DNA of 64,000 nt from NCBI GenBank assembly GCA_951406725.2, contig OX597832.1, forward strand, positions 15,004,001 through 15,068,000, written 5' to 3'. The DNA is from Octopus vulgaris. Taxonomy: Eukaryota. Positions 1-64,000 of the stretch are shown piece after piece. Each line of letters starts with the position of its first letter. Within the stretch, counting starts at the first letter, position 1. A program made the position numbers and the translations under genes. Under the pieces are notes generated by a model that saw only the letters and a list, made by a program, of their open reading frames with translations, searched no databases and was not told the DNA's origin.

Positions 1-79
1 TTACTTTAAATCAGGCTATAACAAATCAGTAAATGTTTTAAGTAATCATTTCTCCCGTGACTCAAAGCGAGAATCAATA

Positions 80-900
80 CTCTCCTTAGAATGGCTGCTT
101 ACACAACAATGTAGTTTTCTGCTTCACTTTGAGCATGACAACATCCCAATAGTCTTAATATGTTTTTCAAAGCCGTGGGAAACTGCTACTTATGCACCAG
201 TCACCACCGGCATCACAATTAATTTCTTCATGCTCCATAACCTTCCTACATAGTCCTACAGTGACTGTTATTTCTAACAATATGGCTTATACGTTCTCCC
301 TCCTCAGAGCACATCCTACACTGTAATGAGTCAGTGCTTTTATCAATGTGATTTTCGGAGTAGCTTGTTCTGAGAGCTTGTTCCTGAGCTCTGCACACTG
401 ATGCCCCAGTGGGCCCTTTTAAGTCTCCTTTCGGCAGCCATTTCCACGTTCTATTCCAATCAATTTTATCGTTATTCTTCCAGAATTGATTGTGCATTTT
501 GTTCTGCCAAAATTGCTTCATCTGCACTCTCTGATCTTTTTTAAAATGTGTTGTGTCAAAGGCTTCGTTCACATTTAAGTTCCCTGCATTTTCACTGCTT
601 CACTTATTTCTTCTTTACTTCCTTTGGTACACCAAGCCTGGCCATTCTCCTCAACCTTACACAAACTTCAAAACAGGCCAATCTCCGTCCTCCGTCTTTC
701 CTCTTTGCATACAATCTTGACACTTCACATTTGGGGTGTAGTCTCATTAGTTCATTCTCATTAATTCACCTGTCCTCTGGTTTATCTCTTGTAATGCATA
801 CTTCTTCCAAGATACTATTCTTGTCCCATATCTCATCAATGCAACCGATCACCTGTTAACTGCCCTAATCTTATATCGGCCATTTAGCTTGGAATAGAGC
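80..900 (-). mobile_element. Decayed 3' part of an RLE-type non-LTR retrotransposon (Dong/R4-like)
   Basis: Minus-strand translation gives HPKCEVSRLYAKRKDGGRRL (HPxxDxxRLYxxRxxGGRGL motif), TWKWLPKGDLKGPTGASVCRAQEQALRT..CRMCSEEGERISHIV (zinc knuckle) and LWSMKKLIVMPVVTGA (end of RLE domain). Stops and frameshifts present. Confidence 0.8.
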
Positions 901-934
901 ACAAGGTGAGTTCTCAAATACTGTTTCTTGTACA

Positions 935-946
935 ATACTACTACTG

Positions 947-1033
<87 letters not shown>

Positions 1034-1070
1034 ACACTACTACTATTACTAATACTACGACTACTACTAA
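935..1070. repeat. (TAC)n microsatellite
   Basis: Direct reading; source of the poly-T/poly-V ORFs. Confidence 0.95.
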
Positions 1071-1096
1071 CAATATTAATACTAAAAATATTTATA

Positions 1097-1525
1097 GGCG
1101 CAGGAGTGGCTGTGTGGTAAGTAGCTTGCTAACCAACCACATGGTCCCGGGCTCAGTCCCACTGCGTGGCATCTTGGGCAAGTGCCTTCTGCTATAGCCT
1201 CGGGCCTACCAATGCCTTGTGAGTGGATTTGGTAGACGGAAACTGAAAGAAGCCTGTCGTATATATGTATATATATATATATATATGTGTGTGTGTATGT
1301 GTGTGTGTATGTCTGTGTTTGTCCCCCTAGCATTGCTTGACAACAGATGCTGGTGTGTTTACGTCCCCGTCACTTAGCGGTTCGGCAAAAGAGACCGATA
1401 GAATAAGTACTGGGCTTACAAAGAATAAGTCCCGGGGTCGATCTGCTCGACTAAAGGCGGTGCTTCAGCATGGCCGCAGTCAAATGACTAAAACAAGTAA
1501 AAGAAAAAAAGAAAAAAAAAGAAAA
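1097..1525 (+). mobile_element. SINE family A (tRNA-derived head, internal (TA)/(TG) microsatellite, LINE-like 3' tail)
   Basis: Head GGCGCAGGAGTGGCTGTGTGGTAAG with box A/B-like motifs; tail GGCGGTGCTTCAGCATGGCCGCAGTCAAATGACT then A-rich end. Close copies at 49324-49750 and 62114-62533. Confidence 0.9.
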
Positions 1526-1527
1526 AT

Positions 1528-1543
1528 ATCATCATCATCATCA

Positions 1544-1605
<62 letters not shown>

Positions 1606-1795
1606 GTTATTAATGTTATAATTTTTATTATTATTATTTTATTTTTATTATTATCATTATTATATATTATTATAATATTATTATTATAATTATTATTATT
1701 ATATTATTATTATTAATATTATTATTATTATTATTATTATATTATTATTATTATAATTATTATTGTTATTATTATTATCATTATTATTATTATTG
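1528..1795. repeat. (CAT)n/(TAT)n microsatellite
   Basis: Direct reading. Confidence 0.95.
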
Positions 1796-2512
1796 TTCTG
1801 ATATTAAGATTAGGAAAACCTCCCTTGTTTGTACCATATTTTCTACCATAGTTTGTATCCCCTAAGCAAACTTCATTGCCGAGTCCACTGGACAATCACT
1901 GGAAAGAATGCAATCGTATGTAACTCACTGACTGAAACCATTAGAATGTAGTTTAAGTTTTCAAATTTCATTTTTTAAAGACAAATTCCATGAAGTCAAA
2001 CCACTATAAATTTCCAATAAAATATCTAAACATATTACAATTGGAGCATATTAAAGGAAGTAATCTAAAATATTTCAGATGAGTATTTAAAATTATCGCC
2101 AAAAAACTACAAGTTCATTTTCCAATCAGTATGTGACAAACACATAAAGCATAAAGCATAAATACACGCACACACATACAGAGGATGTTTTCAAGAATAA
2201 GCGTGAATGTGTGCATATGAGGGTGCGACAAATTGTGTATGAATATTTGTGTATACGTATGAATTTGTGTATGTGTATAGCTATGTGATACTATACAGGG
2301 TGTAATTTAATGATCTTAGTCACTGTAATATCTTAAATTCATATAATGATTGTAATATCAATTCCACAACATAGACTAATTGGCGCTCCCGGTTGCAGTA
2401 ATTAACATTTCACAGCGACATAAATACTTTACTATGATGGAACAATATGGCACCACTAAGCATTCAGAATTACATCTTTCTATATTTGTATATTTGTATA
2501 ACTGTGTGAGTA

Positions 2513-2572
<60 letters not shown>

Positions 2573-2575
<3 letters not shown>

Positions 2576-2905
2576 TCATTATAACAATGAGGGACTTTGA
2601 AACAAGTTGCTAGACCACATACCGAAACTATTTGAAATAGCAGCCAGAGGACTGTTATTTCTTTAACTACAAAAATATGTCCCCACAGACAACATTATTT
2701 GTGTCTGTGGGGACATAATTTTTTAGTAAAAGAAATAACAGTCCTCTGGCTGCTATTTCTAATACTTTCAGTATGTGGTCTAGCAACTTTTTGTAAAGAC
2801 CCCCATTGTTATAATTATATATAATTTTACCGAATATGGTCCTCTTCGATACCGAAATATTACTTGGTGAAATTTGTTGATTTTATTAAATTAATTATAT
2901 TTCAC
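2573..2905. mobile_element. Hairpin (inverted-repeat) element in a (TA)n tract; arms 2573-2691 and 2702-2820 plus a unique tail
   Basis: The arms are reverse complements (e.g. GAAATAGCAGCCAGAGGACTGTTATTTCTTT / AAAGAAATAACAGTCCTCTGGCTGCTATTTC), with a ~10 nt loop and (TA)n on both sides. Confidence 0.85.
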
Positions 2906-2906
2906 C

Positions 2907-2950
<44 letters not shown>

Positions 2951-3054
2951 CATACATATATATGCATACACACACACATATATATGTATGTGTGTATACA
3001 AACGTATACAGATATACGTATGTGTATATATAGAACAATAAATCTCTATATATT

Positions 3055-3106
<52 letters not shown>

Positions 3107-3107
<1 letters not shown>

Positions 3108-3315
3108 CGCCATGTTGATTCGCTAGCCTCTGCACGCATTTTTTTGTCTCCTTGTTTCTTTCTGTGGTTCTTTTCTGTGTATCTTTCTGTTGAAGAGCGT
3201 AGGCTCGAAACGTAAAAGACTTGTTTTATTTATATTCCTGAGCGCCATACTAATACAATTGTTTGTTTGTATTCCACCTGCCTTCATGTTTTGTTTATTT
3301 CCATAAAGATCCCCG

Positions 3316-3316
<1 letters not shown>
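3107..3316 (+). mobile_element. Short non-coding repeat (PLE pLTR-like) carrying a minimal hammerhead-like motif
   Basis: Flanked by (TA)n on both sides; related copies at ~10590-10780, ~11150-11350 and ~21420-21607 (minus). Confidence 0.65.
3182..3219 (+). ncRNA. Minimal type I hammerhead-like motif with variant core (CUGUUGA)
   Basis: TCTTT-CTGTTGA-A-GAGC gtag GCTC-GAAA-CG-TA-AAAGA: stem I TCTTT/AAAGA, stem II GAGC/GCTC, palindromic ACGT as stem III; A6 replaced by U. Confidence 0.55.
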
Positions 3317-3376
<60 letters not shown>

Positions 3377-3915
3377 CTACACAAAGAAGTTCGTATCATT
3401 GTAAGGGCTCTGCTACAGGGAAGGGGTGACACAGATAAGTTTGTAGTCCCTTGAGCGAAGACGGAAGAGGAAGGCAGTAACACATATCTGGAAGTTCCTT
3501 GTAGAAATTGTAAGAAATTTGGGCATTGAAGGCTACATATATGCCAGTGTGATTCGCCACTGCACAGTGCTAAATTTCCAAAATAATACTGTCGTGTTTC
3601 AGGAGCTGTTACTACAATGACTGCGTTTAGATGGCCCACAGCATTTTAGTATTCTCCCAAAGAACCTGGGACACGTAAACAGGAAGGGATGTAGTTCGTT
3701 TTAAACTAAACTGGACATCTTACTGTTGAGAGTCCCAGATGAACCTACTTCACGGCAGCGGGCGCAAATGAGGGCATGGACATCAAACCCCTTAATCATC
3801 AAGTTTCACATATCAGAGGAGGCTCTGAACAATAGCAATGCAGCAGAGACGTTGTGTACTAACATGGCTGCATTTTAGCTTATACAGATGTAATAAAAAA
3901 ACAACAGAAGGATAT

Positions 3916-3946
<31 letters not shown>

Positions 3947-3973
3947 AACACACATATATATATATATATATAT

Positions 3974-4126
3974 GAAAGAGTACAGCAGGGGCACCATCCC
4001 CTGTCGGAGCCTCGTGGAGCTTTTAGGTGGTTTCGCTCAATAAACACTCACAACGCCCGGTCTGGGAATCGAAACCGCGATCCTGCGGCCGCAAGTCCGC
4101 TGCCCTAACCACTAGGCCATTGCGCC
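3974..4126 (-). mobile_element. SINE family B (tRNA-derived)
   Basis: Reverse complement GGCGCAATGGCCTAGTGGTTAGGGCAGCGGAC...GGTTTCGATTCCC has box A/box B; six copies in the window. Confidence 0.9.
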
Positions 4127-4127
4127 A

Positions 4128-4216
<89 letters not shown>

Positions 4217-4301
4217 CATATATATGTATATAATTATAATTAGAACAGCTTAGAAAGCATGGACGTGCTCGAGTCAAGCCCGAGACGCTAGACAAGTACT
4301 A

Positions 4302-4419
4302 GAGATACAATAAGGAAGTTCAGCTCAGGCAGACAATTACTGCATAAGTATAAAGGCATTTAATACGATAGAATTCTCTATAACGTATATCAATACATTC
4401 AGAATATAAAGATACACAA

Positions 4420-4475
<56 letters not shown>

Positions 4476-5051
4476 ATATTAAAAATATTCAAGGACAAAT
4501 AAATATGTAGATATAGAAATATAATGGAGCATAGATTAAACAAAATATAGATAAACATATAGATGAGAACAATGAAATATACAAACTCTCTTATTTAATA
4601 AATCCCAAATAAATTATGGTATAGAAATAAAAGATGTTTAAAAAGAATTTTTGGTATGATATTTAAAGGAAATGAAGTATTCCGACGTCAGTTTCTAGAT
4701 TTCATTGAAAGAGTACATATGAATCATACAATTACTTCCAAGTAATGCCTCCGTCATCAGTGAAAAAGAATAGAAAAGTGTTTGCGCTAGAAATGTATTA
4801 AATGGTTTAATCCCATTTTTAAAAGTAATGTCTTTCTCTATTTCATTATTCTTATCTATATTTTCATCTATATTTTTATCTCTACTCTCTTACATTTATA
4901 TATCTATACATTCTAGATATTTATATTCTGAATGTATTGCTATATATATTATAGATAATTATATCATATTAATTCTGTATATACACTCTATACGCTATAC
5001 AAAAATCTACTAATTGTAGTCTGTCTGAGTTCAACTTCTACTCTGTATCTC
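4302..5051. mobile_element. Degenerate inverted-repeat element with a central minus-strand hammerhead-like motif
   Basis: Left arm ~4302-4590 (interrupted by (TA)n) is reverse-complementary to ~4835-5051 (CAATACATTCAGAATATAAA / TTTATATTCTGAATGTATTG). Minus strand 4680-4765 reads CTGATGA...GAAACTGACGTC. Confidence 0.6.
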
Positions 5052-5292
5052 ATATATATATATATATATATATGTATATAAAGATAGATTGATACATAAA
5101 TACATACATACATACATACATACATACATACATACATAAATACACATAACAGACATTAGCTTAAGGAAATGTAAGTGCTTCTTCAGATACCAATGTACGT
5201 AGCTGAAGCGGACATTATATGTGTATACTTCAAATTATTTATGTATGGTTGTGCGTAGGAGTAGTATCATGTATGCTTTTGAGCGTCGAAAT

Positions 5293-5329
<37 letters not shown>

Positions 5330-5349
5330 TTATACACAAAAACATATGC

Positions 5350-5407
<58 letters not shown>

Positions 5408-5846
5408 TTAATCAAATATATTCAATGAGAATACAATATACTGCATTTTTAATAAGTGCTCTTTAGTAGAAAATGTATAAAACATTAAAACATTTTGACG
5501 TTTAATATGAGTGATTATACGTTAAATTGTACAATAAGTGCAAGAAAATTACATCAAAAAATCATCACAGAAGATATGTCCAAAATAATATTGCATTAAT
5601 AAATAGACATATAAATATATAAAGTATGATTATTTAAAAGGTTTAAGAGTTTAAACTTTTAGACCTTTCAGATAAATATAGTCTATATATTTATACGTCT
5701 ATCTATTATTACGCTATTATTTTGGACTTATATATTATGTGATGATTTTTTGATGCAATTTTTCTGCACTAATAATATCACACTCACACACACACACACA
5801 CACGTGCATACAAACACACACACATACTCACACACACACATATGTA

Positions 5847-5922
<76 letters not shown>

Positions 5923-6794
5923 CATATACTTACTTACACGGAAATAACGGTGCAAATATCATGATATACAAGTTATAGATTTGTATTCATAGACACGAAA
6001 CGTGCGGCGTCGTTTTAATGTGTATGTTTTTAACGTGTATTATTTAGTATAGACATGTTCAATATGATGTTTATAATATATTTAAATTTATATTATAGTA
6101 TAGATATTTTTCACTATTAATTGAATTACTTTATGGACGTTCTATCTCTTAATTATATATATACTTCGCGTTCATTTCAGTATTAATGAATAAAATATAT
6201 ATACATGCATTTTATGGGTAGAGGACATCACCAGTGGTAAAACTAAGATTAAATACGCAAACGAAAGTGGGGAATACGGAAACAATGAGAAAAACTGGAC
6301 AACAGTTTGTGTAAATCAGACAAATGACCCTTCATCATTTGTCGACTTTCTATCTACTCCTCATTTCGAGCATTCAACAACAATATAAGTCTTCAATAAC
6401 AGTTGCACGCATGAAATCTAAACTAAAATTTATGAGTTATGGAGGCTTAAATTTGGGAACGAAAACATGACAGTGGAGATATACAAGGAAACTGAACGAA
6501 AACAAACATGGAGGGTCGTTAGACCAGGAAAAAGAGGAGAATAGTGAAAGCTGGGAGAAACATATTTTTGAAAATATATAAGCTAGAAGACAGAGTGATA
6601 AAGAAGTTCGATGTTTTCATTAACCGTGCAGGAAAAGACAGATGATCACATGCGGAAAAGAATGATGAACAATGGTCACATGTGAGCAACGAGAGAGGCG
6701 AAGAGAAAAGAGAAAGAGGGAGAGATATGGAGAGGAAAATTGTTGAAGGAGGGTGTGACTGAAAAAGGGAATCAGAAAAGGATGGCGAAAGAAG

Positions 6795-6843
<49 letters not shown>

Positions 6844-8865
6844 CGCATGCACGTCTGTGTATCTGCAGATAAGCACAGGCCTGATTGTTTTGCACTCACT
6901 GAAAAATGTCTACGAAATAAGCAAAGGGATTTCAGATATTCCATTTAGATGAACCTACGACTAAGTAAATTATATGATTGACCTATGTACTGTTTTTAAC
7001 CCTTTTTTTCCTTATTGAAGTATTTGTAATCAGCATAACTCAATGGTTAGTTAAATTCTGTAACAGTTTATTACATTGTTTATCTCGTAATTGATATATA
7101 TTTCATCCTGCTTTCATGCTAAAGTAATGTAATGCTTAGGTATTTCGCACTCCCATTGTTTCCAGTGAAGATGCCAGACGCCTTGGATACTTGCTAACAA
7201 CAATGTTCGGAAATTGCTGTACGGAGCAGAAAATTGAGGTCGTGAAATGAAAGACATTTCCTCGTTCAAATCTTCACCTCACCTTACAGAATATTATAAA
7301 ATAAACTATTTCCAGATATAGCAGCATGCACGAGATGGTGTCTTTTTCCAAGTATTCTATTATATTTTCGGGAGTTAAAATTGCTTTCTGTCATGTAATT
7401 TTAATACAAAAGATAATCTCATTCTTGTTTAATAAATTTTATGAATTTTTCTGCTTTCTCTTTTCTTTTTCTTTTTGTTTTGTTTGTAATATTTCCCAGC
7501 ACACCAAATGCATTCAATATTACCATAATTTCAAATGTTTTCAATATATTATCGTGTCTTTAATTCAAAATAAATTGCCTGTATTATCTCTACTGTCGCT
7601 ATCTTTGACGTCGTATCGTACTATAAAATAAATTGCAACTATCATTTCCTCATGTTTACTTCATGTGTCGAAAGAAAATGTGAGTTTCGCTTCGCAGTAG
7701 TATCGTATATAATTTTATATGCTCGGAAATTATTATCGTCACTTGTCTATTTCTGCAGGGTTTCCTTAATATCAGTGCCAATTATTTTCTTGTTCTTAGT
7801 CAAACGGATTCTTTCTGTCAATTCTTGTTGTCTCTTTGTCAAAGCTTTTGATGGTATAAGACTAGAAGGCAGACAGAAACAAATCTTTTGAATCTTTGTA
7901 TCTTTTCCTGGAAAATATTAGATAAAGTTATGACAATAGATTTATAATGAGAATCAGAGAAGTTATTTCTAGCGTATAGATAAATAGATGAGTACATGCC
8001 ATTTACAGTGTGTTTAAGTCCCGTTGTTTCAAATATTTAGCGTTTGAGGAAATGAAAACAGGATGTTTATCCATGAATGCAATGATATGACCGCAGCAAA
8101 ACAGCAAAGGTTTACTCTAAAAGATTGATAACGGAAGAGGGCATCTCATTTATATCATCCAGAAATCATTATATTAAAAATTGCATTGTACACACTCCAT
8201 TATGTGTAGGGACACATTGCAAGAGAATATAATACCTGTATGTAATACTAGGAAAGAAATAAAAGAATTAACCTGAAGCATAAAAGGAGGAAGTGATAAT
8301 ATACATTTCAATATATATACTGTATATACAAAGTAATAAATTTGAAATTGTATTATATAAATAGTGTTCTATATTTTTAAGAGATGAGGAATTATGCACA
8401 TGATTTATATTATTTACAATTGACGGATATTTGTCCTCATCGTGGAGATACAGCACGACACTTTTAGAATATTTCAAATCCTATCTTGATATATAATGTC
8501 AATGTCCTTGAAAAAATATTTTTCTACGGATTTGATCACATTATTTAGACTAGATTGGTAACATTGGAACACGAAATCTCTTCTCATTTTAAGTAAAATT
8601 GCAAAGGTGATATTTCCAAGAAAAAAATAAATGTAAAAGAAAATTAGTTAATACTTACTGACTAGAAGATAACATTATCCTTAAATCAATGAAGATTAAG
8701 CAGTTATTATATGTTATCTTATTAGTGTGAATTAAAAACAAGCAGACGAGCTGGAGATTGGTTGTGCTGTTGCTGAACTTCTCCTTTAAGTTCAACAAGT
8801 TGTTATATAACAATGATAATTTGTTTGTTTGTTTGTTGCTTTGTTTAGTTTCAGCTCTTGATGAT

Positions 8866-9312
<447 letters not shown>

Positions 9313-10589
9313 GTAGTAAGTAAATGAATTAACACATGCTAATAAAACTCTTCATAAAGTTTTTTTAACAAACACTAAGCAATATTCATTAACCGTTCTG
9401 CGTTTCATAAGATATATTTGTTCCAACAGAAACAAGTAATAAGCAATGAGAAAATCTTTTTAACATAATTGACTGAAGTATAAACAGAAGCAATGATATG
9501 TTTATCTAAATTCAGTGTAATTCACAAGAATTAAATTATAATAATAATTCTATAAGAAATCAGGAGGCAATGTGTTTCGAAATAGCATTATTAAAATCTT
9601 AAGAAACGAGTGGTTTAACTTAATCTTCAGTAAGTCACTGTCTTCATTATTATGACTTTTCGCATAACAGCAGTGAGTACTCTTAGTAATATTTTAAAAA
9701 GATAGAAGCCGTATGTTTGTTATAAAATGATAACCTCATATATTCGACCATTTATTCATATATGTATGAGTATATGCATACATATATACAAATATATGCA
9801 TATTTCCATTTACAGTATACATTTGCACACGCACATACACATACATATTCATGCATACATATATACGTACATACATACATACATGCACGTATGTAAATGC
9901 CGAAAGACAAGTTGAGTGCTCAACATCAAATTCGTGGATAAAAGCTCTGTATTTGCGTATTAAGTCTGCCGTTTATTCGTGATTACCGGTAGTGTTTATA
10001 TAAAAGGATTATAATATAAGAAGATAGAGTAAACAAGCTTTGACTAAGATCCTTACAGTTGTTTCAGTGCATAATTATATGGTGATTATTAGTAAGTAAT
10101 TTATCTATTATAACTTTGCGTTTTCAACTTTTTAATTTCCTTCCCTCTTTCATCTTCACCCCTCACTCGTAACTCCACGCCACTCCACACATTCCAACAC
10201 CACGTTCCCTATCTTTCCCATCTCACCCTACCCCACTCTTTACACTCACTCCGATATACACTACATCTGCCTTCAGCCTCTGTCTACACACATATACCAC
10301 CTCTATCACTACCCACAGCCTAAACCACACGGCACCTTTGCTTTCCCCACTATTGCGCCCCCCCACCTTCCAACACCATCACACCACACCACACACCACT
10401 GCACCATACACCAACAAAGCACACAAGACATCACATCACACCACCACACATTAACATTGACCAACCCCATATCTTCACACCTACACATACACAGCAGCCC
10501 TCTTCCACACGCAAACACACATTCTCATATGCACACGTACGGCACATTCGTTTTGGAATCACCACTACTTTATTATCTTCCTAGCTCTC

Positions 10590-10780
10590 CTATGTGACCC
10601 CTCTGTCCGCCATTTGCTAGCCACTAAACATTCTTTATTTTTTCTCCTTGTTACTTTCTGTGGAAGAGCGTCGGCTCCAAACGTTGAAGTCTTTTCACTT
10701 CCCGAGCGTTAAACTAATACATCGGTTTGATGTCTACACCACCTGACTTCGTCTTTTGTTTTTTTGTGTGAATTCTCCCC
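10590..10780 (+). mobile_element. Second copy of the 3107-3316 repeat family, decayed hammerhead at 10653-10690
   Basis: ACTTT-CTGTGGA-A-GAGC gtcg GCTC-CAAA-CG-TT-GAAGT; downstream ACTAATACA...CACCTG..TTCGTCTTTTG matches the 3107 copy. Confidence 0.6.
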
Positions 10781-11090
10781 CTATATAAATGGGTGAATGA
10801 ATTATCCTTTGTTTCCAGTTACCAGGGTAGCGAAATTCACGCAAGTAACAAGGATGTAGCGACCTACTGAAAGGTAGAAACTCCGGTTTAATAGCGTTCT
10901 GTTTATCATTTATGGAGTTATCAAAATTGTAGTAATCTCTTGTTGTTGAAACGGGTTCTCTTTCTTTCCTGATGAGAGGATCAAATTATTTTACACCGTT
11001 TATTCCTTTGGAATAAAACTAATGTTGTCTTCGAGGCATATGTCGAAAGTAAAGGAATTTGAATAACACCTGCTTTCAACTTCATTTACT

Positions 11091-11144
<54 letters not shown>

Positions 11145-11929
11145 TTAATGTTCACTTTGTTGAAGCGTTACACTCTACATTTTTTATCTCTCTCCCTTTG
11201 TTATCATTCTTTCTCCGATGTTCTTAATCTAAATCCTTTCTTTTACGCTCGAAACGTAAAATACTTTTCCATTCTTCCTGAGCCTTAAGCTAGTATACTT
11301 GATTATTGTTACTACACCTGTCTGTGTCTTTCGTTTTCTTTAAATTTTAAGTAAAAACACGCGCGCACAATCATACACACGCATATATGCATTATACGTG
11401 TTGGTGTGTGTCCGTATGTGATTGCTTATGTGAATGTGTGTAATTTCCTTATTCACAACCGAATGTGATAAATCGTTTCATGAAGTACTTCAACAGCTGT
11501 GCCAAATATATCTCATCCTAACTTACTTTCATAAATGCATTAATCTTCTAGCGTACACCTTTTAAGTTTAACGCTGTGTGATCGAAAAGAATATAGTTGA
11601 TATTATTTACTAAAGATATTACCTTTATTTAATCCCCTGATTTTACTTAGTCATCTTTACTGTCTAGATAACAATTCTGAAACGGTTATTTTATAAAGGA
11701 AATGGGAAGTCGCGTTGCAATTTATTAAACTGTTGTTTAATTTAGCACAGGCTAGCGTTCCTTTGCACCAGAACCAGCGAGCATATATCAACATTATCCA
11801 TGGACATTCATTTCTTTTAGAGGCATTTAGTTTATGCTTTTATTTCTACACCGTTGTCGCCGTTTTCATCATCATAATAATAATGCACGTCATCATAAAC
11901 GTTTTATTAATCCCCAAGATCATCGTTGT

Positions 11930-11974
11930 ATTTCTTCTTCTTCTTCTTCTTCTTCTTCTTCTTCTTCTTCTTCT

Positions 11975-12021
<47 letters not shown>

Positions 12022-12192
12022 TTCTACTTTTTCTTCTCCTTTATATTCTTCTTCTCCTTCTTCATCGTCTTATTCTTTTTATTCTTCTTTTCTTCTTCTT
12101 CTTTTTCTTCCTCTTTTCTTCTTTTTTCTTCTACTTCATCTCCGCCCCTCCTTCAATTCTTCTTATTATTATTCTACTTCTTCTTCCTCTTC

Positions 12193-12224
<32 letters not shown>

Positions 12225-12350
12225 CTCCTTCTTCTTCTTACCCTCCTTCTTCGTCTCTTCCTTCATTTACTTTTGCTCCTCTCTTCCACCTCATCCCACT
12301 ACCTCTTATTTCTTTTCTTTCCCTGTCGCTGCTGCAACTACTACTACTAC

Positions 12351-12421
<71 letters not shown>

Positions 12422-12495
12422 ACATCAACACCACCACCAACATCAACACCACCACCACCACCACTACAACCACCACCACCACTACTACTACTACC
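11930..12495. repeat. Compound (CTT)n / (TAC)n / (CAC)n microsatellite
   Basis: Direct reading. Confidence 0.95.
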
Positions 12496-13598
12496 GAAAC
12501 GATCGGAGTTTGAAGGAGGTTTCTTTCAGGAAAGCAAATGCCAGTTACTGCGATTCGTATTTCACTTGCCTTTCATAGATTACATTTAGATGATGCCCAA
12601 AAGAAGGAAAACGTTTGTCTGAGTGTGTGTGTGCTTATTTTCTTGCCTACCTGTGCGTGCGCGCGTGAGCGTGTGCGTGTGCGCGTGAGCGTGTGTGTGT
12701 TTGTTCGTGTGTTCACGTCACTCTGTCTATGTTCGTATTTCTATATGCACGTTGAAAATTGTATCTGAAAATTAATCCCAAAATACTGTATATAAGTCTA
12801 TAAAATTACCGAAAAGTGAAGAGAACTAAGTTCGTTAACATCTAATCCAGATTTTCATGCTACTTCATCTTCTGCCATGAATATGCTTGCGTGATTTTAT
12901 GTATAAAGATAGAAGAACAGCTACGATGAGTTTTTTTGTAGAATCCTGAAAGCAACATCTTCATTTCGACACTACGTTACGCTTATTACGGTAATGCACT
13001 TAGCTATTTCTGAACGCTAGTGTAATGTAATATAAATAAATGATGACACCTCAGATGGCAGCAACAAATCACTAATTGCAAATGTAAGATGTCTGGATTA
13101 GTATTGAAATAGCTACAGAAAAGCATGTTCATTTTAAGTATACTTAGAATTGCTGAAAGTAATGTTGAAACATGTACAGTATGTAAATTCAATTCAAGTA
13201 TCAATTCTAGTCCATTATTTCAGAATTAAGTAGACTCCAGAAGGGAAATGTTATTTTTTTTTTAAAAAAAAACGTAAATAATGATTCGAATGCTAAACTT
13301 AGCAGCCATGGTGAATATACTAGACTAATAAATGAAATGTTGAATTAAAGTTTTCATTCAAAAATTACAAGTAGATATAAACGTATAAGAAGACGCCACG
13401 AATATAACTTTGTCCCTCCCGCTCTGTGTCTGCTTTCGTATTTTCCCCGTACATGCGCACATACTATCGCATACTTTAATAGGAAATTGTGTATAGATCT
13501 ATAGATGTATGGATATATGCGTATGTGATGTGTGTGTGTATGCATATATGCATACACACAGACACACGGACAGACAGACAAAGATAGACACACACACA

Positions 13599-13635
<37 letters not shown>

Positions 13636-13816
13636 TTATATATATATATATATATATATAAGTATATGTATATATACATATATATGCATGCATATATATT
13701 TGAAATTTACAGAAATAATATTATATAATATTGTAATACAATTCTTTGTTTCATTATGATCTTATTATTTGCATAAATTTTATTATACAAATCTCTTGTG
13801 CGTTATTGCATTTTTC

Positions 13817-13864
<48 letters not shown>

Positions 13865-13999
13865 CGTTATGTGTTGCCATATATATTTGAAATGCACACA
13901 GCCACACTCGTGTGTATATGTATCTATATGATATATTTTAAAATAAATTAATATCACCATTTCCTGACTACTGAAAATATATATTAATATATTCAACAG

Positions 14000-14755
14000 G
14001 AACAGATATTAATTCTGCATTCAAAATTCTGGCGTCTACTGCTAGACACTAAGAACAAATCCAAGTGCGGATCAGAAATATCTGTGATAAATTATAGTCA
14101 AGACTGGCTTACATCATCTTAAAGTTGCTAACCCTACCCGCCTTCGTAACGGCGGTGTTAGTACCTCGTATTCCACCTATAGGAATAATAATCTTACTAA
14201 TCGCTTCCAGATTTATAGTTATTTCTATTTGATATCTTATAAGCAAACGAGAAGTTGCGAGCGTCTCGGCATTGCACATTAAATGGTAATTGCTTGACCT
14301 ATTATGTTCAATATAAATGCACATTACCACATCACTATAGAAGTGATTCCAAACCTAGGCTCCACGGACACTTGATGGCCTGCAAAGATAGTACTGGGGT
14401 CCGTGAACTAAATTCGAAATTGTATATATACCTGAACTCTATTTTATATCTTATCTATTATAACTATTATAACCATTATCTAACAGCATCTATGATGAAG
14501 GGATATATAAAATATCCCGGAAACAGCCGTAAGAACTTTTATTTATAAATGTTCTGAAATCTTTCACAGCCTTGGATATTTATCTCATTCTGGTATTTTT
14601 TCCTATATATACGTATGCTGATATAAGACCTACGTTGGAATCCTCATTCACATAATCACTGAACCTGGAGCATAATTATACTCTCTCCATAGCACTTACT
14701 GAGAAGTACCTGACACATTTGGGTCATCTTGACAACATTATCTCTCATAACCTCA
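14000..14755 (+). mobile_element. Probable 3' end/pLTR of a Penelope-like element with a decayed hammerhead (14489-14534)
   Basis: TCT-ATGATGA-A-GGGATAT ataaa ATATCCC-G-GAAA-CAGCCG-TA-AGA; the element ends at a (TA)n tract. The PLE assignment is inferred from the motif architecture. Confidence 0.45.
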
Positions 14756-14756
14756 A

Positions 14757-14795
<39 letters not shown>

Positions 14796-14814
14796 CGTGT
14801 GTGTGTGTCTGTGT

Positions 14815-14960
14815 ATTGAGGGCAGCTGCATCGAACTCTCTCATGCACCAAATGGCAGTTGCTAAAAAGCATTCGTGAAGTAAAACCATGTAGCAACAGC
14901 AAATGGCGGTGTCCCAGCATGGCCACAGCTCGTGAGCTGAAACTAGAATCAATCAATCAT
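14815..14960 (+). mobile_element. Extremely 5'-truncated CR1-like LINE end
   Basis: Encodes RAAASNSLMHQMAVAKKHS*, homologous to MRVAISNSILHQVPHLRRGSS* at 47880-47960 (minus), followed by the shared GGCGGTG..CAGCATGGCC tail and (AATC)n. Confidence 0.7.
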
Positions 14961-14967
14961 TCAATCA

Positions 14968-15012
<45 letters not shown>

Positions 15013-15222
15013 AGGTTATGAGAGATAATGTTGTCAAGATGACCCAAATGTGTCAAGTACTTCTCAGTAAGTGCTATGGAGAGAGTATAATTATATATAT
15101 ATATATATATGTATGTATATATATAATGTATAAAATATATATATATATATATGTATAAAATGGCGGTGCCCCAGCATGGCCACAGCTCATTAGCTGAAAC
15201 TGGAAAAATCAAAATCAAAATC

Positions 15223-15271
<49 letters not shown>

Positions 15272-15363
15272 TATATATATATACTGATAGTGATTGACAA
15301 CTGAGCACCGTCCATTGGACGGGCGTTGTTTTGCTCGTATATGTATATATAGATATATATATA

Positions 15364-15920
15364 TACGATGGGATGTCAAAAGTTATTCGCCCGCTCAACG
15401 GAATTAATCAAAAATTATCCGTCTTTTACCATAACATCTTAATTATTGTCACACTGTTTTCTGCGACTGCGTGCTTATATTTGGTACTATTGTAGCTATG
15501 TAATCGCAATTTGACCCTGATCACACCATTTATCTTCCTGGCTTTACAGTGTAAGGTTGTGCAGCAAAGATGAACGAAGCCCATTATTCCGAATTGTCTG
15601 ATCGACAGGTGTGTCATGTGTTGAAGTTCATCGGAGGCATTTAGCACAATCCTCGGACAGTGCAATACCACCTAGAAGTGTTTATGAGTGGATTGAGAAA
15701 ATTAAAAGTGGCAAGATGTGCGTGACCCACAAGGCGAGTGCTGGACGCCACTGACGAGAATCTAAACAAGCTCCGGAATTTTTAATGGCGCGATCAGGCT
15801 CAAACTTCGATCACGTGCCAACAACAGAATAAACTGTAAGCACGCATGCGCAGACAGCAGTGTAGTATTAATAATGATATATTATGGCAGAAGTGTGTAT
15901 AATATTTGATTTCCCCTCGT
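15364..15920 (+). mobile_element. Internally deleted mariner-type DNA transposon
   Basis: Imperfect TIRs TACGATGGGATGTCAAAAGTTAT / ATAATATTTGATTTCCCCTCGTG; transposase HTH remnant SVYEWIEKIKSG. Confidence 0.65.
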
Positions 15921-15941
15921 GAACACACACACACACACATA

Positions 15942-15986
<45 letters not shown>

Positions 15987-16795
15987 GCAAAGACACACAT
16001 ACACACATAAGTATGTAAGTATGGATTCATACACCCATACATATGTGCTTATCATTTTGTGTTTAGAGCGTGAGTTAAAAATTCTCTTTTAAACGCTTGT
16101 ATGTTTTCGTTTTGTTTGTAAACCAGGAAGACCAACACTACCACCACCACCATCATCATCACCATCATCATCATCACCATCATCAACATTGTCACGATCG
16201 TTAAATTTTGAATTCAAGCTAAATTAACACTACAGAGTTTGGCATTTTCATTGACCCTGCATATGTGACCTCAACATGATTTGATGCACGCAGGAAGCTT
16301 ATCGGTACATTTGCCAGAAAACATTCTATTCTATTCCGTAACAACTCTGACTTATCAACATTTGTTAAAATCAATATCAATAGCACAGCTCTTCAATTAC
16401 ATTATCAATACATTTCCATATGATGTAAAATGTAATTTTTAACAGCCGTTTACAGTGCTTTTTTTTTCCTGATTTTTTTCAAATAACGGATATATGGTTT
16501 CATAAATCCATAAAATATAGAAAACTGAACTAGTGCTGAATATGTAATTTAAAATTTCCTAAGCTATAACAATGTTATATGTGGCATTTTGTCGAATATA
16601 TTTTGAACATGTTTGGTATAATATAACAAGTTCAATGCTATCCGAAACTATACAGATTATCTCTGTAAGATAATGCTTGATTTTAAATTGCATGGCGGCA
16701 TTTGTTCTGTCCCATATCCGAGTTCCAAATCCGCTGAGTTCGATTTAATTTCTCCTCCATTTAGCGGTCGATATGATATAGCTACCATAGAAGAG

Positions 16796-16906
16796 TGGAG
16801 CTTTAGGTGTTTTCGCTCAATAAACACTTACAACGCCCGGTCTGCGAATCGAAACCGCGATCCTACGACCGCGAGTCCGCTGCTCTAACCATTGGGCCAT
16901 TGCGCC
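16796..16906 (-). mobile_element. SINE family B (partial)
   Basis: Matches 3974-4126. Confidence 0.85.
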
Positions 16907-17030
16907 TCCACCATAGAAGAGTAAACAAATAATTTCACTTACTGTATGGAAAGCGAAATTCAGGAGACGAATGAGTAGTATTGTCTTGCATTTATTATGA
17001 AATATATATATACATATTATAAAAATGATA

Positions 17031-17103
<73 letters not shown>

Positions 17104-17420
17104 ACAGTACTGTTTCTCTTTCGTGGACTTTCGCTTGCCTCGAGAAGTTGCGGAATATAACACCCACGAACATTGAGGATTACCGTATACTTAAAAATTT
17201 TTATTCGTTAATGAAACGTACGTAAATCGAAGTAACTAATATATTATAAACTACGCCACGTTTTCTTGCACTCTCTCTCTCTTTCTCTCCCTTTATATAT
17301 GTGTATGTGTGTATGTAGATGTATATACTCGTGGAAAGAACTTTCAATATCCGAGAGGTAGTAAACACGTAAATCTTTTTTTTTGTTTTACTCTTACGGT
17401 GCCTGACTAAGTAGATAAAC

Positions 17421-18520
17421 TACAAATGCGATTACGGTTGAAAAGTTCATAGGCTGAGCAACCAAATTTTATTGGAATATCACCAAATTAGGTTTACTTT
17501 TTAAATAGTCCATCTTAACGTTGAAATACTTCTGCCTCCGATGTTGCAGTACTGGGATACAGTTTTTCAAAGAGCTTTCATCTTGTTGGTCTAAAACGTC
17601 ATCAACAGCAGACATAGCGTCGCCATGGCTGTGATACTGTTTCGCAGCCAAGTCAGTTTCATGTAAACGGATGATACTCAGATACGACCAATTTAGGAGA
17701 ATGGTTTGGAGATTGATCAATCTCTTTAAAACCAAGTTCACGCACACTAACCATTGAAACCACGGACTAGTGTCCTGCATGATTTTCCTTATGAAACAAG
17801 ACACCTTTCTTCAGTTTTCCCTGGCGATTGGTATTGATAGACCTTCGTAACTGCCTCGGCGACTTGGCATACTGCTTTCCATTGATAATGAGGTCCTTTT
17901 TAAAATATTCAATACGCACAATGCTTCTTGCATAAAAAAAAAGCAGAGGCCATCACCTTTCCTTCAAATGAAACTGCCATGGCATTATGTGACCTCTTTG
18001 CCTCTGGTTCAAAATGACGACTCAACATTCATCCTGGGTTAGAAAACATTCAAGGGGACCAGCTTGATCTGCTTTAAACAATGTCAAATGTTACTGGTGC
18101 TCTTTGGAGAGGTTTCAAATGAACTGGTACACATAAGGAAGAAGCCATCATCATGCCAAGTTCATTGTGCAGAAATGATTTGATTGTTTCGCGGAATATG
18201 CTAATAGCATAAGCTTTTGCATTTATAGCCAGTCGCCTGTCATCTCTTTGCATGTGGTGAACAGGATAAGCGTTTTTCTAGGTAGTAGCAGTTGCAGTTC
18301 TAGTCGATGGGTCATCTACAAAACTCACCCTATAACTCCTAAATCTAGCTGCCCAGGTTTACACTGTTGATAAAACTGGAATCAAACGTGAAACCCGTGT
18401 CAGAATGAATGTTGTTGAACACTAAACTTTTTTCCTGCAGGTACATGATAACAGCAGGACACCATATAGTGTCGATGTTCAAGTGTAGTCGTTGCTAGTT
18501 AAATGTTAAGTCTCCTTGAA
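17421..18520 (-). pseudogene. Decayed mariner transposon/transposase
   Basis: Minus strand gives AVIMYLQEKS..TWAARFRSYRVSFVDDP (N-terminal HTH) and LQHRRQKYFNVKMDY (mariner C-terminal RWxKCxxxxGDY motif); TIR-like GGTTGAAAAGTTCATAGGCTG at ~17436. Confidence 0.75.
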
Positions 18521-18769
18521 CAGTTAGATGTTATTTACATCGTGCAGAAAAAAAGTGATGAAATTTATGCATGCAGGATTTCACATCTGCAACATCAGTC
18601 CCTCATAATCAGATTAGTAGACTCTACATTACTGAGTTACAATCGTATAGTTGTAAAAATTCGAAGACAAATTTCTTGCTTTTCCATGTGGGTTTTATGT
18701 TAAACCAGTATTCTGAATGCTATTACTTTATGAAATGCAATGTAAAAACAACTTTTCTATAAATGTTTC

Positions 18770-19304
18770 GGATCTTTACGGTTTGAACGGCGGTTTTTAA
18801 TATAATTTCTAGGTAACTAAAAACTTTTAAACTTCGTATGCTGGTAGAATGTGTTTATAAAACATCTTTTTCTCTTGGCTTCATTGAGAAAATTCTAGAG
18901 TTTGTAAGATATTTGGTCTTAAATTTCTCGCATTTCGGCAATTTCAACCAATCAATGACTGTCTATTGAGGTGAAAAGTTAAGGTTAATTAGGGTTAGGG
19001 TTAGAGGTAGGGGAAGGGTATATTTTTGTTTCTTCACAAATGTGAATAAACCACATCTGTTTCATAAACGAGGGACATATTCATACGGCACAGAATGCTT
19101 TTTAACTCAATAGACGCCAGTGATTGGTTGAAATTGCAGAAATTGAAGAAATTAAAGACCAAATATCTTAAAAACTATAGAATTTTCTCAGTAAAGCAAT
19201 GAGTAAAGGATGTTTAATAAACACGTTCTACGAGTATACGAAGTTTAAAATTTTTTAGTTACTTAGAAATTCTGTTAAAAACTGCCGTTCAAACCGAAAC
19301 GATC
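18770..19304. mobile_element. MITE with ~205 bp TIRs and a 9-bp target-site duplication (Mutator-like)
   Basis: Ends GGATCTTTACGGTTTGAACGGC / GCCGTTCAAACCGAAACGATC; AAATGTTTC repeated directly at 18761-18769 and 19305-19313. Confidence 0.85.
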
Positions 19305-19904
19305 AAATGTTTCTCCTGTTAAAACAAAATTGTATAAGGTTAAAGAAGTTTGGTTGCTCTTTCTATCAAATTGATGCATGAAGTACTGGTTTCCTAATCA
19401 CTGCTAACGTCGAATATGTGGCATGATTACTTTTATGGCATATGTAGTAAGTAAGCAGTTGACAGTAAACAAATATGCAATTTTATGTGCTGTATCGCTC
19501 TTCCTACCACAACGTCTGCAACGTATTCGCACAACATTTATCGCAGTTTATGCATCATACGTTGCTTGAAACTTCAAGCCGTGTCTTCGAAGGGAATAGA
19601 TTGTAAATTATCCCCATCTTCCGCCATACTCTTGATTAATATTTACTTCATGTGATATACGATCTTTTAATGTTATATTACAGAAGGAAGCTCAAATGTC
19701 AAGTTATCCTTCAAAGGTCTGAAATCCAAGAGAGGCATTAAATGCAGGTTTGCAATATAGTGAGTTTAATATTATATAAACTATGATTTATTAATATTTT
19801 GCCATTTGTTCCGTGGTGATCTTGTTTGTGTAAAGAGCTTCCTAAATGCTATCCTCCACAATTAAGCCAAATGTCTCTGACTGTTAATATTTTTAATATG
19901 TTAA

Positions 19905-20125
19905 GGCAGCGTGTTGGCAGAATTGTTAGCACGCCAGGCAAAATGCTTAGCGTCATTTGGTTCGTTCTTACGAGCTGAGTTCGCATTCCATCACCGTCGA
20001 CTTAGCCATTTTGTCATTTGATGTTCAATGAATTATGTACCATTCCTTCAGAGCCGATAAAGAAAGTACCAGTTGATCACGGGAATCGATCTACTTGACA
20101 TCCCTCCTCGCCTGAAATCGTTAGC
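19905..20125 (+). mobile_element. SINE family C (degenerate)
   Basis: GGCAGCGTGTTGGCAGAATTGTTAGCACGCC head; homologous to 46082-46290 and to the units at 24590-25052. Confidence 0.7.
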
Positions 20126-21419
20126 TTTGAACCAACAATTTTTAAGCCAATATTTTAAAATATCCATACAGCGCTTTGGCCGAATCGCTAGTCTTCCGGT
20201 CGAAATATACTGAGAAGGGAAAAATTTCATTGACATTACGTTGTTATGTGAATGAAAAAATTTAACCAAGTTTTAATTATCTCGACTTTTAATTTTTACG
20301 TTTCATTTTCTTCTTGCTAAAGTAAATCTGACGAGCATCAGTACTGTATCAAATAAGATATGGCAACACTTCAAAATATGTAAAGAGCTCAGGATAAGAT
20401 ATTCATCAGCGATTTTGAGTAGAGATACATACTCGTGGACGCATGGATTTTGTAAGCGAATCTAGATGGAGACGTTATTTGTATACATCACATTTAGAAA
20501 ACAACACATCCTGAACGGTGTAATTATATGTTTCCGTTCTTTGTCTGTTAACATATTCATTTCAGGACACGAAAACAAATTCTGAAAGAGTTAATCAGCC
20601 ATTTGGTGAAATATTTATGAGTATGCTACATTAAATTAGATGAAGTTCATGTTTAAATATATCTACACTGGATACGTTTCAACAAACGAAATGAATATAC
20701 TAATACTTTAAGCACTTATCGATAAAAACGAAAATACAATCAAATTAATGAACAGATCTTGGCGCCGTAGTTTCTATAAATGATGTATGCTTTGATGTAA
20801 CATAATATGATAATACAAGTGATGCATGCAGATCGAGAATACAAACAATAACGGATCGAGCCAATTTTGATATTTTGAAAGATTCGAAAGGCTATATCGA
20901 ATGGCTTATGTCTTTCGTCATCGAAGATCACATCGATTCATTTGTGTTGGGAGACTTTAAGACACCGCAATATTTTCACCTCGCTGTCTGTCTCCTCTGT
21001 CAAACATTTCTCGCCGGGCCGATGAACGTCGAGCGCAAATTTGCTTATAGATATTAGGAAAAAATAAATTGCCACTGCCAAACTACTACGTAGTAATTCA
21101 CGGTTTGCGAACAGAACAATTCAAGCAATAATATATATATATATATATATATACGTTCTTAATATGTATCGACACATTCGACCGTGAATATATGAGCGCT
21201 GTAGCGTTTCGATATCGGAGAACACGACCTCATTTTCGATGATATGCATTCATAACACACATCAATCACCGCGTAGTATATATCAATTCAATAACTATAC
21301 ACTTGCAAGTACACGCCAATTTATATGCACATTTCCAAACGGGCTTATGTAAATATATCTTTGAATCGTCATTTAACCACAAACAAATAATTTGATTTAA
21401 TAATTGATGGTATACTTTG

Positions 21420-21716
<297 letters not shown>

Positions 21717-21976
21717 ATGAAATCTCCCACCGAAAACAACAAAGGAAGGATGTTCAGCTTTTCCAGTACGACCCCCGAAAAATTATTTGTTTATAGGGAT
21801 CAAATATTCGTGCTGCACATAAGTTCATTCTCTCCATGAAATCGAAGTTGAATGACCGCTCAGTTGTCGGTGTTATCGCAGGACAAAAAAAGTGTTTTGC
21901 TCGAGAACAAACGCACCACCCTGCCTAGGATTTGAGACTGCGGCATCGTGCTCGTAAGTGTAGTGTATATATACAA

Positions 21977-22192
21977 ACATGAAGGATGCTGGAAAGTTCT
22001 TGCCTTGAAAGGTATTACGAAAAGCCTGGTTGGTGGTCCACGCTCACGAGTTCTTTTATAGGGCCCAGGAAAACTGAAGGATAGCTGTGATATCTGTGCG
22101 AATCTGAGAATCGGATAGGTTCGATAAAATCATAATTAACTGATCCCTTTGCATTTTCTTCTAACGAAAGCCAGGAAATTTTCAACACCGTG
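21977..22192. mobile_element. Mariner-type MITE (degenerate)
   Basis: Inverted ends GATGCTGGAAAGTTCTTGCCTT / AAAGCCAGGAAATTTTCAACACC. Confidence 0.55.
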
Positions 22193-24589
22193 CACACACA
22201 CACACACACAGACATACCACATAACAGGTATTTCTGCTCCTTTATCGCAAATAGCATTTATGTGACATCGGTGCGCGCTAGAAATAGCAGCCAAATTATT
22301 GGCGGTGATATACGTTGAATGCACACGAAAGAAACCTATAGATAAAAAATATATATTTCCCACCGAGGTTACGAACGGGTGTTTTACGAAGAATTTACTG
22401 TATTTTTAAAATCATTTTCACTGACAAAAATGTTGCCCATCATAACGTATCTAATGGAAAGTTTAGAGTTTTCTTCCTTTCACGGTTAATTTCTTTTCAG
22501 AGAATGTTTCCTACTTAGTTCGCGCCGTTTACATCAATCCAATAATTAAATAATATCATTTCAACACGGATCTAATAGGATAAAATGCCGGTGAGGCCGA
22601 GACATTGAGCGATTTATAAGCATTTCTCTCCACCACCATTATCCTAAATTCGAGCACCTCCTCTGGCGTTCGGTTGTTCAACTAATAAATGCCGCTTGTG
22701 AAAAATCACTTCTTCCTTAATGTCAGTGTTTGTAACTTAACGCAAACAACATTCAAAGAGATGTACAACGAAAAGAATGGTACAATTTATTAAGACCATT
22801 GCCGAGTATTTAATACCCGAGCACCGCCGGCAACTCCTGCATATATTATATACATATATATAATTCAGTACTTTCCGAATACACTGACAATCCTATGCAT
22901 GATTTGTTATAATAAAGGGGAGTGATGAAATAATTAAAAAAAACATCTATTAAAATGAAATTACCATCTCCACTGTTCGAAATTATATATGTGTCTATAT
23001 ACATTGACACATACATATACATGTATTCATAAACTCTGAAATATAGATAGATGGATAGCCGGATAATGATAATTAAATTAAGGAGTTTCTTAGCCACAGA
23101 AATTTCGAGGCGATATTTAACATGCATGTGAGCGTGTGTGTGCCCGTTTGTATGCGTGTGTGCGTGTGTGTGCTTCTGTGTATATCTGTGAGTGCGCGTG
23201 TGCTTGCGCTTATATTGGTTTTGATGTTTGGTATAAGGCTTGAAATTTCGGTGCCACGTACACTACATCGACTCCAGTGCTTAAATGGCACTTATCTTAT
23301 TAAGTCTCTGTTCCCGATTGGTTTTAAACTCATTTTGCTTGGTATGCCAAGATTCTCCGAACTAGACACCTTCATATATATATATATATATATATGATTA
23401 TATTAAAATACATTCATACATGCAGGTGCGTGTTTGCGAGTATGTGTTCTTCGGCGTGTTTCTAGTCGTCATTTTTTTTATATTAATCTGATTTTCATAT
23501 GCGTATGTGTTTTGCAATTTCTATACCTATATGCACTGACGTCATAAACTGACATAGAAAACAGCAGAAATTTTATCACATTGACTGCATAAAATCGTCG
23601 GAAGTAGATTAATAAAACACACAAAGAAGAAAAAAAAACGTTATCGATAATCTATACTATCGGCTATTATTTAGAACGGAGCTGAGCGTAGAGTATTAAT
23701 TAATGTGAGGCCATCGATTATCGGCAAATGAAATACATAATTCATTGAATGTGTTCTAGACCAATCAATAAGTTTACGATCTTTAGCAGCCGGCAATCGA
23801 ACAAGAATTTATGTTTGTTCTCCTATAATAGATAGACGTCACTTTTGTGTCAATTTGAAATTTTCGATGCTAGATCATGTTCGAAAGCCGATCCGAATGC
23901 TCCCGCACATACAAACACACACACAGATGCACGGGCACACAAGAGCACACACACACACACACACATAGATATACACACGGGCACACACGCGCACACACAA
24001 ACACAGAGACCACAGGTTCTCTTACACTCATATATATCCCTATATTTATGGATATATATGTGTGAGTGTGTGCCTCTTTGTATACGTTAATATGTGTGTC
24101 TGTGTGTGTGTACTTACATTTATATTTTTGCCCGTGAGGTAAGTCAATTACAGTGAGTGGTTAGTGGGTTGGTACTTATTTATCAACTTCTTACGAATCG
24201 TCTCCTAAGAATTAAATTAAATCTTCACCTGAGACTAATATGAAATGTGAACCCACATTTTTCGTAAGAAATTCCTTAAATAACGTTATTGTTTGATTTA
24301 AGGAGACGAACATATAACGGAGAGAAAGCGAAAATTATTACAAGGAACAATTACACGGAATATAAATCCAGACACAGCACTGATCGTCTCTAATTAGGAC
24401 ACCAGAGCATCTAATCATTTATCAGTATACTAACCATCAATCATTTTAGCATTACCGAAAATTTGCATGTGGCTTTGTGAAAAAAAAAAAAAAATTCATT
24501 GACAACAAAATTCACAAATATAAGAATATAGTTTTCTCACACAATTTCCTTCTTCCTCACTACATTAGGACTCGAATAATTCGAGGCTG

Positions 24590-25052
24590 GCAAATTTGAG
24601 GGAGGAAGCCAATCGATTATACCGACCCCAGTACGCAACTGGTAGTAAATTTGTGGACCCCGAAAGAATGAATGGCAAAGTCGACCTGGACGGAATTTAA
24701 ACATTTCGCCTGGATTGCTAACGTTTCTTATTTCCTTATTAACCACAAGGGGCTAAACATAGACGGGACAGACAAGGACAGGCAAAGGGATTAAGTAAAT
24801 TACATCGATTCCAGTGCGTATCTGGTAGTTAATTGATCGACCCCGAAAGGATGAAATGCAAAGTCGACCTCGGCGGAATTTGAACTCAGATCGTAACAAC
24901 AGACGAAATGCCTATTTCTTTACTACCCACAAGGGGCTAAACACAGTGAGGACAAACAAGGACAGACAAAAGGTTTAAGTCGATTATATCGACCCCAGTG
25001 CGTAACTGGTACTTCTTAAATGGACCCCGAAAGAATGAAAGGTAAAGTCGAC
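24590..25052 (-). mobile_element. SINE family C with three tandem internal units (~185-215 bp spacing)
   Basis: GACCCCGAAAG.ATGAA.GG.AAAGTCGAC recurs at ~24655, ~24839 and ~25023; ACCCCAGT.CG.AACTGGTA also recurs three times. Confidence 0.8.
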
Positions 25053-25189
25053 TATATATATATATACATATATATATACATACATACATACATATACACG
25101 CACACACGTATATATATATATATATATATATATACACCTGCATACATGAATACATATACACTCACGGATAGACACAGACTAGTATACTC

Positions 25190-26145
25190 ATATAAAATCT
25201 TATTTTGGCATCACGATCGAAGATTTAGAGCGGGCACTTTGATTGCATGTCTAGTGCGAAAGGCATAGCTGTAGTGAAGGCATAGCTGTAGTGGCTGCAC
25301 TTGAAGATCAGTCCAGGTTTTCATGACGTGGTATTGGAATATCACTCCTGCGCCTTTGTCCTGCTGCTATTTTGAAGAAGCCGTCAGCATAATATGTTTG
25401 GTGTTTAAATGACATGTGTCACGGATCTAAGCTAGGGTGGAACGCCGATGATAATCGATATGACAGGTACTAAGGTGTGTTATTAAGGGATGTATATCAT
25501 TTCTGAGGTCCCCTTCTGTCTTCGTGGCAGATGTAGATATCTTGGGCAGTCGATGATCATTCAACTTGAAATCATGCCCTGTCTAGCGCACCTGAGTCTT
25601 TAGTAGCATGGCTACGATACAGGTGACCTTTGCCTGTTTAAGGACTTCAACGTTGGCTGATACTGAGTATGGTAATGATGGTGTGCTGGTGAAAGCACTC
25701 AAGGTTCGTAAACGATGGAGATAAGTGACATACAACTGTGGATCATAAATGAGTATGGTAAGGACAAGTGTGCATAACCTCTGACTTGATCTCCTCCCAG
25801 ACTAATATCAAAATATCACATAGGTAATTAAGAAATGCAGTTCAAGATTTTTTTATGACGGAGACTATATGTACTGAGGATTACATCGATTAGCTGACAA
25901 AAATCTGTGAACCTTTAAATGCATCACCCAATTCTTTTTATATTCGTTTCTTTCAGACTGTTTCTATCTTTGTTTCTTAGCCTAACCGGAACCCCTGTAT
26001 CGCAGTGTACATTTATTCTAGGTTGACATATTATACCTTTTTGGAATCAGGATGTTCCTGAGACTGAAAATTTGTCCTCCATTTTTTCTTGAACATTCAG
26101 CCATGGCATCTGATTTAAATGATGATCGGTTGCTCTTTCTAACAA
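25190..26145 (-). pseudogene. Possible highly decayed retroelement RT fragment (PLE-like)
   Basis: Minus-strand YLCDILI (YxDD-like) preceded by a remnant resembling the GxxxGxPxxP RT motif; many stops. Confidence 0.3.
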
Positions 26146-26179
26146 GTATATATATAGCGACGTACGTACACTTTGGTCT

Positions 26180-26220
<41 letters not shown>

Positions 26221-26317
26221 ATGTGTGTATACATATACATTGTATGTATATATCTATCCATCTATCTGTCTATCTATCTACCTATATCTCTCTCTCTCTC
26301 TGTTATATATATATATA

Positions 26318-26350
<33 letters not shown>

Positions 26351-26352
26351 GC

Positions 26353-26417
<65 letters not shown>

Positions 26418-27154
26418 TATGTGTGTGTGTGTGTGTCTGTGTGTGTATACATATCTTCTATTCGAATATTAAATGAACTCCAGATATCTGGGAGCTAACA
26501 ATTTATTTCCTTTAAACTGAATTTAATGTAATAACTTATAGACACAGTACCAATAAATGCTTTATTATCATCGTATAATCTTGTTCTGGGCCGCAGGACT
26601 AATTAGCCCTAGGTGGATGGTCCGCATGGAGTACAGCTCTGAAACTAGTATATACATACATGTGTTTGTTTGCGCATGCGCGCGTGTGTACGTGACTGCG
26701 TATGTGCGTATGAGTGTGTGTGTCTGCTTATGATCGTGTATATGTGTGCATTTTTGTGTGTGCGTGTGTGTGTGAATGCGTTTGTTTGTCTTCACATTCA
26801 AACATTTTAAACATTCATTCTACTGTACTGTACTGTTAGACTTCATGATTTGTACCGACAGTCAAAGGAGACATTGAGATACGTTCAGTGAAAACATTTA
26901 TGTTTTATATTCTTGCATTGCATTTGTTCTTCATGGTATGTACAAAGTCAATGTAAGCTTAGCTTTAATTGTGTTTAGTGCGAAATTATCAAGCATTATA
27001 TATGTTACACATGCTGCCTTTAGTTGACCGTTCACTTAATTATTCCTTATCGGCATCTATGTTCATATATAGTTCCGGCTTTCGACCAAATACGCATAAT
27101 TTTGGTCGATTTTCCAGAACAACAACAGTGTTATCATGCCAAAAGATTCATATT

Positions 27155-27207
<53 letters not shown>

Positions 27208-27236
27208 GAGAAAAGAAGCAACAAGAATGGATTGGT

Positions 27237-27327
27237 TTTTAGTACAATTGTTTCATACAAAGACAGGCTTTATTAAAAGTTGCAAATATTGCAGCAGATA
27301 AAAGTGTCCTGTACTCATCAGCTAAAA
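27237..27327 (-). ncRNA. Type I hammerhead ribozyme motif (minus strand)
   Basis: TTTTAG-CTGATGA-GTAC...GTAT-GAAA-CAATTG-TA-CTAAAA: intact core, 6-bp stem I, palindromic CAATTG stem III, GUA cleavage triplet. Confidence 0.8.
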
Positions 27328-27746
27328 CACATATGAGTTCTCCAAACATCTTAGTGGGTGAGGTTACACTCATGAAGTATTGGAGATAATATCATTAAAA
27401 GCAGATTCAGGTTGTAAATAGACTTCCAAAGTTCTTTAATGATGATGCACAGTCTTATCACAGGTCTTAAAAAAGCTTATTAGCTTCACAAAGAAGTTTA
27501 ATCCATCCATAGTGTAGGTGTAAATTTCCAGAGATATGAGGAGGTATTTCATACTCACAGACGATGGATGGATTAAACTTCTTTGTGAAGCTAATAAGCT
27601 TTTTTAAGACCTGTGATAAGACTGTGCATCATCATTAAAGATCTTTGGAAGTCTGTTTACAACCTGAATCTGCTTTTAATGAAATTATCTCCAATACTTC
27701 ATGAGTGTAGCCTCACCCACTAAGATGTTTGGAGAACTCATATGTG

Positions 27747-27837
27747 TTTTAGCTGATGAGTACGGGACACTTTTATCTGCTGCAATATTTGCAACTTTTA
27801 ATAAAGCCTGTCTTTGTATGAAACAATTGTACTAAAA
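27747..27837 (+). ncRNA. Type I hammerhead ribozyme motif (plus strand)
   Basis: TTTTAG(27747)-CTGATGA(27753-59)-GTAC...GTAT-GAAA(27820-23)-CAATTG-TA-CTAAAA; predicted cleavage after 27831. Confidence 0.8.
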
Positions 27838-27980
27838 ACCAATCCATTCTTGTTGCTTCTATTCTCGTTTATAATCACCCCACACTACTGTACTGGTTAA
27901 CACCATATAGTTTTCTGGTGCATCTAAGTTAAGTACCATATTCAAGTGAATTCATTAGAATTGACTTCAATCTTAATTGC

Positions 27981-28031
<51 letters not shown>

Positions 28032-28221
28032 GTGTGTAAAATGTGGAAGGATCTGCCTCATAGTTGCAGGGCTAAAAAGACGTGTTAATAGAGTGCATAT
28101 GGTGAAACCATTTTTTCCCTGCCAGTCACCACAATGGTCTAGTGTGGCAACAATCAGGAACCATATCAGTAAGTCTTCTTCGAAAAGGTTTTTCTCGTGT
28201 AACGAGGATAGAGCTGTGATT

Positions 28222-28327
28222 TATAGAGGTAGATACAGAGATAGATATAGAGGTAGATATAGAGATAGACGCAGATATAGATATAGATACAGAGAAGATA
28301 AAGGTAGATAGTAATAGATAGAGAGAT

Positions 28328-28360
<33 letters not shown>

Positions 28361-28425
28361 GACAGATAGAGAGATGGTGGGATATGTAGATAGATAGACA
28401 GAGATGGATAGATAGTTAGAGAGTT
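28222..28425. repeat. (GATA)n-like microsatellite
   Basis: Direct reading. Confidence 0.9.
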
Positions 28426-28530
28426 TGTGAATTAGATATGCAAGAGATTCTATCTTAACGCGATTTATATTCTAAGTGCTTACAATAATTAATTGCTTAA
28501 ATATCATTTATATTCCTATATCTATAATAT

Positions 28531-28598
<68 letters not shown>

Positions 28599-28606
28599 AC
28601 ACCTAC

Positions 28607-28669
<63 letters not shown>

Positions 28670-30172
28670 AACTATTTTAAAGCAATGTGTATGACAATCC
28701 GCTGTCCATCTTATTTAGGAATTATATAAGTCAACTGCCAATAAGAGGGAAAAAAACGAAAGTAAACATTTGAGTTATTTCTATAATTATTTACTAATAT
28801 TAAGTGCGTTTTCATTGACATTACAATATACAAATTTTATAAAGAATATCATATAAATACAGTGCATTCTCAAATCTTCTGATTCTATGTATATGTAAAT
28901 AGTAACGTCTATTATGTGTAGTAGAATGCCGAGAGTGTTAGTAACATTTTTCATAAAAGAAAACTATTTTTATTAGTACACCAAAAAGCAAAAACACTTA
29001 TCTATAATCCTTATGAAAGACGTATATAAACCAATTCTTTAAACACTGCAGTTCTGGTAATATATATTGTGAAGAATACCACGTTAATACTAAAGGCTAC
29101 TAATAATTGATTAGGCTTCTTTCAATATTTAACAATGCAATATCTGTGTATATCAGCTAACCATAAATAAATGAGACGCTTTAAATTGAACGGCTACCAT
29201 CTAAAATTTACATAGTATTTTATACACAAACACGCACACATACAAACACGCGCATACAAGCATGTGTGTCTGTGCGTGTACGTGTATGTTTGTTTTGTGT
29301 GTTGTCAGTGTGTATGTGTGTTTATACCTATACATAGAGCTACGTATGTTGCAAAGATGATTTTAGAAACTCCAGTTTGGCAATTATATCACCGAGAAGA
29401 AAATATACTGAAAATAAAGTTTCATTTAATATTATATAACGTTAAACAACGATGCATAACTTGATTGCTTTTTCATAAACGCACGCACGCTACCAACACA
29501 AAAGTTATAATTTCAAAATTTAGTCGATATTCGATAATTGAAATAATTAAACCTGTCTCCTAACGCACTGGTAGCCGTTGCGTGTGCTATGAAGCAAATA
29601 TTAGCTAATGTCACCTTCGATTTTACGTCATTCTATTGAACCTAATACTCGGTTATAAGCTATTTTTAATCGTTGGATGAACTAGCACAATAGAGAACAA
29701 AATGTTATGATCAGACACACATCAAAAGCCTAAAGGAAGATCTTGAAATCACGACCGGCGTACAGCAATACAATATCTCAGACTTTCACCCATTTTGTTT
29801 TAAAAGATTATGCCACATAACGATTAAACGTTATTTGTGTGGTCTCTATGAAAAGTTCAGGAAACTTAACGTTCTATGTACTTATTTTAAGAAGTTTATA
29901 TCAGTTATTTTGGGAAATGTATCATTATTATATATCAATCACTGTCCTTTTAAGCGTTTTATCTTGGAAATGCAGCTTAGACTCATTTATTCTCGCACAT
30001 ATATTATCTATTTTTATATCAAGTACTCGCCATTTATCTTCTCTACGAAATTTACATACTGGTTATTTTGTGAATAAGCGAAATGTATATGTCGTGTCTC
30101 TCTCAGCACGATTATATATATATAATCACACACACACACACACAAACATATACATATATATATATACATATT

Positions 30173-30234
<62 letters not shown>

Positions 30235-31118
30235 TGTGTGTGTGTGAATATATGTATGCATTAACGTAAGCCTCTGTGTGTCTGTGTGTGTGTGCGTGTG
30301 TAGAAGTGTGTACATACGGGGAAGATGAAATAGATATTGATTTATAATTATCACGCCGCGTACTATATATCTTCAAGCAAGATAACCTGTAAATGACCAC
30401 TCTTCGTACTAGAAATAGCAGTTATTTTCCTCAAATAATACATTGAAAATGATACAACCTCTAATAATTTCAGGAAGACGAAAATGTAAATAATTGTTAA
30501 TTGCATACATAACATGATTTGAATTGTTCTGTAACTGAAAGCCACTGGATTATCGCGTGGTTTATATCAATGTTGTACAATGTTTAATTCGGGTTTTTCT
30601 GATGAAATTAACCTACTAGATTAATACTCATATCTTTTAATTTCCTTGCAATTCATATACTGATTTCAAACATATGAATTCATTCGTACAATTTTTGGAA
30701 TATTAATGGAACAATATAATAATCATCACCATTTTCAGATGCTCAACATATAATCTTTATATGTAGAAAAAAAATTGTAAGTATTTTTAATAGTTAAAAC
30801 TTGTTTGGACTGCGATTCATTAAATATGGCATAAATAAAGTAAAATATACATGTTAATTAACGAATACATCAATATTTGTTTTACATCTAGGGTGGTTCA
30901 AGTATATTAACAAAAATCTGGTAAATAGGAAATATTGGTTTCGGATCTCACTATACACAGTGCAGGAAACGATTTTATATACTGGTTTTTCTTCCTTCCT
31001 ACAGAGTTGAGATTTTCGCATTCATTTGGGATTATATAAATATATGTACATATACATATACATGCATACATACATACATACATACATACATACGTAAATA
31101 CATACATACATACATACA

Positions 31119-31154
<36 letters not shown>

Positions 31155-32104
31155 TCTCACATTTCAAATCTCAACTTTTTCTATAAAAAAAAATATTGTA
31201 TCTCAAAATGTAGCTTAGTAGGTAAACAATCTAAAAATGTATAAACACTATGGAATTTTGTAAATAACTGAGTTAGTGACAAAGCCTAGAATTTGTCGCG
31301 ATTGGATTTTAAGAATATTATGCACACACTACCGTTTCTGAAAGATATTTTTTAGAGTATATATCTATTACAATATAGAGTATTCTATGATATTGAGATA
31401 GTTCTTTGTAACTTACCTAAATAATAAACTGAATCAAGCATTTGGGAATATTGGTTTCCAATTTTGGAATGTTAACAATTCTGCAAGCTCTTCGTCTTAC
31501 TAGTGTAATAAGTAACAATATTACTTATTAATTACATTTGGCATATTTATCTTATAAAACACCTTTTCAATTTTGAATATTTTCATCAGTTCTATCATAT
31601 GAGCTAATAAAAAAAAAGGAAAATTAAAAACATATGATTAAGTTCTGAATTTGCCTTTTCGGCATATTTGGCTCTTCAGCATATTTTACTAAAATTTTGA
31701 AATAAATAATTAGCATGATAGGATTCCTGTAAACGAGATCAAAATAGTTAAATATAAATATAGTTTTCTTTTGAAAGGAGATTTATATTTGGATTCAAAA
31801 TCAATTTCAGGCGTGAATCTCCTTGTTTTCGTCGATTTTTAACTCAATGTTTTTTCTACTTCATATTGTTGCATATAACCTATATGGATTGATTTCTGTC
31901 ATCGAGAACTATCATAAAACGCAATACAGCTCATCATGTGACCAATTTATAAATGTAAATATCATCATATTTGGTTAAGAATTGAGTTAGAGAAAAAGCC
32001 TAAAAGTGGTTGCGAAATGTTGTCCTTCAGAATATCATTCACATACTACCATGTGCGAATGATATGTGTACATGTATATATCTAAATATATACATATGTA
32101 TATT

Positions 32105-34439
32105 TTTCGGTATGACGGAGATAATCAAAATTGTTGGGAATGACTAGTTTTTATTAATTTAACATGATTTGGTTTAGAAAGAATAGAGTGTTACAAGGGG
32201 TTAAGCTTTGCGTTATATTTTTCAATGGGGTAAGTTTCTTTATTTTAAAATGTTAGAAATCGTTAGGTTTTGGCTTATATTTTCCAATGAAGTTGGTTTC
32301 CTTATTTAATCTAACTTGTGTCGGTGTTCCAATGGCACATTGATAGAATAGAAAGATTACAAATTGTATTAGCCTTTTCTTTGCGCATTCTCAATAATTT
32401 CACTAAAGTGTATCATTCCGTAACTTAGGAATGCAATCTGATGTCGGGGCAGAGTACATCTGCGTCTGAGTGATAACCCCGTGGATACCATTTAGTTTTG
32501 GTGGGACTCGAGCATCTTATAACATTAATCAGGTTTTCTGAAGCAGAAGTAAAGTCAGATTTGATTTTGAATTGTCCCTATTTGAAAATCTATTCTGATC
32601 CATCAAGAAGATTAGCGCTATCTAGAAGGTTGTTTCCCTTTTCCGTCCGTTATTTAAGAAAATAATTGTGCCCTTGTGATTGTCATTTTTAGTGATTTCG
32701 TTTGTTTGTGGATTTTAATGATTTCATGTGTGAGAACAGTTTCCCTTAAACTGGGGTCCTTATGTAGCATTGGTAAATTTCGGTTTATGATGATAAATGC
32801 TTCTTTGTTTATTGGGTTGTATGTGGATATGTAAGTCAATATTTTCGGGGAAGGTGTGTTTTCTAAAGTTTTCTATGTCGATTTGCATTGCAAGTCTGAT
32901 TCCATCTTCTATGAGTTGAACTGTGAATCATTGCAGTCTAAAGTCTCTGGTATTTTTCTGACACTATTTTGAATATACTTCCTGCAAGGTTGAAGGGGAT
33001 GTGTATTTTGGTGTGTTTTGGGTGGCATGAATTAAATTGTAGATAATGTTTGGCGTCTGTAGATTTATAAGATATGTCCGTTTCGAATTTTAGGTTTTTT
33101 TAATTAGTATATCTAAGAATGGGCGCTCCTTTTGGTTGCACTCCATTGAGAACTGTATGTTTGGGTTGACGCTGTTCAATAGCCTTTTTAATTTCAAACG
33201 ATTGCCTGTTTTGTCTTTTGAGAAGATGTTTACTTTTGTGATTGGAAGAGGTTTAGTTGAGAGGTTAATTAACTTCGGTTTAACCTGATCACCAGGTTCC
33301 AACCTGTATTCTGGTGTCTCTGATCTGGAGCTAAAAATGTGGGTTGCAGGTTCGTTTGCATGAGATGTCTGTGAGGTTGTATGGGATTGGTTCGGGGGAA
33401 TGGTGTTCTTGCTTCAGGTTATGTGTGTGCCGGTACCTATGGTAGTTTTGGTTAGTGATGTGTGTAACATTTCTGTGTGAGGTATACTTTTATTTGGAAT
33501 TATTTGTATGCGGGGTGTTTCTTGATCAAGTGTTATTTTGTGCTGTTCTTGTGTTCGGTGGAGACCGGAAATTTTGGGTCATGGGGTAGTAGCGCCAGGT
33601 ATGTGGTGTGCTTGCTTTCCTAGTGTTGTTTTGCATTGCCATGAGATGGTTATGCCTGATATTGGGATGATGTTGGTGTATAGGTGTTCTTTAGATTTGA
33701 TGTAATCTACTTCATAAATGAGTTGGCTGTCAGCTTGTTTATTTTGGGTGATTCACAAATGGAGGTAGTAGGTGATTTCTGTTTATGGTGTATGACAGAT
33801 AATGAGGAGTGTTGTGGTTGAAAAGTGGTTAAAATTGGGGGAGATTTGTGCGTTGTTCAATTTCTGTTTGTTGTTTATAATTTATCATTTTCTGTAGAAT
33901 AGAATTATCTTCACTGATTCATATCTTTTGAAGAAACCATTGATTATTTCCTAGCGTAGGAGAGAATTTCATAATTCGTTTTCGCAGAGTTTTTTCCAAA
34001 GATTTATGGTGTTTTCGAAGAGTTGTGCCTCGGTTTGTTTACTTCTGTCCCTGTGAATCTCCTCGTCGATGTCTTTATATTTTTCCTCATTAGTGGAGGC
34101 TCTAAAGTTTGGTAGTTCGATCTCTGATTTTAGATGGAATTGTGCTAACCTTTCCCTAATAGTGCTCCGTCTGTTGGGTTCATTAGATATTGTTTTGATT
34201 TGGAATTTCCGTGGGAGAATAATTGTTGTTGAGATCATTCATCCCTCGTAGATATCTGCTTTCTTGGAATATTTTATCATATTCAACAAAGCGAGTTTTC
34301 TATTATGGAGGTTTGTGTTCCAATTGTACCGTAGTTTTCTTTTGTTAGATTGACTTGTGTAAGTATGAGGTCCTGGTGTCTTTTATTTGGTGTGCATTGG
34401 TTGTTGTTCGGTTTGTATGTAAATACCGACTTTCGTGTG

Positions 34440-34444
<5 letters not shown>
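32105..34444 (-). mobile_element. Decayed Penelope-like retroelement (RT C-terminus plus GIY-YIG remnants)
   Basis: Minus-strand LLNSVNPNIQFSMECNQKERPFLDILIKK, TDISYKSTDAKHYLQFNSCHPKHTKIHIPFNLA, TYISTYNP, FTSASENLINVIRC and LRRRCTL..HQI are typical PLE RT/linker/GIY-YIG motifs. Confidence 0.85.
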
Positions 34445-34476
<32 letters not shown>

Positions 34477-34598
34477 TGTGTGTGTGTATACATACATATA
34501 TATGCATATATGCATGTATATACATATATACACACATACATATATATATGCATATATACGTATATATATATAGGCATGTATATATACATATACATGTG

Positions 34599-34633
<35 letters not shown>

Positions 34634-34986
34634 GTATATAAATATGTGTGTGTGTATATATATATGTCTGTCAGTGTGCGTGTGTGTTATATGTTATATG
34701 TTGATAGGTATGCACTGGAGAAAGAAAAAGAAACAAAAGAGGAAGCGTGCTTCGTAGTGAAATTTCAGTGAACTGATCATACCAAAGGGAGAATAAATCC
34801 CCCCTCTCTCTATATCTATCTATCCTCTCCCTGTATTATTATTTTTCTCTCTCGTCTTTCTTAATTGTCTTGAAATTCCTATCCATATCCACCCACCCTC
34901 GCATTGATTTTCTTTCTCTCTCTCACTCCAGTTACCTATAAAAAGAAAAACAATGTTAACGTGATACGTATCTCTATAAATGATCA

Positions 34987-35034
<48 letters not shown>

Positions 35035-35883
35035 AAGGGGATTTTGACAATTGCTGTTCGTATAGAACACACATATAACTGCGAAAGAATTCTGCAAGCA
35101 TTTTACAACTCGTTAGGAAAAACATCTAATGTAGATACTTTGCAAAGGAATTCGTGATTCTGACTTTATTATCCTAATTTATAAATATTATACTAATATT
35201 TTATGTTTGTTCATGCAAAACATATAATTATACACAATATGGGACTTAGCTCTACAGTGTACAAGAATAGAAATTTTCATAGGAATTTGAACTTTAAACT
35301 CTTTTTTATTTGTCAGTGATGAACGCATCACCCACCACTTTTCTTATTTGTTCCATCCTACTTCCTAAAATTGACACCTTTGAAAGGCCACCAGCACTTG
35401 TGACAAAATTTGTTTATTTGCAAACATATTGATAAGTATGCAATGGAAAATAGATAATGATAGAAAGATGAAAGAAAATTAAAAAAAATTGTAATGAAAT
35501 TTCACTGAATTGACAATACCAAGAAGAAAAGAAACATCTCTCTCTCTCTCTATCTCTCTATTTGCCTATCCTTTCTCCATAATTTATTATTTTTGTCCTC
35601 TTTTTTATAGCCCTGAAAGCTTTCTCTCGACTTATTTTCCCCCGCTTTGCTTTTCTCTCCCTCTCGCTCTCTCTCTCACTGCCCCTTTCTAAAGAAAACA
35701 AAAAAAAAATCAGCTGATTCATATAAATGGTCAACGAAACGTTCTACTTTTACCATTTCGATTTTGAATTTATCTTGACGCGTTCGAAAACGAATGAAAG
35801 CGTTAAGAAACCTTTATCCAAAATCCTGATTGCATCATTTTTCTCAATATAGAATATCTCTCAACTGTTTCAGATAGGTGTGA

Positions 35884-35922
<39 letters not shown>

Positions 35923-35935
35923 AGTATACATACCA

Positions 35936-36362
35936 GCGCAGTCGTTGTTGATCGGATAAGTTGCTTGCTTCCCAACAATATTGTTGCGGGTTCAGTCTCA
36001 CAGTGTGGAAACTTCTTTAGTGTCATCTACTATATTTTCGGGTAACAAAATAATTTGTAGACCGAATGAAGCACGTATACGTTTGTGTGTGTGTGAGATT
36101 TTTTTATTTGTTTGTGTGCGTTTTGTCATTGTGTGCATGTGAGTCCTTCTCTCTGTGTTTCTCTTCGACCTTTACTCGGCAATTGCCGAAGGTGTGTTGA
36201 CGTCCCCGTAACTTGGTGCTTCTTCAAAAAGGACCGACTTATTTAGTTATAAGTCTTGAAAAGAAAATAAGTTCTGTCGTTGATTTATTCGACTAAAATA
36301 TTTCTCCCAAAGTGATCGTGCAGCATGGCCGTAGTTTAACGGCTGATAGAAATAAAGGATAA
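35936..36362 (+). mobile_element. SINE family A (old, degenerate)
   Basis: Colinear similarity to 1097-1525 (GACGTCCCCGTAACTT, CAGCATGGCCG). Confidence 0.7.
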
Positions 36363-37569
36363 AACGCATATGTATGTATGCCTACAAGCAAGAGCATCGC
36401 TAGATTTTGTCGTGAGAGGTAGCTGAAAATATTTACCACATTTTTAGAAAGGAAGGAATTAAATTATTTCTATTTCACATGTAGGTATTCTTTTATAGCT
36501 GCTTTTATGTGGTAATATGAATGCATCTGATTTTATAGGCAAGCGTGGGAGATTCTAACGAACGTAATTGCGCTTTGGATTTAGGTTTTACACATTATAA
36601 ATGCATTTGTGTTTCAATAAGCGCTTCTAGCTTTGTTTGTGTTTTGAATCAAAACATCTTTGTACGTTGAATTTAATTTCGCTACTTGTGTCATTCAATC
36701 ATTGGAGACTGTGTAGAAGTTTATTGGAAAATATGACTGTAGGAGATTAAATAAAAACAAAAGTAGTATGTGCTCAAAAGAATTAGTATCAAAGAGAGAA
36801 ATAACCCTATGTATTGTTGAATTACTTCTAAATTTGCTTACTTTCAGAATTTATTTTCCGAAAAGCAGACTAAGTTTGTTAGGTGTAGCAGACAGGTAGG
36901 TAGAACAACTGTTGTATAATATCGCATTGCTAAATATTTCTATAAACATATACGTCTGTTTGTATATGTAAATGCATTTGAATACACAGACACAAATACA
37001 CACACACACACACACACACAAATACACACACACACACACATACTCACACATATGTGCATTCAAATTCATAGAATAAACGACAGCGGGAATTATTTCCAAT
37101 TTTCGACGGAACGACATACAAATTGCTTTCAACAATAACTAATATGACTGCCAAGTTGGACACAATTGCCGACAAAGAAATACGTGAGGCTATTTAGGTG
37201 AAGTTTCTGCGGATTAATAGTCGCTGAATCGACTATTCCTATAAATGGACAATAAAAGTGGACATCTCAACGAGCAATCAGCTCCAATATATTAGTGCTT
37301 TATTAGATGTTTTATTAGATTTGATGCAATATATTAAGTAAGTCTCCACTTTGAAGTTTTCTGGAAATTTATTTAAGTCTGCAAACAAAATGCACTCATA
37401 AGTCTTTATTGATCATAGTAATTTTGGCACCGTCGGTATGCCAAGGAAATTCATGCGCTCCAAAACGCTAGATGAATGATATGTGTCATATCTTAGAATA
37501 CTTACGATGCATACGCACGTGTATATACCCACACCCATGTACACACACAGGCACACAAACACACACATG

Positions 37570-37621
<52 letters not shown>

Positions 37622-37684
37622 ATGTGAATATATATTCTCAAAGAAGTAAAAGAATGCATGTTTATCTATGTCTCTCTCTCTCTC

Positions 37685-37741
<57 letters not shown>

Positions 37742-37847
37742 CTTATACATACACGCAGGCCTACGCTCTGTCCTTGCATGGACATATATGCTTATGTGCT
37801 TGTACTAATTTGGACAGGCAGAAATGTTTTCATATCAAGTTCATGAC

Positions 37848-38437
37848 ATGTTCACTCCCAACGCATTTGTCCCCTAAACAACCACGGCCAATTATCCCTA
37901 TCTCATATCATTGCTTTCTTTCTTCGAAAATTGTTCTTACACAGCAGTAACAGAATGATATTTTATTCATTACTATCTCCGCTTATCTCTGTCACTGATT
38001 TTCTAATAAACATTACTAATAAACATTATTTATGAAGAATTTTATACCTGCACTTGAAAACGCGTTGTCGTAGAATATAGCTAATATGTAATCCATTACT
38101 TGCCCCACTTCCTCTATCTTCGGGTTGCTAATTAGTACCATGCTTAAAAAATAAGTATCGTTCGTCAAAACTACCTTAGGCGGTGTCTAAGGCGGTGACT
38201 TAACGAAAAGCTATAGAGTCAACAGACGTGTATCCTAGAAAAAAAATGTATATACGAAGTGTAATGTCTGAAGGAGGTGACAGTGTACGAAGACAGAGAT
38301 ATTCGGAGATAGTAGTGAATAAAATATCATTGTGTTACTTTTATGTAAGGGCAATTTGCGGAGAATGAAATCAATGATGTGAGATAGGGATAATTGGTCG
38401 TGATTGTTTAGGAGACAAAGGAGGTGGGTGTGAACAT
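37848..38437. mobile_element. MITE-like element with ~145 bp degenerate TIRs
   Basis: CCAATTATCCCTATCTCA / TGAGATAGGGATAATTGG and AATGATATTTTATTCA / TGAATAAAATATCATT pair as inverted arms. Confidence 0.75.
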
Positions 38438-38691
38438 CATGTTAATGACTGTTAGTGATTCAATTAGTATGGGGTTATATCAATTGAAACGATTTGAGAT
38501 TAAAATCATGTGTTGTATTTGAACTTAGTGTTTTGTCAGTCTAGCAGACATCCTATTTTGTGTTGTTTAATCAAAGTCGGTGTCCAGCCTCATGTTTCCA
38601 GGCAACCAAATCAACATCCGCACACACACACACACACTCGCGTTCAAACACATATACATTGCCATATTTGCAAAAACACAGAAAATTACAC

Positions 38692-38722
<31 letters not shown>

Positions 38723-38729
38723 TAAATAC

Positions 38730-38802
<73 letters not shown>

Positions 38803-39414
38803 CATATTTATATATTTACATACATATATACGAACATATACATATATATGCATATAAATATAATTATATATGTATGTGTGTGTGTGTGTGTGTGTGTACG
38901 TATTTACATTCATACATACGTGTGTACGCACACACACACGCACGTATATATTTAGCAACATGATTTAGTATATGCTTAAATGGTGGACACACTCTTACAC
39001 GCAGTATCACTTATTTTTGCTTGTGTGTATGTGCGTCAGTGTCAGGGTGGGTGAGAGATCATTCTATGTAGATTGTGTACTTAGCCCTTGGCACCGATTG
39101 AATATTTCTTCATTGAATTATTCACAATAATTTCAGTAAGAAAATAATTTGCTTTTTTTTAACTAACATTTTTTTTTCTTGTTTAGTGTTTCATATTTAC
39201 TTTCAGATATTTTCCATTTATATTAAAAAGTTCGGATATATACACACACAGCTATAAACAAACACATCTACGATACACATTTTTATGCAAAATCTTTAAC
39301 ATTGGAATATTCATAGTCACAAACACACGCAAATGACTTAAATGCTTATCGTACGCTTTATATAGATGTGTCTATATAAATGCGTGGCTTCGTGATATAT
39401 ACATACATACATAC

Positions 39415-39523
<109 letters not shown>

Positions 39524-39630
39524 GTTTGTATGTATACATATTCACGTGTGTATGCTCGTGTCTGCCCAGAGATTTGCATGTGCCCGAGTTACACTTTTCT
39601 ATCCACAAATCATTTTTTTATGTATGTATG

Positions 39631-39696
<66 letters not shown>

Positions 39697-40179
39697 ACGT
39701 CTAGTCAGGCCAAGTTTACTTTATGTTTTGTTTATTTTGCTTTTTTCCACGTCATCTTTCAAATAATTCTTATATATTCTTCTCATTTATTTTTCAAATT
39801 TTCGCTTCTATTTTTTTATGTTTCCATACACTGTACTCTATTTTTTCATTTCTTCGTTGTATGTTGTTGTTTTTTTCTTGGTTTTCGTATTGTCTTTTAT
39901 TGGTTTTGTTTTATACCTTTTAACAATAATGTCTAATGCAACAGTACTATGCGGATAATTTTCAAGCATTGAAAGTCATTTGAAAATAAATAATCTAGAG
40001 TCTCATCTCATTTTGGCTTCCTGTTGTGTATGCACCTCCGTCATCACGCCAATCTTTTTGTCTTAAGTTCATTTTAAATTTTGGATATCTTTCTTTTTTT
40101 ATTTACTTTTCTAACATATCATGTTTCACTTAACATCTGCTACATCACAACCTTCTCCAGGACACTACGTCTATCGCTC

Positions 40180-40185
40180 CAGTTG

Positions 40186-40216
<31 letters not shown>

Positions 40217-40221
40217 TACTG

Positions 40222-40309
<88 letters not shown>

Positions 40310-40685
40310 AATAGCTGCCGCTGTTGTTGTTGTTACTACTGTTCTCTCGACGTCGCCACTACAACCACATTGCAAAATTCTCGAGGTTACCATGTCTATT
40401 GTTCCTGTTACTGTTGATACTACGACTACCACCACCACCACCACCACCACTACTACTACTACTAATAATAATAATATTACTACTACTACCACCACCATCA
40501 CAACCACAACCACTAACACCAACACCAACCTCATCATCAACATCTCCGCCACCACCACCACCATCACCACTATCACTACTACCACACCACTACTACTAAT
40601 ACTACCACCACTACCACTGCCAACAGCAACACCACATCCACCACCACCATCACCACCACCAATACAACAACTACTACTGCTACTA
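40180..40685. repeat. Compound (TGC)/(TAC)/(CAC)n microsatellite
   Basis: Direct reading. Confidence 0.9.
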
Positions 40686-41689
40686 AATTATGCACTACTA
40701 AATTCTGAAAAGTTACTTTTTCGTAACAATTGTCTTTTTATGCTGATGTAATATTTTCAAATTTCGGTTTTCAATTTCGCAGTATCTTCGTAGAATTTAC
40801 CTTCACACATGTTTTTCATCATTAATATTTCACTTGTCTTTGCACTTGCGTTAATCATCGATATTAATGCATCAATTTGCTTTTTTTATACTACTGATAT
40901 TATTCTTCATTTCATATGTTAATTACGATGATTTTATCACGTCGTCTCTTTATTTCACTGAATTTCTGTAAGAATCTTCAATAACCACCATTTTGAACAA
41001 CTCAGTCAATGTACCAAATTTGATAAACGATTGGATTTCATCATAAATTTTCTATTAACAAAAAAAATTATTTTCGACTAAAACGAATGATCTTATTTAT
41101 ATTATAGCCTAATTTTTACATTTTTTTAGTAATATTCAAATGATAACCCGCCCACCAAAATTACTAAATTCTTTCAATTTATTCTTATAACCTAACTCCG
41201 TATCAATGTTAGAGAATAACTGTTAGAATAAATAATTGACTATTTCATTGCCAGTTACTTTTCCCTTACTCTCATTTAATTATGTCTTATTTCTCACGTC
41301 ATATTTTGTAAATCGGATTTATGGCAGCTTTCTCATTTTAAACTATTATTTTTGAAATGTATATCTTCGTTGAAGATGAAATATTTTAAGTTGACTGCTA
41401 ATTTTGTTTTCGTACTTTTTCGTACATTTTGAGAAAACTCGATTTAAGTCAGCTTTTGTTATGAAAATTATTATCGCCATCCATGAGGACGCGACACAGT
41501 GAAGCTTTTCATGAGAGAGAGAGAGGGAGAAAGAGAGAAAGGGAAAGAGAAAGAAACAGAGACACAGAAGAACAAAGAGAGAGAGAGAATAGAAAGTGCA
41601 AGAGAAAGAAGGATAGAAAGAGAGAAATAAAGGTCGAAGAGATTGAAGTGCATACCAGATCGCTTTGAAAGAAAGTGTGAACAGGACAG

Positions 41690-43071
41690 GTTATGTCACC
41701 GCTTTGAAAACGAACGACATCGTAAATTTCTGTTGGAACTAATTTAAAGATAAACAGGAAATGGAAAATTTAACAAAGAGCTTCTTGAAGCCTCTACAAA
41801 TAACGACAGCAAAGACAGCAACAACAACACATTTCTAGAAGAAATGCAAATGAAGATTTTTTTTACAAAGAAAGCAGCGAAAGCACCAACAACAGCAACA
41901 AAGGAGAGTCAACACAGAGCAACAAATATCAAAACAAACAAAAACCGAAAAGAATTTTATCAAAAGAATCAATGAAGCGATGATCAGCACTACCATCAAG
42001 ACAACCACTAACACTACTAACACCGCGACAATTATCAACTCCAGCACTGCCACTACCACTGCCAGTACCACCAGCAACAAATATATCGGTTAAATTAACA
42101 AATAAACAAATAAAATATTTCGCTAAAATTCCCCAACGAAATGTGAGGGGATAGAGTCACGACTGAGATATTTCAGAAAATGCCTCGTGAAACTTAATTT
42201 CCTTATGTCACCCTCTCGTGAAACAGCGGATATCACACACTAAAAGCGAAAAATAAAATGTAATTTCTAGATGTGTTACCAAAACTGTTAACTTGAATAT
42301 CCGGCACTAGCGGAGACGGATGTATTTCTGAAATATGTCTGTAAAGAGATAGGGGTTATTTGGAACTCTTGTAGCAATATTTCATAGCAAAGTGAATTTG
42401 AAAACTTGTGTTGATACATGTGCTCCCCAGAAGAAATTATTTCAATTTAATTATATCTGTAGTGACGTGAAAATATGTTGATATACACGCCATGATTTCG
42501 ATCCGGAACGAAATGTTGTCGACAGTCAGGGTGAAAGTGGCAATGTTACTGACACCAAATAACTTCCACAAAATCCCTAACAAATTTACATGCAGGACAA
42601 GGAGCTCATATGAGTGGTGGTAGAGTGCGGAAAATCAAAGTACCTGTGGTTGTACTACCCTGCACAATAGTTTCTGCAATAAACCAATATTGCAGACAAC
42701 ACCACAGCCACACCTACACCTACAGTATATGGAAAAGTTGTTGACGCTACAACAAAATCAAGACAACAGGAAAGATATGTTCCCAAGAAAAAGCAAACAA
42801 CTCCCCGCTTTCCAAACCAATAACAACGCCTCAGGCAACGTAAGTTTCGACCAGACTCCACTGCCTCCCACAGATTCTATGAAAAATAAGTTGAAGAAAG
42901 CAGAAAGGCCTAAATATTGCACATGGCTCTCCAACTAGAAAAGCGAAAGACAAAGGGGATTATAGATCCCTACTCAAAGAAAACCAGAAAAACACACAAA
43001 ATCATAACTATAGTCTATTTTAGAAACATTCCCACAAGTCCATCGACAACAGCAGAAAAAAACATCATAAA

Positions 43072-43118
<47 letters not shown>

Positions 43119-43132
43119 ACAGCATCAACAGC

Positions 43133-43190
<58 letters not shown>

Positions 43191-43458
43191 ACAACATCAT
43201 CATCATCATCATCACCCTCATCATCATCAACATCTTCATCCTCAACAGCATCAACATCATCATCAACAACATCATCATCATCATCATCATCAACAACGTC
43301 ATCATCATCATCATCATCATCATCATCAAGAACAATATCATCATCATCATCATCAACAACATCATCATCATCATCATCATCATCAACAACATCATCGTCA
43401 TCATCGACAACATCATCATCATCATCATCATCAACAACATCAACATCATCATCAACAA

Positions 43459-43490
<32 letters not shown>

Positions 43491-44150
43491 CCATCATCAA
43501 CAACAACAACTTCAACAACAACAACAACAACAACAGCAACAGCAACAACAATAGCAGCAATAGTAATGTGTTAAACAAAAAGAACAGACAGTCATAAGAA
43601 AACTATTATTGAGACATAATGGAAAGAATTTGAGGATTTAAACCTCGAAACCTTGGACAAAATCCAAGTAACAACAGGATCAATCGTCTACAAATCAATA
43701 CGAGAGAAAATCTCTTTGATAGTGTTCGGGATTATAAAACGAATATAGACAACATACATTAGTGGGGCTTTCAGGAAACTTCCTCCCAAACAAAGGACCG
43801 AAATAGTCGTATATCTCACAAATCGTTTTGAGTGATATTTCCTTTATATTCCCAACTGACAACGAACCCTCCTTCTGTCCTGTATTTTACGTCCGTTATA
43901 GATCTTGAACAGCATAGCCCGTTCATTCTGGAAGAAAACGAAAAGTTAACTCCTGCAATGTGGTGAGGTGAAAGACAAGGATCTTTCTATGGTGAATCAG
44001 ACGGAAAAGAACTGGAATTACGCTAGTTCTATAAAAAGGATAGAAAATATACACTTTGGCTCGGTGAATAATTCTTGCTCTTATGTCAGACGATCCCAAA
44101 GTTTGTGGTTCATGCGTATTGTGTATTATTACGCTCTTCCGAATTAAAGC
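41690..44150 (+). pseudogene. Possible decayed retrotransposon ORF1-like region interrupted by a (CAT)n array
   Basis: A-rich, coding-like strand bias with broken frames (RGLFGTLVAIFHS, IYMQDKELI*VVVECGKSK); family not firmly recognised. Confidence 0.3.
43062..43562. repeat. (CAT)n/(CAA)n microsatellite (~500 bp)
   Basis: Direct reading. Confidence 0.95.
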
Positions 44151-46081
44151 TTAAAAATTTCTTGCGATAGCCTATTTATATTTTAAAAGTAAATATTCAA
44201 TAGCATAACTTGTAGAGGCAAATTAGAGATGTATCAAGTTGCGTGTGTGTGTAGACAGATCGAGAGACAGGAAGTGAAAGAGAGAGAGAAAGAGAGAAAA
44301 TGATAGTTGGGTAGATAGAAGTTTATGGATGAACATACGTCGTTATGTACTACCGTACGGAAATGTTTGTGTTAACAACTTTCTAGTGAAAATATTCATT
44401 CATATTTATGTAACGTAAGATAGCGGTTCCATAAACGAGAGCAGTAAAATATCTATGAAAATGCAAAGTATCTATACCTGACGGTATGTACCAGTGAATA
44501 CTAGAAAATGCTTGAACAGCTTGGCCGTATTGCATTACTGAATATAGAAATTTAGTCATATACGAACATATAGAAGACAAATATGGCAATATTTCATAGT
44601 GACATATTTATATATGAATAATCCGTCTTTAATTAAATGAAAGTATATCGGATCGATTGAAGTTGCATTGTACAGATGAAAATATATATATATTCACATC
44701 AGCAAAAATATTTTTGAAAAATCATAACATTCTTTATATGATTGTTATAGTTACTTTTTCCGAGAACAAATGAGAAGTAAAAAATAATATAAGCATTGTA
44801 TTATGAAATAAATTTCGTTTCTATATATCTACTTTGATAAAATGAAAGAAAAAAAAAAGAAACTAGAAGCGTACAAAAAAAATTTCTGTAAATCAAAGGA
44901 AGATAAAAAAAAAATTTCATGTTGCAAAGACTTCTAAAGTTATAGAAGAAATAAAGATTATACTCAAATATATACATTGGTCGATATTCTTGCACATAAA
45001 ATTTTATTGCAAGCAACATACATGCCCACATAGCATATATAACAGATGTGTACATACATAATTACATATATATGAACATATATACAAATATATGTATTTA
45101 TATATATATATACATATATACATTTTTCTCTCTCTGTATATATATATATATATATACACGTGTATGTGTATGTGGATATGTTAATACATATGCATACGTA
45201 TAATATAAACGCATAGGTGTCTATATACGTACCTATATACACATACATGTGTCTGTGTGCGTGTGTAAGTATGTATATTCTTTCTATGAAATGGTTTTTT
45301 GAAACTGCAGTAATCAATTGTAATATATGAGATAATTCCTTGGATGTCTTGAAAAGAATCAATATATTTATTTTGTTTAACAACCCGCTTGTTCTAGAAT
45401 AATTGTATATCATCCCAATAATCGAGGATGCGTAGGTACGAATGACTATACAATAATTTGTTGCACAACATGATGTGGAAATATATGTCTCGCGGAATCT
45501 CATTCCTTATATATATATATATTAATGTTCTATGTGGCCTGCTATTGCAGTCTTTCCAGGAAACAGCCCAATGAAAACTTTATATGCATGTATAGATGTA
45601 CGCACATGCATACACACACAAGCATATGTATATGTGTGTGCGTTAGCATATGTATATACATACACACACATATGCATTTGTGACTTCGAATACATGTATG
45701 TGTGTAACTGTCCCTTTTTTTCTCCATATCTCTGTCTCTTTTCATTTCAGTCTGTCAATATATCACCGCAAATGTAATATTTCGTTTCATAATTGACCCT
45801 TCAATCACTACCGCATATTAATAAGAATAAGGTTCATATTAAGCGAATTCTTTTATTGAAATCATATCGGAATGATAAATATTTTGTTTAAATATTGCTG
45901 CACATAGCGAAAGGTGACAATATTTTGAACGGATTCATTCATGATTTATAGTTTATATTTCCATAAGCGCCGCATAACTTTGGTTTAGTACAAGTCTTCA
46001 TAGCTTTACTTTTTTTCTTTTGTATATGTGCGAATTTTTGGAACAGACATTAAAGCATCACGATTGTTATAAGATGTAAAA

Positions 46082-46290
46082 TAGCAACGTTAGCAAGCCG
46101 GCTGAATCTGTGGCACGCCCAGCAAATTGCCTACAAATATATCATCCTGAGTCCCAATTAACGGAGGTGGATTTTACTTTTCGTCCTTTCAGGATCGGTG
46201 AAATAAATACCGGTTGAGCAGCAGGGTTGATGAAATCGACTTAAATCCTCTCCTGAAATTAATGGTCTTGCACCAAAAACTGAAACGAAT
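46082..46290 (+). mobile_element. SINE family C (degenerate)
   Basis: Similarity to 19905-20125. Confidence 0.6.
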
Positions 46291-46530
46291 AAATGTGTTG
46301 TCTTCTCTAATGACATATATCAAATTCAATTATCTGTCAACTTGAAAAATATTATTTTTTCTAATTGTATTCCATCTGTCACATCAACAAGAATAACAGC
46401 GCCATGAGCACGATCTACTTCTGTAAACCTAGTTTCATCTCTGAGTACACCATAAGTCGGTCCGGCCAAGTATCCAATCCACGTAGGTATCCGAGATCTA
46501 CCTGGGATGAAAACGTATTGTGAGACCCCA

Positions 46531-46677
46531 TGGAGACATTGGGGCTATGTTATGGAGCGCTCTGTTTTCATTCAGTTAGGAAGGTGAACCACTTACACTT
46601 AGAGTATTTTGGGTTAAGACAAATACCCCTCGTTTCGTTACTTTTGGGAGGACTCGATCTCATCCGATTCTGTAGTG
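46531..46677. repeat. Direct repeat copy 1 (partner 47624-47770)
   Basis: Shared TGGAGACATT...CACTTACACTTA...TTTGGGTTAAGAC...CGTTTCGTTACTTTTGGGAGGA.TCGATCTC...GATTCTGTAGTG. Confidence 0.85.
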
Positions 46678-47623
46678 AGTGAATATCGAAGTTGTTGACC
46701 TCTTTACTTCTTTCGAAAGTGAGATTTATAGTGGCATTTGCTGCGATAGTGGACGTGCTGTAGCTGCTGTAGATATGTTGCACAAGTATGTGTGTGTGTT
46801 TATGTATGTATATATGTATATATAAAATATATTGTGTACATATGTGTGTGGTTGTGTGAGTGAGTGTATATGTGTGTCTGTGTACTGCCAAAGAAGGTCA
46901 TGAATCATTTTGTTATATGCCGGCTGGTCATTTATTTTTTTCTTCATTTTCTTACGTTTTTCATAATTTCATGGAATTTTACGTCGAAATTATATGCAGA
47001 TAAGTTTTTGTTGGCTTATTTTCAGCGTTTCCCGAAAGAGATTTGCTTTATGAGGGTTGCGGCTCATATATTTAAAACAAAATCTTACACATATATATTT
47101 GTGTAGTTGCGTGCGGCCGAAATTAATTAAAATGAAATGTAATTAATCATCAATTTATCAGTCAGAACCATTTGAATAGAATCTTTAATCAACTTCCATT
47201 ACCACGTTGTTTCATACGCGACTTATGTATAATAATAACCAGCGATTAAATTATTTAAAAACATCAAACCCCAATGTAAGTTAATTAAAATTAATTTTAT
47301 ACATTATCCCATAAAGAAGCTTGAAGAATAGATTATTCATACATTGTCTGATAATCGTTCTTATGCGGCCATAAAATCTGATGTTAGCACTGTTGATGTA
47401 TGTACTATATTATAGTATTCAAATTCTGATGCAGTCGATGCAACATCAATTTACATATATTTAGTAATGTAACGGTACCAGTGTTCTAGATTATGCATAT
47501 TTTTACTTGCTAACTACTTTCCGTTTCAAATGAAAAGAATAGGGGTCTACCACAAAGAAGCCTCATAACTAATTAAATTGTAAAAAGGTCTTCATTTGAA
47601 ATTTTGGAGAATCTACCTTACCT

Positions 47624-47770
47624 TGGAGACATTCGGGATATGTTAAGAAGCGCTCTTTTTTCATTCGGTTAGGAAGCGAAACCACTTACACTTACAATCT
47701 TTTGGGTTAAGACGAATATCCAGCGTTTCGTTACTTTTGGGAGGAGTCGATCTCGTCTGATTCTGTAGTG
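47624..47770. repeat. Direct repeat copy 2 (partner 46531-46677)
   Basis: Same shared blocks as copy 1. Confidence 0.85.
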
Positions 47771-47821
47771 GACGAGATCTAGCATTCTCAGTAAATATTA
47801 ATTTAAAATTTTCCTTTTAAT

Positions 47822-48250
47822 TTTCTTTCTCTAGTTGCAGCTCAAAGCCGCGGCCATGCTGATGCACCGCCGTTTTGTGCGAAACTGTTATTACGAAGAA
47901 CCTCGTCTAAGATGTGGCACTTGGTGAAGAATGGAATTTGATATAGCTACTCTCATTTGCATCTCTTGCCGTGAGGTAGGAAGATGTTCAGCTTTGACTT
48001 AAAAAGCGCTACATCTACATTGTGCAAGTTCCCCAGACTCTTTGGGAGAATATTAAAAAGCTGTGGGCCCATGAAACCCAGGCTGTTGCAGAAGCTGGTC
48101 CTGAAGCGTGATGGCATTGCTGGGATCTTTGGCACTATTAGTGTCGTCCCATTCTAGCATTGGTGTAGCTTACAATGCCAAAATTTGGCACAATTCCTTC
48201 CAGGATCTTCCAGACATATATTACTGCATACCTCTCCCGTCTTCTCTATC
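47822..48250 (-). mobile_element. 3' end of a CR1-like LINE
   Basis: Minus strand RRRERYAVIYVWKILEGIVPNFGI..PKIPAMPSRFRTSFCNSLGFMGPQLFNILPKSLGNLHNVDVALFKSKL, the typical CR1-group ORF2 C-terminus, then the shared tail. Confidence 0.85.
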
Positions 48251-48292
48251 TATTTGTTTTAGAGTCTTTTTTAGAAAATTGGAGCCCCTTGT

Positions 48293-48615
48293 AGAATTTT
48301 AGTGGAACGAATTGACACCAGCATCTCAGTATAGTGTTACATCGTGGTACTGGTTCTATAGAAATGTTTTGTTGAACAGCTAGGTTAGAGGACCTAAATA
48401 CACCAATGCCGGTTGTCAAAGTGGTGGTGGGCGTCAAACACAAACACAAAGACACATATGCGATGGGCTTATATCTGTTTACATCTACCGAACGCAGGCA
48501 ATAGGGCATGCTCGGGCAAAGGCTAACGTAGACAACACTTGCTCCAAGATGCCACGAGTGTGATTGTGACCGGAGCCATATTGTGTGGAAGCAAACTTTT
48601 TAACACTCAGTTGCT
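48293..48615 (-). mobile_element. SINE family A (degenerate)
   Basis: AAATACACCAATGCCGGTTGTCAA and CAAGATGCCACG match family A on the minus strand. Confidence 0.6.
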
Positions 48616-49323
48616 TCACTGCACAGCTACGCTTGCTCAAATTTTTCATAGCTTTAACACTAATACAATCTCATCTAGTTATATATATTTTTAAAGCATC
48701 CTAATATATGACACATCATATGCAAATCATTTTTGAGAAATGTTCAGTTCCTGTGTGTGTTAGTGTGTGTTTGTGAATGTGTTTGTGTGTGTGTCTGTGC
48801 TAGAGTGTGTTTGTGTGCATGTGTGCGTGTGTGCTCGCGCGTATGTTTGTGTGTGACTGTGATTTTGTTTGAGTGTGTGTTTAATTATGTGAGCGAGCAC
48901 GTGTCTTTGCGAGTCAGGAAGAGTACAAAATTTTGAAAATTTGCTGAAATATTTATGTTTATGATTTATCATAACGTTCTGACGCAATTTTTTCCTTTAG
49001 GACGTTTCTAATATTGTCGATTAATGTGTACATTGCTTTATGTACATGTGTCTATGTTTTGGGGTTAGACAACATTTTTTAAATGCGCTTAGGAGCGACC
49101 AACAAAGACTTTCGACCACCTGTTTTCCATTTTTATGTATGCGTTTGAATGATGGTGTACATGTGAGTTAGTATATGTGTATCCGCTTGTTTGCGAGGGA
49201 CACTGTGAGCGAGATAGAGAAACAGACGTATTGATTATCTCCAATAGCGTCTCATCCAAAAGGGCTTTCTATTTATCGACTTGAGTTTATATAAAGAAAT
49301 GTCAGCTGATTACTCTTTACTCT

Positions 49324-49750
49324 GTTACTCTTTTACTTGTTTCAGTCATTTGACTGCGGCCATGCTGGAGCACCGCCTTTAATCGAGCAACTCGACCCCG
49401 GGACTTATTCCTTTGTAAGCCAAGTACTTATTCTATCGGTCTCTTTTGCCGAACCGCTGGGGACATAAACACACCAGCATCGGTTGTCAAGCAATGCTAG
49501 GGGGACAAACACAAACATACAAACACAAACATACAAAACACACACACACACACACACATATATATACATATATATATACATATATACAACAGGCTTCTTT
49601 CAGTTTCTGTCTACCAAATCCACTCACAAGGCTTTGGTCGGCTCGAGGCTATAGAAGAAGACACTTGCCCAAGGTGCCACGCAGTGGGACTGAACCCGGA
49701 ACCATGTGGTTGGTAAACAAGCTACTTACAACACAGTCACTCGTGCGTCT
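49324..49750 (-). mobile_element. SINE family A
   Basis: Near full-length reverse complement of 1097-1525. Confidence 0.92.
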
Positions 49751-50511
49751 ATAATAATAATAAATCTAAAATTAAAATATCACTGGAGTGGTAGTCTAAC
49801 AAGTGTATTAAATTCAACAGATTTCTTATCTGAATCAAGGCATTAAAAGTTTGATTCACTTCTCGTGGTATGTTAATACTTATTTTGTGCGCATGTGTAA
49901 GTGTGCGGTGGTTATGATTTAATTTCTTTTTACTTTTTCTTTGTAGTTGCAGCAATAAAATCAGCACCATTAATATCATATGATTAAATTTGTACTTCTA
50001 AAGTAGATATTCTTCAATAAAAATTTTCCATGTCAATATAAAACTTCATAACACTTCATCCTACGTTAGAAATTCAACACAATTGTCACAAGCACAGACA
50101 CAAGCACACACTCACACAAACAGGAACACGCATACATGCAGACTCATGCACCCGCACATATATTAAGAAACGGGCATACACATATGCACCCAGATATGCA
50201 TTAGTAACCTATATGAAGATAAGATAAGTAATAATTGAATAAAATAGAACAGTATTCACACGAGCACGAGCGCACTTCGAGGAGACGGGTCGATATCACA
50301 GACTGTACACCCACCTACACACTACTTCAGGCATCATAAGGACACATAGTAGCAGAAACGATAGCGTGAACGGCGAACGAACTGGTGACAAAAACAACCA
50401 CGATGGGAACATGACAGTAGCCCTCTAAAAGCAACGGCTGACAGGCTGCTGTTGACAATGATGACGGCGACAATGACCCTTCTTCCACCACCACCACCAC
50501 CAACAACAAGT

Positions 50512-50620
50512 GGCGCAATGGACCAGTGGTTATGGCAGCGGACTCGCGGTCGTAAGAACACGGTTTCGATTCCCAGACCGGAATTGTGAGTGTTTATTGA
50601 GCAAAAACACCTAAGATCCA
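50512..50620 (+). mobile_element. SINE family B (partial)
   Basis: GGCGCAATGGACCAGTGGTTATGGCAGCGGACTCGCGG...GGTTTCGATTCCCAGACC. Confidence 0.85.
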
Positions 50621-51475
50621 CAACATTCTCTCACTCTTCCTACTGCCACAAATCAGAGGAACCATGGTGTAACCCACTGTGGTGTGGTAAAACTTTCAGA
50701 CCCTTGTCTAGATTGCGAATCCTCTCTAACCCAGGATGGTTCAGCTCTCCACACGTTAAAAGCCACCGTTTACGGAATGAGGATAACAATGTAGCTTCGC
50801 GCCCGTGCAGCCGCCAGTCTATCGCGTGTGGTGGGTGGATCTTCAAGTTGCCACACGCATTCTTAGTAGTTTAGTGTAGGCTAGAATGGATGTGAGTCCT
50901 GATTGGAAGAAGAAGAAGAAGAAGAAGAAGAAGAAGAAGAAGAAGAAGAAGAAGAAGAAGAAGACTACATCAGTAAAAATTATAAAGACTAAGGCGTCTA
51001 CTACAGCAAGTATAACAACTACAACACTTGCAGCAAAGCCAGCATTTAGAACACCCACAGTGACAAATACAGCAACAACTACAACAATAATTATCACAAT
51101 GACAACAACGATAGCTACCACAACACCAAAAACAACAGCAGCAGTAATACGGCCAACATTGACAGTAATGACAATAACAGGACTAGTGTAGCTGAGACGG
51201 GAAGCGTAAACGATCAAAGGTGTGGCAGCATTAACAATCTATTCGAAAGAACGACTGAGAGGAAATCGGCAGAAAGAAAAATATATAGTGGCTCTACGTC
51301 GACCTACCATGTACGGGGGACGATGGAGAGCCAGTGAAGAAAGAGCATCGGACATATACCCGCAAAATTTTATATAACCTGAAACTAACATAACTTTGAA
51401 AACTATTTAAATTCTTCTATCCATAAATAGTTCCTGCTTTTATATCAGTGATCATGTATGTATGTGTGTGTGTGT

Positions 51476-51520
<45 letters not shown>

Positions 51521-51553
51521 TCTGTGTGTGTGTATGTGTGTGTGTGTGTTGAA

Positions 51554-51830
51554 ATGCAATGGCCGAGTGGTTAGGGCAGCGGACTCGCGGTCGGAGGATC
51601 GCGGTTTCGATTCCCAGCCCGGGCGTTGCGTGTGTGTTTATTGAGTGAAATCACCTAAAAGCCCCAGGATGCTCCGGGAGGGGGGTGACCCCTGCTGTAC
51701 TCTTTCACCACCACTTTCTCTCACACTCTCTTCCTGTTTCTTGAGTAACGGTGAGATGGACTGGCGTCTAATCCAACTGGGGAAAAAACATACGCGACAG
51801 AAACCGACGTAGGGATGAGCGCATGCGCTA
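51554..51830 (+). mobile_element. SINE family B
   Basis: GCAATGGCCGAGTGGTTAGGGCAGCGGACTCGCGG...CCCTGCTGTACTCTTTCACC. Confidence 0.85.
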
Positions 51831-53930
51831 AGGTCAGAAGCCATCTTAAGACCGTGGAGAAAGCTGAGGGAAGCTAATTCCTGAGATGTCATCTCTCAGC
51901 CACAATGTGGAAGATGTGTTTTTGATTTTTAAAAAATGATTATATATTTGAATATCATATTGTCTATTTATAATTTTTACGTGCAGCATACTTGGATGTG
52001 CTGACTGCATCGCATTTACACTGCTATTAACAGGCAGAAATACTGTGATGTAGACGACTCGTACTCATTAAGCACTGAATATATGCTGACGAAACGATCA
52101 TCTACACAGTTGGATGGCCCGAGAGTATCACGATTTCACCGTGTTTGCAGATGTCAATGCCTGCACAGCCTCGCACCGAATGCCCGAAAGGGAAAGACGT
52201 CGAACCGATATACTACAGTAAGCAGTCAGTCAGTCAAGTCACAAAAAGCCGGCGGGTTACGACTATATTAACTATTAGCGTCAAATGCTGTAATTATTAC
52301 GAATAATAATTAGTTAATCCATCATAATTACACGTGCTGATTAGATAGCCTCTAGATTGTTATTAATCTACAGAAATACGAGCTAATGTTAACAACACGA
52401 GCTTATTTTATACTCAATATATCGGTTGACGCAATAATTGTGTGCAGCACCGAATGACACTAACATAAAATGTGATTTCACCGATTTCTGCGGAATTGAA
52501 ATCACTTAAAATTGGCTAAGTAATCATATGAATACAGGGGTATTAAAACATATGTTTGGCTCCTTTCTTTTGACATATCAGCAAATATCATAGTAATATG
52601 TAAGTTTATTTTAATTTCGTTTCATATTAGATATTTCTGATATATTTCTGACGCATATTATTTCAGGTATCTAATTAATGGTTAACAAGTTGATATAGTA
52701 TAATCAGTGAAAATATTTTCTTTAATCGCATTAAGATGTTGACTGTGTATACAATGGTAATAGGTTTCAGCGGTGTATATTTATACTTTAAATTATCCTT
52801 TTCTCAATCAATATAGAACCACCAAAAGTAGAATACTTTCATGTGGACGAATTATGAAATGGCGACGCACTGATTCTTATCTATTTCTCTTAGTTACATA
52901 TCTGTGCGATTAACTCATGGTAAGAAGTTTACTTCATTATAAAAAGCTTCTAGGTTCAATCCCACTACGAGACATACTAAGCCTATCGATTATATGTGTG
53001 TTTACACGCCCACCGTGTGCATGCGCGTGCATGTGTGTGTGTGTATGTGCGAGTGTATCTTTGTGTTTAGAAGACTAAAAGCTTCAAGGTGATGTCCCAG
53101 GATGGCCACAGTCTAATGACAGAGAGAAGAACATGATCATTCCCTATGTTTGTGTATTTATTATATCTGTTTTAACTTATTAGTAAATGCAATGTCACAC
53201 TCATATTTTGCTTACAGATTTTAAAAAATCTTTTGGTACGTCTGTTTTTATCCTTTCGCATCTTTCTTTCACTCTGCCCCCCTCTTTTTCTTCCTCTCAC
53301 TCTACCATTTCTTTCTCCCCTTCCCTCTATACACTTGCGTGCTGTTACCTGTTACAGCCTTCTCTCTCCTCTATTTCCATTTTGTATCTCTCTCAGTTTT
53401 CTACTACATTTCTCTCGTCATCTTTTATAATCTTTCCTTATTCGTATTTTCTCTTGTCTCCCACTTTCAACACGTTTTGCTGTCTCTTGTTTGACCATCT
53501 CTTTCTAATCCCTTAGGGTATTTCTCCTGGCATTAACCGTATTTCCGTCTCCGGTCTGGCTGGCCTTAAGGCCGTATTCTTTTTAGATACTTCAGTTTCT
53601 TCGCATATGCACATTACGTCTGGTTTGTTTTCGTTCTCGTCCTCTCGTTTGTCCATCAGTGATCCCATCTTCAATCACGTTTATTTCATGCCTTTATATT
53701 CATTAACTCTATTCCAAATTTGCTTATTTCTTGTTAGTTTTTTCTCTGTCATAGTTGTTCAATTGCTCATCATTGTGGGGAGCTTCCTGCTGCCGGCGCC
53801 ACCAGAGGAGACCAATATAATCATTTGACTGCACGATTTTGCATTTCTCCTTTAGTCGATGACTGATAAAGATTTGCTGACACAGTATGTGCCTCTTTTC
53901 CTTTTGTCTGTGCGTGTATTATATGTCTCA

Positions 53931-53973
<43 letters not shown>

Positions 53974-53996
53974 TGTTTGTTTTTTGTTTTTGTTTT

Positions 53997-54200
53997 TCCA
54001 GTTTCAGCTCTTGAGCTGTGGCCATGCTGGGGCACCGCCATTGTGGTGAAAGAGTACAGCAGGGATCACCACCCCCTGCCGGAGCCTCGTAGAGCTTTTA
54101 GGTGTTTTCGCTCAATAATCACACACAACGCCCGGTCTGAGAATCGAAACCGCGATCCTGCGACCGCGAGTCCGCTGCCCTAATACTAGGCCATTGCACC
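53997..54200 (-). mobile_element. SINE family B joined to the LINE-type 3' tail
   Basis: Family B body at 54042-54200 is directly followed (on minus) by GGCGGTGCCCCAGCATGGCCACAGCTCAAGAGCTGAAAC. Confidence 0.85.
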
Positions 54201-54439
54201 TCTATATATATATATATATATAGTAGAATTCATAACACAACAATATATTTGTATATTCGATGGAGACATGCAGTGAGGCAGTTTAAAAAGTTTTTGTCGG
54301 GTATTCTGCTGAAATATTAATCTAGGTATTGTGTATTTGATGTAGATTAACTAATGATAATTCCCAATGACTGTATATTTTCTTTCTTTCCACACTACCT
54401 TATTGTATTGGGAATATTGTGCAAAGCAACTCCGATCAT

Positions 54440-56120
54440 AATGACATATAACTCTAAAAGAAACAATTTACACTCGAAAAACCTCAAATTCTAGAAAACG
54501 TAGATACAGTAAGTGCAATTAGTGATGTATTGCAAGAAGGACCCTTCATGGGCGAAAGCAAGTAGAATTCGATATTATATTACAAGAATGGATTTTAGCG
54601 AAGCGAAATGAAGCTAAAGCACTATCAGGACAAATGCTAATTGTTAAAGCAAAATCTCTGAAAAAAGAGTTGAATATCATAAAGGATATGAACTTCAGGC
54701 CAGGCTGCCTTAGAAGTTTTAAGAGATACATAGCATACGGCAATTGACAATTTCAGGGGAACAGCGTTCAGCTGATAGTCAACTTATTGTAAAAAATTAA
54801 AATTATAGAATAAATCAACTCCCTTCATAGTGACATATGATTCTAAAAAGAAACAAGTTATTCGAAAAGCATCAAATTGTAGAAAAATTAGATACGTGAA
54901 GTGCAAATAGTGATATATTGAATGATTATAAGATTGGAAGGAGATCACTGTTCTACATGAAAAAGACCAGGGAAGAAATATTGAATGCTGCTCCTCTTTG
55001 ATATTATATACCATGCTGATGAAACTGGTATACATTGGAAGTGCTTACCCACCAAAATATTAGCTGGATTAGAATAGCATAAAATAAAAGGATTCAATTC
55101 AAAGAGAGACTTACAGTGATGGTATGTACTAATGCTTCTGGTACTCACAAATTTTAGCTTCTTGTCATTGGTAAATCTAAGGGCCCCCGAGCTTTGAAAA
55201 GAGTTTCACCTTTACCAGTATCATATTATTCTTCAAAAAAAAAAAAAAACGCATGGATAAATCAACACTTGTTCACTGAATAGTTCATACAAGAATTTGT
55301 GTCAGCTGTAGAAAACTGCTCTCACGAATTAGGTAAATATCATTGAAAGTGCCTGCTGTTATTAGACAATTGTAGAGCACATCCTCACGAGTCAATATTA
55401 TTGTCATCGTGCGGGAATGAGTTTGCGTATTACTTACCACTGAATGTGACATATCTCATGCAACCTATGGACCAAGGAATTATTTTGAGATTAAAATATT
55501 TCTACAGAAATGATTTCATGATGTATATGATAAATAACAATGTTAGTATAGGCGATTTCCAGCGCAATTTTACCATCAAAATGCCATTTTTCTCATCGAA
55601 ATTGCATGGAATCAGATTCGAGCAGTCACATTAACAACAGCCTGGGGAACATTATACCCAGCGTCTAGTGCTCTTGAAGTGAGAGAGGCAGATAATGAAT
55701 CTGGAGTACAAAATATTCTTGAAACTACACACTTTCAAATAAACACACAGTTTCTCAATCACTTGAAATTGAAATGCGGGGGCGACAAGACGAAGAAACT
55801 ACTGAACAATGTCCTGAAGAAAATAGCGGTCATGAAATCTGCGACAGCAACAGATTCCGTTGGAGTGAGTCTAATGTAAATGAGGCTGAAAAGTCTATGG
55901 AGATATGATAAAATATGATAAGATGATAGAAAGAAATCCTTACTTTATTGACAACTATGCTTTGCAAGCAACGTCACTTGGAAAGGATATGATCATAAAG
56001 AGACTACAGCACCAGGAAATAGTGTAATTTCGTGATTGCTTCAGGAATGCAATGGCAGCCTCCAATGTTTCGACAAAGGAAGACAGAAACGAAAGTGAAG
56101 AAGCTTATTCAATGAATGAA
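54440..56120 (+). pseudogene. Decayed Tigger/pogo (CENP-B/DDE_1) transposase
   Basis: ADETGIHWKCLPTK, TVMVCTNASG, LLVIGKSKGPRAL, NAWINQHLF, LLLLDNCRAHP and YLPLNVTYLMQPMDQGIILRLK are pogo/Tigger DDE motifs; multiple stops. Confidence 0.88.
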
Positions 56121-56409
56121 TAAAATTATTCTATATAGTTGACTGGTTGTTAAATGCAGGTAATTTATGTAATACATATCTAACAACTAATATTATTTAA
56201 TATTCATTTAGTTTCATATTTTTCCTAGCAATGATAATTAAGGATTCTTTATAATATAGAATTCACTCACCTTAATATATACGTTGGAAATATAAGAGGA
56301 AATATGTTAACACCCTTACGCATTTTGTTCCCGTAATTTGGACAGCACCCTCTAACTTGAACGTAGCACACGTTCAAAGTAGAGGAATTCTTCTCTCTCT
56401 CTCTCCCTA

Positions 56410-56471
<62 letters not shown>

Positions 56472-56489
56472 TTATTTGTTTATACATAT

Positions 56490-56955
56490 ATAAGGGTAAA
56501 TATAATGACAAGCAAGTTAGTGAAGTCTCTATACAAAAGAATATTAAATACATTTAATACAAACCAGATCCATATTTATACATATAAAAGAAGTCCGACG
56601 TACACAGAATGGAAATGATGTAAGGAATTAAGGAATAAGAGTAGATGTTTTTCGAGTCAAACAGCTGTTTCTGCGGGCTTGGTGGTTCAATGTAATGCTT
56701 GTAACTTGATTCCATCATCACATACCACCAGCTTCCGTCTTCGGGGAAGAATCTACATTTGCCATCAAGCCCCCAGAAACAGCAGCTGATCTCGTAAATC
56801 TCCTACACCCCCCTTCTTACTACCCTATATAATTTCTAGTCTGTGTAAGTCGGAGTTATTTTATATGTATACATATATACATTTTTGTATTAAATGATTT
56901 TAACATAGTTTGTATATCGACTTGACTGACTTGCTTGTCCTTACATTTACTCCTC
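56490..56955. mobile_element. Degenerate inverted-repeat element next to (TA)n
   Basis: GACAAGCAAGT / ACTTGCTTGTC, CATTTAATACAAA / TTTGTATTAAATG and CTGTTTCTG.GGGCTTG / CAAGCCCCCAGAAACAG pair as arms. Confidence 0.7.
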
Positions 56956-57030
56956 TACCTGCTAAATTCCAAATCTCTTAAGCACTGCGAAGTGTATTCT
57001 ATACAAAAAAATACCTGTCTCTAATCTCTG

Positions 57031-57069
<39 letters not shown>

Positions 57070-57084
57070 ACTGTGTATATATAT

Positions 57085-57393
57085 CAGCGTGATCACCGTG
57101 ACCGATCAGACTATCAGATGTTGCTTTACATCGCTGGTCACAATGCGCTTTGCATTTTGTTTAGCCTTCAAATGACGCCACCACGCTGGATAAGCGAGCA
57201 GGTCAACAGGGGAAAGATTGAGAGAAATTTGTGGCAAAAGAGTACAGCAGGGATCGCCCCCGACCCCGGCCGGAGCCTTGAGGACGGTTTTAGGGTTTTT
57301 CGCTCAATAAATACTCATACTGCCCGGTCTGGGAATCGAAACTGCGATCCTACGACCACGAGTCCGCTGCCCTAACCACCGGACCATTGCGCC
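57085..57393 (-). mobile_element. SINE family B (long variant)
   Basis: Head identical in type to 3974-4126, with a different 3' extension. Confidence 0.85.
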
Positions 57394-58463
57394 TAATATA
57401 GGTATATATATATATATATTTATACGTGTGAGTAGACAAACGAAAGAATGGCGTGCAACACATTCATTGAGCCTTTCATGTATAAATCAAAACAGCTTTG
57501 CTCAGAATCTATATATATATACATATAATCATGTGAAACTATGAAGTCTATATTAAATTTCCCTGTGTAAGTAAGGTTCAACCGATATTAACTTATATGC
57601 ATGCGTTTCTGTAAATATGTCTTTCTGTGTTCGTGTGTGCGCTCCTTTCTATATGTTTTCTCTTTTTCAGTGACGCTTCTTGTTTTTCTAGTGTGACGAC
57701 AATACATCGTCATATGTACAACATTGCAGTCAAAGAGTGAGTCACATATTTTCAATCGCTATTCAGATGCTATTTTTAACGGAAAACATCTGAGAAATAT
57801 CTATTATAAAAATGTTAATTATAGCCTGAACAATGCGTTAAAACGTAATTATAACTTGCGTATCTGCTTCATAAGTGCGTATTACAATGCAAGGAAAATA
57901 AAATGGTAGATGGAAACATTTTATTATATATATTGCTGAATATAAATGCTAAGCCAGAATGAATCAAAATTAATTTCGTACTCAGACACCAGAGCCAATA
58001 CGAAAGCTGATATTACACACGCCTTGACTGCTTAAGAAACTAAACAAAAAAATCTGCATTGGAGTTAAATCTAGGAAAGATGTGTTGGAAACAATAGATT
58101 TAGTTGGAGTAACGGACATAGGAATCTAACGTGGAATTAATAACATATGAATCCGGATACGTTTGAATCTTTAACTGAAAATACATTTCTTATGAAACTG
58201 AAAACTGAAAACACATTTCTTATAAAAACATGAAGACTTTCAATTTCGTGACAGGATACGAAGCAGATGTTTTATATTCGCTTTTAGCTTTTCATAAACT
58301 AAAAAATTTGCTACCACAATTTGTTATCTTGTTGACTGCTTATAGCTGAGATTTCTTAACAAATTCAATATTGTGGAAGATTATGAAATGTAGTGTCGAA
58401 ATAGGGTAGAGAATTTGTATCCGATAAATGCGGAAATTGCAATAATTATTCACTGAGATAACT

Positions 58464-58522
<59 letters not shown>

Positions 58523-58779
58523 TATATATTTACACAAAAGGAGGATATAAATTATATTCATCTGCTAAAAAAAAGACGAAACTGCAGTACAAGATGAGCT
58601 GAGTTTGTAAACGTTTTTGATTTTCATTTCATGAATTTATCTTCCTTGTGTGTATCTAGTACTTGCTTCTTCTATTAGAGGCCTTTTAATGTACTTATAT
58701 ATGAATAACATATTGTCTAATGGCTAATCTGTCTTTTGTGCTAGATCACTGGTAATAATAATTTATTTTATTACCCTTT

Positions 58780-58834
<55 letters not shown>

Positions 58835-58861
58835 TGTATGTATATATATATATATACATAC

Positions 58862-58896
<35 letters not shown>

Positions 58897-60157
58897 TGTA
58901 TGTATGTATGTATGTATGTATGTATGTATGTATGTATGTGTGTATGTATGTTTCTAAATGATGTATGTAACACTAATTCGAGTAGTGACAACGCTTGGTT
59001 ATTCACTTAGATATAAGCAGCACAAATGTAGATTTTCCGGCCAGCTTTGCAATGACAATCCTTTGTATGAATGAGGCACTTTCACAGGGGTCTCTAGCAC
59101 TATGTGCTATAATATTGTATTGGGGAAAATTCATATGACGTTCCTGTTAATCTCCGGAGTTACATTCTTTTCCACACCCCAGAGAGATAAGAATATGCAT
59201 AATTCCTACTCAAAAACTATCATCTGAGCGTGGCTTTTCTGCTAAATATCTGTGATTCACTCTAAAGGTAAAGCTGTATAAACATACACACACACACACG
59301 CACACACACACACACACACACATACACGCATTGATACACACACATGTATAAGTTGTAATAATGAAGTCAAACCAAATTATGGCATTTTTGTACAAACTAG
59401 TCACTCCAACCTCGACGTACGCAGATACTGTAGTAAGGATTTTGAGAAGTTTGACACCTGGTTGAAGTCGAAAATTCAGCTAGCGCACTCTGATTTTTGA
59501 CGTATTAACAAGATCTATCTATATATGTACAAGATGACCACTTAATTCAAAGAACTAGATTAACCGCTCAACAGCTCTGATTTACAATACACTAGGTCCC
59601 CAGACGCCCCTGTTGATTTATTGACACCCAAAGCTTCTACAACTAAATTTTGTCAATTTCCTGACCACCATGTTTGGTCCGTAACCTCTATACATCCCTT
59701 ATCTTTATTTCATATTTTTTTACATTCTTTTACATTTTTATCATTTTTATTCCTATTTTTATTTTTTTACTTTTATTTCTATTTCTAATTTTACTTTATA
59801 ACCTTATGCCTTTATATTCATTTATATTTATTTATATTCTTTATATCCCCTTTATATCTCCGTATATCTCTTTATATCTTTATACTCTACAGTTTTATAT
59901 TTTTCTATACTTACACTTTTTATATATTTTTTATCCTTCGTCCTGAATTCTCGCCCCTCCATCTTCACGTCTATATATGTATTTATTTATTTACATTACT
60001 TCAACATCCAAATTTCCTCATTCTACATTGAGAGAAGAAAGAGATGGACGCTTCAATTCTATGCTGTTGCCACATTATGTCGTACGCGAATGAGAGGATT
60101 TGCATCCCCAACCAAGAATTTTTGATATAACACATGTCCTCGTGGAAGCTGTTGTGC

Positions 60158-60235
60158 GCGGCTGAAGAAGGCCACAGACATACATTATGCATTGTTATAA
60201 ATCTGTCTAATAAAGGCCCAAAACATATGTACCGC
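60158..60235 (+). ncRNA. Hammerhead-like motif (probably inactivated) in a PLE pLTR-like region ~59400-60342
   Basis: GCGG-CTGAAGA-A-GGCC...GGCC-C-AAAA-CATATG-TA-CCGC: stem I GCGG/CCGC, palindromic CATATG stem III, GAAA changed to AAAA. Confidence 0.6.
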
Positions 60236-60406
60236 TGAATCCTTGGCATCATGTTTTTATTTTGATCAATTTACTCCACCACCTACACCACTAAACGGTA
60301 TACACAGGTGCTTATAATTATCAAGTACTCACCCCGAATTTCTATATATATCTATTTATGTATATATCTGTCTATCCCCCTCTCCATACCTATCTCCCAC
60401 TCACTT

Positions 60407-60463
<57 letters not shown>

Positions 60464-61073
60464 ATGTGTGTATATATAAGAGAGTCTGTGTGTGTGAGTT
60501 CGCGCGCACTCATATTTTCGTAATGCACGCGGAAACGGAGTTGCTGACTTTGGCCTATGGGATATCAAAAACTTTCAGAAGTTTTTCGGCGAACAAATAT
60601 ACTTTATTTCCATTTAAATATTTTCTACGTTATCGCAACAGCCATACTTAACATTTAGAGGGGCGTTATACCAGTCATAATACACATAGGTACTGACTCG
60701 GTTTTTTTATTCTTATTGCCAGTTAATGGATTAGTTACTCCACTAAAAGATGTGTAGAGCAAGCGTTTTCCTTTACCAGTTTTTTAAACTCCTATGTCAA
60801 ACACTTTGCTCAAGATGTTAACCAATTGTTCAAATGTTCGCTATTGTTCATGTTGCCATTTTTTTTTTTGTCAAATAATTATTTCATCATATTGCTGCAA
60901 TGTCTTTAATGACGCGTCTCGCTACTTCCACTTATTTTGAAGTTACGTTCCAGATTTGGGATTTCTCCGAGATCTGCTCCAGACGAGTAAGTGAGTGTGT
61001 GTATGTGTGTATGTGTGTTTTTTAAATACTAACTTATGTTATTTTTTATATACATACAAATACGAATTATATG

Positions 61074-61154
<81 letters not shown>

Positions 61155-61183
61155 GTAATATGCGACAATTATTCGGTAGCCAT

Positions 61184-61244
61184 GATAAAATTCCGAATTT
61201 CGGATGCCCGGGTAGAAAACCACGCCACTATCTCTTCAGTTATC
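61184..61244 (-). ncRNA. Type I hammerhead-like motif (minus strand)
   Basis: GATAA-CTGAAGA-GAT...ATCC-GAA-ATT cgg AAT-T-TTATC. Confidence 0.6.
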
Positions 61245-61276
61245 CGGCCATCGGAGAAAATGCTATCCGATTCCCG

Positions 61277-61337
61277 GGTAACTGAAGAGATGGCGGCGTG
61301 GATATCCACATAGGCATGCGAAACACGGTGTTTTATC
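61277..61337 (+). ncRNA. Type I hammerhead-like motif (plus strand)
   Basis: GGTAA-CTGAAGA-GATG...CATGC-GAA-ACA cgg TGT-T-TTATC. Confidence 0.6.
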
Positions 61338-61979
61338 ACGGCTACCGAATAATTGTCACATATTACATTTACAGATAAATTCCTCTATTTACATAATATA
61401 TGAGCGCGGGTGTGTGTGTGTGGTTGGTATGACGTGTGCATGTGAATATGTACATATACATGTTTATCTCTGCATACGAATGAAAATTCTTAATATTTCA
61501 AACAGAGACAACTCTATGCCAGCATAAATTCCTACGACTTAATTCAAATTACACTCCTCTAATGTATGCAGCAATATCTGTGACACTACGCTTCCAAATA
61601 TAACGGCCTGCAGTGAATTATTTCTGCTAAGGAAATCGTAATGTATATTTGAAACATTTACTAATATCTTAATGCCTATTATATTAAATATTTAGTTTAT
61701 GTTCGCATGGTGTTCTCATGTCTCGACCTCGTTTATTGGTCTTTTATTAGCAAAGGCAATGTCTCCTGTATGTCTGAGATTAACTTTACAAACCATTTTA
61801 AAATAGCTGCATATAAATTGCACGTATTTTGAATAATTGATCTTCCTAAATGAAAAGAGATTGACGCACCGTGTTTATCTATATATCTATCAATATATTT
61901 ACCTCTTTGTCTACCTAGTTAACTAAATCTCCATCTATTTAAGTATTATTCCCTCTGTCATTCTATCTTTCTCTCTCTG

Positions 61980-62024
<45 letters not shown>

Positions 62025-62082
62025 TGTATATATATATAAATATATATATATAGGTATATATATATATTTGTCTATATGTATG

Positions 62083-62113
<31 letters not shown>

Positions 62114-62114
<1 letters not shown>

Positions 62115-62533
62115 CTCTCTTTTTACTCTTTTACTTGTTTCAGTCATTTGACTGCGGCCATGCTGGAGCACCGCCTTTAGTCGAGCAAATCGACCCCAGG
62201 ACTTATTCTTTGTAAGCCCGGTACTTATTCTATCGGTCTCTTTTGCCGAACCGCTAAGTGACGGGGACGTAAACACACCAGCATCGGTTGTCAAGCAATG
62301 CTAGGGAGACAAACACACACTGACACAAACACACACACATACACATATATACATATATATACATATATACGACAGGCTTCTTTCAGTTTATGTCTACCAA
62401 ATCCACTCACAAGGCATTGGTCGGCCCGGGGCTATAGCAGTAGACACTTGCCTAAGATGCCACGCAGTGGGACTGAACCTGGAACCATGTGGTTGGTTAG
62501 CAAGCTACTTACCACACAGCCACTCCTGCGCCT
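62114..62533 (-). mobile_element. SINE family A
   Basis: Full-length reverse complement of 1097-1525. Confidence 0.92.
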
Positions 62534-62854
62534 ATATATATATGCGTGTGTGTGTGTATGTGTGTGTGTATGTAGGTATTAATATATATGTCTGTATGGT
62601 TTACGTATGTACGGATGTTTTCGTCATCATTGGAGTGGATCAATGCTGGGAAACTGACTACAATGTGGTTTTCTGAAAATATCATCTCTGTCTTGATGTT
62701 GTCTCTGTTTGTCTTTCACTGTAGCACTTATTTTTCGGTCACATTTATCTAACACTTATATAAGAATGACTTAATGAAGAAGCGTCGTTTGCCAAGCGTT
62801 GCGACACGGGTTGAAAAAGTTCTTTTACACCTCCTGATGATATCAATCCTTGTT

Positions 62855-63220
62855 AGTTTAATCTATATTATGGTGGTTTTGCTCGAAGGAGATATTTGCG
62901 AAATGTTGTATTACTCTTGAATACTGCCCTAATCTCATATGGGCCGCATATATGTTGTATATTCTCGGAGAGGCCTTTCACATAGTGTAGACAGACTGTG
63001 GAGAGTTTATCGGCTTCATCATCCTTCTTCTTCATAATTGGCGTGGTAATATACTTTACGGGTAGTTGCTGTTTAACAGATCATTGTTGAACCCACCATC
63101 CATACAATGTAAAGAGAGGGATTGCTTAGTGCCTAACACATCCTCCAAAGATTATAAGTAGCGACCGTGATACACACCAAGAAGAAATGGTCAAGCTCAA
63201 TAACAACCTGTTATAACTAT
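62855..63220. pseudogene. Rearranged Penelope-like fragments in opposite orientations
   Basis: Minus 62855-63090: DDEADKLSTVCLHYVKGLSENIQHICGPYEIRAVFKSNTTFRKYLLRAKPP. Plus 63090-63215: HHPYNVKRGIA..IISSDRDTHQEEMVKLNNNL. Confidence 0.75.
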
Positions 63221-63746
63221 GTTCTGTAACCAGTAAAATTCAGTGCACAAAATTATTTTCTGCAGAATTATTTCCGGTATTTTTGCGCGCTAAAGCGAAG
63301 ACTTTTGAGAGATAACCCAACATGCAATTGGTAGAACTCTATATATGTTCATTCTCATGCGGATGTCTCGTGTATAGTTCTTCAAATTATATTTTGCAAT
63401 GACTATCACACTGAAGAGTTGCGGTCAATCACGTAAGTAGTTATGTACGTGGTAACAATGAAATTAGTTTTCTGATTAATCTTTATATTTTGAATCGTAT
63501 CATTTGTCTTGCTCGCTTACGTTCTGACGTTTGATAAATTTTCTTTAAAACAATCCTTTCTTAGTGGTAAGTCCATTGAAGGTCTACTTCTTGCATAATG
63601 GATGTCCACTTAGCGGTCATCCCACTTATATATGTGTAATATAATTTTTCTGAATATTTGGTATTTTCAATATGCTAGACCACTGGTTTTAAATTGATAT
63701 CAATCAAATTAATATTCAATTTTTCACCCTTATTTTAATTTTAGAC

Positions 63747-63807
<61 letters not shown>

Positions 63808-64000
63808 TGGATATAGTGCAATGTGTATGTACATAGGTTACTGTTCCGTTAAAGGAAGAGTCAAGAAAATGTACTCCATGCAGTAAGCGGTAAATGACTG
63901 TTAGAATAAGAGCTACAAATGCTTTCATACATTTGAGGCACAGTATTTCTGCAGATTAATGTAACGTGCATTTTATCACCAATCATAAATTCGGGCACAG

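Follow-up and report, generated by a model that had tools for sequence, protein, structure and literature searches.

A palindrome that carries a hammerhead motif on each strand raises the question of whether it is the genomic trace of a viroid-like RNA or the footprint of a mobile element, and, where its two arms disagree, whether the disagreement arose before or after insertion. Such a palindrome begins at 61150 in the window, the whole 64,000-nt stretch of DNA analysed here, which is AT-rich and holds many microsatellites. We conclude that it very probably consists of two 5'-truncated 3' ends of an abundant hammerhead-bearing repeat, brought in by an insertion of the type made by Penelope-like elements (PLEs), and on balance we favour a version of this event in which the arms were copied from two non-identical templates. 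The locus is likely an ordinary PLE-type footprint of a known kind, and not a viroid-like RNA.

Layout of the palindrome

The segment 61150-61372 folds as one long hairpin (-138.8 kcal/mol, z = -16.5, with 0/200 shuffles as good), and blastn finds no similarity between it and a second palindrome of the window, near 27.2 kb; both the hairpin and its independence in sequence had been proposed in an earlier, sequence-only reading. The arms (61150-61255 and 61266-61371) are 17% apart, with 18/106 aligned sites unlike. As that reading had also noticed, they differ most inside the ribozyme, where stem II has 9/31 and stem III 4/9 sites unlike, compared with 2/34 in the outer part; the inner part has 3/16, and the core, the GAA and H17/stem I 3' strand together have 0/16. 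The features of the locus are collected in Table 1.

Table 1. Features of the palindrome and its target, in window coordinates
Feature	Position	Strand	Details
(TA)n run, target	61081..61151	.	its final two bases also belong to the element end
Left arm, 5'-truncated copy of the family 3' end, short 3' end against (TA)n	61150..61266	-	
Head-to-head junction	61256..61266	.	10 nt of left arm only plus 1 nt (61266) common to both arms
Right arm, second 5'-truncated copy	61266..61371	+	
One-sided tail, 28 nt, long 3' end	61372..61399	+	family sequence; then AT and unique flank here
Predicted type I hammerhead, left arm	61184..61244	-	GATAA 61244-40; core CTGAAGA 61239-33; stem II 61232-02; stem III ATT-cgg-AAT 61198-90; predicted AUU 61191-89
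Predicted type I hammerhead, right arm	61277..61337	+	stem I GGTAA 61277-81 / TTATC 61333-37; core CTGAAGA 61282-88; stem II 61289-319; GAA 61320-22; stem III ACA-cgg-TGT 61323-31; predicted GUU 61330-32
Predicted stem I extension (61268-76 with 61339-47)	61268..61347	+	missed by the sequence-only reading

Predicted hammerheads

A type I hammerhead descriptor matches four times in the 64-kb window, each time within the 61150 palindrome or the one near 27.2 kb, against a mean of 0.43 and a maximum of 3 matches by chance (100 Markov resamples). These matches bear out the outward-pointing core that had been placed in each arm. Rfam gives no match at the gathering score, and there is no hammerhead family among its 14 weak matches (E <= 10).

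Both arms contain the minimal-hammerhead boxes CUGANGA and GAAA and an NUH site in the type I arrangement. Across a single bulge a pair between G61289 and C61319 is possible, giving the G10.1-C11.1 pair and a long helix II, of which 10/11 and 9/11 modelled pairs are formed in the two arms. Both arms have an extra base between stem II and GAAA (61318-61319; 61203-61202), and at 61318 most of the family has C (95-99% of depth). Stem III is 3 bp long in both arms and its loop, CGG, is not self-complementary. With its extension stem I is predicted to reach 13 bp; 8/8 pairs of the extension are intact in the left arm and two are broken in the right, where family-majority letters at 61272-73 repair them. 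As for the predicted cleavage sites, GUU and AUU are weaker hammerhead sites than GUC.

A repeat family with two 3' ends

The family was viewed through public DNA contigs aligned to this stretch at a likeness of at least 80%, in four DNA runs from three organisms, the contigs showing at most 30 letters beyond the stretch ends. Between 1,615 and 4,930 contigs per run align in 4/4 DNA runs, and the ratio to unique-flank depth gives a rough bracket of about 900 to 60,000 family copies, contig depth being no true copy number.

In 4/4 DNA runs loose ends show the family continuing beyond 61266, with 28-54 contigs per run, among the loose ends listed, carrying left-arm sequence on. Because left-arm sequence continues there, we read the 10-nt loop of the hairpin as extra 5' sequence of the left arm. 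At the other end, again among the loose ends listed, 22-58 contigs per run become (TA)n after 61377, and 51-89 contigs go on after 61399 with one shared sequence (agreement 0.81-0.86); the family therefore has a short and a long 3' end. At the 61150 locus the left side has the short end, while the right side has the long one together with its 28-nt tail (61372-61399, covered by contigs of 4/4 runs). Any target-site duplication at the palindrome is masked by the TA run. The 7-mer ATTTACA occurs at 61367-61373 and 61387-61393, just before the short end (61377) and the long end (61399), and judged by this placement it is a possible start-site signal.

Other copies are joined elsewhere. Among the 15 joints listed of 79, 11 start at 61252-61260 and reach 10 different places between 61280 and 61367, and one further joint (61190-61253) is on opposite strands; the depth of the joints listed is 7-120, around the single-copy level, which is 40-46 in runs X2 and X18. 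Bridging contigs are record 19 of X18, with 8 gaps, and record 28 of X2, with 3 gaps. Truncation points seemed to gather just 5' of stem I, an impression that we set aside, as aligning to this stretch biases the joints.

This family context bears directly on two other readings of the locus. A viroid-like origin, in which an ambisense rod RNA of ~250 nt self-cleaves in both polarities, replicates as a circle and was copied into the genome, would agree with a hammerhead on each strand, with the rod-like fold and with a size inside the viroid range of 220-450 nt, as given in the accessible text of PMC11888127 (the other papers cited here are likewise drawn on through their accessible parts). However, the arms copy one sequence that extends beyond both ends, the junctions differ among copies with no fixed unit length, and the palindrome, which has only self and inverted matches in the window and no direct copy there, shows no terminal redundancy. 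The rod then appears as a by-product of inversion, and the viroid-like unit, which the sequence-only reading had brought up, becomes the least probable of the readings considered. A MITE-like DNA element, with terminal inverted repeats that contain hammerhead motifs by chance, would similarly explain long inverted arms ending in TA, and the window also contains a DDE_1 transposase fragment. This reading is already largely refuted by the asymmetric ends, with a tail on one side only, by the family sequence found past both ends and by the junctions that vary among copies, and we consider it hardly more probable than the viroid-like one.

The insertion is present in organisms A and B, which are the two that the comparison covers (the contig of organism C ends at 61438). 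In organism B one contig connects the tail with the unique flank, which differs at 8/327 positions; the insertion is consequently older than the split from organism B. At 97% likeness two presumed RNA runs yielded 5 contigs on family parts (X7) and 0 (X8), counts that weigh neither for nor against expression. The best-matching public runs contained 28% of 18 query words, with no RNA run on record among those listed, and pattern scans of metagenome, viral and genome contig sets returned 0 matches. No contigs at 97% likeness lie over 61209-15 or 61307-27 and none reach 61328-29, nor is the exact junction of this copy bridged among 21 of 496 pieces listed at that likeness. These gaps carry no weight, because rare variants are lost from contigs and libraries may lose hairpins.

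Stem III changes and the upkeep of structure

In the family, the majority stem III of both arms is ACT-cgg-AGT, these letters making up 98-99% of depth at 61191 and 61197 and 83-98% at 61325 and 61329. Relative to this majority, the left arm has changed the second pair of stem III from C-G to T-A, and the right arm the third pair from T-A to A-T. Each arm has changed a different pair, and the stem III difference first noticed between the arms (ACA-cgg-TGT versus ATT-cgg-AAT) therefore goes back to two separate, true double changes. A Watson-Crick double change anywhere in both arms has a chance probability of about 0.006, and one counted over stem III alone about 1e-5, both figures being post hoc. 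The double changes are rare, with upper bounds of 1.9% and 0.3% of depth. With most of the depth at these sites reading one and the same stem, covariation at family level is not supported.

Three contigs with a depth of 850-1,112 span both left-arm stem III sites and carry a single unlisted difference, from which it follows that other copies share one or both of the left changes. The best fit of the bin arithmetic suggests that it is the 3'-side change alone which is shared. If so, the left compensation would be a single private transition, making a weaker case for an inherited compensated variant.

The claim that pairing is kept despite the differences between the arms holds for stem III and stem I as first described, and fails when the 26 modelled pairs per arm are counted, 3 of which are broken in the right arm and 2 in the left. 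The five uncompensated breaks fall in the right extended stem I (two), the right stem II (one) and the left stem II (two), and family-majority letters restore all of them. Broken pairs are not depleted (5 observed versus 7.0 expected, p 0.24), and the further proposal that structure is maintained separately in each arm is not supported.

Differences before or after insertion

CpG-type changes make up 5/18 of the differences between the arms. The remaining 13, all non-CpG, are confined to the inner 72 nt, and the outer 34 nt contain none (p 0.008 by Fisher's test and 0.003 by a span test), with region bounds set after seeing the data. This split favours two non-identical templates over later decay. 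A decay of 2.4-3% per arm predicts 3.5-4.3 inner differences (p 7e-5 to 6e-4), and at 5% per arm the inner excess weakens to p = 0.03. In the outer parts of the arms the letters are those of abundant variants, and at 97% likeness no alternative letter is listed there. The dinucleotide at 61311-12 fits a double decay of a CpG that survives in the left arm only, pointing to a close common source of the two arms and counting against two templates.

The main competing explanation is a PLE-type inverted insertion whose arms were identical at the outset, produced by fold-back self-priming or from one template used twice, so that the 18 differences reflect later neutral decay, CpG loss and possibly short template switches imitating compensation. 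Several observations are in keeping with it: pair breaks are not depleted, part of the differences are CpG-type, both stem III variants are rare, and the insertion is old enough to be common to organism B. Fold-back self-priming has been proposed for inverted PLE ends (PMC3846280), template switching can yield matching stem changes (PMC8794818), and the locus was singled out for its pattern in the first place. On the other side, identical arms do not readily account for the one-sided distribution of the non-CpG differences or for two separate double changes (p 0.006), and decay is expected to leave a scattered pattern such as that of the palindrome near 27.2 kb, where 12/322 arm sites differ. 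We therefore treat identical arms as a serious though less probable alternative. Judging from the sequence, most of the arm differences may well have been present in the templates already, a view that we somewhat prefer to later decay or template switching.

A possible insertion mechanism

Under the two-template reading, a Penelope-like reverse transcriptase-endonuclease would cut both strands of the TA run, and cDNA would be primed from each side of the cut, beginning for the left end at the short start site and for the tail at the long one, which lies 28 nt farther in the 3' direction. Both cDNAs would halt just 5' of the ribozyme, and their truncated ends would join through 1 nt of microhomology. 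Two separate RNAs might have served as templates, or a single tandem RNA might have supplied both as different units. Selection for the stem III double changes would then predate the insertion, having acted in the replicating source lineages or tandem-RNA units and not at this locus. We give about an even chance to this fuller account, in which priming started on both sides of a double-strand cut, with a different RNA template on either side, and the event is recorded in stem III variants that had been selected separately. The enzyme, the dual priming, the two templates and the inertness discussed below are what we infer from the layout, the arm differences and the folding models.

Such a sequence of events has a biochemical precedent in a purified PLE protein, predicted to be dimeric, that cleaves both strands, extends each of them and initiates at two sites, one at either boundary of the tail (PMC11167929). 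Fold-back self-priming predicts identical arms at insertion, whereas priming from both sides of the cut allows unlike arms. In the open-access literature we found no paper describing two-template inverted PLE insertions.

The family itself is tied to PLEs by layout only, since the window frames contain no PLE reverse transcriptase or GIY-YIG. The Pfam scan took in 53 frames of at least 85 aa, low-complexity frames being left out; 1/53 matches Pfam (DDE_1), none matches a PLE reverse transcriptase or GIY-YIG domain, and no host gene was matched among them.

The palindrome bears on how PLEs make inverted ends, and inverted PLE insertions of this kind can mimic "ambisense ribozyme" rods in genome scans. 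If the stem III variants did come from separate source lineages, the locus would decide between fold-back and two-sided priming for one family; mismatched-arm palindromes would then exclude fold-back self-priming for such insertions, and two-template events could be counted genome-wide, palindrome by palindrome.

Folding and predicted inertness of the locus

Forcing the hammerhead in the full RNA costs 65.2 kcal/mol on the plus and 68.8 kcal/mol on the minus strand, and in the equilibrium model the hammerhead pairs have a probability of 0.0 in full-length RNA. The arm mismatches, which had been thought to let the ribozyme fold rival the long hairpin, therefore do not make the hammerhead competitive at equilibrium, the one regime that this model describes. 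In a read-through RNA the partner arm is transcribed first. Such an RNA is predicted to adopt the long hairpin, leaving the locus inert.

These figures also weigh on the idea that host selection kept the locus after insertion, as a working ribozyme on each strand or as regulatory double-stranded RNA. The 13 invariant core sites are unchanged between the arms (chance 0.075), the insertion is found in organisms A and B, and a minus RNA starting at 61266, which contains the left arm only, is the one RNA predicted to form stem I (probability 0.65), stem III not being formed; all this would be consistent with retained function. Set against it are the five broken pairs, the isolated arms, whose folds are not more stable than those of shuffled sequences (z 1.25 and -0.35), and the 65-69 kcal/mol by which the hairpin is favoured. 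PLE hammerheads with a 3-bp or tiny helix III are moreover reported to be slow and to need dimers (PMC4209133), and the two stem IIIs of this locus are located on opposite strands and cannot cross-pair. Host selection thus seems very unlikely, if a little less so than the MITE-like and viroid-like readings. In the Anolis element PAc the hammerhead depends on protein, and insertion in vitro can proceed without this ribozyme (PMC11167929).

Relation to known elements

The locus is closest in layout to inverted insertions of endonuclease-positive (EN+) PLEs (PMC8557442, PMC3846280), sharing with them head-to-head truncated copies, a one-sided tail, a (TA)n target, microhomology at the 5' junction and a hammerhead near the 3' end. 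The accessible account in PMC8557442 gives a 5'-truncated inverted copy, a tail of 30-40 bp at one end and a bias towards microsatellites, and according to PMC3846280 one inverted pLTR carries an optional 31-bp tail; at 28 nt the tail observed here is slightly shorter than the 30-40 bp of the former. Unlike those insertions, the locus has no ORF at it or linked to its family, and its arms are 17% apart with clustered differences.

Minimal hammerheads in opposite-strand pairs, 100-700 bp apart, are described from metazoan PLE pseudo-LTRs (PMC4209133; reviewed in PMC6765202). The predicted motifs resemble those of PMC4209133 in being of type I with intact core boxes, a long helix II and a very short helix III. 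They depart from them, as far as the accessible description goes, in where the extra nucleotide sits (3' side of helix II, not between 9 and 10.1), in a stem I predicted at 13 bp, and in a CGG loop that is not palindromic, a palindromic helix III and loop being what serves dimer formation in PLE hammerheads.

Anolis Poseidon PAc (PMC11167929) offers a second point of comparison, with two 3' ends bounding the tail, an AT-rich target and an ATG that opens stem II, found here in the right arm at 61290-92. In contrast to what is reported for PAc, the frame of this ATG closes at TAG 61311-13 here and at TAA 61350-52 in the conserved part, and the tail is without a stable stem-loop here (-1.0 kcal/mol).

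Animal non-LTR retrozymes (PMC7229834; bioRxiv 10.64898/2026.07.22.740005) are similarly non-coding, carry a type I hammerhead and are likely PLE-derived or PLE-mobilised. They are defined in these sources as direct tandem repeats giving circular RNA, whereas the window contains no direct tandem repeat of a 150-450 bp unit. Since the window frames and contig ends showed neither an ORF nor a tandem array, we do not class the family as an autonomous PLE or a retrozyme. With Avsunviroidae and viroid-like RNAs (PMC11888127) the locus shares hammerhead motifs on both strands, predicted ones in our case, a rod-like fold and a similar size, but unlike the Avsunviroidae it belongs to a DNA repeat family and is inserted in a chromosome, its arms being inverted duplicates and its unit having no fixed length.

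Other repeats in the window

The second twin-hammerhead palindrome (27201-27873) has the same inverted layout and is younger. Its cores, CTGATGA in both cases, lie at 27321 (-) and 27753 (+) and are separated from GAAA by 60 nt; to its left is (TA)n and to its right an unpaired extension. Another palindrome, at 2570-2823, has an 87% self-match, adjoins (TA)n on the left and gives no hammerhead descriptor match; its start resembles the end of the 61150 palindrome in AT content only. Inverted repeats at 5534-5773, 56496-56950, 18771-19304, 37848-38437 and 14672-15094 have 69-98% identity and likewise no hammerhead descriptor match. The DDE_1 transposase fragment lies at 55347-55631 (E 6e-13). 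A dispersed repeat of ~430 bp is present in three copies (62118-62541, 1088-1512 and 49321-49754) that are 87-93% alike.
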